64,000 nucleotides of DNA from an uncultured Gemmatimonadaceae bacterium (GCA_963751275.1 CAVVTZ010000009.1:448001-512000); one strand, 5' to 3'. Shown: positions 1-64,000, counted from the stretch's first letter. Notes: generated by a model from the letters alone, not told the origin. A program made the numbers and translations.

Positions 1-12
1 GGGGGCGACGCG

Positions 13-585
13 GTGATGCTCTTCGCCGGCATCAACGGCGCGGCGTCGCTGCGTGCATTGGCCGATGAGTTGTTGCGCCGCGCCTGCGCGCTGCCGGAGT
101 TCACGCGCTCGCTCCGCGGGCTCGGCTCGCATCTCACGCGCCCGGGCCCGGACCACGACCGGTTCTTCCGCCCGCTGCTCGAAGCGCGGCGCGGCGCGGA
201 GCGCGCGGGCCGGTTCGAAGGGGCGCGCGCGGCGTTCGACGCGGCGGCGATCCGCGCGGCGTTCTCGCGGCGGCTGCGTGAGATGGCGCACGAGCGCTGG
301 CCGAACGATCCGCCCGAGCGCCGCGCGCTCGAAGCGGAAGCGGTGGACACGGCAGCGCCGCTGTTCGACGCGATCGCGGCGCTCGAGGCGGCGCAGCGCG
401 CCTTCGATGCCGGCGCGGACTTCGAGCGGTTCGCGCGCTGGCGCGCGTGGACGTCCGCGCTGCAGAAGGTGTTCGAGCGCGCGGACGAGACGTGGCTCGA
501 GCTGCAACCGGCCTTCGCGGCGGTGCCCGTGAAGACGGGCGTGTGGCGGCGGATCTTCCGCCGGCGGCGCGAGGCCGACGCGTGA
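13..585 (+). CDS. hypothetical helical protein, probably 5'-truncated by the window edge
   Basis: GC3-rich ORF; its TGA overlaps the acpS GTG (GTGA 582-585). Confidence 0.55.
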   Translation: MMLFAGINGAASLRALADELLRRACALPEFTRSLRGLGSHLTRPGPDHDRFFRPLLEARRGAERAGRFEGARAAFDAAAIRAAFSRRLREMAHERWPNDPPERRALEAEAVDTAAPLFDAIAALEAAQRAFDAGADFERFARWRAWTSALQKVFERADETWLELQPAFAAVPVKTGVWRRIFRRRREADA

Positions 586-965
586 TCGCCGGCGTGGGGC
601 TCGATCTCGTGGACATCGCGCGCGTGCAGCGCCTGATCGCCGCCAAGGGCGACCGCGCGCTGCGCCGGTTGTTCACCAAGGGGGAGAGTGACTACGCGGC
701 GACGCGGCCGCGCCCCTTCCTGCATCTCGCGGCGCGTGTCGCGGCCAAGGAAGCGGCGTTCAAGGCGCTCTCCGGCGCCGATGGCGCGCGCGGCATCGGC
801 TGGCGCGAGATGGAGGTCGTTACCGGCGCCGACGGCCGGCCGGCGCTCGCGCTGCACGGGCGCGCCGAGGCGTGCGCGAAGGCGCTCGGCGTCACGCGGC
901 TGCATCTCACGCTCTCCCACAGCGAGACCACGGCGGGCGCGGTGGTCATCCTCGAGCGGGAATAG
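582..965 (+). CDS. acpS: holo-ACP synthase (4'-phosphopantetheinyl transferase)
   Basis: GVGLDLV, AARVAAKEAAFKAL and HLTLSHS motifs. Confidence 0.95.
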   Translation: MIAGVGLDLVDIARVQRLIAAKGDRALRRLFTKGESDYAATRPRPFLHLAARVAAKEAAFKALSGADGARGIGWREMEVVTGADGRPALALHGRAEACAKALGVTRLHLTLSHSETTAGAVVILERE

Positions 966-967
966 CG

Positions 968-1549
968 ATGGACCTGAATGCGCTGTTCGCGCTGCCGTGG
1001 GGACCGGTGCTCATCTTCGGGCTCCGCATCTGCGACGTGTCGCTCGACACGCTGCGCGTGCTGTTCGCGGTGCGCGGCGCGCGGTGGGTCGCGTCCGGGC
1101 TCGGCTTCTTCCAGGCCCTCATCTGGATCTTCGCCGTCGGCAACGCGATGAAGCATCTCGACAGCGTGTGGCACGTGCTCGGCTACGCCGGCGGTTTCGC
1201 GGCCGGCACGCTCGTGGGCGTGATGATCGAAGGCTATCTCGCGTACGGCCTGGCCACCGTGCACATCATCTCGCGCCACGGCGGCGTGGAGATCGCGGAG
1301 GCGATGCGCGAGCGCGGATTCGGCGTGACCGAGGTGCCGGGGTTCGGGCGCGACGGCGGCGTGGAGCTCGTGCAGAGCGTGGTGCAGCGCCAGTACCTCG
1401 AGGAGATCTCGCGGATCGTGGAGCGGTGGGACCCCGACGCGTTCGTGACCGTGGAGGAGCCGCGGATCCTGCGCGGCGGAAGCATCGTGGGCCGGCGCAA
1501 GATGAACTTCCCGTGGCGGCAGGATCGCGGGGGGCGTGAGGGTTCGTGA
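968..1549 (+). CDS. DUF2179/DUF5698 (UPF0316-like) membrane protein
   Basis: IFGLRICDVSLDTLR, YAGGFAAGT and GFGVT motifs; C-terminal DPDAFV. Confidence 0.8.
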   Translation: MDLNALFALPWGPVLIFGLRICDVSLDTLRVLFAVRGARWVASGLGFFQALIWIFAVGNAMKHLDSVWHVLGYAGGFAAGTLVGVMIEGYLAYGLATVHIISRHGGVEIAEAMRERGFGVTEVPGFGRDGGVELVQSVVQRQYLEEISRIVERWDPDAFVTVEEPRILRGGSIVGRRKMNFPWRQDRGGREGS

Positions 1550-1653
1550 TGGTGCAACAAAGGCTCGCGCTGATACGTAACCATCACTAGAATTCGCGCT
1601 GCCCGCGGTCCGCGGGCGATCAGCGCTCCAGGCCTGAAACCAGGGAGACCCGC

Positions 1654-3944
1654 ATGACGTTCCGATCCGTCCGATCCATTGGCGTGGCTGTCCTCGCGAT
1701 CCTCGCTCTATCCGCGGTCCCGCGCGCGGCGCACGCCGCCGTCGCCGGCGACTCGCTGCGAGGCGTCGTGCACGACACCGCCGGCAAACCGCTCGACGCG
1801 GCGACGATCACGATCGTCGAGCTGTCGCGCTCCGTCACGAACAACGCCGATGGCGCGTTCGTCTTCCCCGATATCGCGCCGGGCCGGTACACGCTCAGCG
1901 TGCGGCGCCTCGGCTATGCCACGACGAGCGCCACCGCCAGCGTTCCGATGGCGGCGCCGCTGGTGATCGAGCTGCACGTCTCGGCGCTGCGGCTCGCGCC
2001 GGTGACGGTGACCGCCGCGCGGAAGCCGACCGATCCGATGGATTCCCCGATGCCGGTGGGCGATGTGCCCGCCGACGCGCTGCGCCGCGATGCCTCGGTG
2101 TCGCTCGCGCACGCGCTCGACGGCACGGTGGGCGTACGCGACATCACGACGGGCCAGCAGGTGGGCACGCCGGTGATCCGCGGGCTCTCGGGGCCGAGCG
2201 TGCTCGTGCTCGACAACGGGCTGCGCCTCGAGGATTATTCCTGGAGCACCGAGGACGGCCCGTCGGTGGACCCGCGCACGGCGGACAACGTGGAAGTCAT
2301 CGCGGCCCCGCGAGTCTCATGTACGGCTCCAACGCGCTGGGCGGCGTGATGAACGTGATCAATCCGCCGGTGCCGAACGCGATCGGGATCTCGCCCTTCG
2401 TCAACGCGGGCGCCGAGATCTACGGCGCGACGAACAACAATGAGTACGGCGGCATTTTGCGGCTCGAGGGCGCGAGCGGCGCGTTCGGCTGGGCGGCCAC
2501 CGGCATCGGGCGGAAGGCGGGGAATTTCCAGACGCCCACCGGGAATCCGCAGACGCCCACCGGCGACATCTACGACACCGGCTACGACGCGCTCAACGGC
2601 AACATCGCGGTCGGGCTCACCGGCGAGAAGTCATCGGGCACGCTGCGCTTCGAACATTACGGCGGGAACTTCGGTTTGCTCGATGGGCCGCCGGTGGAGG
2701 ACGACAATACGAGCGGACCGCTGCGCAAGCTGCAGGACAATCGCGTCCAGGCGGCGGGCAACTTCATCACGGGCGATCAATCCCGCATCGACGCGAAGAT
2801 CCAGTGGCAGGGGCATTCGCTGATCGAGGTCGTGGGCGACAGCCGCGTCGGGAACGACCAGCCGCCGATCGATCTGTACTTGAACACGTTCACGGCGGAC
2901 GTCGCGCTGCATCAGGAGCAGAGCCGGTGGCTCACGGGCACCGTCGGCGTCTCCGGGATGTACCAGACGAACAGCACGACGGGCGTGGATCCCCTCGTGC
3001 CCGACGCGACGACGTCCAACGCCGCGCTCTTCGGCTTCGAGAACTACACAAAGGGACAGTGGAGCTTCCTCGCCGGCCTTCGCGGCGACCTCGGCGAGAT
3101 CCATAACCAGGCGAACGCGGACTTGGCGCTCGACGCAGGGTCGCACTCCCAGAACGCGGTGACGGGCGATGTGGGCGTGGTCTACCGGCCGGTGCCGCAG
3201 CTGGCGTTCTCGTTCAACCTCGGCCGCGCGTACCAGGCGCCGACGTTGCTGCAGTACTACGCGAACGGTCCGCTGCCGGCGGAAGGGCAGTATCTCATCG
3301 GCTTGCCGAGCGCCGTGCCGCAGGTGACGCTGGACATCGACGCCGGCATCCGCTGGGAGAGCCCGAAGTTCAAGGCCGAGCTCTCGCTGTACCGCAATTC
3401 GATCGATCACTATCTGTTCGTGCAGGCGACGGGCGACAGCATCGCGGTGCCGAACGACGCGGGATGCTGCGACACGCTGCCGGTCTATCAGACGATGCAG
3501 ACCTCGCATGCGACGCTCACCGGTCTCGATCTGTCGGCGGAGTGGGCGGCGATGCCGATCCTCACCGTGCGCGGCCGCTTCGATCTCGTGAACGGCGAGA
3601 ATGACGCGATCCATTCGCCCCTCCCCTTGATGCCGCCGCAGCGCGGCGATCTCGAGGTGGAATTGCACACGCCGGACACGCGCATGATGTATGTCTCGCT
3701 CGGCACGCACATCGTGGCGGCACAGACGCGGCTGGCGGCGTACGATGTGCCGGAGCCCGCCTATACGATCTTCGAAGCCGCGGCCGGGATCTCGAGGATG
3801 CTCGGCGGGAGGATGTATTCGCTTGATATCCGGTGCACGAATCTCACGGATGTCACGTATACGGATTTCTTGAGTCGGTATAAGACGTTCGCGTATGCGC
3901 CGAGTCGGAATGTGATTTTCCGGCTTTCCATGCCGATCAACTGA
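1654..3944 (+). CDS. TonB-dependent receptor with carboxypeptidase-regulatory-like N-domain; one frameshift near 2301
   Basis: Signal peptide and plug motif PVIRGL; EVI(R)GPASLMYGSNALGGV is restored by adding one base; beta-barrel C-terminus. Confidence 0.9.
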
Positions 3945-3981
3945 TCGACGAACTTCTGACCGGCCACCTGCGCATTGAGGG

Positions 3982-4171
3982 TTGCAGTAAACAGCCAACA
4001 GTCACGAGTACCTGCCAGTCGACAGTCGACAGTCGACAGTCAACAGCTCACAGAGAACGGATCACGATTGGGCGCTACGCGTCTCGCCGAATCGTGATCC
4101 GTTTTCTGTGAGCTGTTGACTGTTGACTGTCAGACTGGCGGTCACTAGCGACTGTTGCCTGTTTACTGCAA
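3982..4171. repeat. ~190-bp imperfect inverted repeat with (G/A)ACAGTC heptamer arrays in the arms
   Basis: Ends ttgcagtaaacag / ctgtttactgcaa; inner stem of ~35 bp; lies between convergent genes. Confidence 0.9.
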
Positions 4172-4189
4172 TTCTCCCGGCCTGGTGGC

Positions 4190-5470
4190 CTATGCCGTTC
4201 GCTTCAAGAGTCTGTCGAGATAGTGCACATACTCATCGAACTGGACATAAGTAGAATGCCGCGCGGTATTCATATACCTGATCCCGCCCTTGAGATCCGG
4301 CATTTCCTCCCGCCTCATCGCATCCAACTTCGCCGCCCGCTCCGGCGCCGCGCTCTTGAACGCAAGATATCGCGCCACCAACTCCGCCTGCCTCGAGACC
4401 ACGGGATACGCCGCCCCATCCGTCTCGAACAATCCGATCACGAATAATCCGTCATACTTCCGCGCGAACACATTCAACCATAACCCGCTCGCGCCCTCCC
4501 CAAGCTTCACTCCGCCCGCATCCAGGAACGGCATCGCCGACGTATAGCCCGTCGCGTAGACGATCATATCGATCTCTTCTTCGCTGCCGTCCGTGAACCG
4601 CACGCGGCGTCCCTTCAATTCCGCGATGTCCGGCTTCACCGTCACGTCGCCGTGCTGCAGCGCGTGCACGAGCTGGCTGTTCACGATGGGATGCGTCTCG
4701 AGCACCTTGTGATCCGGCTTCGGGATGCCGAAGCGCGTCACGTCGCCCACGAGCAGGCGCAGCAGCAGCGTGAGCGCGGGCTGCGCGATGCGCGGCGGGA
4801 TGTGCGGGCCGCTGCGGAAGAACGCGTCGGTGGGCTGGCCGAAGATGTGCTTGGGCAGGAAATAGTATCCGCGCCGCATCGACAGGAACGCCGCGCGGCC
4901 GCGCGCCGCGGCATCGCACACGATGTCACAACCCGAATTCCCGGCGCCCACCACGAGCACGCGCTTGCCGTCGAACTGCGACGCCGTGTCATAGTCCTTG
5001 GCGTGGAGCACCGCGCCGTCGAATCGTCCCGCGTACGCCGGCATCACCGGATCCCAGTTGTGCCCGGGCGCGGCGACCAGCGCGGCGTAGTCGCGCGTCT
5101 CGCCGCCGCGCAGCGTCACCCGCCAGCCGCCGTCGCGCGGCTCGGCGCGCTCCACGGTCACGCCGAAGCGGATGCTCCCGCGCAGCTGGTGATGGTCCGC
5201 GTACGCGCGAATGTATTCGAGGATCTTCGCGCGTGCTGGATAGTCCGCGTACCGCTCCGGCATCGGGAATCCCTCGAACGCCGACTGCGTGCGCGAACTG
5301 ATGAAATGCGCGCTCTCGTACATCGGCGTGCCGGCGTTCGCCATGTCCCAGATGCCGCCCACATCGCCGTGGCGCTCGAGTACCTCGAAGTCGATCCCGT
5401 GCGCCTTGAGCGCCGCCGCGGCCGCCAGTCCCGATGGACCGGCGCCGATCACGCCGACCTTCGCGCTCAT
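4190..5470 (-). CDS. flavin-containing monooxygenase (FMO/class B)
   Basis: GVIGAGPSG (FAD), FDGAVLHAKDY (FMO fingerprint), VVGAGNSG (NADP), YATGY. Confidence 0.92.
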   Translation of the reverse strand: MSAKVGVIGAGPSGLAAAAALKAHGIDFEVLERHGDVGGIWDMANAGTPMYESAHFISSRTQSAFEGFPMPERYADYPARAKILEYIRAYADHHQLRGSIRFGVTVERAEPRDGGWRVTLRGGETRDYAALVAAPGHNWDPVMPAYAGRFDGAVLHAKDYDTASQFDGKRVLVVGAGNSGCDIVCDAAARGRAAFLSMRRGYYFLPKHIFGQPTDAFFRSGPHIPPRIAQPALTLLLRLLVGDVTRFGIPKPDHKVLETHPIVNSQLVHALQHGDVTVKPDIAELKGRRVRFTDGSEEEIDMIVYATGYTSAMPFLDAGGVKLGEGASGLWLNVFARKYDGLFVIGLFETDGAAYPVVSRQAELVARYLAFKSAAPERAAKLDAMRREEMPDLKGGIRYMNTARHSTYVQFDEYVHYLDRLLKRTA

Positions 5471-6813
5471 TGCAGGCCGATGGCGATCGCGATGTAGATC
5501 GACACGAGCGCGCCGGCGATCAGGATCGCCACCACCGGCAGCGCGAACCGCATCCACTTGTCGAACGGCACGCCCGCCGCCGCGATCACCGCCATCAACG
5601 CGCCATTCGTCGGCGTGAGCAGTTCGCACAGCCCCGCGCCCGTCTGGTACGCGAGCACGGTCACCTGCCGCGACATCCCAAGCAGGTCCGAGAGCGGCAC
5701 GAGCACGGGCATCGTCAGCGCGGCCTGCCCGCTCACGCTCGGCACCGCCACGTGGATCAGCCCCTGCACGGCCACCATCCCCGTCGCGCTCGCGGCGATC
5801 GGCAGATGCGCCAGCGGCGTGAACAGTCCGTGCACGATGGTGTCCATCACCAGGCCCTGCTGCAGCACTACACTGATGACACGCGCGAAGCCGATCAGCA
5901 GGCTCGCGTACGCCATCGAGCGGAACCCTTCGGCGAACCCTTCCGCGGTACCGCCCAGGCCGAGTCCGCCCACGATCCCGCCAACGATGCCGAGCGCCAG
6001 GAAGAGCGCGCCCATCTCCTCGAAACCCCAATCGCCGACCGTGACGCCCCACACGAAGAACCCGAGTGCCGCGACGGTGATGATCATCACGGCGCGCGTG
6101 CGAGCGCTCGCCGTGCCGGCCGGCGGCTCGTCCGCCATCTCGACGGGTGCGCCGCGGGTGCGCTGCGCGTGCCGCATCGTGGCCGCGGTCCAGAGGCCGA
6201 GCGCGAGCACGACCATCACGAGCCGGAACCCGAACGCCGATCCCACCGGCAGGCCGGCCAGCTTCTGCGCGATCACCGCCTGGAACGGATTCGCCGGGCT
6301 GAACGCCGAACCCACCATCGCCGCGCCCACGCTCATGGCCGCCGCGGTGAGCGCGTCGAAGCCCGCGCGGCGCGTGACGAAGAGCAAGACTGGAATGAGC
6401 GCGATGATCTCCTCCTGCATGTTCTCCACCGCGCCCAGGAACCCGAACACCACGCAGAACACCGGGATCGTGAGCATCTCGCGCCCGCCGAGCGCATCCG
6501 AGAGGCCATCGACCGCGCCACGCAACGCGCCGGTGCGGTCGAGCACGAGCAGCGCGCCGCCGGCGAGGAAGACGAAGAAGATCACGTCGGCGCCCGCCGC
6601 GAGTCCCTTCGGCACCGCCACGAGCGAGCCGGCCAGACTCACCGGCGCGGCCGGCACCGCGTGATACGTGCCGTTCACCACGACGGTCTTGCCCGACACC
6701 GGATCATCGCGCCGCTCGTACGCGCCGGCTGGGAGGATCCACGTGAGCGCGGCGGCGAGGAAGATGCCGCCAGTGAGGAGCACGAGCGGATGGGGCATGA
6801 CGAATTTCTTCAT
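5467..6813 (-). CDS. YfcC-family (C4-dicarboxylate anaerobic carrier-like) transporter
   Basis: MPHP..LTWILPAGAY N-terminus; VPSVSGQA and PTNGALMA motifs; many TM helices. Confidence 0.88.
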   Translation of the reverse strand: MKKFVMPHPLVLLTGGIFLAAALTWILPAGAYERRDDPVSGKTVVVNGTYHAVPAAPVSLAGSLVAVPKGLAAGADVIFFVFLAGGALLVLDRTGALRGAVDGLSDALGGREMLTIPVFCVVFGFLGAVENMQEEIIALIPVLLFVTRRAGFDALTAAAMSVGAAMVGSAFSPANPFQAVIAQKLAGLPVGSAFGFRLVMVVLALGLWTAATMRHAQRTRGAPVEMADEPPAGTASARTRAVMIITVAALGFFVWGVTVGDWGFEEMGALFLALGIVGGIVGGLGLGGTAEGFAEGFRSMAYASLLIGFARVISVVLQQGLVMDTIVHGLFTPLAHLPIAASATGMVAVQGLIHVAVPSVSGQAALTMPVLVPLSDLLGMSRQVTVLAYQTGAGLCELLTPTNGALMAVIAAAGVPFDKWMRFALPVVAILIAGALVSIYIAIAIGLQ

Positions 6814-6846
6814 GGCGCAGAATCTCGCCGCCGCGCCGTGCCGACG

Positions 6847-7545
6847 CTATCCCCCGCTGCGGCCGAGTCCGAACCGCGTGACCACACGCTCCGCGCTCAG
6901 CGGCCCGCCGTGGCCGACGTAGAACTTGCGCGTGCCTGCCGCGAGCACGGCGCGCAGCGAGCGTTTGGCCTGGGCGGCGTCGTCCTGGAAGTACGCGACG
7001 TTCGGCACAGCGCGCCGCACGAGTCCGCCCACGAATCCGCCCATGAGCAGGTCGCCGACGATCGCTTCGCCATTCGGCAGGATCAGCGAGATGGATCCGG
7101 CCGTGTGGCCCGGCGTTTCCATGATGTGCGCGTCGAGGCCGAGGTCGCTGAGGGAGCGCGGGCCGTCGAGCACGAGATCGGGATGCGTGGGCTCGCCGCG
7201 CGCGCCTTGCACGATGGGCGCCGCGAGGCGCGCGATGAATCCGGTGGGACGCAGCGGCGCGTTCTGTCCCAGCCGCAGCATCTCGGCGTCGGCGGTATGG
7301 ATGGCGATCGGCGCGCCGGTGCGGCGGCGGATCTCCGCGGCCGCGCCGGTGACGGGCAGATGCCCGTGCGTGAGGAGGATGAGCGCGAGCGTGTGCGGTT
7401 CGACGCCCTTGCCATGGATCGCCGCGAGGATGCGATCGGCGTCGCCGGGAGGGCCCGTGTCCACGAGGATCGGCCGGTCGCCGCGCACGAGGTACGCGTT
7501 GGAGAACGTGAGCCGGAGCGTGTGGACGCTGGCGAGGTCGGTCAT
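6847..7545 (-). CDS. MBL-fold metallo-hydrolase
   Basis: LVDTG, THGH, TPGHTAGS, GD and GHG motifs. Confidence 0.85.
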   Translation of the reverse strand: MTDLASVHTLRLTFSNAYLVRGDRPILVDTGPPGDADRILAAIHGKGVEPHTLALILLTHGHLPVTGAAAEIRRRTGAPIAIHTADAEMLRLGQNAPLRPTGFIARLAAPIVQGARGEPTHPDLVLDGPRSLSDLGLDAHIMETPGHTAGSISLILPNGEAIVGDLLMGGFVGGLVRRAVPNVAYFQDDAAQAKRSLRAVLAAGTRKFYVGHGGPLSAERVVTRFGLGRSGG

Positions 7546-7587
7546 TCACTGGATACGTTGGATGCATCCGGGCTGGACGGCAACTGC

Positions 7588-7613
7588 AGACTGAGACGTT
7601 AGACTGAGACGTT
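7588..7613. repeat. tandem 13-mer AGACTGAGACGTT x2
   Basis: Direct reading; flanked by GCAACTGC on both sides. Confidence 0.7.
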
Positions 7614-7639
7614 AGAATGCAACTGCACAGGAGCGAGCC

Positions 7640-8026
7640 ATGGCGAATTCGATCAAGCAGACCGTCACGCTCAAGGCGCGGCCGGCGGTGGTGTATCGGA
7701 TGCTCACGGATGCGCGCGCGCACACGAAGTTCACGGGGGCGCCGTCGATCATCGATAAGCGGCCGGGCGGGGCGTTCAACGTCTGGGGCGGCTATGTGAA
7801 GGGTTTCAACGTGGAGCTCGTGCCGGGCAAGCGGATCGTGCAAGCGTGGCGAGGGAGTGACTGGCCCAAGGGGGCGTGGTCGATCATCACGTACGAGCTG
7901 CGTCCCAAGAAGGGCGGGAAGACCGAGATCACGTTCACCCAGCACGGCGCGCCGCCCTCGCAGGTGGCGCATCTGAAGGACGGGTGGAAATCGAACTACT
8001 GGGATCTCATGAAGGCCGCGATCTAG
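7640..8026 (+). CDS. SRPBCC/AHSA1-like domain protein
   Basis: ELVPGKRIVQAWR and GWKSNYW motifs; AGGAG RBS. Confidence 0.88.
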   Translation: MANSIKQTVTLKARPAVVYRMLTDARAHTKFTGAPSIIDKRPGGAFNVWGGYVKGFNVELVPGKRIVQAWRGSDWPKGAWSIITYELRPKKGGKTEITFTQHGAPPSQVAHLKDGWKSNYWDLMKAAI

Positions 8027-8642
8027 GGGAAGTGATGCCGCTCGATCCACTCGGCGGCTGAGATCGCGAGCCGCATTGCGTGTTCCACACGGCCATCCTT
8101 CTCCACCGTCACGGTCTCGACGCTCCGCATGCCGAGTTTGTCGAGCACGCGTCCTGACGCCGGATTCCGGACGAAGTGGCGCGCCGTGACGCGATCGAGG
8201 GCGAGTCCTTCGCCGAACCCATGATTGAGAACGGCCGCCGCCGCTTCGGTCGCGTAGCCGCGGTTCCAGTACGGCACTCCGATCCAGTAGCCGACTTCCG
8301 CCTCCCGCCCATCCGCGGCGATCTCCAGCCCGACCGCTCCGACGAGCGCGCCACTCTGTCGCTCGATGATGGCGAACACGTTCGCCACGTGTGCCGCCAA
8401 GAGCGTGGAGTGCGTGCCGATCCACGCAGCGCCGGCGCCCGCGGGGTAGGGGTGCGGGATCCCAAGAGCGTGGAGTGCGTGCCGATCCACGCAGCGCCGG
8501 CGCCCGCGGGGTAGGGGTGCGGGATGCGCAGTGTCGTGTCCGAGACCAGCCGGTCCCCCGCGAGGCGCTCCACATCCGGTGCATCGCTCATTTCGAATGG
8601 GCGAAGGATGAGCCGCTCGGTGGTCAGCGTTGCCTGGATCAT
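8023..8642 (-). pseudogene. RimJ/RimL-like GNAT acetyltransferase disrupted by a 65-bp tandem duplication
   Basis: [24 protein letters not shown] and [13 protein letters not shown] motifs split over two frames. Confidence 0.75.
8397..8525. repeat. exact 64-bp direct repeat x2 (period 65)
   Basis: 8397-8460 is identical to 8462-8525. Confidence 0.95.
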
Positions 8643-8695
8643 GCCATAATCATATCAGACGAGGGGACCGCGCGCGGGGCGTTAACTTTCCTCGC

Positions 8696-9238
8696 ATGAC
8701 ACGAACGTTCCTGCTCGCCGGCGCCCTGCTCCTCGCGCCGATCCTCGCCGCCGCCCAGGTCATGACCGCTGATACTGCACACTTCCCGATCGTGGAGGGG
8801 AAGAACCTCCAGGAGCGCGTGCTGCACTTGCCCGCCGACTTCGACGGCGAACGCAATCTCGTCCTGATCGCATTCCAGCGCGCGCAGCAAGCCGACGTGG
8901 ACACGTGGATGCCGTTCGCGCGATCGCTCGCGTCGCGCGACAGCTCGCTGCGCTACTACGAACTGCCGACGCTCGGCCGCCGCTACTCGGTCATCCGCGG
9001 CTGGATCGATGGCGGCATGCGCGGCGGCATTCCCGACACCGCCGCCCGCGCGCGCACGATCACGCTCTACATCGACAAGTTCCCCTTCCGGCAGGCGCTC
9101 GGACTCGGCAAGGAGGACTCGATCTACGCCGTGCTGGTGGACCGGGCCGGCAAGATATACTGGCGCGCGAGCGGCGCGTACTCCGAGAAGCTGGGTGCGG
9201 AGCTCGAGAGCATTCTCGGTTTGAGCGGGCCGCGGTAG
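8696..9238 (+). CDS. exported ATP10/thioredoxin-like fold protein
   Basis: Signal peptide; LPADF.GERNLVLIAF, QADVDTW and LVDRAGKIYW. Confidence 0.6.
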   Translation: MTRTFLLAGALLLAPILAAAQVMTADTAHFPIVEGKNLQERVLHLPADFDGERNLVLIAFQRAQQADVDTWMPFARSLASRDSSLRYYELPTLGRRYSVIRGWIDGGMRGGIPDTAARARTITLYIDKFPFRQALGLGKEDSIYAVLVDRAGKIYWRASGAYSEKLGAELESILGLSGPR

Positions 9239-9318
9239 TCGCTCGGCGGGTGCACCGCTCTCGCAGCACGCCGGGGTCCGCCCTTCCCGCCGCTCACATC
9301 GCCCTGTAGTTCTCCCCG

Positions 9319-10713
9319 ATGCAAGCCGACATCGCGGAGGTCCAATCCCATTCCTCCGCCCTGCGCAGGGAGGTCGGCCTCGGCGCGCTCGTGCTCACGC
9401 AGATCATGTACGTCGTGGGCACCGGCTGGGTCGGCACCGCCGCGAAACTCGGGCACGGGCACACGATCTACTGGCTGCTCGCGCTCTCGCTGTTCTTCCT
9501 GCCGCAGGCGGCGGTGGTCATCTGGTTGAATCGCCTGATGCCGCTCGAGGGCGGGCTCTATCAATGGGCGAAGCTCGGCTTCAATGATTTCACCGGCTTC
9601 CTCACGGCGTGGAATCTCTGGGTGTACGCGATCGTCATCCTCTCGGCGTTCGGGCTCATCGTTGCGCGGAACCTCGCACCGCTGATCGGCGCACCGCCCT
9701 TCACCGACACGCGCGCCTACGCGGCCGCCGTCACCATCGCGCTGATCGTCGGCGTGGCGTTCGTCACCGTGCTCGGCCTGCGCGTGGGGAAATGGATTCA
9801 GGGGATCGGCGGCGTCGCGCAGCTCGCGGCGTTCTCGGCGCTCATCGCCGCGCCCTTCATCGCGATGCACCGCGGCGTGGCGGTCGATCCGCACCCGGTG
9901 GAGTTCGTGCTCCCCGCGATGTCGCTGCTCACGCTGAACATCTTCGGGAAGATGGCGATGGGCGCGTTCAGCGGACTCGAATACGTCGCGCTGATGGCCG
10001 GCGAGACGAAGGACCCGGCGCGGTCCATCGCGCGCTCGGTGATGATCTCGACGCCGATCATCGGCGCCTTGTTCATCTTCGGCACGGCGAGCGTGGTCGC
10101 GCTCACGCCCAGGAATTCGATCGATCTCATCGCCCCGGTGCCACAGGCGTTGCTGCTCGGCTGGACCGCCAGCGGCGTGGGCGGCGCCGTAGTGATGTCC
10201 GTGACCGCGATGCTAGTGATCCGCCTGTTGGCGAACGTGAGCTTCATCTTCGCGGGGAATTCGCGGCTGCCCATGGTCGCGGGTTGGGACGGGCTCCTTC
10301 CCGCGTGGTTCACCCGCTTGCATCCGCGCTGGCGCACGCCGCGCAACGCGATCCTCTTCGTGGCCGGCGTGGTGCTGGTGTTCGCCGCGCTCGGTCTCGC
10401 CGACGCGGGCCAGCAGGAAGCCTTCCAGCTGCTCGACAGCGCCGGCGGCATCCTGTACGCCGTGAGTTATCTCGTGATGTTCGCGCTCCCGCTGTTCGCG
10501 CCGGCGCGACTCGGCGCGCGGCCGCCGCTCTGGCTCCGGCTCGCCGCGTTCTCGGGATTCTCGGTCACGCTGCTGTACACGGTGCTGAACGTCTTCCCGA
10601 TCATCGACGTCCCGAACCCGCTCGCGTTCACGGTGAAGATCGTGGCCGTGATCCTGCTCGCGAACCTGGTGGGTGTCGGCCTGTTCTTCACCTCGCGGCG
10701 CAGCCGCGAGTAA
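9319..10713 (+). CDS. APC-family amino acid permease
   Basis: About 12 TM helices; EGGLYQW, FSGLE and AGETKDP motifs. Confidence 0.9.
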   Translation: MQADIAEVQSHSSALRREVGLGALVLTQIMYVVGTGWVGTAAKLGHGHTIYWLLALSLFFLPQAAVVIWLNRLMPLEGGLYQWAKLGFNDFTGFLTAWNLWVYAIVILSAFGLIVARNLAPLIGAPPFTDTRAYAAAVTIALIVGVAFVTVLGLRVGKWIQGIGGVAQLAAFSALIAAPFIAMHRGVAVDPHPVEFVLPAMSLLTLNIFGKMAMGAFSGLEYVALMAGETKDPARSIARSVMISTPIIGALFIFGTASVVALTPRNSIDLIAPVPQALLLGWTASGVGGAVVMSVTAMLVIRLLANVSFIFAGNSRLPMVAGWDGLLPAWFTRLHPRWRTPRNAILFVAGVVLVFAALGLADAGQQEAFQLLDSAGGILYAVSYLVMFALPLFAPARLGARPPLWLRLAAFSGFSVTLLYTVLNVFPIIDVPNPLAFTVKIVAVILLANLVGVGLFFTSRRSRE

Positions 10714-10742
10714 GTGGTGAGCGAATCCCGAATCCCGAGCCG

Positions 10743-11477
10743 TTACGGATTCGCGATGAACGCCCACTTCGCTTGCACGCTGGCGGTCACCGAGATGTCG
10801 CCGGCGACGATCGGCGTGTCTGACCCCGCCGGGGCCATCGCGCGCATCGTTGGCCGGATCGGTGTGCTCTCCTCGCCCGTCGTCACCCAGATGAGCGGAC
10901 CGAGCGTGCCCCCCATCGCCTTGGCGAGCACGGTGGCATCCGATTTCGCATGCGCCGCCGCATCGGCCAGCGCCGCGCGCCGTGCGTCGGCGGTGTTCGA
11001 GGCATTGAAGGTGAGATCGTTCACATCCGTCGCGCCCTTCGCGAGCGCGGCGTCGATCACGGCGCCCACCCGGTCGAGCTGCGTGAGCCGTACCGTGATG
11101 GCGTTGTTGGCGACGAAGCCGGTGCGCTGCATGCCGCCCTTCCCATTCGGCTCGTACGCCTCCTGCACGGTGAACCCCGCCGTGCCGATCTGGCTCGGCG
11201 CGATGCCGATCGCGCGCAGCGTGTCGAGCACCGCCCGCTGCGTCTTCGCGTTGGCTTGCGCCGCGGCGCCCGCCGACGTCGCGCGCGTCTCCACTGCGAG
11301 GACGAGCGTCGCGCGGTCCGGCGCGATCAGCACCTCGCGGCTGGCCGAAGTCTGGATCGTCGCCGTGTCGCCGATGCCGATCGGCGCGTGGGGATAGGGC
11401 ACCTGCGCGGCGGCGGGGAGAGCGAGCGCGATCGTGATGAGCGCGGCGATGGCGGTGCGAACGTTCAGGGCGGACAT
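10743..11477 (-). CDS. SIMPL (DUF541) domain periplasmic protein
   Basis: Signal peptide; PDRATLVLAV and ARRAALADAAAHAKSDA pattern. Confidence 0.88.
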   Translation of the reverse strand: MSALNVRTAIAALITIALALPAAAQVPYPHAPIGIGDTATIQTSASREVLIAPDRATLVLAVETRATSAGAAAQANAKTQRAVLDTLRAIGIAPSQIGTAGFTVQEAYEPNGKGGMQRTGFVANNAITVRLTQLDRVGAVIDAALAKGATDVNDLTFNASNTADARRAALADAAAHAKSDATVLAKAMGGTLGPLIWVTTGEESTPIRPTMRAMAPAGSDTPIVAGDISVTASVQAKWAFIANP

Positions 11478-11508
11478 GATCCAACTCCGTGGCAGGCCGA
11501 ACGTGATT

Positions 11509-12577
11509 CTACTGTGCGTGACCGGGTTTTGCGAGCGCGGAATCTGGCGGCCCGGCGCGCATGAAGCCGAGCAGGAGCGCGAGTGCCGAGTCGGCGGGCT
11601 CCGCCATGCGCTCGACGACCTCTTTGTGCCGCCGTCCCGGCAGGATCACGATGTCCACGCTCGCGCCGGCGGCCTTCGCCTTGGCCTGGAATTTCTGCGC
11701 ATCCTCGAGGATCGGCGGCTGGAAGCGCTCGGAATCGCCCATGATGACGAGCGTGCGCGGCAGCGCGGCGCTCACATAGAGGTACGGATTGGCCGCGACC
11801 CGGTCCGCGAGCGACGCGTACACGTTCTGTTCGTCGCGGTCCGCATCGAAGCCGCGCTGCAGCTCCGCGGGCGTCACACCGCGCCCCGCGGTATCGTATG
11901 GATCGAGCGTGCATCCCATTGCGACGATGCCGGCGATCGCGCGCGGCGTGCGCCGCTGCGCCGCCAGGTATCGCGCGTCGGCGCCGACGATCGCCGAGAG
12001 GAAACAGCCCGAGCTGTGCCCCCAGAGGAAGACGCGCGTCGAGTCGCCGCCCTTCGCCGCAACGTGCCGCACGACCCACGCGAACGCCGCCGCCACATTC
12101 CTGCGGCTGCGCGGGCCATTTCGCGCCCGGCGCGAGACGGTAGTTCACCCGCGCGCAGCCGGCGCCCGCCGCGACGATGTTCGCGCAGATCGTTTCGTAG
12201 GGCGGATCGTCCTTGCCGCCGCTCGTGAGACTCCCGCCGTGCACGAACACGACCGTCGGGAAGCCATGCGCCTGCGGCGTCGCGATGTCGAGCTGTTGTT
12301 CCGCGCCGCCGCCCATGACGTACGGCACGTTCCGCTCCACGGTCGCCGCCACTGCCGGCTCACCGCGTTTCCGCCCGATCACGACCCACACCAGCGGCTC
12401 GGCAATGATGAGCGTGATCGCGATGACGAAGATCGCTTTTCGCATCGGCGACCACCCCGCGAACCCGCGCCCATCGTGCTTTGGCGGTCCGCTGTGCAGC
12501 GGTTCCCACGACGGCGCGTCGCTCGCCGGGAACGACTCCCGCGACGATTCGTCGATCCGATCAGGCGGCTGGCTCAT
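11509..12577 (-). CDS. membrane-anchored alpha/beta hydrolase (HSL-like); frameshift near 12100
   Basis: VVFVHGG, NYRLAP and GHSSG motifs across two frames. Confidence 0.85.
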
Positions 12578-13074
12578 TGACTCTCCGCAGGGGGGAACTG
12601 CAGCTCCATTGTCCCGCCGGCCGGCAGCGCGCGCCACCGCGCCGCGAGCTCGCTGAGGCGCGCGTGGATCGCGGCGAGTTGCTCGTCGGTGACCGTCCGC
12701 GGCCGCGTCATTCCCTTCGAGTCCGCATGCGTGGCGGTGCGCTCGTTCAACTCGGCGGCGGTGAGCGTTTCTCGCAGCAGGAACGTGCGCCAGACTTCGC
12801 CCACGATCGTCTCGACCTCCACCGCTTCGGCGGGGATCGGACCGCGCGGCCAGCCGTTGCCGAAGTCCTCGAAGCTCCAGCCCTGCGCGATCAATCCGAA
12901 GAACGCGCTGCGGATCCCGAGCGTCGACTCCACGCTGTAATGCACGAGATCATGCACCGGGAAGGCGACGTGCGAATGCTGCCACGTGGCCGAGCCGTCG
13001 GCGCGCACGCCGGTGAGCACGGGCGGCGCGTCGGGGGTCTTCTTCAGGCGGATCGTGAGCGGGGGATTCGGCAT
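12574..13074 (-). CDS. hypothetical protein with HDLVH..VE motif (read in frame with lgt in this assembly)
   Basis: Own ATG (MPNPPL); soluble domain unrelated to Lgt. Confidence 0.55.
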   Translation of the reverse strand: MPNPPLTIRLKKTPDAPPVLTGVRADGSATWQHSHVAFPVHDLVHYSVESTLGIRSAFFGLIAQGWSFEDFGNGWPRGPIPAEAVEVETIVGEVWRTFLLRETLTAAELNERTATHADSKGMTRPRTVTDEQLAAIHARLSELAARWRALPAGGTMELQFPPAESQ

Positions 13075-13084
13075 CGGGCTGTCG

Positions 13085-13896
13085 TCAACGCGCGCGCGCA
13101 CCCTCGGCTCCCGGCGCGCCCGCATCCACGCGAACCCACCCGCGATGAACAGCAGCGCGATCACCTGCGCGATGGTAAGCCCCGCGATGAACCGGTCGTC
13201 CTTCGCGCGCAGGAACTCGATCAGGAAGCGCTCCGCCCCCGCGAGCACCATGTACACGCCGAAGAGCCAGCCGTCGGCATGCTTGTGATCCCGCAGGCGC
13301 CACAACATCAGGAACATCACGAAGCCGAGCGTGATCTCGTACAGCTGCGTGGGATATACCGAGAGCACGGTGTTCGGCAGCACGCCCGCCGCCACCGGCA
13401 CGCCGAACATCGACTGCATGTTCGCCGCGGTGCTGGGTGGCGCGCCCTGCGGGAAGCTCACCGCGAAGATCGAATTCCACGGACGCCCGTAATCATCGCC
13501 CACCGCCCAGCAGCCGGTGCGCCCCACCGCATACGCCGCGGCGATGGCCATGCCCGCGACGTCGGCGATCTTCCAGAAGGGGAGCCTTCGCGCGCGGATC
13601 GTGAGCGTCACGGCGATGATGCCGCCGACCAGCCCGCCCCAGAAGACGAATCCGCCGCGGCTCAGCAGATTGTGGATGTCCTGCGTGAGGATCACGTAGT
13701 AGATCTTCGCGCCCAACAATCCGCCCACCACCGCGGCGAGCACGAGGTCGCCGATGTAGCTCGCGTCGTTGCCGCGGCGCTCGAGCGCGCGCTCGCTCAC
13801 GGTCTGTGCGACCATGAAGGCCATGAGCACGGCGAGTCCGAAGCCCGTGAAGGTCAGCGGGCCGAGGTGGATCTCGAAGGGATGGGCTACCGTCAT
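13085..13896 (-). CDS. lgt: prolipoprotein diacylglyceryl transferase
   Basis: GGFVFWGG, GRTGC..GDDYG, PTQLYE and RFLIEFLR motifs; 3' end uncertain. Confidence 0.92.
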
Positions 13897-14939
13897 GCGG
13901 CCACGAGTCCGGGCAAGGGAAGGGAAGCATACGCATTCAAGTCGAGCGCCGCACGTTCGCCGCGCTCGAAGCGGAACAGTCCGGCTCGGGCGATCATCGC
14001 GGCGTTGTCGGTCGCGAGCCGCGGGCTGGGCGCGAACACCTCGGCGCCACTCTCCGCGAGCCGCTCCCGCATCGCCTCCTGCAGCGTGCGGTTGCAGGCG
14101 ACGCCGCCGCCCAGTATCACCCGCGTGCGCCCGAAGCGTTCCGCGGCGCGCGCCGTCTTCTCGGTGAGCGTCGCGATCATCGCGTCCTGGAATCCGCGCG
14201 CGATGCTCGCGCGCGCGGTCTCCAGATCGGTGCCGTTACTACGTACCACATTCAAGACCGCCGTTTTCAGTCCGCTGAAGGACATGTCGTAATAATCCTC
14301 GTCGCCCGGCTCCGCGCTCGCGCGCAGCATCGGGCGCGTGAAGCGGAACGCCTTCGGATCCCCCTCGCGCGCGGCGCGCTCGATCTGTGGACCGCCGGGG
14401 TACGGCAGGCCGAGCAGCTTCGCGACCTTGTCGAAGGCTTCGCCGGCCGCGTCGTCGCGCGTCGCGCCCAGCAGGTGGTACGTGCCCCATGCCGGGACAT
14501 TGAGCAGCATCGTGTGGCCTCCGGAAATGAGCAGCGCGGTGAACGGCGGCACCGCCCGCTCGTGCTCGATCGACGTCGCGAACAGATGCCCCTCCATGTG
14601 ATGCACGCCCACCACCGGCAGCCCGTGCGCGAAAGCGAGACTCTTGCCGAAGCTCACGCCCACGAGCAGCGCCCCCACGAGTCCCGGCGCGTGCGTCACC
14701 GCGACGGCGTCGAGCTCATGCGCACCGACGTGCGCGTCGGCCAGCGCGCGCTCCACCACCGGCACGATGCTCGTGAGATGCGCACGCGACGCGATCTCCG
14801 GCACCACGCCGCCGAACACGCGGTGCACATCCTGCGAGAGGATCACGAGCGAGCGCATCGCGACCACGTCGCCCGTGCCTTCCAGGACGGCGGCCGACGT
14901 CTCGTCGCACGACGTCTCGATGCCGAGGATGCGCGTCAT
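13893..14939 (-). CDS. tsaD: tRNA threonylcarbamoyltransferase TsaD
   Basis: GIETSCDET, GGVVPEIASRAH, HHMEGH, DDAAGEAFDK and TDNAAMI. Confidence 0.97.
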   Translation of the reverse strand: MTRILGIETSCDETSAAVLEGTGDVVAMRSLVILSQDVHRVFGGVVPEIASRAHLTSIVPVVERALADAHVGAHELDAVAVTHAPGLVGALLVGVSFGKSLAFAHGLPVVGVHHMEGHLFATSIEHERAVPPFTALLISGGHTMLLNVPAWGTYHLLGATRDDAAGEAFDKVAKLLGLPYPGGPQIERAAREGDPKAFRFTRPMLRASAEPGDEDYYDMSFSGLKTAVLNVVRSNGTDLETARASIARGFQDAMIATLTEKTARAAERFGRTRVILGGGVACNRTLQEAMRERLAESGAEVFAPSPRLATDNAAMIARAGLFRFERGERAALDLNAYASLPLPGLVAA

Positions 14940-15361
14940 GGGGCGGCCTTCAGCTTGAGGCGCAGCACGCGCGGGCGGATGTCGCGCACGCGCGCGTCCA
15001 CGCCGGCGGGGAACTCAATGTCGCCGGAGGCGAGCGCGATCACCGCGACGCCGCCGCCGGCGTCGGCCGCTTCCATGTGCGCCACCGGATGCGTGGAGGC
15101 GAGCTCGAGCAGGTCGCGCCCGCGCCCCGCGACGAGCGCCCGCACCTTCGGCGGCGCGTCCGCCAGCGCGAATCCGGAATCCACCGAGAGGTCGAGGCGC
15201 ACATCCACCCACTGCTCGGCCTGGTCCTGCAGCGTCACCACGAGCCAGAGCAGCATCGCGAGCAGCAGCGCGGCGATCTTCGCGGGCAGCCGTTCGGTGA
15301 ACGCGGCCCGAACGCGGAGAGGGATGGTGCGCCGCTTGATGTTGGACCCGAACCCCGTCAT
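14936..15361 (-). CDS. short YbbR/CdaR-like membrane-anchored protein (start uncertain)
   Basis: KIAALLLAMLLWLVV TM followed by one beta-rich repeat. Confidence 0.6.
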   Translation of the reverse strand: MTGFGSNIKRRTIPLRVRAAFTERLPAKIAALLLAMLLWLVVTLQDQAEQWVDVRLDLSVDSGFALADAPPKVRALVAGRGRDLLELASTHPVAHMEAADAGGGVAVIALASGDIEFPAGVDARVRDIRPRVLRLKLKAAP

Positions 15362-15449
15362 TGGTCCCCCGAACGCCGTGAGATACGGCCGAGTGGTTCG
15401 TAATACCACGAACCACTCGTCAATGACGTAGTTCGGGGGACCAAGTACG
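15352..15449. repeat. REPIN/MITE-like nested inverted repeat, copy 1
   Basis: ttggtcccccgaac(15361-15374) / gttcgggggaccaa(15431-15444) enclosing a 12-bp inner hairpin. Confidence 0.85.
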
Positions 15450-15494
15450 TGGTTCCGGGGTTCCAGCCTCGCACCGGCACATTCATCGGCAGAT

Positions 15495-16037
15495 TCATTC
15501 CGCCAGCAGCCGTTCGACGAACGCGCGATTGTCCGGCGAATCCCAGCGCTGCGCGCCGATCACCTTGCGGCGGATCATCCCGTCCTTGGCCACCACGAAC
15601 GTCGCCGGGATGCCGAACGCGTCGAGCATCTGCTCGATGTGCCCCGTCCCCTCCTGCAGGATGGGGAAGGTGAGACCGTACTGCTTCACGAACGCGCGGA
15701 TCTGCGGTTCGAGCCCCGGATTGTCGATGGAGACGCCCACCACGACGAGGCCCTTGGGGCCGAGCTGAGCGTGCAGCCGCTCGAGGCTGGGCATCTCCTC
15801 GCGGCAGGGAATGCAGTACGTCGCCCAGACGTTCACGAGCACGACGCGCCCGCGATAATCGGAGAAATGCTTCGGGACCGCTGGCTCATCCATCGTGTGC
15901 GCATAGAAATCCGGCATTTGCTCCCCCACGGACGCGGTGCCCGCGCCGGCACCGAGATGCGTGGCCGCGTAGGCCGCCCCGCCGGTGAGGATGGCGATCA
16001 CGGCGCCCACCACGGCCCACTGCGCCCGCTGGGTCAC
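15495..16037 (-). CDS. TlpA/ResA-family thiol:disulfide oxidoreductase
   Basis: NVWATYCIPCREEMP and GIPATF motifs; N-terminal TM. Confidence 0.9.
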   Translation of the reverse strand: MTQRAQWAVVGAVIAILTGGAAYAATHLGAGAGTASVGEQMPDFYAHTMDEPAVPKHFSDYRGRVVLVNVWATYCIPCREEMPSLERLHAQLGPKGLVVVGVSIDNPGLEPQIRAFVKQYGLTFPILQEGTGHIEQMLDAFGIPATFVVAKDGMIRRKVIGAQRWDSPDNRAFVERLLAE

Positions 16038-16699
16038 GCCTGCTCCATCGCGAGCCGGCGCAGCGCGCCGATCTCTTCCTTCGGATCCTTGGCCGCGCAC
16101 ACGGCTTGCCCGGCCACGAAGGTGTCCGCGCCGGCGCGGTGCACCTTCGCGATCGTGTCGCGGTTGATCCCGCCGTCCACCTCGAGCACGGCGCGGCTGT
16201 GCGCGCCATCGAGCAGCAGGCGCGCGCGGCGCACCTTGTCCACCGACGCGGGGATGAACGTCTGTCCGCCGAAGCCGGGGTTCACGCTCATGATGAGCAG
16301 GAGATCGAGCATCCCGATCACCTCGGTCACCGCGTCGAGCGGCGTGCTCGGGTTCAATGCCACGCCGGCCATGCAGCCGAGTTCGCGGATGCGGCCGAGC
16401 TGGCGGTTCAGGTGCGGCGAGACCTCCGCGTGGATCGTGATGTGGTTCGCGCCCGCGGCGGCGAAGCTGTCGAAGTAGCGCTCGGGCTCCACGACCATGA
16501 GGTGCACATCGAGCGGGAGCTTCGTGAGGCGCCGCAGCGTCTCGATCACCTTCGCGCCGAAGGTGAGGTTCGGCACGAAGCGGCCGTCCATGACGTCCAC
16601 GTGCAGCCAGTCGGCGCCGCCGGCTTCGAGGCGCGCGACTTCCCGGTCGAGCTGCGCGAAGTCCGCGCTCAGCATGGAGGGTGCGATGCGGACGGTCAC
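16034..16699 (-). CDS. rpe: ribulose-phosphate 3-epimerase
   Basis: IAPSMLSADF, HVDVMDG, MSVNPGFGGQ and EVDGGI. Confidence 0.97.
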   Translation of the reverse strand: MTVRIAPSMLSADFAQLDREVARLEAGGADWLHVDVMDGRFVPNLTFGAKVIETLRRLTKLPLDVHLMVVEPERYFDSFAAAGANHITIHAEVSPHLNRQLGRIRELGCMAGVALNPSTPLDAVTEVIGMLDLLLIMSVNPGFGGQTFIPASVDKVRRARLLLDGAHSRAVLEVDGGINRDTIAKVHRAGADTFVAGQAVCAAKDPKEEIGALRRLAMEQA

Positions 16700-17427
16700 G
16701 GATGGAAGGCCACGGAAAGGGTCACGGAACTGCCGGAATTCACGGCTTGCGAGGGCGCCGGGTCCTGCGCGATCACGGTGCCGTTCGGCGCATCGGCCGC
16801 CGTGTCATGCGCGGGCCCGACGATGAAGCCGAGCTGCTCGAGCAGTGAGCGCGCGGCGGCGTACTGCTGCCCCGTGACGTCGGGCACGGTCACGAGCGAC
16901 GGCCCGGCGCTCACGGTGATCGTGATCGCGCTCGCCGCCGGCACGCGCGCGCCCGACGCGGGGAAGCTGCTCAGCACGGTGCCGCGCGGCGACGGGCTGT
17001 CCTGCGCGATGACGTCCCCGATGTCGAGGCCGCTGTTCGTGAGGGTGGCCTCGGCCTGCTGCTGCGTGAGCCCGTTGATCGGCGGCACTTCCACCGTGCG
17101 CTGGCCGCGTGAGATGTCGAGCACCACGCGCGCGCCGCGCGAGTGCACGGTCTGCGGCGCCGGCGACTGGTTGAGCACGCTCCCCGCCGGCACGGTGCTC
17201 TCGTAGCGCTGTTCGCCGCGCTGCGCGACGAATCCCGAGTCGGTGAGGATCTGCTTCGCCTGCTCGAACGGCAGGCCGGTGACGTTCGGCACCGGCAGGT
17301 CGGAGCGCGCCCCGTTGCTCGGGAAGATGAACAGTCCGACGATCGCGTACGCGAGCACGAAGCCGCCGCCGCTCACCGCGAAGTAGGGCCACACCTTCTT
17401 CACGAAGGCCTTCAGCGCATCGTTCAC
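16696..17427 (-). CDS. membrane-anchored 3xPASTA domain protein
   Basis: One TM followed by VPNVTG, VPPING and VPDVTG repeats. Confidence 0.9.
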   Translation of the reverse strand: MNDALKAFVKKVWPYFAVSGGGFVLAYAIVGLFIFPSNGARSDLPVPNVTGLPFEQAKQILTDSGFVAQRGEQRYESTVPAGSVLNQSPAPQTVHSRGARVVLDISRGQRTVEVPPINGLTQQQAEATLTNSGLDIGDVIAQDSPSPRGTVLSSFPASGARVPAASAITITVSAGPSLVTVPDVTGQQYAAARSLLEQLGFIVGPAHDTAADAPNGTVIAQDPAPSQAVNSGSSVTLSVAFHP

Positions 17428-18780
17428 GCGGCGCTCCGGCGCAGGCGCGCGGCGAACGCGCCGTCCACGTGATGGCGCTGGGGCAGCACGCGCAGCCGTC
17501 CGGCGTCGAGCACCTCGGCCGGCACCGCGCCCGCGGGCGGCGGCTCGAGCGTCCACGCGCCGCGCGCGTCGGCGAGGAAGCTCTCGATCTGCGCATCGTT
17601 CTCCTCGGGCTCGATGGAGCAGGTGGAATACACGAGCAGACCGCCGGGCCGCACGATCTCCGCCGCCGCGCGCAGCAGTGCGCGCTGCAGCGCGCCCATC
17701 ACCGCGAGATCGCTCGGCTTGAGCCGCCAGCGCGCATCGGGGTGGCGGCGGAAGGTGCCGGTGCCGCTGCACGGCACATCGAGCAGCACGGCGTCCACCG
17801 TGCCGACGGCCGGGAATCGCGCGTCCGCCACCACGGCATGGACGTTCTTCGCGTCCACGCGCGCGATGTTCTGCAGCAATCGCGGCGCACGCGCGGGGCT
17901 GCGGTCGCACGCGATCACCACCGACGCCGTGCGCGCGAGCTCGAGCGCCTTCCCGCCGGGCGCGGCGCACAGGTCGGCGACGCGCGAACCCGGCGCGATC
18001 GCCGCGTACTCGGTGACGAGCGTCGCGCCCGGATCCTGCACGAAGAACTGGCCCCGCCGGTACGCGCCGAGCTCGGTGAGCGACGGACCGCCCGCGATCT
18101 CGAGGCTCCCGCGCACGAGCGGCACATCGCGCGTCGTGACGCCCGCCTCCTCGAGGATCGACTCGAGCTGCTCGCGCACCACGCCGTAGGGACGCGAGCA
18201 CCGTGGGCGGCTCGCTGTTGTTCTGCGCGAGCAGCGCCGCGGTGTCGGCCGCGCCCCAGCGCGCCACCCAGCGCGCCACGAGCCAGCGCGGGTGCGAGTG
18301 CGCGAGCGCCAGCGCTTCCACCGGATCCTCGGGCACCGCGAGCGCGAGCTCGGCGCGCTCGCGGTCGATCCGCCGCAGCACCGCGTTCGCGAGGCGGCTC
18401 GCCCCGAGGCCGTGCCGCTGCTTGACGAGCTCCACCGTCTGCGCGATCGCCGCGTATGCCGGTACGGAGTTCATGTGGAGCAATTGGTCGGTGCCGAGGC
18501 GGAGCAGGTCCACGACGTCGGCGTCGAGGCGCGCGAGGCCGCCGGTCACGCGCGGCGCGATCTGCGCGTCGAGTTCGGCGCGGCGGCGCAGCATGCCGAA
18601 CACCAGTTCCTGCAGCCAGCGGCGGTCGCGCGCGTCCAGCGCGGCGGCGCGCGCTTCGAACGCCGGGTCGAGCATCTCGCCCTTCCGCAGGTCCGCGCAC
18701 AGGTCTGCCGCCGCGCGCCGCGCGTCGGTCACCTGCGAGAGCGGACGGTCAGCCGGAGCCGGTGCGGGACGCGTCGTCAT
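17424..18780 (-). CDS. rsmB: 16S rRNA m5C967 methyltransferase RsmB/Sun; frameshift near 18185
   Basis: NusB-like N-domain (ANAVLR, SHPRWL); DLCAAPGGK, DVPCSGTG and YSTCS. Confidence 0.93.
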
Positions 18781-19406
18781 AGGCGGAAAGATAGCGCGCG
18801 GCGGCGGCGCCGGCATCGTCGGCGCCCCAGAATGCCGCGGATCGCGGCCGTCCCCCACGCCCCCGCCTTGCGCAGCAGCGGCGCGTGCTCGGGGCTCACG
18901 CCGCCGATCGCGAGCACCGGCGCCGACGTGCTCGCGATGATCTCGCGAATGAGGCCGATCCCGCGCCCCGGCGCGCCCGGGTGCGACGGCGTCTCGAACA
19001 CGTGGCCCGCCACGAGCCAGTCGGCGCCGTCCTTCGCCGCGAACGCCGCCTCGGTGGCGTCGTGCACGCTCGCGCCCAGGCGCATGGTCGCCGCCGGCGC
19101 CAGCGCGCGCGCCTGCCGCACGGTGAGCGAGCGTGACGTCAGCTGGGCCGCGCGCGCGCCGAGCGCGAGCGCCAGGTCCACGCGGTCGTTGACCACGAGC
19201 CACGCGCCGCCGCGCGACTGCTCGGCGGCGAGATGCACGCCGAGGTCGAAGAGGCGCGCGGCGGTGGTGCGCGCGCCGCGCAGGTGCAGCGCGCCGCGCG
19301 GACCGAGCGCGCGCATCACCGCGCGCATGCGCTCCAGGGCATCGTCGCGCGCCAGCACCTCATCGTCGGTGACGGCGTGGATGACGGGGATCCCCTCAGC
19401 TCCCAA
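18777..19406 (-). CDS. thiE: thiamine phosphate synthase (ThiE/TenI family); true stop probably at 18749 after an indel
   Basis: VVNDRVDLA, GASVH, GHVFETPSH and LAIGG. Confidence 0.8.
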   Translation of the reverse strand: MGAEGIPVIHAVTDDEVLARDDALERMRAVMRALGPRGALHLRGARTTAARLFDLGVHLAAEQSRGGAWLVVNDRVDLALALGARAAQLTSRSLTVRQARALAPAATMRLGASVHDATEAAFAAKDGADWLVAGHVFETPSHPGAPGRGIGLIREIIASTSAPVLAIGGVSPEHAPLLRKAGAWGTAAIRGILGRRRCRRRRRALSFRL

Positions 19407-20340
19407 GCCGTTCTCCCGCCTTGATGCCGCGGCCGCGGTACCACTCCGCCGCCGTCACGCGCTTCTTGCCGGTGGGCTGCACCTGGTGCACGCGCACCGC
19501 GCCATCGCCGCACGCCACGAGCATGCCCGCATCGCCCACCGCGAGCACCGTGCCGTACGGGTCATCCCGGTCATCGCCGCCCTCCTCGGTCTCGGAGGCG
19601 CCGAACAGCTTCACTTCCGCGCCGCGGTGCAGCGTGAAGGCGCCGGGCTTCGGATCGTACGCGCGGATCGCGCGCGCGACCACGCCGCATCCCTCCTGCC
19701 AGTTCACGCGCGCCATCTCCCGTTCGATCTTGGGGGCGAAGGTGGCGGCCCCGTCGTCCTGCGGGCGCTCGGTGGCCTGGCCGAGTTGCAGCAGAGTGAG
19801 CGCTTCGATGAGCGCGAGCGCGCCGAGCTCGGAAAGGCGCAGCTCGAGCTCGCCCGCGGTCTCGTCGCGCTCCACCGGCGTGCGCGCCTGCAGCACGATC
19901 GGGCCGGCGTCGAGCGCGAGCACCATGCGCATGATCGTCACGCCCGTCTCGAGCATCCCTTCGCGGATCGCGGCCTGGATGGGCGCGGCGCCCCGGAACT
20001 TCGGCAGCAGCGACGCGTGCACGTTCAGCGTGCCCTGCGAGGGCAGGTCGATCACGTCCTGCTTCAGGATGTGCCCGTACGACGCGACGATCGAGATCTC
20101 GGGCTCGAGCGCGCGGAGCGCCGCCAGGAACTCTGCGCCGCGCGGCTTCTCGGGCTGGAAGAGCGGGATCGATTCTTCGACCGCCACCTCCTTCACCGGC
20201 GACGGGACGAGCGTGGACCGCGAGCGGCCCACGGCCCGGTCGGGCTGCGTGATCACGCCCACGACATCGAACCCTTCGCCCAGCAGCGCGCGCAGCGACG
20301 GCACCGCGAACGCCGAAGTCCCCCAGAAGAGGGTGCGCAC
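19396..20340 (-). CDS. fmt: methionyl-tRNA formyltransferase
   Basis: TQPDR, NVHASLLPKFRGAAPIQ and LDAGPI. Confidence 0.97.
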   Translation of the reverse strand: MRTLFWGTSAFAVPSLRALLGEGFDVVGVITQPDRAVGRSRSTLVPSPVKEVAVEESIPLFQPEKPRGAEFLAALRALEPEISIVASYGHILKQDVIDLPSQGTLNVHASLLPKFRGAAPIQAAIREGMLETGVTIMRMVLALDAGPIVLQARTPVERDETAGELELRLSELGALALIEALTLLQLGQATERPQDDGAATFAPKIEREMARVNWQEGCGVVARAIRAYDPKPGAFTLHRGAEVKLFGASETEEGGDDRDDPYGTVLAVGDAGMLVACGDGAVRVHQVQPTGKKRVTAAEWYRGRGIKAGERLGS

Positions 20341-20897
20341 TACAGCTCCTCGTCGCGGTGGTGATGCTCCGCGGCTTCGCCCGCGACGATCTTGCGCGTC
20401 ATCGCGCGGTCCTCGCCGTGCCCCTTGCGGTACTTCGCGATCGCCGCGCGCTTCTTCAGGAGGCTCAGATAGTCGATGAAGAGTTTCCCGTGCAGGTGGT
20501 CGATCTCGTGCTGCAGGCAGCGCGCGAGCAGATCGGTGGCGATGATCTGGATCGTCTCGCCGTTCACGCCCATCGCGTGCACATCCACGCGGGTCGCCCG
20601 TTCCACATCGCCGTACACATCGGGAATGGAGAGGCAGCCCTCTTCGCCCATCTCCGCGCCCTCGGCGAGCGTGATCTCGGGATTGAAGAGCACGAACTTC
20701 GCGCCGTCCACGTCCACCACGCACAGCCGCTCCGTGCGCCCGACCTGTGGCGCGGCGAGCCCGATCCCCTTCGCGGCGTACATCGTCTCGAACATGTCGT
20801 CGGCGAGACGACGCAGTTCGTCGGTGACGGCGGCCACCGGCCGCGTCACCTCGCGCAGGATCGGCGCGTCGAGCAGGTGAATGTCGAGCAGGCTCAC
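20340..20897 (-). CDS. def: peptide deformylase
   Basis: GIGLAAPQ, EGCLS and QHEIDHL. Confidence 0.98.
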   Translation of the reverse strand: MSLLDIHLLDAPILREVTRPVAAVTDELRRLADDMFETMYAAKGIGLAAPQVGRTERLCVVDVDGAKFVLFNPEITLAEGAEMGEEGCLSIPDVYGDVERATRVDVHAMGVNGETIQIIATDLLARCLQHEIDHLHGKLFIDYLSLLKKRAAIAKYRKGHGEDRAMTRKIVAGEAAEHHHRDEEL

Positions 20898-21262
20898 GCG
20901 CTTTGTGCGGCCTCGGCGGTCTTCGGCGTCACCTTCGCGATCTTGCCGCGCTCCACCACGAGCTTGGCCTCGCCGGAACGGATCGTGATGAGGTCGTCGA
21001 GCGTCGGCACCGCCGTGCCATCGGTGACCTTCTGCTGCAGGTGGATGACGTGCGCGACGATCCCGCCCGAGGTGACGATCTCATCCCCCTTCTTGAGCGC
21101 GAGCAGCATCGCTTCCTGCTGCTTCCGCTGCTTCTGCTGGGGGCGGATGATGATGAAGTAGAAGATGGCGACCATGGCGCCGATCTGGAACACGAACGGC
21201 AGCATGCTGGAGGCGCCGCCGGGTGCGGACTGCATGATCGCGAGGGCGAAAGAGAAGGTCAT
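20894..21262 (-). CDS. yajC: preprotein translocase subunit YajC
   Basis: FYFIIIRPQQKQ and LKKGDEIVTSGGI. Confidence 0.95.
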   Translation of the reverse strand: MTFSFALAIMQSAPGGASSMLPFVFQIGAMVAIFYFIIIRPQQKQRKQQEAMLLALKKGDEIVTSGGIVAHVIHLQQKVTDGTAVPTLDDLITIRSGEAKLVVERGKIAKVTPKTAEAAQSA

Positions 21263-21264
21263 CG

Positions 21265-22428
<1,164 letters not shown>

Positions 22429-22474
22429 CTACTCGCGACCGAGGCACTCGCGAACTGCGAGGCTGGCACCCCGG

Positions 22475-22604
22475 ACCCCGTCATTGGTCCCCCGAACTCC
22501 GTTCTTAGCAACTGAGGGGTGGTCACGGCTCGGGCGTTCCTAGCGACGCCCGAGCCGTGACCACCCCTCAGTTGCTAAGAACGGAGTTCGGGGGACCAAA
22601 TACG
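22475..22604. repeat. REPIN/MITE-like element, copy 2: perfect 54-bp inverted repeat with 8-nt loop
   Basis: 22484-22537 is the exact reverse complement of 22546-22599. Confidence 0.95.
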
Positions 22605-22634
22605 GAGTGTGGGTTGCGAGTCCCGCCGTCGAAG

Positions 22635-23684
22635 TTAGACGATCGCCATAGCGTCGCCGTACGAGTAGAACCGATAACCCTCGCTCAGCGCGGTGTCATA
22701 TGCCTGCATCGTGAGATCATAGCCGGCGAGCGCCGCGACGAGCATCAGCAGAGTAGAGCGGGGGAGATGGAAGTTCGTAAGCAGTTTGTCGACCACCCGG
22801 AATTCGTATCCGGGTCTGATGAACAGTCGAGTGTCTCCCGCCCCTGGCACGATGATCCGCCCCTCTGTCGCCGCGCTTTCCAGCACGCGCGCACTCGTCG
22901 TTCCGACCGCCCACACACTCCCGCCTGCCGCCCTCACCTCCGCGATCGTGCGCGCCGCGCGCTCGCTCACTTCGTACGGCTCCTCGTGCATCACGTGCTG
23001 CGCGGGATCCTCCACCTCCACCGGCTTGAACGTCCCCGCGCCCACGTGCAGCAGCACCTCCACGCGCCGCGCACCGCGCGCGTTCAGCCGCGCGAGCAGC
23101 TCCGGTGTGAAGTGCAGCCCCGCGGTGGGCGCCGCCACCGAGCCCCGCTCGCGTGCGTACACGGTCTGGTACCGCTCCGCATCCTCCGCGCTGTCGGGGC
23201 GCTCGATGTACGGCGGCAGCGGGATGTGCCCATGGCGCTCGATCGCCGCCTCCGCACCCTCTGCCGCATGCAGCCGCACGATGCGCGTGCGACGCTCAGT
23301 CAGCTCCAGGATCTCCACGTCGAATCCCGGCGCGATGTGCAGCCGCCGGCCCGGACGCAGCTTCCCGCCCGGCTGCACCATCGCCTCCCACCGGTCCGCA
23401 TCCAGCGCGCGCAGCAGCAGCACCTCGCCCGGCGCGCCCGAGTCGCGCGTCCCCAGCAGCCGCGCGCGCATCACGCGCGTGGTGTTCACGACGAGCGCAT
23501 CGCCGGGGGCGATCAATGCCTCGATGTCGCCGAACGCGCGGTGCGCGATCGTTCCGCTTGTCCGGTCGAGCACCATGAGCCGGCTCGCATCGCGGCGCGC
23601 CGCGGGCGCCTGCGCGATGCGGCCGGCCGGCAGTTCGAAATCGTAGTCCGCGCTGCGGAGCCCGCGCGCGTCGGCCGCGCTCAC
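22635..23684 (-). CDS. queA: SAM:tRNA ribosyltransferase-isomerase
   Basis: PLPPYI, AAPTAGLHF, VGTT, TNFHLP and YRFYSYGD. Confidence 0.97.
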   Translation of the reverse strand: MSAADARGLRSADYDFELPAGRIAQAPAARRDASRLMVLDRTSGTIAHRAFGDIEALIAPGDALVVNTTRVMRARLLGTRDSGAPGEVLLLRALDADRWEAMVQPGGKLRPGRRLHIAPGFDVEILELTERRTRIVRLHAAEGAEAAIERHGHIPLPPYIERPDSAEDAERYQTVYARERGSVAAPTAGLHFTPELLARLNARGARRVEVLLHVGAGTFKPVEVEDPAQHVMHEEPYEVSERAARTIAEVRAAGGSVWAVGTTSARVLESAATEGRIIVPGAGDTRLFIRPGYEFRVVDKLLTNFHLPRSTLLMLVAALAGYDLTMQAYDTALSEGYRFYSYGDAMAIV

Positions 23685-25888
23685 TCGACGACGGTGAGCG
23701 ACGACGTCCGCCGGGTGGTGGCGTTGGACACGAGATCGGTCACGTCCACGGTCACGGTGTAGCGGCCCGCCGGCGCGTCGCCCAGCTCGAGCGACACGTA
23801 GTCCACGTTCACGTCGCTCGCCGGCGTCTCACGCGGGAAGGTGAGCGACACCTTGTCCTCGCCGCTCGCCGAGAGGCCCACGGCGCTGGCCACGCCGCCC
23901 ACGATCTTCGCAACGAAGCTGCCGAACCCGCCCGCCCGGACGCGCTGCACGGTCACGGTCACGCTGTACCGGTCGTTGCCCTGCTGCGGCGTCAGGCCGT
24001 AGCTCTCCCAGAGCAGCGCGAAGGAATGGCCTTTCTTCACGAAGCCCAGGTTCGGCGCGATCAGGAAGTCCGACCACCGGGCCGCGCCCACCTTGCGCGG
24101 CGTCACCTGCTCGGCCACCAGCAGATCGCTCATGCCGAACCCCGATTCGCCCACCACCTCGATGCGGCTCGCCGCGCGCGCGCCGCGCCGCGCGTCGGGC
24201 TGCAGCGCTTCCACGCGGTACAGGAACGACCCGGCGTGCAGACGCGTGCGCCAGGCGCGCACCTCCACCGGTTCCACCTTGGCGAAGTCGATGCTCTCGT
24301 GCACATGGCGCACGAACACCGGCTTGCCGCGCCACGTGTACGCGCTGATCGACACGTCCAGCGCACCGCGCGCGAGATCGACGTCCTCGATCATGTGCGC
24401 CACCGGCAGCGCCGCCGCCACGAACACGTCGCCCGAATCGGGCCCGGCGCGGAACCGCACGAGCTGCACGGCGATCGAGTCCACCATGTTGCGCTCCCCC
24501 GCGTTCGTGAACACGACGGGGATCGTGTCGCGCAGACGCTCCAGTTCCCGTTGGTCCTCGGGCTCGAGGCGCGCGATGCCGTACGTCGGCAGCTGGCGGA
24601 AGAGGAACGCCTCATCCGCCGTGTACCACCAGAGCAGATGGAGCTGCGACTCTCCCTGGCGCGAGGGATCCGGCGGGAAGGAGATCACCGCGGGCGGCGG
24701 ACCGTATCGCACATACACCTCGCCCTCGTCGGTGTCCGCGCCGTGCACGTTGAACTCCTCCACCGAGAAGCGCAGCTCCGCGTATACCACGCGGCTTAGG
24801 AACTCGAGATGGCTCTCGTTGTCGGGCGTCGCCCAGAGCGGGTCCACCATCAGCCAGTACATCTCGGCGTCCGCCGCCTGGTCCGTCTTCGGGAGGCGCG
24901 ACTGGATCGCGGAGTCCTTGGGCGTGATGATCCGCGCGATCCGGTCGAAGCGCGCGTGCATCTCCGGCGTCATGTACTTGAGCGCCGAATCGAACGCGTC
25001 CGCGGCGCCGGGTGCGTCGTGCAGCCGGTGTGCGCTCATGCCGGCCGCCATCCAGCCCCACGGGTCCGCCGGATACTGGAGCAGCCGCAGCCGCGCGTTG
25101 TGCTGCACCTCCTGCCACCGTTTGCGATCCGCGAGCAGCATGAGCTCGTGCCGGAACGCGCGGCCATTGTGCGAGTCGTTCGCGAGCGCGGTCGCGAAGT
25201 ACTGCGCCGCGGTCAGGTACTCGACCTGTCCCGACCAGTCCTGCGCCGAGGCGCGGATCTCCTGATTGTCCACGAAGTAGGCGATGGACCGCGGATCCCG
25301 GAGGAAGTTGCGGTCCTTCACGTTCTTGATGATCGCGGTGTAGATCGTCCGGTCGGCCTGGTCCACGTACTTCCGCCACCAGACCAGTCCGACCTCATCC
25401 GCCGAGAAGGAGATCGCGAGGGAATCGCCCTTCTTGGTGGCGATCGTGAGCGCCTTTTCGAAGAGAGAGCGCGCGCGTCCGCGCACATTGGCCGAGTTCG
25501 AGGTGAGATCGAAGCGGCCGAGGTCCACGAGGTAGCGCGGCACATCCGGCGCGAGCGCGACCGCCTCGGTGAGCGAGGCTTCGGCGATCTCGAGCAGCGT
25601 GTCGTTCGCGACGCGCTTCATGTAGCCGATCCGGTCCTCGGCGTGCGCCATGTGCCACGCGAGGACGCCGCGCGCGTTCCACGCGGCGGCGTCCTGCTTG
25701 CTCTCGAGGACGGCGAGGTCGAGCGCCTTGCGCGCGCCCGTGCTGTCGCCCGCGCCGAGCAGCGAGTCCGCGCGCAACACCTGGTCCTGCTTCCCCTGTG
25801 CCGCGGCCGGCATCGGCGCGAACACAGTGATGGCGAGCATCGCGGCGCCGGTCCTGGCCGCCGCGGAGAAGCAGGGGATTGTGCCCAT
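23681..25888 (-). CDS. exported TPR-like plus GWxTD-domain protein
   Basis: Signal peptide and helical repeats; DPLWATPDNE and GADTDEGEVYVRYGPP. Confidence 0.75.
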   Translation of the reverse strand: MGTIPCFSAAARTGAAMLAITVFAPMPAAAQGKQDQVLRADSLLGAGDSTGARKALDLAVLESKQDAAAWNARGVLAWHMAHAEDRIGYMKRVANDTLLEIAEASLTEAVALAPDVPRYLVDLGRFDLTSNSANVRGRARSLFEKALTIATKKGDSLAISFSADEVGLVWWRKYVDQADRTIYTAIIKNVKDRNFLRDPRSIAYFVDNQEIRASAQDWSGQVEYLTAAQYFATALANDSHNGRAFRHELMLLADRKRWQEVQHNARLRLLQYPADPWGWMAAGMSAHRLHDAPGAADAFDSALKYMTPEMHARFDRIARIITPKDSAIQSRLPKTDQAADAEMYWLMVDPLWATPDNESHLEFLSRVVYAELRFSVEEFNVHGADTDEGEVYVRYGPPPAVISFPPDPSRQGESQLHLLWWYTADEAFLFRQLPTYGIARLEPEDQRELERLRDTIPVVFTNAGERNMVDSIAVQLVRFRAGPDSGDVFVAAALPVAHMIEDVDLARGALDVSISAYTWRGKPVFVRHVHESIDFAKVEPVEVRAWRTRLHAGSFLYRVEALQPDARRGARAASRIEVVGESGFGMSDLLVAEQVTPRKVGAARWSDFLIAPNLGFVKKGHSFALLWESYGLTPQQGNDRYSVTVTVQRVRAGGFGSFVAKIVGGVASAVGLSASGEDKVSLTFPRETPASDVNVDYVSLELGDAPAGRYTVTVDVTDLVSNATTRRTSSLTVVE

Positions 25889-25948
25889 GTCGTATCAATT
25901 GCCCTACGGGACGCGCACTGTCAAGCGAACGTGGACGTACTCAGAACG

Positions 25949-26980
25949 CTATAAGAGGCGCGTTTGTTCCGGGTCGCCGGGGCGTGGAACTTCGTAGCCG
26001 AAGTGACGGTAAGCCTGGGGCGTCGCCATGCGCCCGCGCGGGGTGCGCTGCAGGAATCCATTCTGCACGAGGAAGGGCTCATACACCTCCTCGATCGTGT
26101 TCGCGTCCTCGCCCACCGCCGCGGCGATCGTGTTGATCCCCACCGGCCCGCCGTCGAACTTCTCGATCAGGAGACGCAGGACGCGCGCGTCCATGTCGTC
26201 GAGCCCGAACTCATCGACTTCGAGCATCTCGAGGGCGGCCTGCGCCACGGCGTGCGTGATCCGGCCGTCGGACTTCACCTGGGCGTAGTCGCGCACGCGG
26301 CGCAGCAGCCGGTTCGCCACCCGCGGCGTGCCGCGCGCGCGCCGCGCCAGTTCCAGCGTGCCGCCCTTCTCGACCTCGACGCCGATCACGTCGGCCGACC
26401 GCGAGACGATCTGCTCGAGATCCTCAACGGGGTAGTAGTTGAGCCGCTGCACGATCCCGAAGCGCGCGCGCATCGGCGGCGTGAGCTGGCCGAATCGCGT
26501 CGTGGCGCCGATGAGCGTGAACTTCTCGATCGGCATCGTCACCGTCTGCGCCTTGGGCCCATCGGAGAGGCGGATGTCGATCCTGTAATCCTCCATCGCG
26601 GGATAGAGGAACTCCTCGATGATCGGACGCAGGCGGTGGATCTCGTCGATGAAGAGGATGTCCCCTTCGCGGAGGTTCGTGAGCGTGCTCACGAGATCGC
26701 CGGGCTTCTCGAGCGCGGGCCCCGACGTCGCGCGGATGTTCACCCCCATCTCGCGCGCGATGAGTTCCGCGAGCGTCGTCTTGCCGAGTCCGGGCGGACC
26801 GTAGAAGAGCACGTGGTCCAGCGGCTCTTTCCGCGCTTTCGCCGCGTCGATATAGATCCGCAGCGCGTCCTTCACCTTCCCCTGTCCGATGAACTCCGCG
26901 AGCCGCTGCGGCCGCAGCGACAGCTCCACGACGGTCTCCTCGGGGATCGCCTCGGGGGTCGTTATCTCGGCGCGGGTCAT
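25949..26980 (-). CDS. ruvB: Holliday junction helicase RuvB
   Basis: [25 protein letters not shown] and RTPRGR. Confidence 0.98.
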
Positions 26981-26993
26981 GCGCAAAGGCTCG

Positions 26994-27094
26994 AGAAAGG
27001 GAAACGGGAAACGGGAAACGAGCCCGGAGTCACGGATCGCGGCGCATTTCTACTCACCACACGCTCCCGTATTCCGTTTCCCGTTTCCCATTCT
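26994..27094. repeat. inverted pair of GGGAAAC heptamer arrays
   Basis: agaaagggaaacgggaaacgggaaacgag / ctcccgtattccgtttcccgtttcccattct. Confidence 0.85.
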
Positions 27095-27109
27095 GGTTGC
27101 CGTTGCAGT

Positions 27110-28264
27110 CTAGACGTGCTGCCGCACGTTCGCCAGCCGCTCCGCCGCTTTCTCGAGCGTCGCGAGCTGCTTACAGAACGCGAACCGCACAATGGTCTTC
27201 CCGCCGCCAGCGTGATAGAAACTCGAACCGGGAACGGTCGCCACCCCGATCTCCTTCGTCATCCAGTGCGCGAACTTCGTGTCATCCAGATCGCTCATCG
27301 CCGAGAAGTCGGCCATGATGTAGTACGCGCCTTCGGGCACGCTGAAGGCGAAGCCGGCCTCGGTGAGCCCCCTCACCATCACGTCGCGCCGCGTGCGGTA
27401 CTCGAGCCCCATCTGGTTGTAGTACTCGGCGTCGAACGCCATCCCCACCGCCGCCGCCTGCTGCAGCGGCGCGGGCGCCCCCACCGTCAGGAAGTCGTGC
27501 ACCTTCCGGATGGCCACGCTCTCCTTGGCCGGCGCGATCGCGTAGCCGAGGCGCCAGCCCGTGCACGCGAACGTCTTCGAGTGGCCGGAGATCGTCACCG
27601 TGCGCTCCGCCATCCCGGGCCACGTCGCCAGCACGTGATGCTCGCCCGCATAGCGAATGTGCTCATAGATCTCGTCGGTGAACGCCCACAGGTCGTGCTC
27701 GATGCACAGCGCCGCGATCGCATCCATCTCGGCGCGCGTGAACACGCGTCCCGTCGGATTGTGCGGCGTGTTGACGACGATGGCCTTGGTCTTCTTCGTC
27801 ACCGCCTTGCGCAGCCGGTCGAGGTCGAGCGTCCAGTTCGGCGGCTCGAGCGGCACGAACACCGGCTTCGCTTCGGCCAGGATCGCGTCGGGGCCGTAGT
27901 TCTCGTACCACGGCTCGAAGATGATCACCTCATCGCCGGGGTCGATCATCGCGAGGAATACGGCCGCCATCGCCTCGGTGGCACCGCACGTCACCGTCAC
28001 ATGCCTGTCGGGATCCACCGGCATGTTGTACCAGCGGCGGTACTTCTCGGCGATCGCGAGTCGCAGCGGCGCCGCGCCCCACGTCACGGCGTATTGGTTG
28101 ATGTCCCCCTGGATCGCGGCGCACGCGGCGTCCTTCATCGCCTGCGGCATTGGGAAATCGGGGAACCCCTGCGCGAGGTTGAGCGCGCCATGCTCGGTGG
28201 CGACCCGCGTCATCTCGCGGATCACGCTCTCGGTGAATGTGTGCGTGCGGCGGGCAGTGCTCAC
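27110..28264 (-). CDS. PLP-dependent class I/II aminotransferase
   Basis: NLAQGFPD, NTPHNPTG, DEIY and SKTFACTGWRLG. Confidence 0.93.
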   Translation of the reverse strand: MSTARRTHTFTESVIREMTRVATEHGALNLAQGFPDFPMPQAMKDAACAAIQGDINQYAVTWGAAPLRLAIAEKYRRWYNMPVDPDRHVTVTCGATEAMAAVFLAMIDPGDEVIIFEPWYENYGPDAILAEAKPVFVPLEPPNWTLDLDRLRKAVTKKTKAIVVNTPHNPTGRVFTRAEMDAIAALCIEHDLWAFTDEIYEHIRYAGEHHVLATWPGMAERTVTISGHSKTFACTGWRLGYAIAPAKESVAIRKVHDFLTVGAPAPLQQAAAVGMAFDAEYYNQMGLEYRTRRDVMVRGLTEAGFAFSVPEGAYYIMADFSAMSDLDDTKFAHWMTKEIGVATVPGSSFYHAGGGKTIVRFAFCKQLATLEKAAERLANVRQHV

Positions 28265-28869
28265 TTGCGACCTCCCACTCGGGTGAGTGCGGCGCGGATC
28301 AATTCGGTGGCCGACGACGGGCGGCCATTCGCGTCCAGCGCGGCGCGCACGGCCTTCTCGGCGTCTGCTGCATTGTAGCCCAATGACACCAGCGCGCGCA
28401 CGGCATCTTCGGCGTTCGCCCCCTCGGCGCGCGGCGCGCCGGGTTCGCGCGCGGTGGGGCTCAGGTCATCCAGTTTGTCGCCGAGCTCCAGCATGATGCG
28501 CTCCGCCATCTTCTGCCCGACGCGCGGCACGCCCTGCAGCGTGGCGCGGTCCTTTTCGCGGATCGCGCGCACCACGCGCTCCGCGCTGAGCGCCGAGAGC
28601 ATCCCGAGCGCGAGCGCGGGGCCCACGCCGCTCGCGCCGATCAGCTTCTGGAACACCTTCTTCTCGAACGCGGTGGCGAAGCCCACGAGGAGCAGCGCGT
28701 CGTCCCGCACCACGAGATGCGTGTGGAGCTGCACTGGCTCGCCCACCTTCGGCAGCGTCTCATACACGCCGAGGGGGATGAGCAGTTCGTAGGCGACGCC
28801 GCCGCCGGTGAGGATCTCCACGCGGTCCAGTTCTTTCGAAGCGAGCGTACCCTTGAGCTGGGAGATCAT
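28261..28869 (-). CDS. ruvA: Holliday junction protein RuvA
   Basis: GGVAYEL; HhH motifs SGVGPALA and VPRVGQKMAER; ALVSLGY. Confidence 0.95.
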   Translation of the reverse strand: MISQLKGTLASKELDRVEILTGGGVAYELLIPLGVYETLPKVGEPVQLHTHLVVRDDALLLVGFATAFEKKVFQKLIGASGVGPALALGMLSALSAERVVRAIREKDRATLQGVPRVGQKMAERIMLELGDKLDDLSPTAREPGAPRAEGANAEDAVRALVSLGYNAADAEKAVRAALDANGRPSSATELIRAALTRVGGRK

Positions 28870-29390
28870 GCGCGGCGCGCGCGCGGCGCGGGGCGGCTCT
28901 CCGCCACGATGCGCGGCAGGTGCGCGCCCATGAGATGCGCGAGCGCGGCCGCCACGCCATCGGATGCATCGACGGGCTCCGGCGCGCGCGTGAGGCGCAG
29001 CAGCTGCGTCACCATGAATTGCACCTGCACCTTCGTGGCGCCGCCATTGCCGCACACCGACTTCTTCACCGCCGCCGGCGCGTACTCGTGCACCGGGATC
29101 CCGGCCTGCTCGGCCGCGAGCAGCGCGACGCCGCGCGCGTGGCCGAGCACCACCGTCGTGCGCACGTTCTTCGCGTAGAATACGTCTTCGATGGCGAGCG
29201 CGTGCGGATGGTGCCGCGCGATGAGTTCAGTGATCGCTTCGTGGATGCCGAGCAGGCGGGCGGGCAGGGGATCGCGCGCCGGCGTGCGGATCACGCCGCA
29301 CTCGATGAGACGCGGGGCGCCATGCGGCTCGCCCGCTACGACGCCGTAGCCGGTGATCGCGGTGCCGGGGTCGATCCCGAGCACGATCAC
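28866..29390 (-). CDS. ruvC: crossover junction endodeoxyribonuclease RuvC
   Basis: LGIDPG, GYGVV, LGHARG and DASDGVA. Confidence 0.96.
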   Translation of the reverse strand: MIVLGIDPGTAITGYGVVAGEPHGAPRLIECGVIRTPARDPLPARLLGIHEAITELIARHHPHALAIEDVFYAKNVRTTVVLGHARGVALLAAEQAGIPVHEYAPAAVKKSVCGNGGATKVQVQFMVTQLLRLTRAPEPVDASDGVAAALAHLMGAHLPRIVAESRPAPRARRA

Positions 29391-29400
29391 GGGTGGCGGC

Positions 29401-30144
29401 TCACGCCTTGGCCATCTCAGCCAAGTCGATGTCGAAGTTCGATTCCACTTTCTGCACGTCGTCCAAGTCTTCGAGTTCTTCCATCAGCTTGAGCACGGCC
29501 TCGGCGTTCTTGCCTTCGACCCTCACCGTGTTCTTGGGGATCATCGTGATCTCGGCTTCCTGGATCGCGATCTTCTTCGCCTCGAGCGCCGTGCGCACCG
29601 CGTGCACTGCCGTAGGATCCGTCGTGATCACGTGCTGTCCGTCGGCGGTGACGACATCCTCGGCGCCCCCCTCGAGCGCGGCTTCCATCACGACGTCCTC
29701 CGGATACTTCGACGCGTCCACGTAGATCTGCCCTTTGCGGTCGAACATCCACGCCACCGAGTTCGTCGCGCCGAAATTGCCGCCGAAGTGCGTGAGCGCG
29801 AAGCGGACCTCGGCCACCGTGCGCGTGGGGTTGTCCGTGAGCGCGTGCACGAGCAGCGCGACGCCGCCGGGACCGTAGCCCTCGTACATCACCTCGACGT
29901 ATTCGACGCCCTCGAGCTCGCCGGTGCCCTTCTTCACCGCGCGCTCGATGTTCTCCTTGGGCATCGAAGACGCCTTCGCGGCCTCGATCGCCACGCGCAG
30001 CCGCGGATTGCCCGACGGATCACCGCCGCCGGCCTTCGCCGCGACGGTGATCTCGCGGATGAGCTTCGTGAACATGGCGCCACGTTTCTTGTCCGTGGCG
30101 GCCTTGTAGTGTTTGATCTGCTTCCATTTGCTGTGACCGGCCAT
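29401..30144 (-). CDS. yebC: YebC/PmpR family protein
   Basis: MAGHSKW, YEGYGPGG and TDNPTRT. Confidence 0.96.
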   Translation of the reverse strand: MAGHSKWKQIKHYKAATDKKRGAMFTKLIREITVAAKAGGGDPSGNPRLRVAIEAAKASSMPKENIERAVKKGTGELEGVEYVEVMYEGYGPGGVALLVHALTDNPTRTVAEVRFALTHFGGNFGATNSVAWMFDRKGQIYVDASKYPEDVVMEAALEGGAEDVVTADGQHVITTDPTAVHAVRTALEAKKIAIQEAEITMIPKNTVRVEGKNAEAVLKLMEELEDLDDVQKVESNFDIDLAEMAKA

Positions 30145-30335
30145 GCGACGGCTCCGAGCGGTGCGAGTGACTCTTGCTGACGCTACAAGGATAAAGCGCG
30201 CGAGGCGCGGGGAGAAGATGACACCGCGCCGCCGCGTCGCTTGCCCCCGCTTGGCGCGCGCCGTATCGTCTCCCGCTGCGATCGATCACAACGTCGAGAG
30301 AACCGGGAGGCCGTTCCGTGCTGCAGTCCCACGCG

Positions 30336-31518
30336 ATGATGAAATGGAGCGAGCGAGTCAGCGCCGCAGTGATGCTCGTTGCGGCGCTCGCCGCGTGCTC
30401 GGCCGGCGACCGGCTGCCGGCTCCGCCGGCCGAGTTGCAGGACCAGGCTGATGTGGTCGGCATGCCGGGCGTGCGAGCGTCGGGCAGCACCGCCGTGCTC
30501 GAGCAGGATTTCCTGGACGGCATCCAGCGCGAGCAATGCGCTGAAGGCGGCCGGTCACACGGGCCCGCTCCCGACGGCCAATTTCCTTGCATTGTCGGGA
30601 GGCGGCGACAAAGGCGCCTTCGGCGCCGGGATCCTCGTGGGGTGGACCAAGGCCGGCACCCGCCCCGAATTCAAACTGGTCACCGGCGTCAGCACCGGCG
30701 CGCTCATCGCGCCGTTCGCCTTCCTGGGGCCGAAGTATGACTCCCAGCTGACGGCCGTCTTCACGAACGTCTCGAGCAAGGACATCCTGAACAAGCGCAC
30801 GCCGCTCGCGGCGATCATGGACGATGCCATGGCGGACAACGCACCACTGTGGGCGCTGACGGAGAAGTACGTGAACGATGCGATGCTCAAGGACATCGCG
30901 GCGGAGTACCAGAAGGGCCGGTTCCTGCTCATTGGCACGGCCGACCTCGACAACATGCGCCCGGTGGTCTGGAACATCGGGAAGATCGCGGCCAGCGGGA
31001 ACCCCAACGCCCTGCATCTCATCCAGAGCATCATGATCGCCTCGGCGGCCATCCCCGGCGCGTTCCCGCCCGTGCTCATCAATGTCGAAGCCGGCGGCAA
31101 GCACTACCAGGAGATGCACGTGGACGGCGGCACGGTCGCGCAGGTGTTCGTGTACCCGGTATCGATCAAGCTCAACCAGGCGGCTAAGGCGGCCGGTGTC
31201 GAGCGCGAACGGCGGATGTACATCATTCGCAACGCGCGGCTCGACCCCGACTGGGCTCAGGTGGAGCGGAAGTTGTATACGATCGCGGGCCGGTCGATCG
31301 CATCGCTCATCCAGATGCAGGGCCGCGGCGATCTCTTCCGCATCCACAGCGTCGCGCTGCGTGATGGCGTGGACTTCAACCTCGCCTACATTCCGGCGAC
31401 GTTCGACGCCCCGCACCCGGACGATTTCGACACGGGCTTCATGCGGGCGCTCTACAAATACGGCTACGACCAGGCGGTGGCCGGCTATCCGTGGGCCAAG
31501 GCGCCGCCGGGCTACTGA
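30336..31518 (+). CDS. patatin-like phospholipase lipoprotein; frameshift near 30500-30540
   Basis: Lipobox LAAC; SGGGDKG, GVSTG and DGG motifs. Confidence 0.88.
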
Positions 31519-32984
31519 AAGAGGAAGCCCGTCATCCGCTCGCTCACGTAGGGGAAGAACGGGTTGAATCGCAGCCGCACCAGCGCGTTGGGCGGGATCG
31601 CGAGCAGCCGCTGCTCCCCGAGCAATTCGATCCGGCCCAGGTAGAGCGAGCCGCGCTTCGCGGGGGGCGTCGCGCCATAGAGCGGATCCTCCGGCGCGAT
31701 CGGAAGCGCCAAATGCGACAGCGAGAAGATCCCCGCGGGCCACACGAGCTCCGTCGGCTCGACACGCACCGAGGTATCACCGGCGGCACGCCGCAGTGCG
31801 ACGAGCGCGAGGCTCGCGGTATCCTTGTTCGTCACGAGCGTGACGCCGAAGGTCCATGGCTTACCGTGGAGCAGACGCTCCGCCGGATCGCGGCTGCCGG
31901 GGCGGAACAGCGTCTCGGCATCGGCGAACCGGTTGACGTCGAACGCCACGAGCTCGTGTCCTTCGTTGGCCAGATGCGACAGGAACACGGTGACCACCGC
32001 CGAGGGCGACACCGTCGCATCCGCCACCGACTGGAAGACGAGTGTGCGCGGGAATCCGCGCACCGGCCCCTGCGCTGACAGGCGTGAGAGCCGCGCCTCG
32101 ATCTCCTGCGTGAGCTCATAGATCTGCTGTCCTGCGTTTACGGGGAACGACGCGTACTTGTACGGATCGTACTCGGGCGCGACGTCGAGCCAGGCGAGCT
32201 TGCCGAGTCCCGGCAGCGCCGAGAGCCGCGACTGCCACTTCGCGAGGAAGGCGAGCTTGTCGACGCCGATCGCCGGCGAGAGCAGCACGAGGCCATCCAC
32301 GCGCGGCAGGTCCGCGCCCTCGAGCCGCGCGAGCGCGTACTCCACCGAGAGTGCGGCGCCGGTGGAGAATCCCACGAGGTAGAGCGGCGCGCTCGCGCCG
32401 ATCTTCTTCCGCACGTCACGCACCGCCATGCGTACTGCCGCGTCCCAATCCTGCCATCGCACGTTCTTGAGGGCCGCCGGCGCCGTGCCGTGCCCGGGCA
32501 GCCGCAGCCCAACCACCCAGCAGCCGCGATCGTGCAAGCGGTCGCCGAGCGCGAGCAGGACGCGCGGCGAGTCGGTGAGTCCGTGCACCAGCACCGCCCC
32601 GCAGCGCGGCTTGTCGATCGTGAGTTCGTACGTGCGGTTGCCATTCTCGGCGTACGACGTGGGATCCGACAGACTGCCGAGCGAGTAGCGGTTGAGCGTT
32701 CGCCGGTCGGTCTCCGCAATGCGATCGTACACGTCGTGACGCAGTTCGCCGAACAGCCGCCCCTCGAGCGCGCGATACGCGTCGAGATCGCCCACGCGCG
32801 TGCTGTCAGCGGCCGTGAATTCCTCGTCGAGCTGCGCCGTGTGCCACGGCTTGAGATCGGGAACGCGATGCACACCGAGCCACAGCGTGCCGGCGAAGAG
32901 CATGACGATCGCACCGACGACGCCATAGGCAAGGAGCCGCAGCAGATGCGTCGCGAACGAGCGGATGACTTGTCGGCTGGCCAT
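31512..32984 (-). CDS. membrane-anchored alpha/beta hydrolase
   Basis: VHGLTDSP, RLPGHG and GFSTG nucleophile motif. Confidence 0.88.
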   Translation of the reverse strand: MASRQVIRSFATHLLRLLAYGVVGAIVMLFAGTLWLGVHRVPDLKPWHTAQLDEEFTAADSTRVGDLDAYRALEGRLFGELRHDVYDRIAETDRRTLNRYSLGSLSDPTSYAENGNRTYELTIDKPRCGAVLVHGLTDSPRVLLALGDRLHDRGCWVVGLRLPGHGTAPAALKNVRWQDWDAAVRMAVRDVRKKIGASAPLYLVGFSTGAALSVEYALARLEGADLPRVDGLVLLSPAIGVDKLAFLAKWQSRLSALPGLGKLAWLDVAPEYDPYKYASFPVNAGQQIYELTQEIEARLSRLSAQGPVRGFPRTLVFQSVADATVSPSAVVTVFLSHLANEGHELVAFDVNRFADAETLFRPGSRDPAERLLHGKPWTFGVTLVTNKDTASLALVALRRAAGDTSVRVEPTELVWPAGIFSLSHLALPIAPEDPLYGATPPAKRGSLYLGRIELLGEQRLLAIPPNALVRLRFNPFFPYVSERMTGFLFQ

Positions 32985-33040
32985 GGGGCCGGAATATGCG
33001 CTGAAAGTTCAGCGCGCGCGATTCGCGCGGCGCGAGGGCA

Positions 33041-33135
33041 CCATCATGTCCATCATGTTCATCCTGTCAAAGCAGTTCGAGATCCTGATCCGGAACGACA
33101 CTACTTGAACAGGATGAACACGATGAACAAGATGG
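33041..33135. repeat. inverted pair of 9-mer arrays (CATCNTGTY x3 per arm)
   Basis: ccatcatgtccatcatgttcatcctgtcaa / ttgaacaggatgaacacgatgaacaagatgg. Confidence 0.85.
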
Positions 33136-33195
33136 AAGTGCGATCGCGAGCCGGAGGTAGTTCGAAGGTCGTACCATACGCCAACAACTAGACGC

Positions 33196-34044
33196 TTATC
33201 TGTCCGGGTCGACCATATCCTCGAACCGCAGCCACTTCTTGTAATAGTACAGATCGATGTACGTCGTCGGCCCCGTCCGGTTCTTGAGGATCGCGAGCTC
33301 CGTCGCTCCTTCGCTCCCGTACGCCGGGAAGTACAGCTCGTCGCGATAGAGTCCGAGCACCACGTCGGCCAATTGCTTCACCGCGCCCAGCGCGCCGAAA
33401 TCGTCGAGCACCGGCCGCATGTTCTCCCGCCCGGGCTTGAGCGCCGGCAAGTGCGACGTCACCAACAGCGCAACGCCGGAATTCACCGCGATGTCCTTGA
33501 GCCGCCGCACCGCGTGTGCGTGCTCCTCATCCTGCGCCAGCGCGCCGGTGGACACATGCTGCAGCGGATCGAGCACCACCAGCTCGACATGCTCGCTGCG
33601 CGCTACGCCCTTCGCGATCGCGTCGGGGCCGCCGCTCGGCATGCGCGCCACCTTCGGCAGCCGGTCGTGCATTCTGAGCGTGGCGGCGCCCACGCTCGCG
33701 CGCGTCTCATCGTCCATCTCGGCGCCGCGCAGCTGGTCGATGCTCGCGCGCCCCTCGATCGCGAGCGCCCGTTCCAGCACGCGCTCCGGCTCCATCTCCG
33801 CGCTGTAGAACTCCACCGCGCGCCCCGCCTCCGCCGCGCGCAGCGCGAACGCCAGCGCCAGCGCACTCTTGCCCACGCCCACGTCGCCGCCGAGCACCAC
33901 CAGGTCGCCGCGCCGCAGCCCGCCGCCCAGCAGCTTGTCGAGCGTCGGGAAACCGGAGGGCACCGTGCCTTCGGCGGGCGCGCCGTCGGCGACGGCGTCC
34001 GCCCGCTGCACCAGCTGTTTCAGTCGGGAGGGTCGGGGAGGCAT
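33196..34044 (-). CDS. DnaB-like helicase C-terminal domain protein (no N-terminal domain)
   Basis: SGFPTLDKLLGG, Walker A GGDVGVGKS, SAEM, LDPLQ and KNRTG. Confidence 0.85.
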   Translation of the reverse strand: MPPRPSRLKQLVQRADAVADGAPAEGTVPSGFPTLDKLLGGGLRRGDLVVLGGDVGVGKSALALAFALRAAEAGRAVEFYSAEMEPERVLERALAIEGRASIDQLRGAEMDDETRASVGAATLRMHDRLPKVARMPSGGPDAIAKGVARSEHVELVVLDPLQHVSTGALAQDEEHAHAVRRLKDIAVNSGVALLVTSHLPALKPGRENMRPVLDDFGALGAVKQLADVVLGLYRDELYFPAYGSEGATELAILKNRTGPTTYIDLYYYKKWLRFEDMVDPDR

Positions 34045-34050
34045 TTACGG

Positions 34051-34078
34051 ATTATAGATGGGGCGCCGGGTCGGGCAA
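34051..34078 (-). promoter_or_regulatory. sigma70-type promoter (TTGCCC-16-TATAAT) 6 nt upstream of the DnaB-like ATG
   Basis: Consensus -10 box; position implies a leaderless mRNA. Confidence 0.55.
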
Positions 34079-34130
34079 GGGAGCCCGAGTCGTTGCTGAG
34101 CAAGGACGCGCACGGCTACATTCCGATACG

Positions 34131-35693
34131 ATGGCCCAACCCCTCAAGTCGGTGCTGTGGGTGGACGACGAGGCCGATCTCCTCGAGTCGCACCGCATCT
34201 ATCTGCGCGAGAAGGGCTTCGAGGTGGACGCCGCCACGAACGCCGATGACGCCGTCGAGATGCTTCGGCGGCGTCCTTATGGCATTGTCCTCCTCGACGA
34301 GCAGATGCCCGGCAAGCGCGGCCTCGAGGCCTATCGCGAGATCCGCGAGCTGGATCCGCTCCTGCCCATCGTGATGGTCACCAAGAGCGAGGAGGACGCG
34401 GTGCTCCGCGAGGCGATCGGCGTGGACGTGCGTGATTACCTCGTCAAGCCGATCAATCCGCGCCAGGTGCTCACGGTCATCACGCGTGTGTTGGAAGGCC
34501 CGCGCATCCGCGCGCAGGCGCTCTCGCGCGCGTTCGTCGAACGGTTCCGCGAGATCGAGCTCGAGCCCAAACTCACGCTCGACTGGCGCGGCTGGATCTC
34601 GCGCTATTCTGAACTCGCCGAGTGGGACATCGCGCTCGCGGACGCCAAAGAGCAGAGTCTGTACGACTCCCTGCAGGGACTCTATCCCGCGCTCCGCAAG
34701 GAATTCGCGAACTGGATGCGCGGCGAATATCCGCGCTGGCTCAAGAACCTGGAGAGCGACCGCCCGCCGCTCTCGGTGGATGTCGTGTCCGAGTTCCTGC
34801 TGCCCATTCTGGAGCGCTCGCGCGCTGCGGTCTTCGTCGTGATCGACTGCCTGCGTCTCGACCAGTGGATGACGCTCGCGCCGCTCCTCGCGCCGTGGTT
34901 CGATGTGGAGACCACGCACCATTTCTCGGTGCTCCCCACCGCCACGCCGTACTCGCGCAACGCGCTCTTCTCCGGGCTCTTTCCTGGCGAGATCGCCGCG
35001 CGCTTCCCCGACTGGTGGGGCGAGCGCGAGGACGAATCGCTCAACGCGCACGAGAAGCAGCTCCTCGAAGCGCACCTCGCCGAACTCAAGATCGACGTGC
35101 CGGTGCGCTACGATAAGATCTCGAGTGCGAATGACACCGCCGAGCTCGAGCGACGCGTGTCGGGCGCGATCGCGCACGAGGGCGTGAGCGCCTTCGTCTT
35201 CAATTTCGTGGACCTGCTCACGCACGGCCGCTCGGAGTCCGCGATCCTGCAGGAGGTCGCCAAGGACGAGATCGCCCTGCGCGCGCTTACGAAGCAGTGG
35301 TTCGAGCGGTCGGTGCTCTTCGCGCTCCTCAAGGAGGCCGCGCGCCGTCGCATCCCGGTGCTCGTCACGAGCGACCACGGCTCCATCCATTGTCACACGC
35401 CGGCCACGGTGTTCGCCAAGCGTGACGCCACCGCGAACCTCCGCTACAAGTTCGGCGAGGACCTGCGCGCCGAGCGCTCCGAGCACGCACTGCTCTTCGG
35501 GAACTCCGATGACCTGCGCCTCCCGCGGCGCGGACTCGGCGACAACACGCTGCTCGCCGTGGGCGACACCTTCTTCGTGTATCCCACCAAGCTGCGCGAG
35601 TATCAGTCGCGCTACCGCGGATCGTTCCTGCATGGCGGCGTGACGCCGGAGGAATGCATCCTGCCGGTGGCCCTGCTCACGCCCAAGAGCTGA
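34131..35693 (+). CDS. PorX-like response regulator (REC plus PglZ/alkaline-phosphatase-like domain)
   Basis: WVDDE, LLDEQMPG, VIDCLRLDQW, LPTATPYSRNA, TSDHG and HGG. Confidence 0.9.
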   Translation: MAQPLKSVLWVDDEADLLESHRIYLREKGFEVDAATNADDAVEMLRRRPYGIVLLDEQMPGKRGLEAYREIRELDPLLPIVMVTKSEEDAVLREAIGVDVRDYLVKPINPRQVLTVITRVLEGPRIRAQALSRAFVERFREIELEPKLTLDWRGWISRYSELAEWDIALADAKEQSLYDSLQGLYPALRKEFANWMRGEYPRWLKNLESDRPPLSVDVVSEFLLPILERSRAAVFVVIDCLRLDQWMTLAPLLAPWFDVETTHHFSVLPTATPYSRNALFSGLFPGEIAARFPDWWGEREDESLNAHEKQLLEAHLAELKIDVPVRYDKISSANDTAELERRVSGAIAHEGVSAFVFNFVDLLTHGRSESAILQEVAKDEIALRALTKQWFERSVLFALLKEAARRRIPVLVTSDHGSIHCHTPATVFAKRDATANLRYKFGEDLRAERSEHALLFGNSDDLRLPRRGLGDNTLLAVGDTFFVYPTKLREYQSRYRGSFLHGGVTPEECILPVALLTPKS

Positions 35694-37522
35694 TGCGCGC
35701 GACACGATTCTATCCGCGCCTCATCAAGTTCCTGCGCCCGCACGGCTGGCGCATGGCGGGGAACATCATCTTTAATCTGATCGGCGCGGCGCTCGACGGT
35801 TATTCGTTCGCCCTGCTCATCCCCTTCCTGAACGCCTTGTTCAACCAGCCACCGCTCGTGGTCGGCCGCGGCTGGGTGAACAACTTCCTGCACTACACCA
35901 TCGGCGCATTGCTCGACCCCGACCACCCGATGACGTCGCTCCGCAACGTCATCGTCGTTCTGCTCGCCGTCGTCGCGGTCAAGAACATCTTCATCTGGCT
36001 CGCCAACGTCCTCGGGGCCGAGCTGCAGGAGTACGTCACGCGGGACATGCGCGACGCGGTGTACCACCATCTGGTCTCGCTCCCGATCCGGTATTTCACC
36101 AGCACCAAGGTCGGACAGATCCTCTCACGCGTGCTCAGCGATACGGAGCAGACCAAGGCGCTCGTCACCGAGGTCGTGACCAGGGCGGTGAATTCCGCCT
36201 CGCTCGTCATCGTGTACATCGCATACCTCCTCGGCATCTCGTGGCGGCTCACGCTCATCTCGCTCGTCATCGCGCCGCTCCTCACGCTGGTGCTCCAGCC
36301 GCTGCTGCGCCGGCTGCGCCACGGCTATCGCGTGCTGCGCAACGATCACGGCGAGATGATGAGCGTGTTGCAGGAGAGCGTCAGCGGCATCCGTCTCGTC
36401 AAGTCGTACGGCGCGGAGACCTACGAGGACGCGCGCTTCACCGGTGCCAGCTTCAAGTACTCGAGCGGCCTCGTGCGCATGGCGCGCATCTCGAACATCG
36501 CGCAGCCGCTCACGGAAGTGCTCGGGATGGTCATCGTCGCGGTGCTGCTCTGGATCGGGGCGCGCGAGGTGCTCATCGACAACTCACTCCAGGCGTCGCA
36601 GTTCATGGTGTTCATCGCCTTCGTGATGCGGCTGCTGCAGCCGATGAAGCAGCTCTCGCAGATCCCGGCCGTCGCGCAGAATTCCTTCGCGAGTGCCGAG
36701 CGCATCTTCCAGGTGCTGGATCATCCCACCGAGAAGGAACTCGACAAGGGCACTCGCGCGGTGGATGGCTTCCGCCAGTCCATCGTGTTCGACAACGTCT
36801 CGTTCGCGTACGACGACGAGCCGGTGCTCGGCAACATCCAGTTCGCCGCGAGGAAGGGCGACGTGATCGCGCTGGTCGGCGCGAGCGGGGCGGGGAAGAG
36901 CACGCTCGTCGATCTCATCCCGCGCTTCTACGATCCGACCAGCGGCCGGATCCTGCTCGATGGCGTGGACGTGCGCGAGATCACGCTCCCCTCGCTCCGG
37001 AACCTCACCGGGATCGTGAGCCAGGAGACGGTGATCTTCAACGAGAGCGTGCGCGCGAACATCGCGTACGGCCGCAGCGACCAGTACAGCGACGCGCAGG
37101 TCGAGGCGGCGGCGCGCGCGGCGAACGCGCACGCCTTCATCACCGAGATGCCCGACGGCTACGCGACCGCGCTCGGCGAACGCGGCGCGCGGCTGTCGGG
37201 CGGCCAGCGCCAGCGCATTGCGATCGCGCGCGCACTGCTCCTCGACCCGCCCATCCTCATCCTCGATGAGGCCACCAGTGCGCTCGACACCGAGAGCGAG
37301 CGGCTCGTGCAGGAAGCGATCGACCGCCTGCTCGAGGGCCGCACGGTGTTCGTGATCGCGCACCGCCTCTCCACGATCCAGCACGCCACCGAGATCCTCG
37401 TGCTCGACCGCGGCCGGGTCGTCGAGCGCGGCACGCACGACGAGCTGCTCGCGCTGCACGGCGCCTACCACCGGCTGCATGTGCTGCAGTTCGGCGACCG
37501 GGAGCGGGCCGTCCCTGTCTGA
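35693..37522 (+). CDS. MsbA-like ABC exporter (TMD plus NBD)
   Basis: [15 protein letters not shown] and DEATSALD; adjacent to an lpxL-like gene. Confidence 0.92.
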
Positions 37523-38450
37523 CGATCGGCGTCCCACCCCCGCGCACCGCCTGGAGTACGGCGCGCTGCGCGCGATGCTCGCGGTGTTCGGAGCGTTCCC
37601 CTGGCGGCTCTCCACCGCGGCCGCCGGCTTCATCGGACGACTCGGCTACTCGCCCTTCCGCATCCGCCGCCGCGTGGTGGAGCGCCAGGTCGCGGCCGCC
37701 TTTCCCGGGCTCTCCGAGCGCGATGTGTCGAAGATCGCGCGCGCGTCGTACGACAACCTCGGTCGCGTTGCCGTCGAGGCCGCGCACCTCTCGCGACTCG
37801 GACCCGAACAGATCCTCGCGCTCTTCAGCGAGGTAACGGGCTGGGACGCCGTGGAGCGCGCCCGCGCGCGGGGCAAGGGGATCGTCTTCCTCACCGGGCA
37901 TCTGGGCAATTGGGAGCTGGCCGGCGCGATCGTCGCCGCGCGCGGCATCGCCTTCGACGCGATCGCACGCCGCATGGGCAATCCGCTCTTCGACGCCTAC
38001 CTCACGCGCACGCGACTGCGGCTTGGCATGAACATCGTGCCCGATTCAGAAGCGGTGCGCCGCGTGCCGCGCACCCTGCGCGCCGGCGGCGCGGTCGCGT
38101 TCCTCGCGGACCAGTCGGGACTCAATCTCGCTTCCACGTTCGTGCCCTTCTTCGGCCGCCCCGCGAAGACGCCGCGCGGGCCCGCGGTGTTCGCGCTGCG
38201 CTTCGACGCGCCCGTGATCTTCGGCGTCGCCACGCATTTCCCGGACGGACTATTCCGAATGGCCTTCGAGGAGATCCCGGTGGCGCGCACCGGCGACCTC
38301 GAGCGCGACACCGACGCGCTGCTCGCGCGCTACTCCGAAGCGCTCGAGCGCCACGTGCGCCTCGCGCCCGGCCAATACTTCTGGCAGCACAAGCGGTGGA
38401 AACGGCAGCCCGACACCACGCCGCCGGAGCTGCTCGACCCCACGCTGTGA
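37515..38450 (+). CDS. lipid A late acyltransferase (LpxL/HtrB family); start uncertain
   Basis: HLGNWE, LADQ, VPFFG and PGQYFWQHKRWK. Confidence 0.9.
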   Translation: MSDDRRPTPAHRLEYGALRAMLAVFGAFPWRLSTAAAGFIGRLGYSPFRIRRRVVERQVAAAFPGLSERDVSKIARASYDNLGRVAVEAAHLSRLGPEQILALFSEVTGWDAVERARARGKGIVFLTGHLGNWELAGAIVAARGIAFDAIARRMGNPLFDAYLTRTRLRLGMNIVPDSEAVRRVPRTLRAGGAVAFLADQSGLNLASTFVPFFGRPAKTPRGPAVFALRFDAPVIFGVATHFPDGLFRMAFEEIPVARTGDLERDTDALLARYSEALERHVRLAPGQYFWQHKRWKRQPDTTPPELLDPTL

Positions 38451-38711
38451 CCGCGCCGCGCGAGCCGCGGTCGCGCCATCGCGAGCGGTTCATCTCGGCA
38501 TCGGAGCTTGGCGAGTACGCCTATTGCCGCCGCGCCTGGTGGCTCCGCGCGGTGCGCGGCGCGCATTCGGAAGAGCAGGGCACGCGATTCGACGAGGGAC
38601 GCGCCGCGCACGAGCGCCATGGCTACGGTCTGGTCGCCGCGCGCTCGTTCGCCATCGTGGCGCGTGCTGCTCGCCGCCGCGGCCGCGCTCTGGTTCTGGT
38701 TCGCGCGATGA
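38447..38711 (+). CDS. Cas4-like N-terminal half with C-terminal TM (one indel near 38660)
   Basis: ISASELGEYAYCRRAWW and EGRAAH; the shifted frame gives VLLAAAAALWFWFAR* with an ATGA overlap. Confidence 0.65.
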
Positions 38712-39215
38712 TCATCGCTGCGATCGCGCTCGCCGCCGCGAGCCTGCTCGCGATCGCGAGCATCGTGCTCTACCGGCGCGCCGGCATCCGCGGCCGCATC
38801 ATCGCGAGCGACGGCCCCGTGTCGCGTCCGTCGCGCGTGCTGCGCTCGGCGCGCCACGGCATCTCCGGCAAACCCGACTACCTCGTGATCGAGAGTGGCC
38901 GCGTCGCGCCGGTCGAGGTGAAGCCCACGCGCGAGAGCGATCGGCCGTGGCTGCGCGACGTGGTCCAGCTCGCGGCGTACTGCCTGCTCGTCGAGGAGAC
39001 GCACGAGGACTTCGCAGGCTATGGCTATCTCCGCTACGCCAACCGTACCTTTCGCATCGACTTCACTGATTCCATGAGGGACGAAGTGCTCCGCACCGCG
39101 AACGAGATGCGCACCGACCTCGGCGCCGAGGACGTCGATGCGAACCACCGGCGACCCGCGTCGCTGCGCGCGGTGCGCACTCCGCACGCCCTGCGGCCGT
39201 CCGGTGACTGCATGA
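38708..39215 (+). CDS. Cas4-like PD-(D/E)xK nuclease C-terminal half with N-terminal TM (one indel near 39148)
   Basis: GKPD, EVK and QLAAY motifs; removing one base gives RRCARCALRTPC (CxxC-x5-C). Confidence 0.8.
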
Positions 39216-40361
39216 GCTACGACGTGACCGCGTTGCGCGCGCGCGAATATCCGTGGGCCGAGCGCGGCGACGCCATCTGATCCGAACAACGCATCCACCG
39301 GCGCGCTGCCGGCGCGCACCGTGCGCGCGACCGCCGATTTCCACGCGCTGCGCGCCGAGCCGTGGCGGCTCAGCGATGATGCGCAGTTCGCCATCCTCCG
39401 CCGCACCCGCGAGCTCGCCGCGACGCTCATCGGCGCTACTCCCGATGAGATCGCGTGCATGTCGAACACGACGTACGGCGTGAACATCGCCGCGCGCTGC
39501 CTGCCATTGAAGGCTGGCGACGTCGTGCTCACCTTCGACCGCGAATTCCCCGCGAACATTTATCCCTGGATGGCGCTCGCGAAGAAGGGCATCACGCTGA
39601 CGCGCATCCCCACGCGCGACAAGCTCCCCGACGAGGACGCCCTCATCGCCGCGCTCGACGGCAAGAACGTGAGCGTCGTCGCGATCGGCTGGGTGAACTT
39701 CGCCACCGGCTTCAAGGCCGATCTCGCGCGCATCGGCCGCGCCTGCCGCGAGCGCGGCATCTACTTCGTGGTCGACGCGATGCAGGGACTCGGCGCCGCC
39801 ACGCTCGACGCGCGCGCCTGCCACATCGATATCCTCGCATGCGGCGGCCAGAAGTGGCTGCTATCCCCGTGGGGATCGGGCTTCACCTATGTCCGTCGCG
39901 AGCTCGTGCAGCAGCTCGAGCCCGAGGCCGTCGGCTGGATGGCGATGCGCGCCTCCGAGGACTTCACGCGCCTCGTGGATTACGAATTCGCCTTCCACGA
40001 CGACGCGCGCCGCTTCGAGGTGATCACCCTCCCCTTCCAGGATTTCGCCGGCTTCAACGCGAGCCTCGAGATGATGATCGAGCTCGGCCTCAAGGACATC
40101 GAGGCGCACGACGCCGCGTTGGTTGGTCAGGCCGTCGCGTGGGCGCAGAGCCGGAAGGACATGAAGCTCGTGACGCCAGCGGATCCCGCGCGCCGGGCCG
40201 GCATCGTCTCGATCGCGCCGCCCGACCCCGCGGCGACGTCAGCGCGCCTCACGAAGGCGAAGATCATCCACTCGCTGCGCGAGGGCGCCATCCGGCTGTC
40301 GCCGCATTGCTACAACACGAGCGCGGAGATTTCGCGCGCGCTGGAAGTCCTGGGCGGCTAG
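39212..40361 (+). CDS. class V PLP aminotransferase/cysteine desulfurase-like; frameshift near 39280
   Basis: NNASTG, EFPAN, VDAMQG, GQKWL and RLSPHCYN. Confidence 0.9.
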
Positions 40362-40567
40362 GAACCGCCGACGGCGAGTGTGACACCGCGGACGGCGTCT
40401 GTGACACCGCTGACGGCGCCTGTGACGTGTGCGACGTGTGGCAACGACCGCGGCGCGTGTAGTTGCTACACGTCTCACAGGTCACAAGCGCCCCCAGCGG
40501 CGTCACACTCGCCGTCCGCGGTGTCACACTCGCGGTCGGCGGTGTCATACTCGCCGCCGGCGGTTCC
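40361..40567. repeat. ~207-bp inverted repeat built of 21-mer tandem units (3 left, 4 right)
   Basis: Unit ACCGCnGACGGCGnnTGTGAC; ends ggaaccgccg / cggcggttcc. Confidence 0.9.
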
Positions 40568-40614
40568 AATCTCGCCGTTCAATCAGTGCCAGACGTTGCC
40601 GTCCGAACGCGCCG

Positions 40615-40875
40615 TCAGAGTTTGATCCGGAGCCATCTCCGCCCCACGTACACTCCACCCGCCAGCATCCCCGCCTGTCCGAAGAACTGCACCATCCCGA
40701 ACGGCGTCGGCCCGTACGGCCCGCCGCCCTTCTCCTCGATCGCGCGCTCCTTCAACGGCCAGCCGACGATCTTGATCGCGGCGAGCCAGATCAGCATCGA
40801 CACGCCGACGATCATCGCGCTGCGCGCGAATGCCTCGGGCCACGACGGCGCGAGCCGCACGCCGCCGCTACTCAT
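40615..40875 (-). CDS. small two-TM hypothetical protein
   Basis: Two hydrophobic segments; GGAGG RBS inside the upstream gene end. Confidence 0.55.
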   Translation of the reverse strand: MSSGGVRLAPSWPEAFARSAMIVGVSMLIWLAAIKIVGWPLKERAIEEKGGGPYGPTPFGMVQFFGQAGMLAGGVYVGRRWLRIKL

Positions 40876-41344
40876 CGCTCGCCTCCTGCTCCTCGACGGT
40901 GAACGCGCGCTGCCGCAGCGCCGCCAGCACCCAGCCCCAGTTCATCGCGAGATGCAGCCCGATCGCCACGAACAGCACGTTCGATGTCGAGTCGTGCAAC
41001 TCGAACCAGTCCCCGTCGTAGATCGTCGGCATCCCAGCCCAGGGGAGCACCACGCGCGACACCATGATGCCCGAGACGATCACGAGCACCATCGCGAGGA
41101 ACAGCCCCACGTTGATCGCATAGTTGATCCGCGTGCGCACGCTGCCGTTCGCGAACAGGCGCCGCGCCTTCGAGATGATCCAGTGCCAAGAGAGCAGCAT
41201 ATGGAGGATGAGCGGCACCGCGATCGCGATGCCGAGCACTTCGTGCGCCGCGACGCCGGTGATCCGCGGCGACTGGATGAGCAGGAAGAGCAGCAATAGC
41301 AGAACGTCGAGCCAGAGCGCGAAGGCGGTGCGGGACATTGGCAT
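40868..41344 (-). CDS. DUF4405-like (cytochrome b-like) membrane protein
   Basis: Four TMs with His pairs (HEVLG..LHMLLSW, LHD..LHLAMNW). Confidence 0.75.
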   Translation of the reverse strand: MPMSRTAFALWLDVLLLLLFLLIQSPRITGVAAHEVLGIAIAVPLILHMLLSWHWIISKARRLFANGSVRTRINYAINVGLFLAMVLVIVSGIMVSRVVLPWAGMPTIYDGDWFELHDSTSNVLFVAIGLHLAMNWGWVLAALRQRAFTVEEQEASDE

Positions 41345-41388
41345 GGTGTCAATTTACGCACGAGGCGCGATTTCGTTTCGCATGGCGA

Positions 41389-41417
41389 TTGACAGCGGCC
41401 GCGCCGTTCCGTATTCA
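41389..41417 (+). promoter_or_regulatory. sigma70-type promoter TTGACA-17-TATTCA
   Basis: Perfect -35 and correct spacing upstream of the multicopper oxidase. Confidence 0.5.
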
Positions 41418-41443
41418 CCTCCAACTCCATCACCGGGTTCCCC

Positions 41444-43315
41444 GTGTTCCGTTCCGCCGCGCTGCCGCTCCTCGCGCTCGCGCTCATCGCGCCTGCGCCC
41501 ACGCCCGTCGCCGAAGCCGCGCCCAACCAGAACCGGCATCCCGCCGGCCGCTGGTCGCACGACACGCTCTTCGTGACGCTGGAGGCCCGCGCCGCGCTCT
41601 GGCGCATCGACGAGAACGACAGCCCGCCCGCGTTGGTCCAGGCATTCGCCGACGAGCACGGTGCGCCGTCCATCCCGGGTCCGCTCATCCGCGTGCGCGA
41701 GGGCGCGGTGATCGTCGCGACGGTGCGCAATGGGCTCGCGGACTCCACACTCATCGTGCACGGTCTCGTCGCGCATCCCGCCGCGCGGGACGACACCGTC
41801 CAGGTGCGACCCGGCGCTTCGCGCGATGTCATCTTCCGCGCCGGCGCTTCCGGCACGTACGCCTACTGGGCGACCTCGCGCCATTCCGCGTCGATCGCGG
41901 TCCGCAGCGGCCCCGACGGTCCGCTCGGCGGCGCCCTCGTGGTGGACCCCTCGGCCGGACCCGTGCCCGACGACCGCATCTTCGTCATCACGCAGATCGA
42001 CCTCGACCCCGACTCCACGCGCCCCAAGCCCAACTACGACCGCTTCCAGCTCGCGATCAACGGCCGGGCGTGGCCGTACACCGAGCGTCTCACCTACGCG
42101 CAGGGCGACTCCGTGCGCATGCGCCTGGTGAACACCGGCTACGAGTTCCACCCGATGCATCTGCACGGCTTCTACTTCCGCGTGGACAGCCGGAGCGGGC
42201 TCCTCGCCGACACGCTCTACGCGCCGGCGGACCGCCGCATGGTCGTCACCGAGCGCGTCGATCCCGGCACGACGATGTCGATGGTGTGGGTGCCGGACCG
42301 CGCGGGGAACTGGGTCTTCCACTGCCACATCTTCGCGCACGTGGAGCCCGACCTCGTCTATCCCTTCCCGGGCGACACCATCCCGCAGTACCCATCGCCC
42401 ACGGGCAAGGGGCCGATGGCCATGTCGGGGCTGATGCTCGGGATCACCGTGACCCCGCGCGCGGGCGCCGCGCCCGCGGCGCCCGCCGCGGAGCCGCCGC
42501 GACGGGATGTGCGCATGGTGCTGCGCGAGCTCCCGTACCTCGTCGACTCCGCGCCGGCCATCTCCGTCGCGCTGGGCGACACGGCGACCTTCGGGCGCGT
42601 CCGCCTCCCGCACGACATCCCCGTGCCGACGCTCGTGCTCACCCGCGGCCAGCCGGCGCGCCTCTGGGTCGTGAATCACATGTCCGGCCCGGCCGCGGTG
42701 CACTGGCATGGCATTGAGCTCGAGAGCTACTACGATGGGATCCCGGGCTGGAGCGGCGAAGGCACGCACGTCGCGCCGCTGATCGCCCCCGGCGACTCCT
42801 TCGCGGCGTTCATGACTCCGCCGCGCGCGGGCACGTTCATCTATCACTCGCACATCGAGAACGGGCATCATCTCGCCAGCGGGATGTACGGCGCGCTCAT
42901 CGTCACGGAGCCCGGCGTGCCGTATGATTCCACTCGCGACATCGTGCTCCTCTTCGGCGGCGGCGAGCTGCAGCCCGACCAAGGTCTCTACCTCAACGGT
43001 TCCCGCCTCCCGCCGCCGCGCGCGCTCAAGGCGGGAGTGGCCTACCGCGTGCGCCTCATCGACATCGCCGAGAACTACGGCGTGCGCGTCGCGGTCACCT
43101 TCGCCACGCAGCCCGTGCAGTGGCGCGCCATCGCCAAGGATGGCTTCGACCTCCCCGGGTCCCAACGCACCGTGCGGCCGGCGGTGCAGGTGGCGAACGT
43201 CGGCGAGACCTACGACTTCGAGTTCACGCCGGCCCGCCCGGGCAACTACTCCCTCGAGATCATCCGCCCCGCCGGCGTCGTGAGCCGGCAGCTCTGGCGC
43301 GTGAGCAAGCCCTAG
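41444..43315 (+). CDS. exported multicopper oxidase with four cupredoxin domains
   Basis: HPMHLHG, FHCHIFAH, VHWHG and YHSH motifs. Confidence 0.9.
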   Translation: MFRSAALPLLALALIAPAPTPVAEAAPNQNRHPAGRWSHDTLFVTLEARAALWRIDENDSPPALVQAFADEHGAPSIPGPLIRVREGAVIVATVRNGLADSTLIVHGLVAHPAARDDTVQVRPGASRDVIFRAGASGTYAYWATSRHSASIAVRSGPDGPLGGALVVDPSAGPVPDDRIFVITQIDLDPDSTRPKPNYDRFQLAINGRAWPYTERLTYAQGDSVRMRLVNTGYEFHPMHLHGFYFRVDSRSGLLADTLYAPADRRMVVTERVDPGTTMSMVWVPDRAGNWVFHCHIFAHVEPDLVYPFPGDTIPQYPSPTGKGPMAMSGLMLGITVTPRAGAAPAAPAAEPPRRDVRMVLRELPYLVDSAPAISVALGDTATFGRVRLPHDIPVPTLVLTRGQPARLWVVNHMSGPAAVHWHGIELESYYDGIPGWSGEGTHVAPLIAPGDSFAAFMTPPRAGTFIYHSHIENGHHLASGMYGALIVTEPGVPYDSTRDIVLLFGGGELQPDQGLYLNGSRLPPPRALKAGVAYRVRLIDIAENYGVRVAVTFATQPVQWRAIAKDGFDLPGSQRTVRPAVQVANVGETYDFEFTPARPGNYSLEIIRPAGVVSRQLWRVSKP

Positions 43316-44589
43316 CCGCGCACTCGCACCAGCACGTAGTCGCGCGCGCCCTTCTTGAGCAGCAGGTGCCGCCCGGCGAGCATCGCCGTCGCGTCGATGC
43401 TCCGCTCCTCGGCGCCGAGCTTGCGTCCATTCACCGACAGTCCGCCCTGCTCGAGCAGGCGCTTGGCCGCGCCCTTGCTCGCCGCGAGCTTCGCCGTCAC
43501 GAACAGTTCCGACGTCTCGAGTGACCCGTCCGCCGGCGCGCCGATCTCCACGAACGGCACCTCCTCCGCGAGCGCGCTGAGCGCCGCCGCCGAGAGCGAC
43601 GCCGCGTCCCCCTTCCCGAACAGCAGCCCCGACACCTCCACCGCCGCGCGCGCCGCCTCCGCGCCGTGCACGCGCTCCGTCACGTCGCGCGCCAGCGCCT
43701 GCTGCGCTTCGCGCTTCTCCGGGTGCTTGCTCACCGCGTGCTCGAGCGACTCGATCTCCGCGCGCGGCATCAGCGTGAAGAACTTGAGGAAGCGCCCCGC
43801 GTCACGGTCGTCGGCGTTCACCCAGTACTGGTAGAAGCGGTACGGGCTCGTCTGCTTCGGATCGAGGAACACCGCGCCCGATTCGGTCTTCCCGAACTTC
43901 GTGCCCGTCGCCGTGGTCACGAGCGGCATCGTGAGCGCGTGCGCCTCGTGCGCGTCCACGCGCCGGATGAGTTCGATCCCCGCGGTGATGTTCCCCCACT
44001 GGTCGCTGCCGCCGATCTGCAGCGTGCAGCCCTCGCGCCGGTGCAGCTGCAGGTAGTCGTACGCCTGCAGCAGCATGTAGCTGAACTCAGTGTACGAGAT
44101 CCCGCCCTCGAGGCGCGACTTCACCGAGTCCTTCGCCATCATGTAATTGATCGAGAAGTGCTTCCCCACATCGCGCATGAATTCCACCGCCTTGAGCGGC
44201 AGCAGCCACTCCGCGTTGTCGCGCATCAGCGCGCCGCTCGTACCCGGCGAGAAATCCAGGAAGCGCGCGAGCTGGCCGCGGATCGCCTCCGAATTCGCGG
44301 CCACCACGTCCGGCGTGTTGAGCTGGCGCTCCGCGGTCTTCCCGCTCGGATCGCCGATCATGCCGGTGCCGCCGCCGACCAACGCGATCGGCCGGTGCCC
44401 GTGGCGCTGCAGATGCGCCAGCACCATCACCGGCACGAGATTCCCCACGTGCAGGCTCGGTGCGCTCGGATCGAACCCGCAGTACGCCGTCACTGCGCCC
44501 GCCTGCAGCGCCGCGCCGAGCGTCTCCGTATTTTGATACAGAAGCCCGCGCCACTTCAGTTCTTCCAGTAGTGAATTCGTCCCCGTCAT
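43312..44589 (-). CDS. tyrS: tyrosine--tRNA ligase
   Basis: YCGFDP, HVGN, GGSDQWGNI and KFGKT; S4-like C-terminus. Confidence 0.98.
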   Translation of the reverse strand: MTGTNSLLEELKWRGLLYQNTETLGAALQAGAVTAYCGFDPSAPSLHVGNLVPVMVLAHLQRHGHRPIALVGGGTGMIGDPSGKTAERQLNTPDVVAANSEAIRGQLARFLDFSPGTSGALMRDNAEWLLPLKAVEFMRDVGKHFSINYMMAKDSVKSRLEGGISYTEFSYMLLQAYDYLQLHRREGCTLQIGGSDQWGNITAGIELIRRVDAHEAHALTMPLVTTATGTKFGKTESGAVFLDPKQTSPYRFYQYWVNADDRDAGRFLKFFTLMPRAEIESLEHAVSKHPEKREAQQALARDVTERVHGAEAARAAVEVSGLLFGKGDAASLSAAALSALAEEVPFVEIGAPADGSLETSELFVTAKLAASKGAAKRLLEQGGLSVNGRKLGAEERSIDATAMLAGRHLLLKKGARDYVLVRVRG

Positions 44590-44664
44590 GCGACAAACAT
44601 AGACCGCCGTGGCGCCGCTGTCATCTCGCGCGCACTGTGGCCCCTACGTAGTTTGCTCTTGTCG

Positions 44665-44693
44665 TCCCCGATTCCCGACTCCCGATTCCCGAG
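44665..44693. repeat. heptamer array TCCCGA(T/C) x~4
   Basis: tccccgattcccgactcccgattcccgag. Confidence 0.75.
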
Positions 44694-44702
44694 CCGTACA
44701 AG

Positions 44703-46869
44703 TTGACCCGTAACCCCCTCCGTCTGTCGTTCTGGCGCTCCCGCCCCACCCTCACGAAACGGGTGGTCTTGCTCGCGCTGTTCGGCCTCAGCTTCGGCGC
44801 CGGCGCTGCCGTCGCGTCCTGGACGCTCGTTTGCCGCGGCGGCGCCTGCCCCGACCCCCGCCAGCTCGACCAGTTCGCGCCGCGCCAGACCTCCAAACTC
44901 TATGCCGCCGACGGCCGCTTCATCTCCGAGATCGGACTCGAGCGCCGCACGCTCGTCCCGCTCAAGGAGATCCCTACCGTCGTGCGCGACGCGTTCATCA
45001 TCACCGAGGACAAACGCTTCTACGAGCACCACGGCATCGACTGGGTGCGCGTCTTCGGCGCCGCGGCGCACAACGTCGTCTCGCGAGACTTCGGCCAGGG
45101 TTTCTCCACGCTCACCATGCAGCTCGCGCGCAACGCCTTCCCCGAGAAGATCTCCCGCGAGAAGACGCTCACCCGCAAACTGCGCGAGACGAAGATCGCC
45201 CTCGAGATCGAATCGCTCTATCCGAAGGACAAGATCCTCGAGCTCTATCTCAATCAGATCTACCTCGGCAACGGCGCCTACGGCGTCGAGACCGCCGCGC
45301 AGCGCTACTTCGGCAAGTCCGTCCGCGACCTGAATCTCGCGGAGGCCGCCACGCTCGCCGCACTCCCGAAGGCGCCCGAGCGCCTCAATCCGCGCCGCTA
45401 TCCCGATCGCGCCATCCAGCGCCGCAACACGATCATCGGGCTCATGCGCAATGAGGGCGTCGTCAGCGAGACGGACGCGCGCCTCGCGCAATCCTATCCG
45501 CTCGATCTCGCCAAGAAGAGCGAGTCCGGCGAGCTCGCACCGTACTTCGTGGAGTGGGTCCGCCAGCAGCTCGAGGATCAGTTCGGCGAGAAGCTCTACT
45601 CCGACGGTCTCAAGATCTTCACCACGCTCGACATCGATGTGCAGCAGGCCGCCGAGCGGAACCTCGAACGCCAGCTCCGCGCCATCGAGGCGGGGAAATG
45701 GGGCGCGTATAAGCACACCACCTACGAGCAGTACCTCAGCCGCAGCCTCACCGACAGCGAAGGCGGCGAGTCGTCGCCGTATCTCCAGGGCGCCATGGTC
45801 GCGATGGACCCGCGCAACGGCGCCGTGCGCGCGATGATCGGCGGCCGCGACTTCGATGATTCCAAGTTCAATCGCGCCACGCAGGCGCTGCGCCAGCCGG
45901 GCTCCACCTTCAAGCCCATCGTCTACGCCGACGCCATCCACTCCGGCCTCTCCGCCTCGCACCTGCTCGACGACTCGCCGCTCACCCTCCCGCAGTTCGG
46001 CGGCACCGATTGGACCCCGCAGAACTACGACCTGAAGTTCATGGGCATCATGCCCCTGCGGGAGGCGCTGTACCTGTCCCGCAACCTCGCGACGATCCGC
46101 CTCGGGATCGAGCTCGGCCCGCAGAGCGTGATCGACATGGCGCGCAAGCTCGGCATCACCACGCCCATCCCGCCCTACCCGTCCATCTGACATCGGATCG
46201 GCCGATGTGTACCCGATCGAGATGATCGCGGCCTACTCCGCCTTCGCCACGCTGGGCGTGCGCACCGCGCCGCACGGCATCGTGCGGGTCGAGAACGCGA
46301 AAGGGCAGGTGCTCTGGGAAGGCACGCCTCTGCGCTACGACGTGCTCTCGCGCGAAGAAGCGTGGCTGATGGTGAACATGATGAAGGACGTGCTCTCCAA
46401 GGGATCCGCCGCCTCGGTGGGCGCATTGGGATTCAAGATCCCTGCCGCCGGCAAGACCGGCACCACCAACGATTACACCGACGTCTGGTTCATTGGCTAC
46501 ACCCCCGATCTCCTCGCCGGCGTCTGGATGGGTTTCGACCGTCCGCAGAAGATCCAGGCCAATGCCCAGGGCGGCCGCCTCGCCGCGCCGGCCTGGACCA
46601 GCTTCATGACCGAGGTCTACCAGCGCCGCCTCAAGCCGCCCGACTGGCCGCGCCCCGAAGCGATCATCACGCGCCAGATCGACGACTCCACCGGGCTCCT
46701 GCGCAATCCATTCTGCCCCGCCTCCGTGGTCACGAGCGAGTATTACATTGAAGGCACCGAGCCGACGAAGGAGTGCGACGTGCACACGCCCACCGGCACC
46801 GTCTCGCCGTTCGACACGCTCGTGGTCCCGCAGCTCAAGGTCCCCGGCTCCCCTCCGCCGCGGCGCTGA
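44703..46869 (+). CDS. penicillin-binding protein 1A family; frameshift near 46188
   Basis: EDKRFYEHHG, STLTMQLAR, RKLRE, QPGSTFK, SRN and KTGTT. Confidence 0.93.
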
Positions 46870-46873
46870 GCCG

Positions 46874-48187
46874 GTGATCCGCTACCACGCGCGCTGGGTG
46901 CTGCCCATTTCGCGCCCGCCCGTGGAGCGCGGCACGGTGGTCGAGCACAACGGGGTCGTCGTCTACGCCGGCCCGCGAGACGGCGCACCCCCCGGCGACG
47001 ATCGTGATCTTGGCGACGCGTATCTCCTCCCCGGGCTCGTCAACACGCACACGCACCTCGAACTCACCGCCTTCCACGGACTCATCACCGCGCCATCGTT
47101 CCGTGAATGGATCGTGACGCTCCAGGCCGCGAAGACGGCCGTGATGACGCGCGAGCGCTACCTCGATTCCGCGCGCGCCGGCATCGCCGACGGCCTGCGC
47201 GCCGGCATCACCACCTACGCCGACACCTGCGACTCCGGCGTCGCGCTCGAAGCGATGCGCGAAGCGGGCGTGCGCGGCATCATGTACCAGGAGGTGTTCG
47301 GTCCCTCGCCCGATCCCGCCGCCGTCGCGGAATCCGCGCGCGCCCTCGACGCCAAGCTCGCCGCGCTCGAGCCGCTCGCCACGGACATGCAGCGACTCGG
47401 CGTCTCGCCGCACGCGCCCTACACCGTGAGCGATCCCCTCTTCGCGCTCGTCGCCCACCTGGGCCGCCCGATCGCCGTCCACGTCGCCGAGAGCGCCGAA
47501 GAGACCGCGCTCGTCGCCGAAGGCGCCGGTCCGTTCGCCGAGGCGCTCCGCAAACGAGGCATCCCCGTGGCCGCGCGCGCCGCCTCGCCAGTCGCCCTGC
47601 TCGAAGAACTCGGCGTGCTGGCTTTTCGTCCGCTGCTCATCCACTGCATTCGCGCGTCGGGCGCCGATCTGCGCATGATCGCCGCGCATGATTGCGCGGT
47701 CGCGCACTGCCCGGCGTCGAACGCGCACCTCGCGCACGGCGTCGCCCCCGTCGCCGCGATGCTCGCCCTCGGCATTCGCACCGGCCTCGGCTCCGACTCC
47801 ATGGCGAGCAACGAACGCATGGACATCCTCGAGGAAGCGCGGCAGGCCGCCGCCAAACAGGCCGGCAAGATCACCGCGGCGCAATCGCTCGCGCTCGCCA
47901 CCCTTGGCGGCGCGAAGGCGCTCGACCTCTCCGATGTCATCGGCACGCTCGACGCCGGCAAACAAGCCGACCTCGCCGCCTTCCCGATTCTCGCGACTGA
48001 TCCCGGCGATCCCGTCGCCGCCCTCACCACCCCGCGCCCAGCGCTCGCCACGTTAGTCGCCGGCCAACCGAAACTCTGGGACTCTCGCCTACTCGCCACC
48101 GACGAAGGTCACCGCGCTCGCCTCGTCGAGATCTCCGCCGCCCTCCGGGCCCACCGCGACTCGTTGAGCCCGCAGTCTAACGTCTAA
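46874..48187 (+). CDS. metal-dependent amidohydrolase (MTA/SAH deaminase-like)
   Basis: PGLVNTHTH, PHAPY, HVAES, HCPASN and GSD. Confidence 0.9.
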   Translation: MIRYHARWVLPISRPPVERGTVVEHNGVVVYAGPRDGAPPGDDRDLGDAYLLPGLVNTHTHLELTAFHGLITAPSFREWIVTLQAAKTAVMTRERYLDSARAGIADGLRAGITTYADTCDSGVALEAMREAGVRGIMYQEVFGPSPDPAAVAESARALDAKLAALEPLATDMQRLGVSPHAPYTVSDPLFALVAHLGRPIAVHVAESAEETALVAEGAGPFAEALRKRGIPVAARAASPVALLEELGVLAFRPLLIHCIRASGADLRMIAAHDCAVAHCPASNAHLAHGVAPVAAMLALGIRTGLGSDSMASNERMDILEEARQAAAKQAGKITAAQSLALATLGGAKALDLSDVIGTLDAGKQADLAAFPILATDPGDPVAALTTPRPALATLVAGQPKLWDSRLLATDEGHRARLVEISAALRAHRDSLSPQSNV

Positions 48188-48205
48188 GTCTAGAGTCTAG
48201 GTCTG
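48173..48205. repeat. degenerate 6/7-mer GTCTA array
   Basis: cagtctaacgtctaagtctagagtctaggtctg. Confidence 0.6.
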
Positions 48206-48246
48206 CTGTTCTAGCGAACCCGCCCACCCCCAAGGTATCTTAGACC

Positions 48247-49205
48247 ATGCATAATCCCGCCCCCAAAGGCGCCACCCAGTCCATTCTGGCGCGACGGCAA
48301 GCTCATTCCGTGGGCCGATGCCACGCTGCACGTGATGTCCCACGTCGTGCATTACGGATCGAGCGTCTTCGAGGGGCTGCGCTTCTACGAGACCCCCGGC
48401 GGACCCGCGATCTTCCGGCTCGACGATCACATGCGCCGCCTGATCGACTCGTGCAAGATCTACCGGATCCCCATCAAGCATTCGGCCGAGACGCTCGCGC
48501 AGGCCTGCGTCGATACCGTGGCCGCGAACGACATCCGCCACGGCTATCTGCGCCCGGTCGTCGTGCGCACCGGCGAACAGATGGGCGTCTTCGCCGCGGA
48601 CATCCCGGTGGAGACCTTCATCATCGCCTGGCACTGGGGCCGGTACCTCGGCGAAGATGCGCTCAAGGATGGCGTGGACACGTGCGTCTCCAGCTGGCGC
48701 CGCGCCGCGCCCGACACCTTCCCGGCGCTCGCCAAGGCCGGCGGCAATTACCTCAGCGCCTCGCTCTCCAAGATGGAGGCCCGCGGCGACAAGTACGCCG
48801 AGGGGATCATGCTCGACGCGATCGGCCACATCGCCGAAGGGGCGGGGGAGAACATGTTCCTGGTGCGCGACAAGATCGCTCTACACGCCGCCGCTCTCCG
48901 CCGGCATCCTGCACGGCATCACCCGCGATTCCTGCATGCGGATCGCCGCCGACTTGGGCTACGAGGTGCGCGTAGAGGCGCTTCCGCGCGAATTGCTGTA
49001 CATTGCGGACGAGGCGTTCTTTACGGGTACGGCGGCGGAATTGACACCGATCCGGTCCGTCGATCGTGTACAGTTGGGGGACGGGAAACCGGGGCCGGTG
49101 ACTCGCGCGATCCAGGAAGATTTCATGGGGATCGCGACCGGCAAGAAAGAAGACCGCTACGGGTGGCTGACTATGGTGCCCGAAACGGCCGCCGCTGCCC
49201 GATGA
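48247..49205 (+). CDS. ilvE: branched-chain amino acid aminotransferase; frameshifts near 48280 and 48878
   Basis: HYGSSVFEG, AKAGGNY, EGAGEN, LHGITR and FFTGTAAE. Confidence 0.93.
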
Positions 49206-49228
49206 GGGGCGCGGCGCGGTGAACGACT

Positions 49229-49260
49229 CCCGCCCCGGTTCATCGAGGCGGGCGTTTTTT
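49229..49260 (+). terminator. probable intrinsic terminator after ilvE
   Basis: cccgcc..ggcggg stem followed by a T6 run. Confidence 0.55.
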
Positions 49261-49274
49261 CAGGAGGCTCAAGC

Positions 49275-49883
49275 GTGATCGTCGGCTGTCTTGCGCTGAA
49301 TGCTTCGTTCGAACCACTGACCATGGTCCCCATGCGTCGGGCGCTGCGGCTTGTGCTCGATGGCAAGGCCGAGATCGTGGAAGCGGACACCGGCAAGGTC
49401 ATCCGCTCGGAGCGGCTCACGCTCCCGCGCCCCGCGGTCATTCGCCTCGTGAAGTTCATCCACGTGCCGCGCCGCTTCCGCCGGCAGGTGACGAACACGT
49501 TCCTCTTCGCGCGCGACCGCTACCGCTGCCAGTACTGCGGCCGCTCCTCCATGGAGCTGCGTCCGCGCGAGTCGCTCACGCGCGACCATCTCGTGCCGCT
49601 CTCCCGCGGCGGCACCAACGAGTGGACGAACGTCGTGACGGCGTGCTCGCCCTGCAACACGCGCAAGGGGAATCGCATGGCGGAAGAGATCGGCATGCAT
49701 CCGCTCGTGCCGCCGGTGGAGCCGCACTTCGTGCACCTCAGTTGGGCCGTGCGCCGTCTCACCCCGGCGCAGTCGAAGTACATCAAGCTCTTTTACGGCC
49801 CCGAGACGCTGCACCAGGTGGAGGAGCTGGAGCACCGCCCGCACCACGGGCGCGGCGCTCCCATCCTGAAAGCCGGCGCCTGA
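49275..49883 (+). CDS. HNH endonuclease (McrA-like housekeeping type)
   Basis: LALNASFEPL, RDRYRCQYCG, TRDHLVP and NVVTACSPCNTRKG. Confidence 0.92.
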   Translation: MIVGCLALNASFEPLTMVPMRRALRLVLDGKAEIVEADTGKVIRSERLTLPRPAVIRLVKFIHVPRRFRRQVTNTFLFARDRYRCQYCGRSSMELRPRESLTRDHLVPLSRGGTNEWTNVVTACSPCNTRKGNRMAEEIGMHPLVPPVEPHFVHLSWAVRRLTPAQSKYIKLFYGPETLHQVEELEHRPHHGRGAPILKAGA

Positions 49884-49895
49884 TCCCTCCGGCCG

Positions 49896-50558
49896 CTACT
49901 GCGGCCGGAACACCGCACTCCGCGCGCGGTACGTGCGCGTCTGCCCCCCCAGCAGCCGCGTGACCAGCGTGTTCGCGCCATGGCCGAGCGCGGCGCCGGC
50001 GTTCTCCTTCCCCTTCATCGCCGAGTCCGCGTCGCCGCTCAGCCAGCGCTTCACCTCGTCGATGTCGTTCACCGAGAGCATCTCGAGGTCGAGCGACGCG
50101 TAGTAGTAGTACTTCGCGTGTCCCGTGGGCGGCTGGATGTCCGGCACGAACGGGCGGGCCACGGCATCCTCGGCGTCCTTGAGTTCGGCGAACGTGCCGA
50201 GCGACTGCCAGCGTCCGGCGATGCGCGTGACCGTGTAGTGGCGCGCGAGCGGATCGTAGCTCACCACCACATCCCACTCCACGCTGCGCACGAGATCGTC
50301 GAAGAACCGGTTCGCCCTCCAGAGCTCCAACCGGAAGTGCAGGCGGGCCGGGAAGCCGCTGAACAGCAGTTCGCGCGTCGTGCGATCCGAGAGCATGCGC
50401 ACGCTGCGGAGCACCGGCGCTTCCTTCGCGCGCACGGAATCCGCCGGCAGGATGACCTCGAGCGCCGGCTCCGGCGGCGTGGCATGCTTGGGCGCCTGCG
50501 CCGCGACTCCGAGCGGGAGCGCGAGCAGCGCGAGAAGGAGCTGGGCGCGATGCGTCAT
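49896..50558 (-). CDS. exported DUF4390-like protein
   Basis: Signal peptide; SGFPARLHFRLELW and YDPLARHY; in an NtrYX-like locus. Confidence 0.6.
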   Translation of the reverse strand: MTHRAQLLLALLALPLGVAAQAPKHATPPEPALEVILPADSVRAKEAPVLRSVRMLSDRTTRELLFSGFPARLHFRLELWRANRFFDDLVRSVEWDVVVSYDPLARHYTVTRIAGRWQSLGTFAELKDAEDAVARPFVPDIQPPTGHAKYYYYASLDLEMLSVNDIDEVKRWLSGDADSAMKGKENAGAALGHGANTLVTRLLGGQTRTYRARSAVFRPQ

Positions 50559-52291
50559 CAGAAGCGGTGCTGCAGGCGGACCACGAACTGCAGCGGCGTC
50601 TGCCAGTCCGTGAGCGACTTCGCGGTGTAGAGACCCAGCCAGCCCATGTCGAGCCCGACGCCCGCGTCGGTGCGGAACGTGTAGAGCGGCGGCAGCGTCC
50701 ACGTGCCGTAGCGCACGCCGCCTTCGGTGGATCCCGTCACCCAGCCGCGCCCCGCGTCGGTGAACACCACCCACGACATGGTCTTGCTCAGACGGTACGA
50801 CCTCGTCTCATTGTCCGCGCGCTGGCGCGGGAACAGCCGCAGCGTGAAGTCCGCGCGGTACTCCACCTGCGCGAGCATCATGCGCGAGCACTGCGCGGGA
50901 TTCCCGGCCGGTGCGCTGCTGTCCGCGCAGGTGAAGACGTTCGGCGTCAGCGGCTGGCGGAAGTTGTAGCCGGGCAGCGAGCCGGGGCCGCCCATGGAGA
51001 AGCGCCGCTCGAGCGGCAGGTCGCCGCCGCCGATCCCGGTGCCGAACACCAGCCGCAGATTGAGATGCCCCTGCGGTGACACGCGGTTGTACCGCCGGAC
51101 GTCGAGGAATCCGCGTCCGTACGTGAGCGCCTCGGGCGACGCGCTGTTCACCCGCGCGACGTCGCTCGCCGGCCCTTCGGTGAGCGATGAGGTCCAGCCG
51201 ACCTCGACATCCGCGTTCACGAGCCAGCCGAGGTACGGGTCGGCGTCGCTGTTCCGCGTATCGAGTTCGACGCCGCCGTCCACCTGGCGCAAGAGTCCCG
51301 CGTCGAGCTGCGGGTTGTCGCGCCATGGGTTCGACGTGTGGAACAGCGAGATCGGATCCTGCGCGGTGCGCAGCGCCCACCACGCCTGCGTGTACGTGAG
51401 CGTGAAGGTCAGCGGCCCGCGCAACAGCGAGCCCCACGCGCTGCCGCCCTGCGCGTTGTAGTAATCGCGCATGTCGTCGCGCACGCCGAAGCTGTACAGC
51501 GAGATCTCGGGGTTCGACACCTGCCAATCTTCCGCCGGCGCCACCAGATCGAAGCCACGCGCGCCGTACGCGAAGCCGTGCGCTTTCCCCTGCCTCACCT
51601 CGGCAGCGATGTCGTAGCCGAGGTTCGCGCTCGTCCACGCGAAGCTGTTCACCGAGCGGTAGATCGCGAGCCCGGTGAAGCTGAACTGCCCGAAGGACGG
51701 ATTCCGCCGGAGGTCGATCCCCACCATGACGGGCAATCCTTCGACGCGGTCGTACGTGCCGGCCTTGAGCGCGAAGCGCGTGCGCGCGGAGTCGTAGCGC
51801 GTTTCCCACCGGTGGAACCAGCCCTCCTCCGCGCTCGCCGTGTCCGGCGACGCGACCATTGCGTCGCCCTGCATCCGGTAGGCGAGCGTCTGCGGATAGA
51901 TGGCGACGCTGCCACCCACCGTCGCGCTGTCGCTCTTGTGGAGCGCGCCGCCCACGACGAACACGCCGCTGTCCACCACCGCGCCCGCGCGCAGATCGAG
52001 CGATCCATTGATCACCACCACGCTGCCGTGCACCGTGCCGGCGATCGCGAGCGCGCCGTCGCGCACCGCGACGTTCCCGTCCACGATGCGTCCCGCGGCG
52101 ATCGTGGTGTTCCCCAGCGCGCGCACGGCGGCGGGTTGGTTGTAGCGGTACGCCGCCTCGCCGGCCACGGCGCCCGGGAGCACGCGCGTGGTGTCGCGCG
52201 CCGTGTCGCCCGCCTGTGCCGTGAGCGCGCGCGGCGCGCACACGAGAGCCGCACCCAGGATCGCCGGCACGAGGCACGTGGAACGCATCAC
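50558..52291 (-). CDS. outer-membrane BamA/TamA-like beta-barrel with a bactofilin-like N-terminal repeat
   Basis: GNVAV/GSVVV repeats; GGPGSLPGY and FTDAGRGW; terminal Phe. Confidence 0.7.
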   Translation of the reverse strand: MMRSTCLVPAILGAALVCAPRALTAQAGDTARDTTRVLPGAVAGEAAYRYNQPAAVRALGNTTIAAGRIVDGNVAVRDGALAIAGTVHGSVVVINGSLDLRAGAVVDSGVFVVGGALHKSDSATVGGSVAIYPQTLAYRMQGDAMVASPDTASAEEGWFHRWETRYDSARTRFALKAGTYDRVEGLPVMVGIDLRRNPSFGQFSFTGLAIYRSVNSFAWTSANLGYDIAAEVRQGKAHGFAYGARGFDLVAPAEDWQVSNPEISLYSFGVRDDMRDYYNAQGGSAWGSLLRGPLTFTLTYTQAWWALRTAQDPISLFHTSNPWRDNPQLDAGLLRQVDGGVELDTRNSDADPYLGWLVNADVEVGWTSSLTEGPASDVARVNSASPEALTYGRGFLDVRRYNRVSPQGHLNLRLVFGTGIGGGDLPLERRFSMGGPGSLPGYNFRQPLTPNVFTCADSSAPAGNPAQCSRMMLAQVEYRADFTLRLFPRQRADNETRSYRLSKTMSWVVFTDAGRGWVTGSTEGGVRYGTWTLPPLYTFRTDAGVGLDMGWLGLYTAKSLTDWQTPLQFVVRLQHRF

Positions 52292-53667
52292 GCGCCCCCC
52301 CACTCGATGCCGAGCCGCCGCATGCGGCGGTACAGGTTCGGCCGGTCGGTCTTCAGCCGCCGCGCGGCGTCGGCCACGTTGCCCTGCGCCATCGAGAGCG
52401 CACGCGTGATCAGCGTGCGCTCGAAGTCATCGAGCGCGTCGTTCAGCGGGCGGTCGAGCGATGGCTCGGGCAGCGGCGGTGCGCTCCCCGGCGCCCCGCC
52501 GCTGCGCACGGCCGGCAGCACCGCGGCGACATCGGCCGCGGTCACTTCGCCCTGCTGCAGGATGGCGAGGCGCTCCACCGTGTTCGCCAGCTCGCGCACG
52601 TTCCCCGGCCAGCGGTGGCGCGTGAGCAGCGCGAGCGCTTCCTCGCTCCACTTGGGCGCCGGCCGCCCCGCCCGCGCGCGGTACTGCTCGGAGAAATGCA
52701 GCACGAGCGGACGGATGTCGTCAGGACGCTCACGCAGCGGCGGCAGCGTCATGGGGATCACGTTGAGCCGGTGATACAGGTCCTCGCGGAACTTCCCCTC
52801 CGCCACGCCGCGGGCGAGATCCATGTTGGTCGCCGCGATGATGCGCACGTCCACCTTGATCGGCTTGCCGCCGCCCACGCGCTCGATCTCGCTCGCCTCG
52901 ATCGCGCGCAGCAGTTTCGCCTGCGCCTCGGCGCCCAGGTCGCCCACCTCGTCCAGCAGCAGCGTGCCGGTGTTGGCCAGCTCGAAGCGCCCGATCCGGC
53001 GCTCCGTCGCGCCGGTGAACGCCCCCTTCTCGTGGCCGAACATCTCGCTCTCCACGAGATCGCGCGGGATCGCCGCGCAGTTCACGCGCACGAACGGGCG
53101 GTCGCGCCGCGCGCTCCCGCGGTGGATCGCGCTCGCGACGAGTTCCTTCCCGGTGCCCGATTCCCCCATGAGCAGCACGCGCGCGTCCGTGGGCGCGATG
53201 CGCGCGATCATCTCGCGCACCTTCTGCATTGCCGCGCTCGTGCCCACCATCTCGCCGGTGAGGGCATAGTCCTCGCGCAGCGTGCGCGCCTCGCGGCGCG
53301 CCGACCGGAGTTCGAGCGCGCTGCGGAGCGCCAGCAGCACCCCCTCGGGCGTGAGCGGCTTCTCCAGGAACTGGAAGGCGCCGAGCTTCGTCGCGCGCAC
53401 GGCGTCGCTCAGCCCGGCGCGGCCGCTCATCATCACCACCGGCAGCTCTGGATAGCGCTCGCGCAATGCCGTCAACGTCGCCATGCCATCCATCGTGCCG
53501 GGCATCATGAGGTCCACGAGCACCGCGTCGGGCTCGCGCTCCAGCGCCGCCGCCAGCCCCGCGGCGCCGTCGCCGGCCTCGCGCACGGTGAACCCCTCGG
53601 TGCCGAGCAGCGCACCGACCATCCGACGAATGTTCGCTTCGTCGTCGATGATCAGGATCTCAGCCAT
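52288..53667 (-). CDS. sigma54-dependent response regulator (NtrX/NtrC-like)
   Basis: REC domain, GESGTGKE, GAFTGA, WPGNVREL and Fis-type HTH. Confidence 0.95.
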   Translation of the reverse strand: MAEILIIDDEANIRRMVGALLGTEGFTVREAGDGAAGLAAALEREPDAVLVDLMMPGTMDGMATLTALRERYPELPVVMMSGRAGLSDAVRATKLGAFQFLEKPLTPEGVLLALRSALELRSARREARTLREDYALTGEMVGTSAAMQKVREMIARIAPTDARVLLMGESGTGKELVASAIHRGSARRDRPFVRVNCAAIPRDLVESEMFGHEKGAFTGATERRIGRFELANTGTLLLDEVGDLGAEAQAKLLRAIEASEIERVGGGKPIKVDVRIIAATNMDLARGVAEGKFREDLYHRLNVIPMTLPPLRERPDDIRPLVLHFSEQYRARAGRPAPKWSEEALALLTRHRWPGNVRELANTVERLAILQQGEVTAADVAAVLPAVRSGGAPGSAPPLPEPSLDRPLNDALDDFERTLITRALSMAQGNVADAARRLKTDRPNLYRRMRRLGIEWGGA

Positions 53668-53929
53668 TCAGCTTCTTCTCCGCCCCCACGCGCTCCGAGA
53701 GGAGTTTCGTCGTGAACCGCTGCCCCTCCGAGATGCGCTCCACTTCCACGGCGATCGAATCGATCGCTTGCTCCATCCGCTCGAGCCGCGCCATCGCCTC
53801 GGGCGGAATCGGCGGCAGCTCGGTCTTCCGGTTGGCGCGCTTGATGTACGCGATCGTGAGCGGCAGGCCGATGAACAGCGCCAGCGTGAAGATCATGCCG
53901 GCGATGGGAATCACGATGTCCTCATTCAT
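53660..53929 (-). CDS. small membrane protein with coiled coil
   Basis: TM followed by RLERMEQAIDSIAVEVERISEGQRF; overlaps both neighbours. Confidence 0.7.
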   Translation of the reverse strand: MNEDIVIPIAGMIFTLALFIGLPLTIAYIKRANRKTELPPIPPEAMARLERMEQAIDSIAVEVERISEGQRFTTKLLSERVGAEKKLNG

Positions 53930-55182
53930 GCGCTGCGCTCCCCTTCAGGTTTTTGATCGGCCGGCGTGCCACTCACCGGCAGGATGAACCGGATCTCCGT
54001 CCCATGCTCCTTGTCGCTCGTCGCGCTCACCGCGCCGCCATGCGCCAGCACGGTCTGCCGCGCGATCGCCAATCCCAGCCCCGTGCCTCCCGCCGTCGTC
54101 GTGTGGTACGGCTCCCAGATCGCCGACAGCCGCTCGGGCGGGATCCCCTTGCCGGTATCCACGACGCGCAGTTCCACCGCCGGCCGCCCATCGAGCACGC
54201 TGCGCGCCACGTGCACGCGCACCGACCCGCCGCCGCGGCACGCCTCCACCGCGTTCAGCAGCACGTTGCTCAGCGCGCGCGACAGCGCCTCGTAGTGCCC
54301 CGTGATCTGCGGTACGTTCTCATCCGCCTGCACGGTCACGGGCACCGCGCCGCCGCTCATCGCGCGGGCCGCCTCGCTCGCCAACTCCGCCACGTCGATC
54401 GCGGCCGCGGGCCCCTCGGGCAGCCGCCCGAACTGCGCGAAGCTCCGCGCCATCGCGTCGATGCGCTTGGTCTCGGTCTCGAGCACATCCACGATCTCCG
54501 TGAGCTTGGGATCCGCATCGCGCCGGAGCCGCGCGATCGCGAGACTGATGGGCGTCAGCGGATTCTTCAGCTCGTGCGCCACGCGCCGCGCCGTTTCGCG
54601 GAACGCTTCCAGGCGCTCGGCTTCGATCTCCCGCGCGCGCGCCGCAATGATCTGGTCGGCCATTTCGCGCATCCGCCGCCGCATCACTTCGAACTCCGGC
54701 GCGCCGCGCTGCGGCTTGCCCGCCGGCAGCGGCTGGCCGCGCGCCACCAGTTCGGTCCATTCCACCAGCTCGCTCAGCGGCCGGCTCAGCTGCCGGCTCA
54801 AGTGTCCCGCCGCGCGCCACGCCAGCAGCGCCAGGATCATCGAGCCCGCGATCGCCAGGATCACGATCGCCCCCGCCACGCGCGATGCGAGATATTCGTA
54901 GCGCCGCGCCTCGATGAGAGAATTCCCCAGCACCCGCTCGTGCTCGTCCAGCGCCGCGCGCTGCTCCGCCGTGAGCGGCGCCCCGCGCATCGACTCGATC
55001 ACCTTCCGGCCGCTCGCCTCCACCACCTCCCACGGCCGCTTCCCGCTCAGCACCGGCAGCACGGTGCTCACGCCCGCGGCCCCGCCGAGCAGCAGCACGC
55101 TCGTCGGCACCATCGCGAACAGCACGAGGTAGATCAGGACCCGCGTTCGGAACCGGGGCTGCTTCAATAGCGCTCCGTTCAA
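53926..55182 (-). CDS. NtrY-like sensor histidine kinase
   Basis: Two TMs, HAMP domain, AHELKNPLTPI, N box, DTGKG and GTGLGL. Confidence 0.92.
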   Translation of the reverse strand: MNGALLKQPRFRTRVLIYLVLFAMVPTSVLLLGGAAGVSTVLPVLSGKRPWEVVEASGRKVIESMRGAPLTAEQRAALDEHERVLGNSLIEARRYEYLASRVAGAIVILAIAGSMILALLAWRAAGHLSRQLSRPLSELVEWTELVARGQPLPAGKPQRGAPEFEVMRRRMREMADQIIAARAREIEAERLEAFRETARRVAHELKNPLTPISLAIARLRRDADPKLTEIVDVLETETKRIDAMARSFAQFGRLPEGPAAAIDVAELASEAARAMSGGAVPVTVQADENVPQITGHYEALSRALSNVLLNAVEACRGGGSVRVHVARSVLDGRPAVELRVVDTGKGIPPERLSAIWEPYHTTTAGGTGLGLAIARQTVLAHGGAVSATSDKEHGTEIRFILPVSGTPADQKPEGERSA

Positions 55183-55310
55183 AGCGTTTCTTTCTGCGAC
55201 ACCCCAATCTATGGATTCGTCACGCCTCGCGCGAAGAGGTGGGGGGCCGTTCTAACGTCCAATGTCGCGGTTCTAAACGCGTACGACCAACGACTCGTAC
55301 CCATGGCCTT

Positions 55311-55339
55311 TTGCCCCCGGGCGTTGTCCTCGTTACATT
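55311..55339 (+). promoter_or_regulatory. candidate sigma70 promoter TTGCCC-17-TACATT
   Basis: Correct spacing; about 300 nt upstream of the NYN gene. Confidence 0.4.
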
Positions 55340-55637
55340 AAGGAACCGATGCGCACCACGAAGACAGCTTGATGCCGTTCCGCTCGACCCATGAAAGCGA
55401 CGGCGCGCAGTTCGCGGGATTCGTTCCCGCGCTCGCGCCAACCGCTCCGGGTCGGCCGGCGTCACGCAGCAACGTGGGAGCGCTTGCGGCCAGACAATCG
55501 CCCGCCGCGGACGCCATCCAAGATCGCGACCGCACCCGCTGCTTCGAGCCCGTCTCGCTCCCATGGAGCGCTCAGGGGAAGCGGCGGCACGCCGGGCGAC
55601 CTGCCGCGCCTTTTCACACCGTCTCACCACCGAGTAC

Positions 55638-57371
55638 ATGACACCACGATCCAAGCGGCCACTGGGCGCCGCCGCTCACCGGCCGGCGGCCATCCGCCAG
55701 TCCGTCGCCCCCATGCACCGCGGACCACAGGCCAACATCCTGTCCGCCCCGATCCAGCAGCCGCCGTCGGCCTTCCATAGCGACTCCAGCGCCGCGCTCC
55801 TCATCGACTTCGACAACGTCACGATGGGGATCCGCTCCGACCTGGGCCACGAGCTCCGCAACCTCCTCTCCAGCGACATCATCAAGGGGAAGGTCGCCGT
55901 GCAGCGTGCCTACGCCGACTGGCGCCGCTATCCGCAGTACATCGTGCCGCTCGCCGAGAGCTCGATCGACATGATCATGGCCCCCGCGTACGGCAGCTCG
56001 AAGAAGAACGCCACCGACATCCGCCTCGCCGTCGATGCGATCGAGCTCGTCTTCACGCGCCCCGAGATCGACACCTTCATCCTCCTCTCCGGCGATTCCG
56101 ACTTCGCGAGCCTCGTCACGAAGCTCAAGGAGTACAGCAAGTACGTGATCGGCGTGGGCATCCGCGAGAGCTCGAGCGATCTGCTCGTGATGAACTGCAA
56201 CGAGTACTACAGCTACAACGCGCTCGCCGGCCTCGTGCGATCGGACGCGGAAGAGACCACGAAACGCGATCCATGGGAGCTGGTGCTCGAAGCCGTGCAG
56301 CGCATGAAGCGCAACGGCGACGTCATGCGCTCCGACCGCCTCAAGCAGGTCATGCAGGAGATCGACAACAGCTTCGACGAGGGCAACCTCGGCATGGCGA
56401 AATTCTCCCGCTTCTGCCAGGAAGCCGCGGCCAAGGGTCTGCTCAAGATCTCGCGCCTCGAGAACGGTCAGATGGAGATCGACGTGCCCGACGGCACGCC
56501 GGTGCTCCCACAGTCGCCGTCCGTGCTCCCCACTTCGGAGCGCCGCGCGGCCACCGCCGCCGGCACCCCCGAGAATCGCCGCCGCGGCCGCCGCGGCGGC
56601 CGTGGCCGCGGCCGCGATCGCGACGAGAACACCGCCGCCCGCCCCGAAATGGCCGACATGGCACCGGAGTTGGTGCCCGACGCCGCTCCGGAATTCGACC
56701 TCGAGCCGCGGGAAGTCGCCGTTGAGCGATTCCCGACTCCCGACTCCCGAGCGGTTTCAGTGGACGCCGAAATGTCCGGCATGCGTCTCAGTCGCGACGA
56801 AGCCTTCGCCCTCGTCCGCCGCGCCGTCGAGTCGCTCTCCAACGGTCCCAATGACACGGTGGCCGCGAGCCGCGTACGCGTCAAAGCCCGCGAGCTCCTC
56901 GGCCGCGACAGCGAGACGCTCAGCGAGCGCCACTTCCACCGCATCCTCCGCGACATGCACGACGCCGAGCAGATCGATCTCCGCAAGCGCGGTGACGACT
57001 ACGAGGTGTCGCCGTCGCCCGACGCGCCGCCGATCGCCGAGCAGCTCGCGGCGTCCGAGGCGGTCGCGGTGGCCGCGGCCGATGCGAGCCAGGCCGGCCG
57101 CGCCGCGTCCAACGCCGCTTCGCTGCGCCGCGGGATCCGCGGCCGCGGCCGTGGCAAGGGCGGCGCGAACGAACTGCCTCCGGGTCTTCTCTCGGTCGGC
57201 ATCGTCGATCACGGCACGCCGCTGGTCGTCGAGGTACCGGCCGATGAGGACGCCGACGACGAGAGCGAGGTCGCTCCCGCCGCCGTCGCCGGCGAGAAGG
57301 CGCCGGTGAAGCGGCGCCGCGGCATCCGCGGCGGCCGCGCGCGCAAGAAGAAGGAACCCGGAGCCGAATAG
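55638..57371 (+). CDS. NYN (LabA/DUF88) ribonuclease-like protein with LOTUS/OST-HTH-like domains
   Basis: IDFDN, RAYADW, KNATDIRL, LSGDSDF and FDEGNLG..KFS; RG-rich linkers. Confidence 0.9.
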   Translation: MTPRSKRPLGAAAHRPAAIRQSVAPMHRGPQANILSAPIQQPPSAFHSDSSAALLIDFDNVTMGIRSDLGHELRNLLSSDIIKGKVAVQRAYADWRRYPQYIVPLAESSIDMIMAPAYGSSKKNATDIRLAVDAIELVFTRPEIDTFILLSGDSDFASLVTKLKEYSKYVIGVGIRESSSDLLVMNCNEYYSYNALAGLVRSDAEETTKRDPWELVLEAVQRMKRNGDVMRSDRLKQVMQEIDNSFDEGNLGMAKFSRFCQEAAAKGLLKISRLENGQMEIDVPDGTPVLPQSPSVLPTSERRAATAAGTPENRRRGRRGGRGRGRDRDENTAARPEMADMAPELVPDAAPEFDLEPREVAVERFPTPDSRAVSVDAEMSGMRLSRDEAFALVRRAVESLSNGPNDTVAASRVRVKARELLGRDSETLSERHFHRILRDMHDAEQIDLRKRGDDYEVSPSPDAPPIAEQLAASEAVAVAAADASQAGRAASNAASLRRGIRGRGRGKGGANELPPGLLSVGIVDHGTPLVVEVPADEDADDESEVAPAAVAGEKAPVKRRRGIRGGRARKKKEPGAE

Positions 57372-57375
57372 CGCG

Positions 57376-58005
57376 GTGGGCGCTCCGCTCCCCGCCGCCT
57401 TCTACGATCGCGAGACCGAGCTCGTCGCCCGCGACCTGCTCGGCGCCGTCCTCCGGTGCGTCACGCCGGAGGGCGTCGCGTCCGGCCGCATCGTCGAGAC
57501 CGAAGCGTATCTCGGCGAGCACGATGCGGCGTGTCACGCCGCCGCGGGACGCACCGCGCGCACCGAGGTGCTCTACGGACCGCCGGGGCGCGCGTACATC
57601 TACTTCATCTACGGCATGTACTGGTGCGTGAACGCGGTCACGCGCGCGAACGGTCTGCCGAGCGCCGTGCTCATCCGCGCGATCGAGCCGCTCGCCGGCA
57701 TCGACCTCATGCGCGCGCGGCGTCCGGGTGCGCGCACGGCGCGCGACCTCACCAATGGCCCGGGCAAATTGTGCGCCGCGCTCGGCATCACCGGCGCGCT
57801 GCATGGCGTGTCGCTGCGGAATTCCGCGCTCACGATCCGCGCAGGCGACCCCGTGCCCGCCCGCCAGATCGCCGTCACGCCGCGCATCGGCATCGCGAAG
57901 GCCGCCGACTGGCCATTGCGCTGGACCGTGCGCGGCAATGAATTCGTATCGAAGGCCGTTCCGCGTTCCGCCACGCGCCACCACCGGAGAGTGACCGTCC
58001 CATGA
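57376..58005 (+). CDS. mpg: DNA-3-methyladenine glycosylase (AAG type)
   Basis: GRIVETEAY, YIYFIYGMY, AVLIRA, GPGKLC and TPRIGI. Confidence 0.95.
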   Translation: MGAPLPAAFYDRETELVARDLLGAVLRCVTPEGVASGRIVETEAYLGEHDAACHAAAGRTARTEVLYGPPGRAYIYFIYGMYWCVNAVTRANGLPSAVLIRAIEPLAGIDLMRARRPGARTARDLTNGPGKLCAALGITGALHGVSLRNSALTIRAGDPVPARQIAVTPRIGIAKAADWPLRWTVRGNEFVSKAVPRSATRHHRRVTVP

Positions 58006-59248
58006 GACTCATCCCGCTCCTCGCGCTCACCGCCGCGCTCGCCGCGCGCGCGTCCGCCCAGAACCCGGCCGCCCCGATGAATCCACCGTCCGTCGCACCG
58101 ACCGGCGTCTCCGAGCGCGCGATGAAGATCTGGCGCGCGTCGATCGTGATCGACACGCACAACGACTTCCCGTCGAAGATGGCCGATGAGCACGTGAAGT
58201 TCGAGGACCGCCATCCGGCGGGCCCGGTCATGACCGACATCCCGCGCCTCTTCGACGGCGGCGTCACCGCGGTCTTCGCCTCCGACTTCGTGGACGCCAA
58301 GTACGCGCTCACGACGCCGAATTCGTCGTACGCGCGCGCGGTGGAGCTCGCCGACACCGTGCACGCGCTCGTGAAGCGGAATCCGAACACGCTCCTCTTC
58401 GCCACCACGGCCGCCGATGTGGAACGTGCCAAGAAGGAAGGGAAGATCGCGATCTTCATCGGCGTCGAGGGCGGCCACGCGATCGAGAACTCGCTCGCCA
58501 AGCTCGATGATCTCTACGCGCGCGGCGTGCGCTACATGACGCTCACTTGGAACAACGGGAACGAGTGGGCGGGCGCGGCGGCGGGCGTGAACAACACCAG
58601 CACCGGCGGCCTCACGCCCTTCGGCGTGCAGGTGATCCACGAGATGAACCGCCTCGGCATGTTCGTGGACGTCTCGCACGTCTCCGACCAGACCTTCTGA
58701 CGATGCGATCAAGGCCTCGAGCGTGCCGGTGATCGCGTCGCACTCGAGCGCCCGCGCGCTCTCCGACCATCCGCCGTAACCTGACCGACGACCAGCTCCG
58801 CGCCCTCGCGAAGAACGGCGGCGTCGTGAACGTGAACTTCTATCCGAGCTTCATCGACACGCGCTACCGGGAAGCCACCGCGGCCGCATCCGGCGCCGTC
58901 GCCAAGTGGCGCGACTCCGCGCTCAAGGCGCCCGGCGCCGACAGCGCGGCGGTCCGCGCCGAAGCGGCGCGACGCGATTCCGCCGCCGTCGCCGCCGTGC
59001 CGCTCCCCGCGCTCTCGGTGCTCCTCGACCACTTCGATCACATCGCGAAGGTCGCCGGCGTCGATCACGTGGGCATCGGCAGCGATTTCGATGGCATCGA
59101 GGTCGCCCCGCAGCAGATGGAGGATGTCTCGATGCTCCCGCGCATCGCACAGGGACTGCTGGACCGCGGCTACTCCGAGGCCGACATCAAGAAGATGATC
59201 GGCGGCAACATGATGCGCGTCATGAAACAAGTCCTCAAGCCGCACTAA
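58002..59248 (+). CDS. exported M19 membrane dipeptidase; frameshifts at 58698-58780
   Basis: IDTHND, GVEGG, TLTW, DVSH, SHS and GIGSDFDG. Confidence 0.9.
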
Positions 59249-59404
59249 CTACGAACGGCGCGTGTAGGGACTAGTACCGCTTGAGGGGCGCGTCTGGGAG
59301 GCAGCGTGTGGCGCGTCGGGTCTCGGATGCAGGAAGCGGCGGCGCGATCCGGTTCGCGCCGCCGCTTCATTCGCGGGCTCAGCCCGCGCTGGTTCCGTGC
59401 CCGG

Positions 59405-60053
59405 TCAGTGTCCGCTGTCCGCCGACGGGCCGAAGTTCAAGCGCACGCCGCCTTCCAGCAGGTACGCCGCGCGCCCGTTCAGGATGAAGTTGCTCGGCGT
59501 CGGCATGTAGATGAAGTTGCCGAAGATCGCCACGCGCTTGAGCTGCGCGTGCACGCCCACCAGCAGATTGACCTGGATCCGCATCCTTCTCCTCGCTCAG
59601 GTTATGCTGCACCTGATCCCGCACGTTCGGGTTGAGGATCGAGTCGGTGATCGTCGCTTCGTGCGACAGGTTCATGATGAATCCGCCGCCCGCGTAGAGG
59701 TGCACGCCGCCCCAGGCCACCGGGAGCGCGATCACGTCGGCCATGACCTGCGTCATGTCCTTGATCTGCACGTTGTACGGGACGCCGTTGTTGTCCGTCA
59801 CCGACGCGCTGGTCGTGAAGAACGCCTGGCCCACCGAGAGATAGAGGCCGCCGCGCGTCTTCGTGATGAACCACTCGGCGTTGACCACGGGCGCCGTCTG
59901 ATTGGCGACGGTAGCCGTCGAGAACGACATGGCGCCGGCGTTCAGCCCCCAGAACCACGAATCGTTGAACAGGCGCCCTCCCTGAGCGGAGCTGGCCGAC
60001 GGCGCCAGTGCAACAAGGGCGAGACCGGATGCGAGCCACCGGACCATGCGCAT
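59405..60053 (-). CDS. outer-membrane beta-barrel-like exported protein; frameshift near 59575
   Basis: GAGGAG RBS, signal peptide and amphipathic strands. Confidence 0.6.
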
Positions 60054-60336
60054 GGTGAAGCTCCTCGTACGTGTGGTGTGAAGATCGGAAAAAGGACTGC
60101 TGTCGCCCGTCCCAAACCGCTCAAGATTCGAGACGGAGAAGCCGGGCACCGAACGCCGGATAACGAGGTCGATCATGTCACGGACGAGGCGAACTCCTCA
60201 GGCGTCACAGACTTGCCCGCTCTCACGAACCTGGTTTCTAACCCCCTCTGCTTGACCACCGTCGTCGCCGCCACCACTTTGCCCCGGTGAGCGACCGTCG
60301 GAGCGTCCCCTGACCCCTCTCGCTGCCTCGCCTGCC

Positions 60337-60655
60337 GTGGAGCAATTCCACAGCGCCGTCTACGGCACCGTCTTCGGACGACGCATGGACGTGGTGCACC
60401 GCTTGAACGCCGGTGACCGCCTGATCCTCGTGCCCGACGCCCCCGGCACCGACAATCCCGCCGTCTGGGTACACGCACGAGGCGGCGACGTCGTTGGGCA
60501 TCTCCCCTTCGCCATCTGCGGCTGGCTCGTCCCCTGGATGCTCGGCGGGGGCCGGTGCAGCGCCTCGGTCGAGAAGGTCGGGACGGACGAGACGCCCAGT
60601 TGGCAGCGCTTGATCATCCGGCGTCCGCTTCCTGGGACTCCCGGCGCGCGGCTGA
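60337..60655 (+). CDS. stand-alone HIRAN-like domain protein (ends approximate)
   Basis: LNAGDRLILVPD..DNPAVWV...VGHLP pattern. Confidence 0.65.
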
Positions 60656-60657
60656 GG

Positions 60658-61884
60658 TTACGTCAGCAGCCCCGCTTTCTTCCCCACGCGCTTGAACGCC
60701 GCCACCGCCAGATCGAGATCCTCGCGCGTGTGCGCCGCCGACAGCTGGCAGCGGATGCGCGCCGTGACCCTGCGGCACCACCGGGAAGCCGAAGCCCGTC
60801 ACGAAGACGCCCTCGTCGAGCAGCATCTCGCTCATCGCGGATCGCGGTGGCCGTCTCGCCGATGATGATCGGGACGATCGGCGTCTCGCCGTCGAGCGGC
60901 TTGAAGCCCGCCTCGGTCAGCGCCGCCGCGGAAGTAGCGCGCGTTGTCGTGCAGGCGTGCGACGCGCTCCGGGTGCCGTTCGATGCACGCGCACCGCCGC
61001 GAGCGCGCTGGCCGCCACGGTGGGCGGCAGCGCGTTCGAGAAGAGCTGCGGACGCGAGCGCTGCGTGAGCATAGTCGCAGAGCGCCGCCGAGCCGGCCGT
61101 GAAGCCGCCCGCCGCGCCGCCCAGCGCCTTGCCGAGCGTGCGACGTGATCACGTCCACCTCGCCGAGCACGCCGAAGTGCTCCGGCCGTGCCGCGCCCCG
61201 TCGCGCCGATGACGCCGGTGGCGTGCGAGTCGTCCACGACCACGCACGGCGTCGTGATCGCGCGCGATCTGCAGCAGCTGCGGCAGCTTCGCGATGCTCG
61301 CCCTCCATCGAGAAGATCGCCGTCGGTCCAGATCAGCCGGCGCCGCGCGCCCTTGGTCGCGCGCAGCTTCTCCTCGAGGTCGTCCAGGTCGCAGTGGCGG
61401 TACACGGCGGTCGTGCACTTCGTGATCGCCTTCGCGAGCCGGATCGAGTCGATGATCGACGCGTGGTTCAGCGCGTCGGAGACAGACGAAGTCGCCCTCT
61501 TCCACCACGGTCGCGGTGCAGCCCCTCGTTGGCGTTCCACGCGGAGACGAGCGACAGCGCCGCCTCGGTGCCCACGAAGCGCGGCGAGCGCCGCCTCGAG
61601 CTCGCGGTGCACGGTGAACGTGCCGCAGATGAAGCGCACGCTGCCCGTGCCGGCGCCGAACTTGTCGAGCGCCGTCGATGCCCGGCGCGGATCACGCTCG
61701 GCTCGTCGCACAGGCCGAGGTAGTTGTTCGACGAGAGGATCAGCACCTCGCCGCGCCCCTCCATCTTCACGTGCGCCGACTGCGGCGACGTCGAGGATAG
61801 TTGAGGCGCTTGTAGACGCCGTCCGTCTTGAACTGCGTCGAGCGCGGCCATGCAGCTCGCGCGTGAAGGAGGATTCGCGTTCAT
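60658..61884 (-). CDS. kbl: 2-amino-3-ketobutyrate CoA ligase (glycine C-acetyltransferase); many indels
   Basis: SSNNYLGL, SVRFICGT, DALNHASIID, DDSHATG, LFSNALPP and GFPVVP. Confidence 0.88.
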
Positions 61885-61892
61885 CGGGATCC

Positions 61893-62941
61893 TCAGGCAC
61901 CGATGTCGAAGATGACCTTGCCCGCCGCGCCCGATCTTGATCGACGCGCGATGGCGTCGTCGAATCCGTCTCCAGCGGGAAGCGGTGCGTGATCACCGGC
62001 GCGCGGGTCGAACTTCCCCGACCGCAGGAAACGCGTCATCAGGTGCCACGTGTCGTACATCCGGCGCCCGGTCACGCCGTAGACGGTCACGCCCTTGAAG
62101 ATGAGCTCCGTCGGCGAAGTCGAACTCCATCGGCTTGGCCGGCATGCCGAGCATCTGCACGCGCCCGCCGGGCGCACGAGCTTGAATGCCTGGTGGATCG
62201 CGGCCGGCACGCCGCGACATCTCGAGCACCACGTCGACGCCGAGCCCGCCGGTCGCAGCCTTGCACGGCGGCCTCCGCCGTCCGTCTCGGATGGACGACA
62301 TCGTGCGCGCCCATCGCGCGCGCGAGCGCGAGCCGCGTGTGGTTCACGTCGCTCGCGATCACGCGCGACGCGCCGGCCGCCACGCAGATGCCGACCGCGA
62401 AGATGCCGATCGGGCCGCAGCCGGTGACAGCACCGTCGCGCCCGGGATCTCGGTGCGGTGAGCGCGGTGTGGAAGGCGTTCCCCATCGGGTCGTGGATGC
62501 CGCCGATCTCGATAGGAGATGTCGTCGTCCAGATGCCAGCACGTTCGTCGCCGGCATCGCGATGAACTCGGCGAAGCAGCCGTCGCGGTCCACGCCGATG
62601 ATCGCGCGTGTTCGGGCAGACGTGCGCCGTTGCCGGTGCGGCAGAGCATGGCAGTGTGCCGCAGACGATGTGCCCCTCGGCGGTCACGCGGTCGCCGACT
62701 TTCACGTCGCGTCACGAGCGTCCCGACCGCACCGACATTCGCCGGCGAACTCGTGGCCCACCGTGAAGGGCGGCTTGCAGCGCCCCTGCGCCCAGTCGTC
62801 CCATTCGTAGATGTGGACGTCGGTGCCGCACACGCCGGCGCGGCGTACGCGGATCAGGACCTCGTCGTCACGGATCGTGGGCTCGGGCACCTGCTTCATC
62901 ACGAAGCCCGGCGCCGCCTTCTCTTTCACGAGTGCTCGCAT
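61893..62941 (-). CDS. tdh: L-threonine 3-dehydrogenase; many indels
   Basis: GVCGTDVHIY, GHEFAG, AEGHIVCG, GCGPIG and GRRMYDTW; adjacent to kbl. Confidence 0.9.
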
Positions 62942-63033
62942 GCGCCGAAAAATGCGCTCCGGGGGAACGCCCCGCCACCAGCGCCAATGATCCCGTCGCG
63001 CGCATGGCATTGATGCCGTGCCGGTTCAACCGA

Positions 63034-63065
63034 TGACTGTCGACTGTTGACTGTAGACTGTTGAC
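63034..63065. repeat. heptamer array GACTGT(T/C/A) x4
   Basis: tgactgtcgactgttgactgtagactgttgac; same unit as at 3982-4171. Confidence 0.8.
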
Positions 63066-63091
63066 CGCACTTGGCAGTTGGACTCAGAGCC

Positions 63092-63120
63092 TTGCCGACC
63101 AAGGGAGTGCGGAACATACT
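63092..63120 (+). promoter_or_regulatory. candidate sigma70 promoter TTGCCG-17-CATACT
   Basis: Correct spacing; just upstream of the tldD-like gene. Confidence 0.45.
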
Positions 63121-63146
63121 CTCCGCTACCCTTTCACAACTGGGAT

Positions 63147-64000
63147 ATGAGTATGGACCCGACCTCCCGCCGCGAATTCCTCATCAAGTCCGGCGCCGCC
63201 GCGGCCGCCCTCGGCATCGCCTCCCTCGCCGAGAACGCCGCCGCGCAAACGCTCATTCTGCCCGGCGCGCCCGGCTCCGCCGGCGACGCCTCGATCAAGG
63301 ATCTCGCGCTCCTCGGCGTCGACGCCGCCAAGAAGGCCGGCGCGCAGTACGCCGATGTGCGCATCGCCCAGAACCGCAGCCAGCGCATCTTCACCCGCGA
63401 GCACCGCGTGCAGGCACTCGATGATTCCGAGACGTTCGGCATCGGCGTCCGCGTGCTGGCCAACGGCGCATGGGGCTTCGCCGCCGGCCGCGAGCTCACC
63501 AAGGACCAGGTGCTCGCCCTCGTGAAGCGCGCGATGGCGCAGGCGCAGGCCAACCGCACCGCGCTCGTGCCGGCCGGTCGTGCTCGCGCCCGGACGCCGA
63601 GGCACCAACGGCGCGTGGAAGACGCCCATCGAGACCGATCCCTTCACCGTTCCGATCGTCGACAAGGTCGCGCTGCTGCTCGCCGCGAACGAGGCGGCGA
63701 AGGTGCAGGGCGTCCGCAACGTCACCTCGAGCATGTTCTTCCTGCGCGAGGAGAAGACGCTCATGACGAGCGACGGCACGTACGTCGTGCAGACGATTTA
63801 TCGCACGCAGCCGTCGATGACCGTGACCGCCGTCTCCGAAGACCTCACCGACTTCCAGTCGCGCGCGGCGACCGACGTCGCGCCGATGGGGCTCGGCTAC
63901 GAGCACGTCGTCAGACGCGAAACTCGGCGAGAACGCGCCGCGCTGGGCAGACGACGCCGTGCAGAAACTCTCGGCCAAGCCCGTGGAGGTCGGGCAAGTA
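63147..64000 (+). CDS. Tat-exported TldD/PmbA family protein; partial, with indels
   Basis: SRREFLIK Tat motif; YADVRI, GIGVRVLANGAWGFA and PFTVPIVDKV. Confidence 0.85.
   Translation, partial: MSMDPTSRREFLIKSGAAAAALGIASLAENAAAQTLILPGAPGSAGDASIKDLALLGVDAAKKAGAQYADVRIAQNRSQRIFTREHRVQALDDSETFGIGVRVLANGAWGFAAGRELTKDQVLALVKRAMAQAQANRTALVPAGRARARTPRHQRRVEDAHRDRSLHRSDRRQGRAAARRERGGEGAGRPQRHLEHVLPARGEDAHDERRHVRRADDLSHAAVDDRDRRLRRPHRLPVARGDRRRADGARLRARRQTRNSARTRRAGQTTPCRNSRPSPWRSGK

Follow-up and report, generated by a model that had tools for sequence, protein, structure and literature searches.

The locus lies in a stretch of 64,000 nucleotides from an uncultured Gemmatimonadaceae bacterium (GCA_963751275.1, CAVVTZ010000009.1:448001-512000), which was analysed at its full length and is called the window here. 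It consists of two small genes, A and B, that sit between an acyltransferase gene and an aminotransferase gene (Table 1). The GTG start of A overlaps the stop codon of the acyltransferase gene, and the ATGA shared by the end of A and the beginning of B suggests that the two are translationally coupled. In the assembly the two genes form a single read-through ORF of 277 aa that lacks the Cys triad, because the frame is lost on the way: CARCALRTPC is found one frame over, in a frame that closes with the TGA at 39213-39215 and so overlaps the next ATG at 39212. The initial annotation of this DNA had proposed a Cas4-like Fe-S nuclease divided over two membrane-anchored polypeptides, and all of the motif positions that it gave were recovered in the sequence.

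Table 1. Features of the A/B locus and its surroundings, in nucleotides from the first letter of the window.
Feature	Position	Strand	Remarks
MsbA-like ABC exporter gene, upstream of acyltransferase gene	35654-37522		Gemmatimonadaceae-group context only
Lipid A-type acyltransferase gene (PF03279), upstream neighbour	37479..38450	+	Gemmatimonadaceae-group context only
Gene A	38447..38711	+	~87 aa; N-terminal half of Cas4 fold and predicted C-terminal transmembrane helix; GTG start at 38447
Cys27 of A	38525..38527	+	within ISASELGEYAYCRRAWW; aligned to Fe-S ligand Cys64 of Pcal_0546
His55 of A (GxxxH)	38609..38611	+	aligned to His94 of Pcal_0546 (weak, E 0.15)
Extra base relative to relatives	38662..38663	+	shifts A tail out of frame; A then runs into B
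Hydrophobic tail of A, VLLAAAAALWFWFAR-stop	TGA 38709-38711	+	one frame over from A start as assembled
ATGA overlap, A stop/B start	38708..38711	+	B ATG at 38708
Gene B	38708..39215	+	~168 aa; predicted N-terminal signal-anchor helix, PD-(D/E)xK core, QxxxY, CxxC-x5-C
Hydrophobic helix of B, then RR	38711..38770	+	Kyte-Doolittle 2.7; predicted N-out, C-in
Predicted catalytic motifs of B	38876..38980	+	D57 (GKPD, D at 38876), E70 and K72 (EVK, 38915/38921), Q87 and Y91 (QLAAY, 38966/38978)
Extra base relative to relatives	39147..39149	+	throws Cys triad of B out of frame
CxxC-x5-C (CARCALRTPC)	39165..39194	+	three predicted C-terminal Fe-S ligands, Cys at 39165, 39174 and 39192
Class V aminotransferase gene (PF00266), downstream neighbour	39212..40361	+	Gemmatimonadaceae-group context only
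Extra base relative to relatives	~39278	+	inside downstream aminotransferase gene

There are two ways to read the broken frames. First, the bases that the window carries in excess of its relatives could be assembly errors. Second, the assembly could be right, in which case the locus of the source strain would be a decayed pseudogene, or would encode a fusion lacking the Cys triad. All three of the same-genus genomes compared have one base fewer at each of 38662, 39147 and 39278, and by comparison with them, taking out the three extra bases leaves A and B as two genes, each intact. The initial annotation had restored CARCALRTPC by removing one base near 39148, and it is this base that the same-genus genomes do without. 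The corresponding bases (38662/3, 39149 and 39279) are also missing from related-strain contigs in three of the four public sequencing runs compared, these contigs coming from relatives that are mostly <95% alike and not from the source strain. What speaks for decay or fusion is that the three extra bases are crowded into 620 bp, with none in the 5 kb on their flanks relative to L035, and that no reads of the source strain were found, the best sequencing run sharing 9% of words. Against it, the third extra base disrupts the unrelated aminotransferase gene, and another extra base, at 46190, breaks a gene resembling those for penicillin-binding proteins. In 137.7 kb aligned to a single-contig genome (G005) there are 73 isolated indels of a single base, coding and intergenic sequence pooled, of which 48 are extra bases in the source assembly, a count that does not assign which genome errs. 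Furthermore, the parts of the window that precede each break have dN/dS values of 0.10-0.22 against the three closest genomes, as is seen between intact relatives. We consider the three extra bases most likely to be assembly errors, and a decayed or fused locus in the source strain to be very unlikely. A decayed or fused locus in this one strain, even if it were real, would leave untouched what is said below of the family.

The two genes cover complementary parts of the Cas4 fold. When aligned to the TIGR00372 profile, A takes up positions 3-44 and B positions 60-178 of 180, with no overlap. Neither of the clean halves attains the cut-off of this profile, the two scores being 57 and 22 bits where 65 are needed. 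The profile search of each half that the initial annotation had called for gave a divided result, in that the read-through ORF exceeds the cut-offs of PF12705 and PF01930 (32.8 versus 22.7 for PF01930) while the separate A and B halves of the window fall below both. The structural model of B (mean pLDDT 84) has a core of the Cas4/Dna2/MGME1 type and a Cys tail modelled at pLDDT ~50, and it matches 7MI4 and 8D3L in Foldseek with E 2.8e-6. The core of a fused homologue, described below, superposes on residues 65-175 of 7MI4 (Z 12.8, rmsd 2.3 A, 107 residues aligned). CRISPR-associated Cas4 proteins (TIGR00372/PF01930; 7MI4, 8D3L, 4IC1 SSO0001 and 4R5Q Pcal_0546) are the best matches in both sequence and fold, and A/B shares with them the PD-(D/E)xK core, the QxxxY motif and the 1+3 Cys layout of the “iron staple.” Among 178 full-length B loci, the Cys triad is kept in all 178, PD in 172, ExK in 172 and QxxxY in 170. 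In one sub-clade of Chloroflexota the His or the PD/ExK residues are lost. The first Cys is found in 114/114 A homologues and the triad in 120/120 B homologues, so that the proposed division of four Cys over two genes recurs throughout the family.

We then have to consider if the split belongs to the family or is peculiar to a few genomes, and if the halves might be joined after all. In principle, programmed frameshifting or read-through where the genes overlap could yield A and B as a single chain; ATGA and GTGA overlaps are indeed common at the junction, and one natural fusion is known (L191). Within the genus, A and B are separate ORFs in four of the five genomes searched, the fifth (82% complete) having given no B. 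In a wider scan, across species genomes, 80 of 96 loci were retained, of which 13 encode ordinary single-chain soluble Cas4 and 67 belong to the split family (from Gemmatimonadota, Chloroflexota and two other bacteria). At these 67 family loci, A is a separate ORF in 56 and fused to B in none; four end at a contig edge, and seven had no A in the fetched DNA. When the genomes behind ten of these 11 loci were searched, A was recovered in nine, lying ~5 kb upstream in two. Metagenome loci look much the same: among the best 80 of 525, B is adjacent to A in 58, spaced from it in five, fused in none and not seen in 17, five of which have <300 nt downstream. The initial annotation had allowed that homologues might prove to be single soluble proteins; those of the family are instead encoded by two genes with hydrophobic helices, and adjacent pairs with predicted transmembrane segments, away from CRISPR loci, recur among them.

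Several features of the junction bear on frameshifting. Its spacing and frame vary among loci, and at nine family loci a whole gene intervenes between A and B; the representative of this gene has a PF03734 YkuD L,D-transpeptidase domain, with six of the nine clustering by BLASTP and three judged alike by eye. In two genomes (G458 and G555) A and B are on different contigs, each with other neighbours. The spaced and unlinked loci exclude frameshifting or read-through as a general route to a joined protein, and the one fusion is nested inside split relatives with 100% support; we regard such joining as scarcely credible. The lengths of the proteins agree with two separate chains. The A profile matched 777 cluster representatives, the best 150 of which all stop no more than 81 residues past the Cys. 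The 120 B homologues listed out of 381 are 166-200 aa long in a search open to 333 aa, the named ones all being from Gemmatimonadota. The A homologues are 58-111 aa in 114/114 cases, in a search that could not reveal fusions, and an A-alignment search found no longer fused form among 7,993 candidates, which is weak evidence. By these comparisons, the two-gene split is the normal state of the A/B family.

A and B are found together. Among 251 Chloroflexota genomes, B was found in 75 (called at E <= 1e-30, a threshold chosen in this analysis) and A in 59, all of which are among the 75. These 251 genomes, and the 176 that serve below as non-carriers, include two that are unpublished (G375 and G564), neither of them a carrier. 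The 16 B-positive genomes that remain comprise 14 with a longer, acidic and divergent but separate A, one with a fusion and one in which the locus ends at a contig edge, so that 73 of the 75 carriers of B have a separate A. Inspection covered 49 of the 59 A-positive loci, and the open frames at the other 10, at 82-111 aa, are too short for a fusion. B without A was seen in only two genomes (G588 and G339), both of them fragmented. The co-occurrence of the halves is thus near perfect.

Outside of Chloroflexota, the pair is patchy in Gemmatimonadota, where a survey of 300 other genomes, limited to 11 scored candidates in each, found it in four, and an overlapping A/B pair is present in 4 of 101 genomes of the archaeal phylum that includes Candidatus Methanogaster. 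Inspection of 30 loci from that phylum met with no single-chain Cas4 carrying inserted membrane helices. Neighbours of both A and B in the ESM Atlas are commonest in Chloroflexota. In a quick tree with a thin outgroup, a branch with 97% SH-aLRT support separates the 40 rows of the split family from 11 single-chain proteins. The fused homologue, a 339-aa protein from a Chloroflexota genome (L191 in G367), nests among split relatives in this tree, and is therefore probably a re-fusion of split genes. Two quick trees disagree over whether the Gemmatimonadota members form one group or two, and so do not fix which of this phylum and Chloroflexota would have been the donor in a transfer. Over all pairs compared, dN/dS is 0.09-0.52 for the A and B genes, values that indicate purifying selection on both.

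Both halves are predicted to be membrane-anchored. A hydrophobic helix precedes GKPD in 120/120 B homologues, with a mean of 0.08 K/R before it and 3.7 after it, and a C-terminal helix is predicted in 113/114 A homologues, with a mean of 3.1 K/R before it and 1.1 after it. The two anchors claimed by the initial annotation are thus predicted nearly throughout the family, an archaeal member (L278) having a B helix with a hydropathy <1.7. The positively charged side of a membrane helix faces the cytoplasm (the positive-inside rule). Given this rule and the charge bias, the soluble parts of A and B are both predicted to be cytoplasmic, with the free ends meeting outside, a topology called from hydropathy and charge. 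The possibility that B has a cleavable signal peptide was rejected, as the positive charge follows the helix and does not precede it. The distance from the His of A to the A helix has a median of 12 residues, and 13 residues separate the B helix from the first invariant Asp of B; these spacings would put the active site near the membrane. In the model of the fused homologue, two helices (116-149 and 155-195) are separated by a 5-residue loop, as in a membrane hairpin. As a point against pairing, AlphaFold did not dock the A part of this fused homologue on the B part, and structural alignments covered only residues ~192-336. The test was a weak one, since the alignment had 22 rows, all unpaired, the ligand was left out and the catalytic motifs of this member are degenerate. 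The pTM of the model is 0.48, its Cys regions have a pLDDT of 58-65, and scores of 64-68 were obtained for the other four models.

We next consider what each half contributes. Cys27 and His55 are both invariant in two alignments of A (A1 and A4), and among 150 distant matches to the A profile the Cys and the His are each kept in 147. A weak alignment (E 0.15) of the A profile with Pcal_0546 sets the two residues opposite Cys64 and His94. In the available text of Lemak et al. (PMC4176176), Cys64 of Pcal_0546 is a cluster ligand and His94 “might provide” a fourth metal ligand, while that of Rentz et al. (PMC12501428) gives His146, not His94, for the same protein. Because a likely metal-binding His is on A, the catalytic metal site is probably divided between A and B, like the Fe-S cluster.

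An alternative is that B is the nuclease by itself, in which case A would be what is left of the old N-terminus, now serving as an accessory or regulatory peptide in the membrane. The residues D, E, K, Q and Y are all on B, which folds singly in the model described above, and the available texts report that Cys mutants of Pcal_0546, SSO1391 and the Methanosarcina mazei solo-Cas4, with Cys changed to Ala, remain active (PMC4176176, PMC12501428). Since these mutants are active, the cluster may be dispensable or structural, and B alone might retain some activity. On the other hand, A has retained exactly the Cys and the His of the part of the fold that B lacks, the Cys tail of the lone B is poorly modelled, and B is almost never without A. 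In addition, the H80A mutant of SSO1391 is inactive in the available text of PMC4176176, H80 being a possible counterpart of His55 of A. We consider a self-sufficient B to be improbable. Because this divided arrangement is found again and again, in two phyla of bacteria and in some archaea, the halves are likely to assemble into one nuclease. Taken together, we favor the reading that A and B are conserved, separately translated halves of a Cas4-type nuclease, each with a predicted anchor, that likely pair at the membrane, and we give it a probability of roughly 0.7.

How such a pair might work can be outlined from the predicted topology. A would be N-in with a C-terminal anchor and B would be N-out/C-in, and their helices would form a hairpin like that of the fused homologue, with the cut between the genes falling in the outside loop. 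At the cytoplasmic face of the inner membrane, the A-B pair would rebuild one active enzyme. Both the Fe-S staple and the divalent-metal site would be completed only in this pair, and both would lie ~12-13 residues from the membrane helices. Assembly of A and B into one enzyme at the membrane is here our inference from their sequences.

The neighbours of the pair depend on the lineage. A typical Gemmatimonadaceae run is msbA - acyltransferase - A - B - aminotransferase. In other lineages, the pair comes after an ECF sigma factor gene and before holA (6 loci), after RseP, after a PRK14562-like gene, or near NAD kinase, comEA (6 loci), recN (3 loci) or an AlkZ-like gene (4 loci), and archaeal neighbours differ from bacterial ones. 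A shared partner gene was therefore rejected, and with no neighbour common across lineages there is no firm pointer to a role. The recurring neighbours of the 67 family loci include no cas genes, no recurring defence genes and no Argonaute; no relative of the pair was found in viral contigs, and searches of plasmids gave only distant single-chain Cas4 matches. The pair is mostly single-copy and chromosomal and is located within housekeeping operons. Judged by its genomic setting, it behaves as a housekeeping-type gene pair and not as part of a defence island.

The initial annotation had described the nuclease as independent of CRISPR, and this holds for the locus and the genus. No cas1, cas2 or array is present at the locus, a repeat scan found no spacer-type array, and cas1 was not found in the source genome (G000, 83% complete). 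It was likewise not found in four of five Gemmatimonadaceae carriers, the fifth having a weak partial match. The description does not extend to Chloroflexota, where cas1 is found elsewhere in the genome in 60 of 75 carriers, as against 56 of 176 non-carriers, in a comparison that includes related, and hence non-independent, genomes and is confounded by their size and completeness. These counts could be taken to mean that the pair aids immunity in trans, by feeding or trimming DNA for Cas1-Cas2 or Argonaute or by cutting invaders, all the more since the cyanobacterial Cas4-family protein ACE1 acts with Argonaute in the available text of PMC12094033. However, 15 of the 75 Chloroflexota carriers gave no cas1, and in the seven genomes where a listed cas1 shares a contig with the pair it is 31 kb to 1.7 Mb away. 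Piwi gave no match in any of five carrier genomes (63-99% complete), and defence genes are absent from the recurring neighbours. We consider a part in immunity to be unlikely.

The same two-chain membrane enzyme might instead have the cell's own chromosome as substrate, acting on flaps, ends or stalled forks in the manner of MGME1, Exo5 and Dna2. These proteins and AdnAB are among its fold neighbours, the pair sits in chromosomal housekeeping operons and was not found in viral contigs or plasmids, and some lineages place it by holA, recN or the AlkZ-like gene. Yet these neighbours are lineage-specific, no helicase partner was seen, and the patchy distribution in Gemmatimonadota would be unusual for core repair. 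We view this as a possibility of lesser weight, held above immunity. The role that we put forward, tentatively and at somewhat under even odds, is the trimming or degradation of DNA ends that arrive or are held at the membrane, as in uptake, conjugation or injection. ComEC is present in five of five carriers and also in 10 of 14 control genomes; its frequency in the controls makes it uninformative on DNA uptake. Membrane-anchored nucleases that act on incoming DNA, as is proposed for A/B, include NucA-Nin of Bacillus and EndA of the pneumococcus, although these have a different fold and act outside the cytoplasm, and Nin is an inhibitor and not half of a fold. In our inferred order, the trimming of DNA ends at the membrane ranks before chromosome repair, and repair before immunity in trans.

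How does the pair compare with known members of the superfamily? Unlike CRISPR-associated Cas4, A/B is made up of two chains, both of which have a predicted membrane helix where they adjoin, and unlike the CRISPR adaptation module its locus has no cas1, cas2 or array. Dna2, human MGME1, Exo5, the nuclease domains of AdnAB/AddAB and ACE1 belong to the same fold family as B (Foldseek, VIA-align), but the entries listed for them are single soluble chains or helicase fusions, none of them split or membrane-anchored. The Argonaute-associated Cas4 proteins (ACE1/ACE2) are set apart by the lack of Piwi in the five carriers. The pair most resembles solo-Cas4, as it is located outside of cas loci and mobile elements, among housekeeping neighbours, at about one per genome. 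By its motifs and modelled fold A/B fits a Cas4/iron-staple nuclease, and departs from the family in the features of a single soluble chain, replaced here by two genes with hydrophobic helices, and of a cas locus. We conclude that A/B is a real, conserved two-gene form of solo Cas4, doubly anchored by prediction.

Hudaiberdiev et al. (2017) describe, in the available text, monophyletic solo-Cas4 proteins in many Chloroflexi, with one each in Chloroflexus, Roseiflexus and Anaerolinea (PMC5704561). These proteins are probably gene B. Neither “split” nor “fission” occurs in the available main text of that paper, and its sole “membrane” concerns another gene; the M. mazei solo-Cas4 is a single gene product, and “membrane” is absent from the available text of PMC12501428. 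No account of a split or membrane-anchored Cas4 was found in the literature covered, which does not extend to subscription journals or to bioRxiv and preprint supplements, and such a protein is undescribed in the available texts of PMC5704561, PMC12501428, PMC4176176, PMC12094033, PMC13621843, PMC4158269 and PMC11420986. The present analysis contributes members from Gemmatimonadota and archaea, pairs whose genes are unlinked, and the placing of a likely metal-binding His on A.

The function of solo Cas4 is an open question in the available texts of PMC5704561 and PMC12501428. A broader reading, which we offer as a conjecture with the odds somewhat against it, is that A/B represents a widespread and so far undescribed class of two-chain membrane nucleases, spanning Chloroflexota, Gemmatimonadota and some archaea, whose separately anchored chains share an Fe-S staple and the catalytic metal site. 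Their meeting in the membrane would be the on-switch, they would cut or trim DNA as it crosses the inner membrane, and they would be the true form of the Chloroflexi solo Cas4. If true, an Fe-S cluster that bridges two anchored nuclease chains would be a new way to confine or switch DNA cleavage. By the present counts, a large share of the solo Cas4 proteins of Chloroflexota, and some of those in Gemmatimonadota and archaea, are half-enzymes. The 170-aa gene labelled “CRISPR-associated Cas4” in databases lacks the first Fe-S ligand and likely also a metal ligand, which are on its small unnamed neighbour, A; anyone expressing the labelled gene alone would be testing an incomplete protein. The split reading also corrects a common false CRISPR-gene call in these genomes. 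The pair is small (~87 + 168 aa) and easy to test.

The Cas4-like nuclease is split in the window into A, the N-terminal half with a C-terminal predicted membrane helix, and B, the C-terminal half with an N-terminal one. We found a natural fusion of the two in a Chloroflexota genome (L191:995-2014; 339 aa), in which A, a helix, a short loop, a second helix and B follow one another in that order. Its PD and ExK motifs are degenerate, and in the tree it is nested, being surrounded by split relatives. One Chloroflexota sub-clade (loci L152-L155 and L178-L195) encodes a longer, acidic A of 115-132 aa, counted from the motif. Several members of this sub-clade have lost the His or the catalytic residues; these members retain all four Cys and both predicted anchors, and could possibly be non-cutting DNA binders.

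We also found a soluble archaeal Cas4-like family of ~270 aa (L281, L283-L285, L288-L291, L293, L294, L296, L297 and L299-L306), in which IIKTG replaces ExK and a long acidic insert occupies the position that the membrane helices take in A and B. This position seems to be a hot spot for insertions.

The gene order around the pair was found to vary between genomes. At nine loci (L054, L055, L060, L063, L065, L074, L078, L079 and L097), a YkuD (L,D-transpeptidase-like) gene lies between A and B and is tightly coupled to both. In one Chloroflexota group, the gene immediately upstream of A matches NCBIfam PRK14562 with a score below the cut-off (20 of the loci L054-L097 and 12 of L113-L166); we take this gene to be translin-like. 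In another group (22 loci), the upstream gene encodes RseP. In genome G458, where A and B are unlinked, B comes immediately after an AAA ATPase gene (L196:907-2277) that presumably resembles RarA/MgsA, a label given without family assignment. The copy number also differs: G017 encodes two divergent pairs (L007 and L014, the A of the latter being cut by the contig end), G405 encodes two pairs (L156 and L157), and G580 (L151) encodes one pair and one broken A.

Other genes of the window are listed below. Compared with the single-contig genome G005, the penicillin-binding-protein-like gene is interrupted by one extra base at 46190, which probably arose through an assembly error, as the extra base in the aminotransferase gene probably did.

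Other genes in the window
Gene	Position	Remarks
DnaB-like C-terminal domain (PF03796) alone, together with the response-regulator/PglZ-domain gene	33196-35693	profile match
Class V aminotransferase	39212-40361	interrupted by an extra base near 39278, absent from relatives
Penicillin-binding-protein-like	44703-46869	label from ORF reading alone, without family assignment

The gene for the DnaB-like protein lies head-to-head with one encoding a response-regulator/PglZ-domain protein. The aminotransferase gene is followed by a short low-complexity repeated stretch (~40360-40560). Elsewhere in the same genome, tandem arrays with a unit of ~58 nt are found on contigs C1, C2, C7, C9 and C10; because their “spacers” are near-identical, we rejected a CRISPR reading of these arrays.
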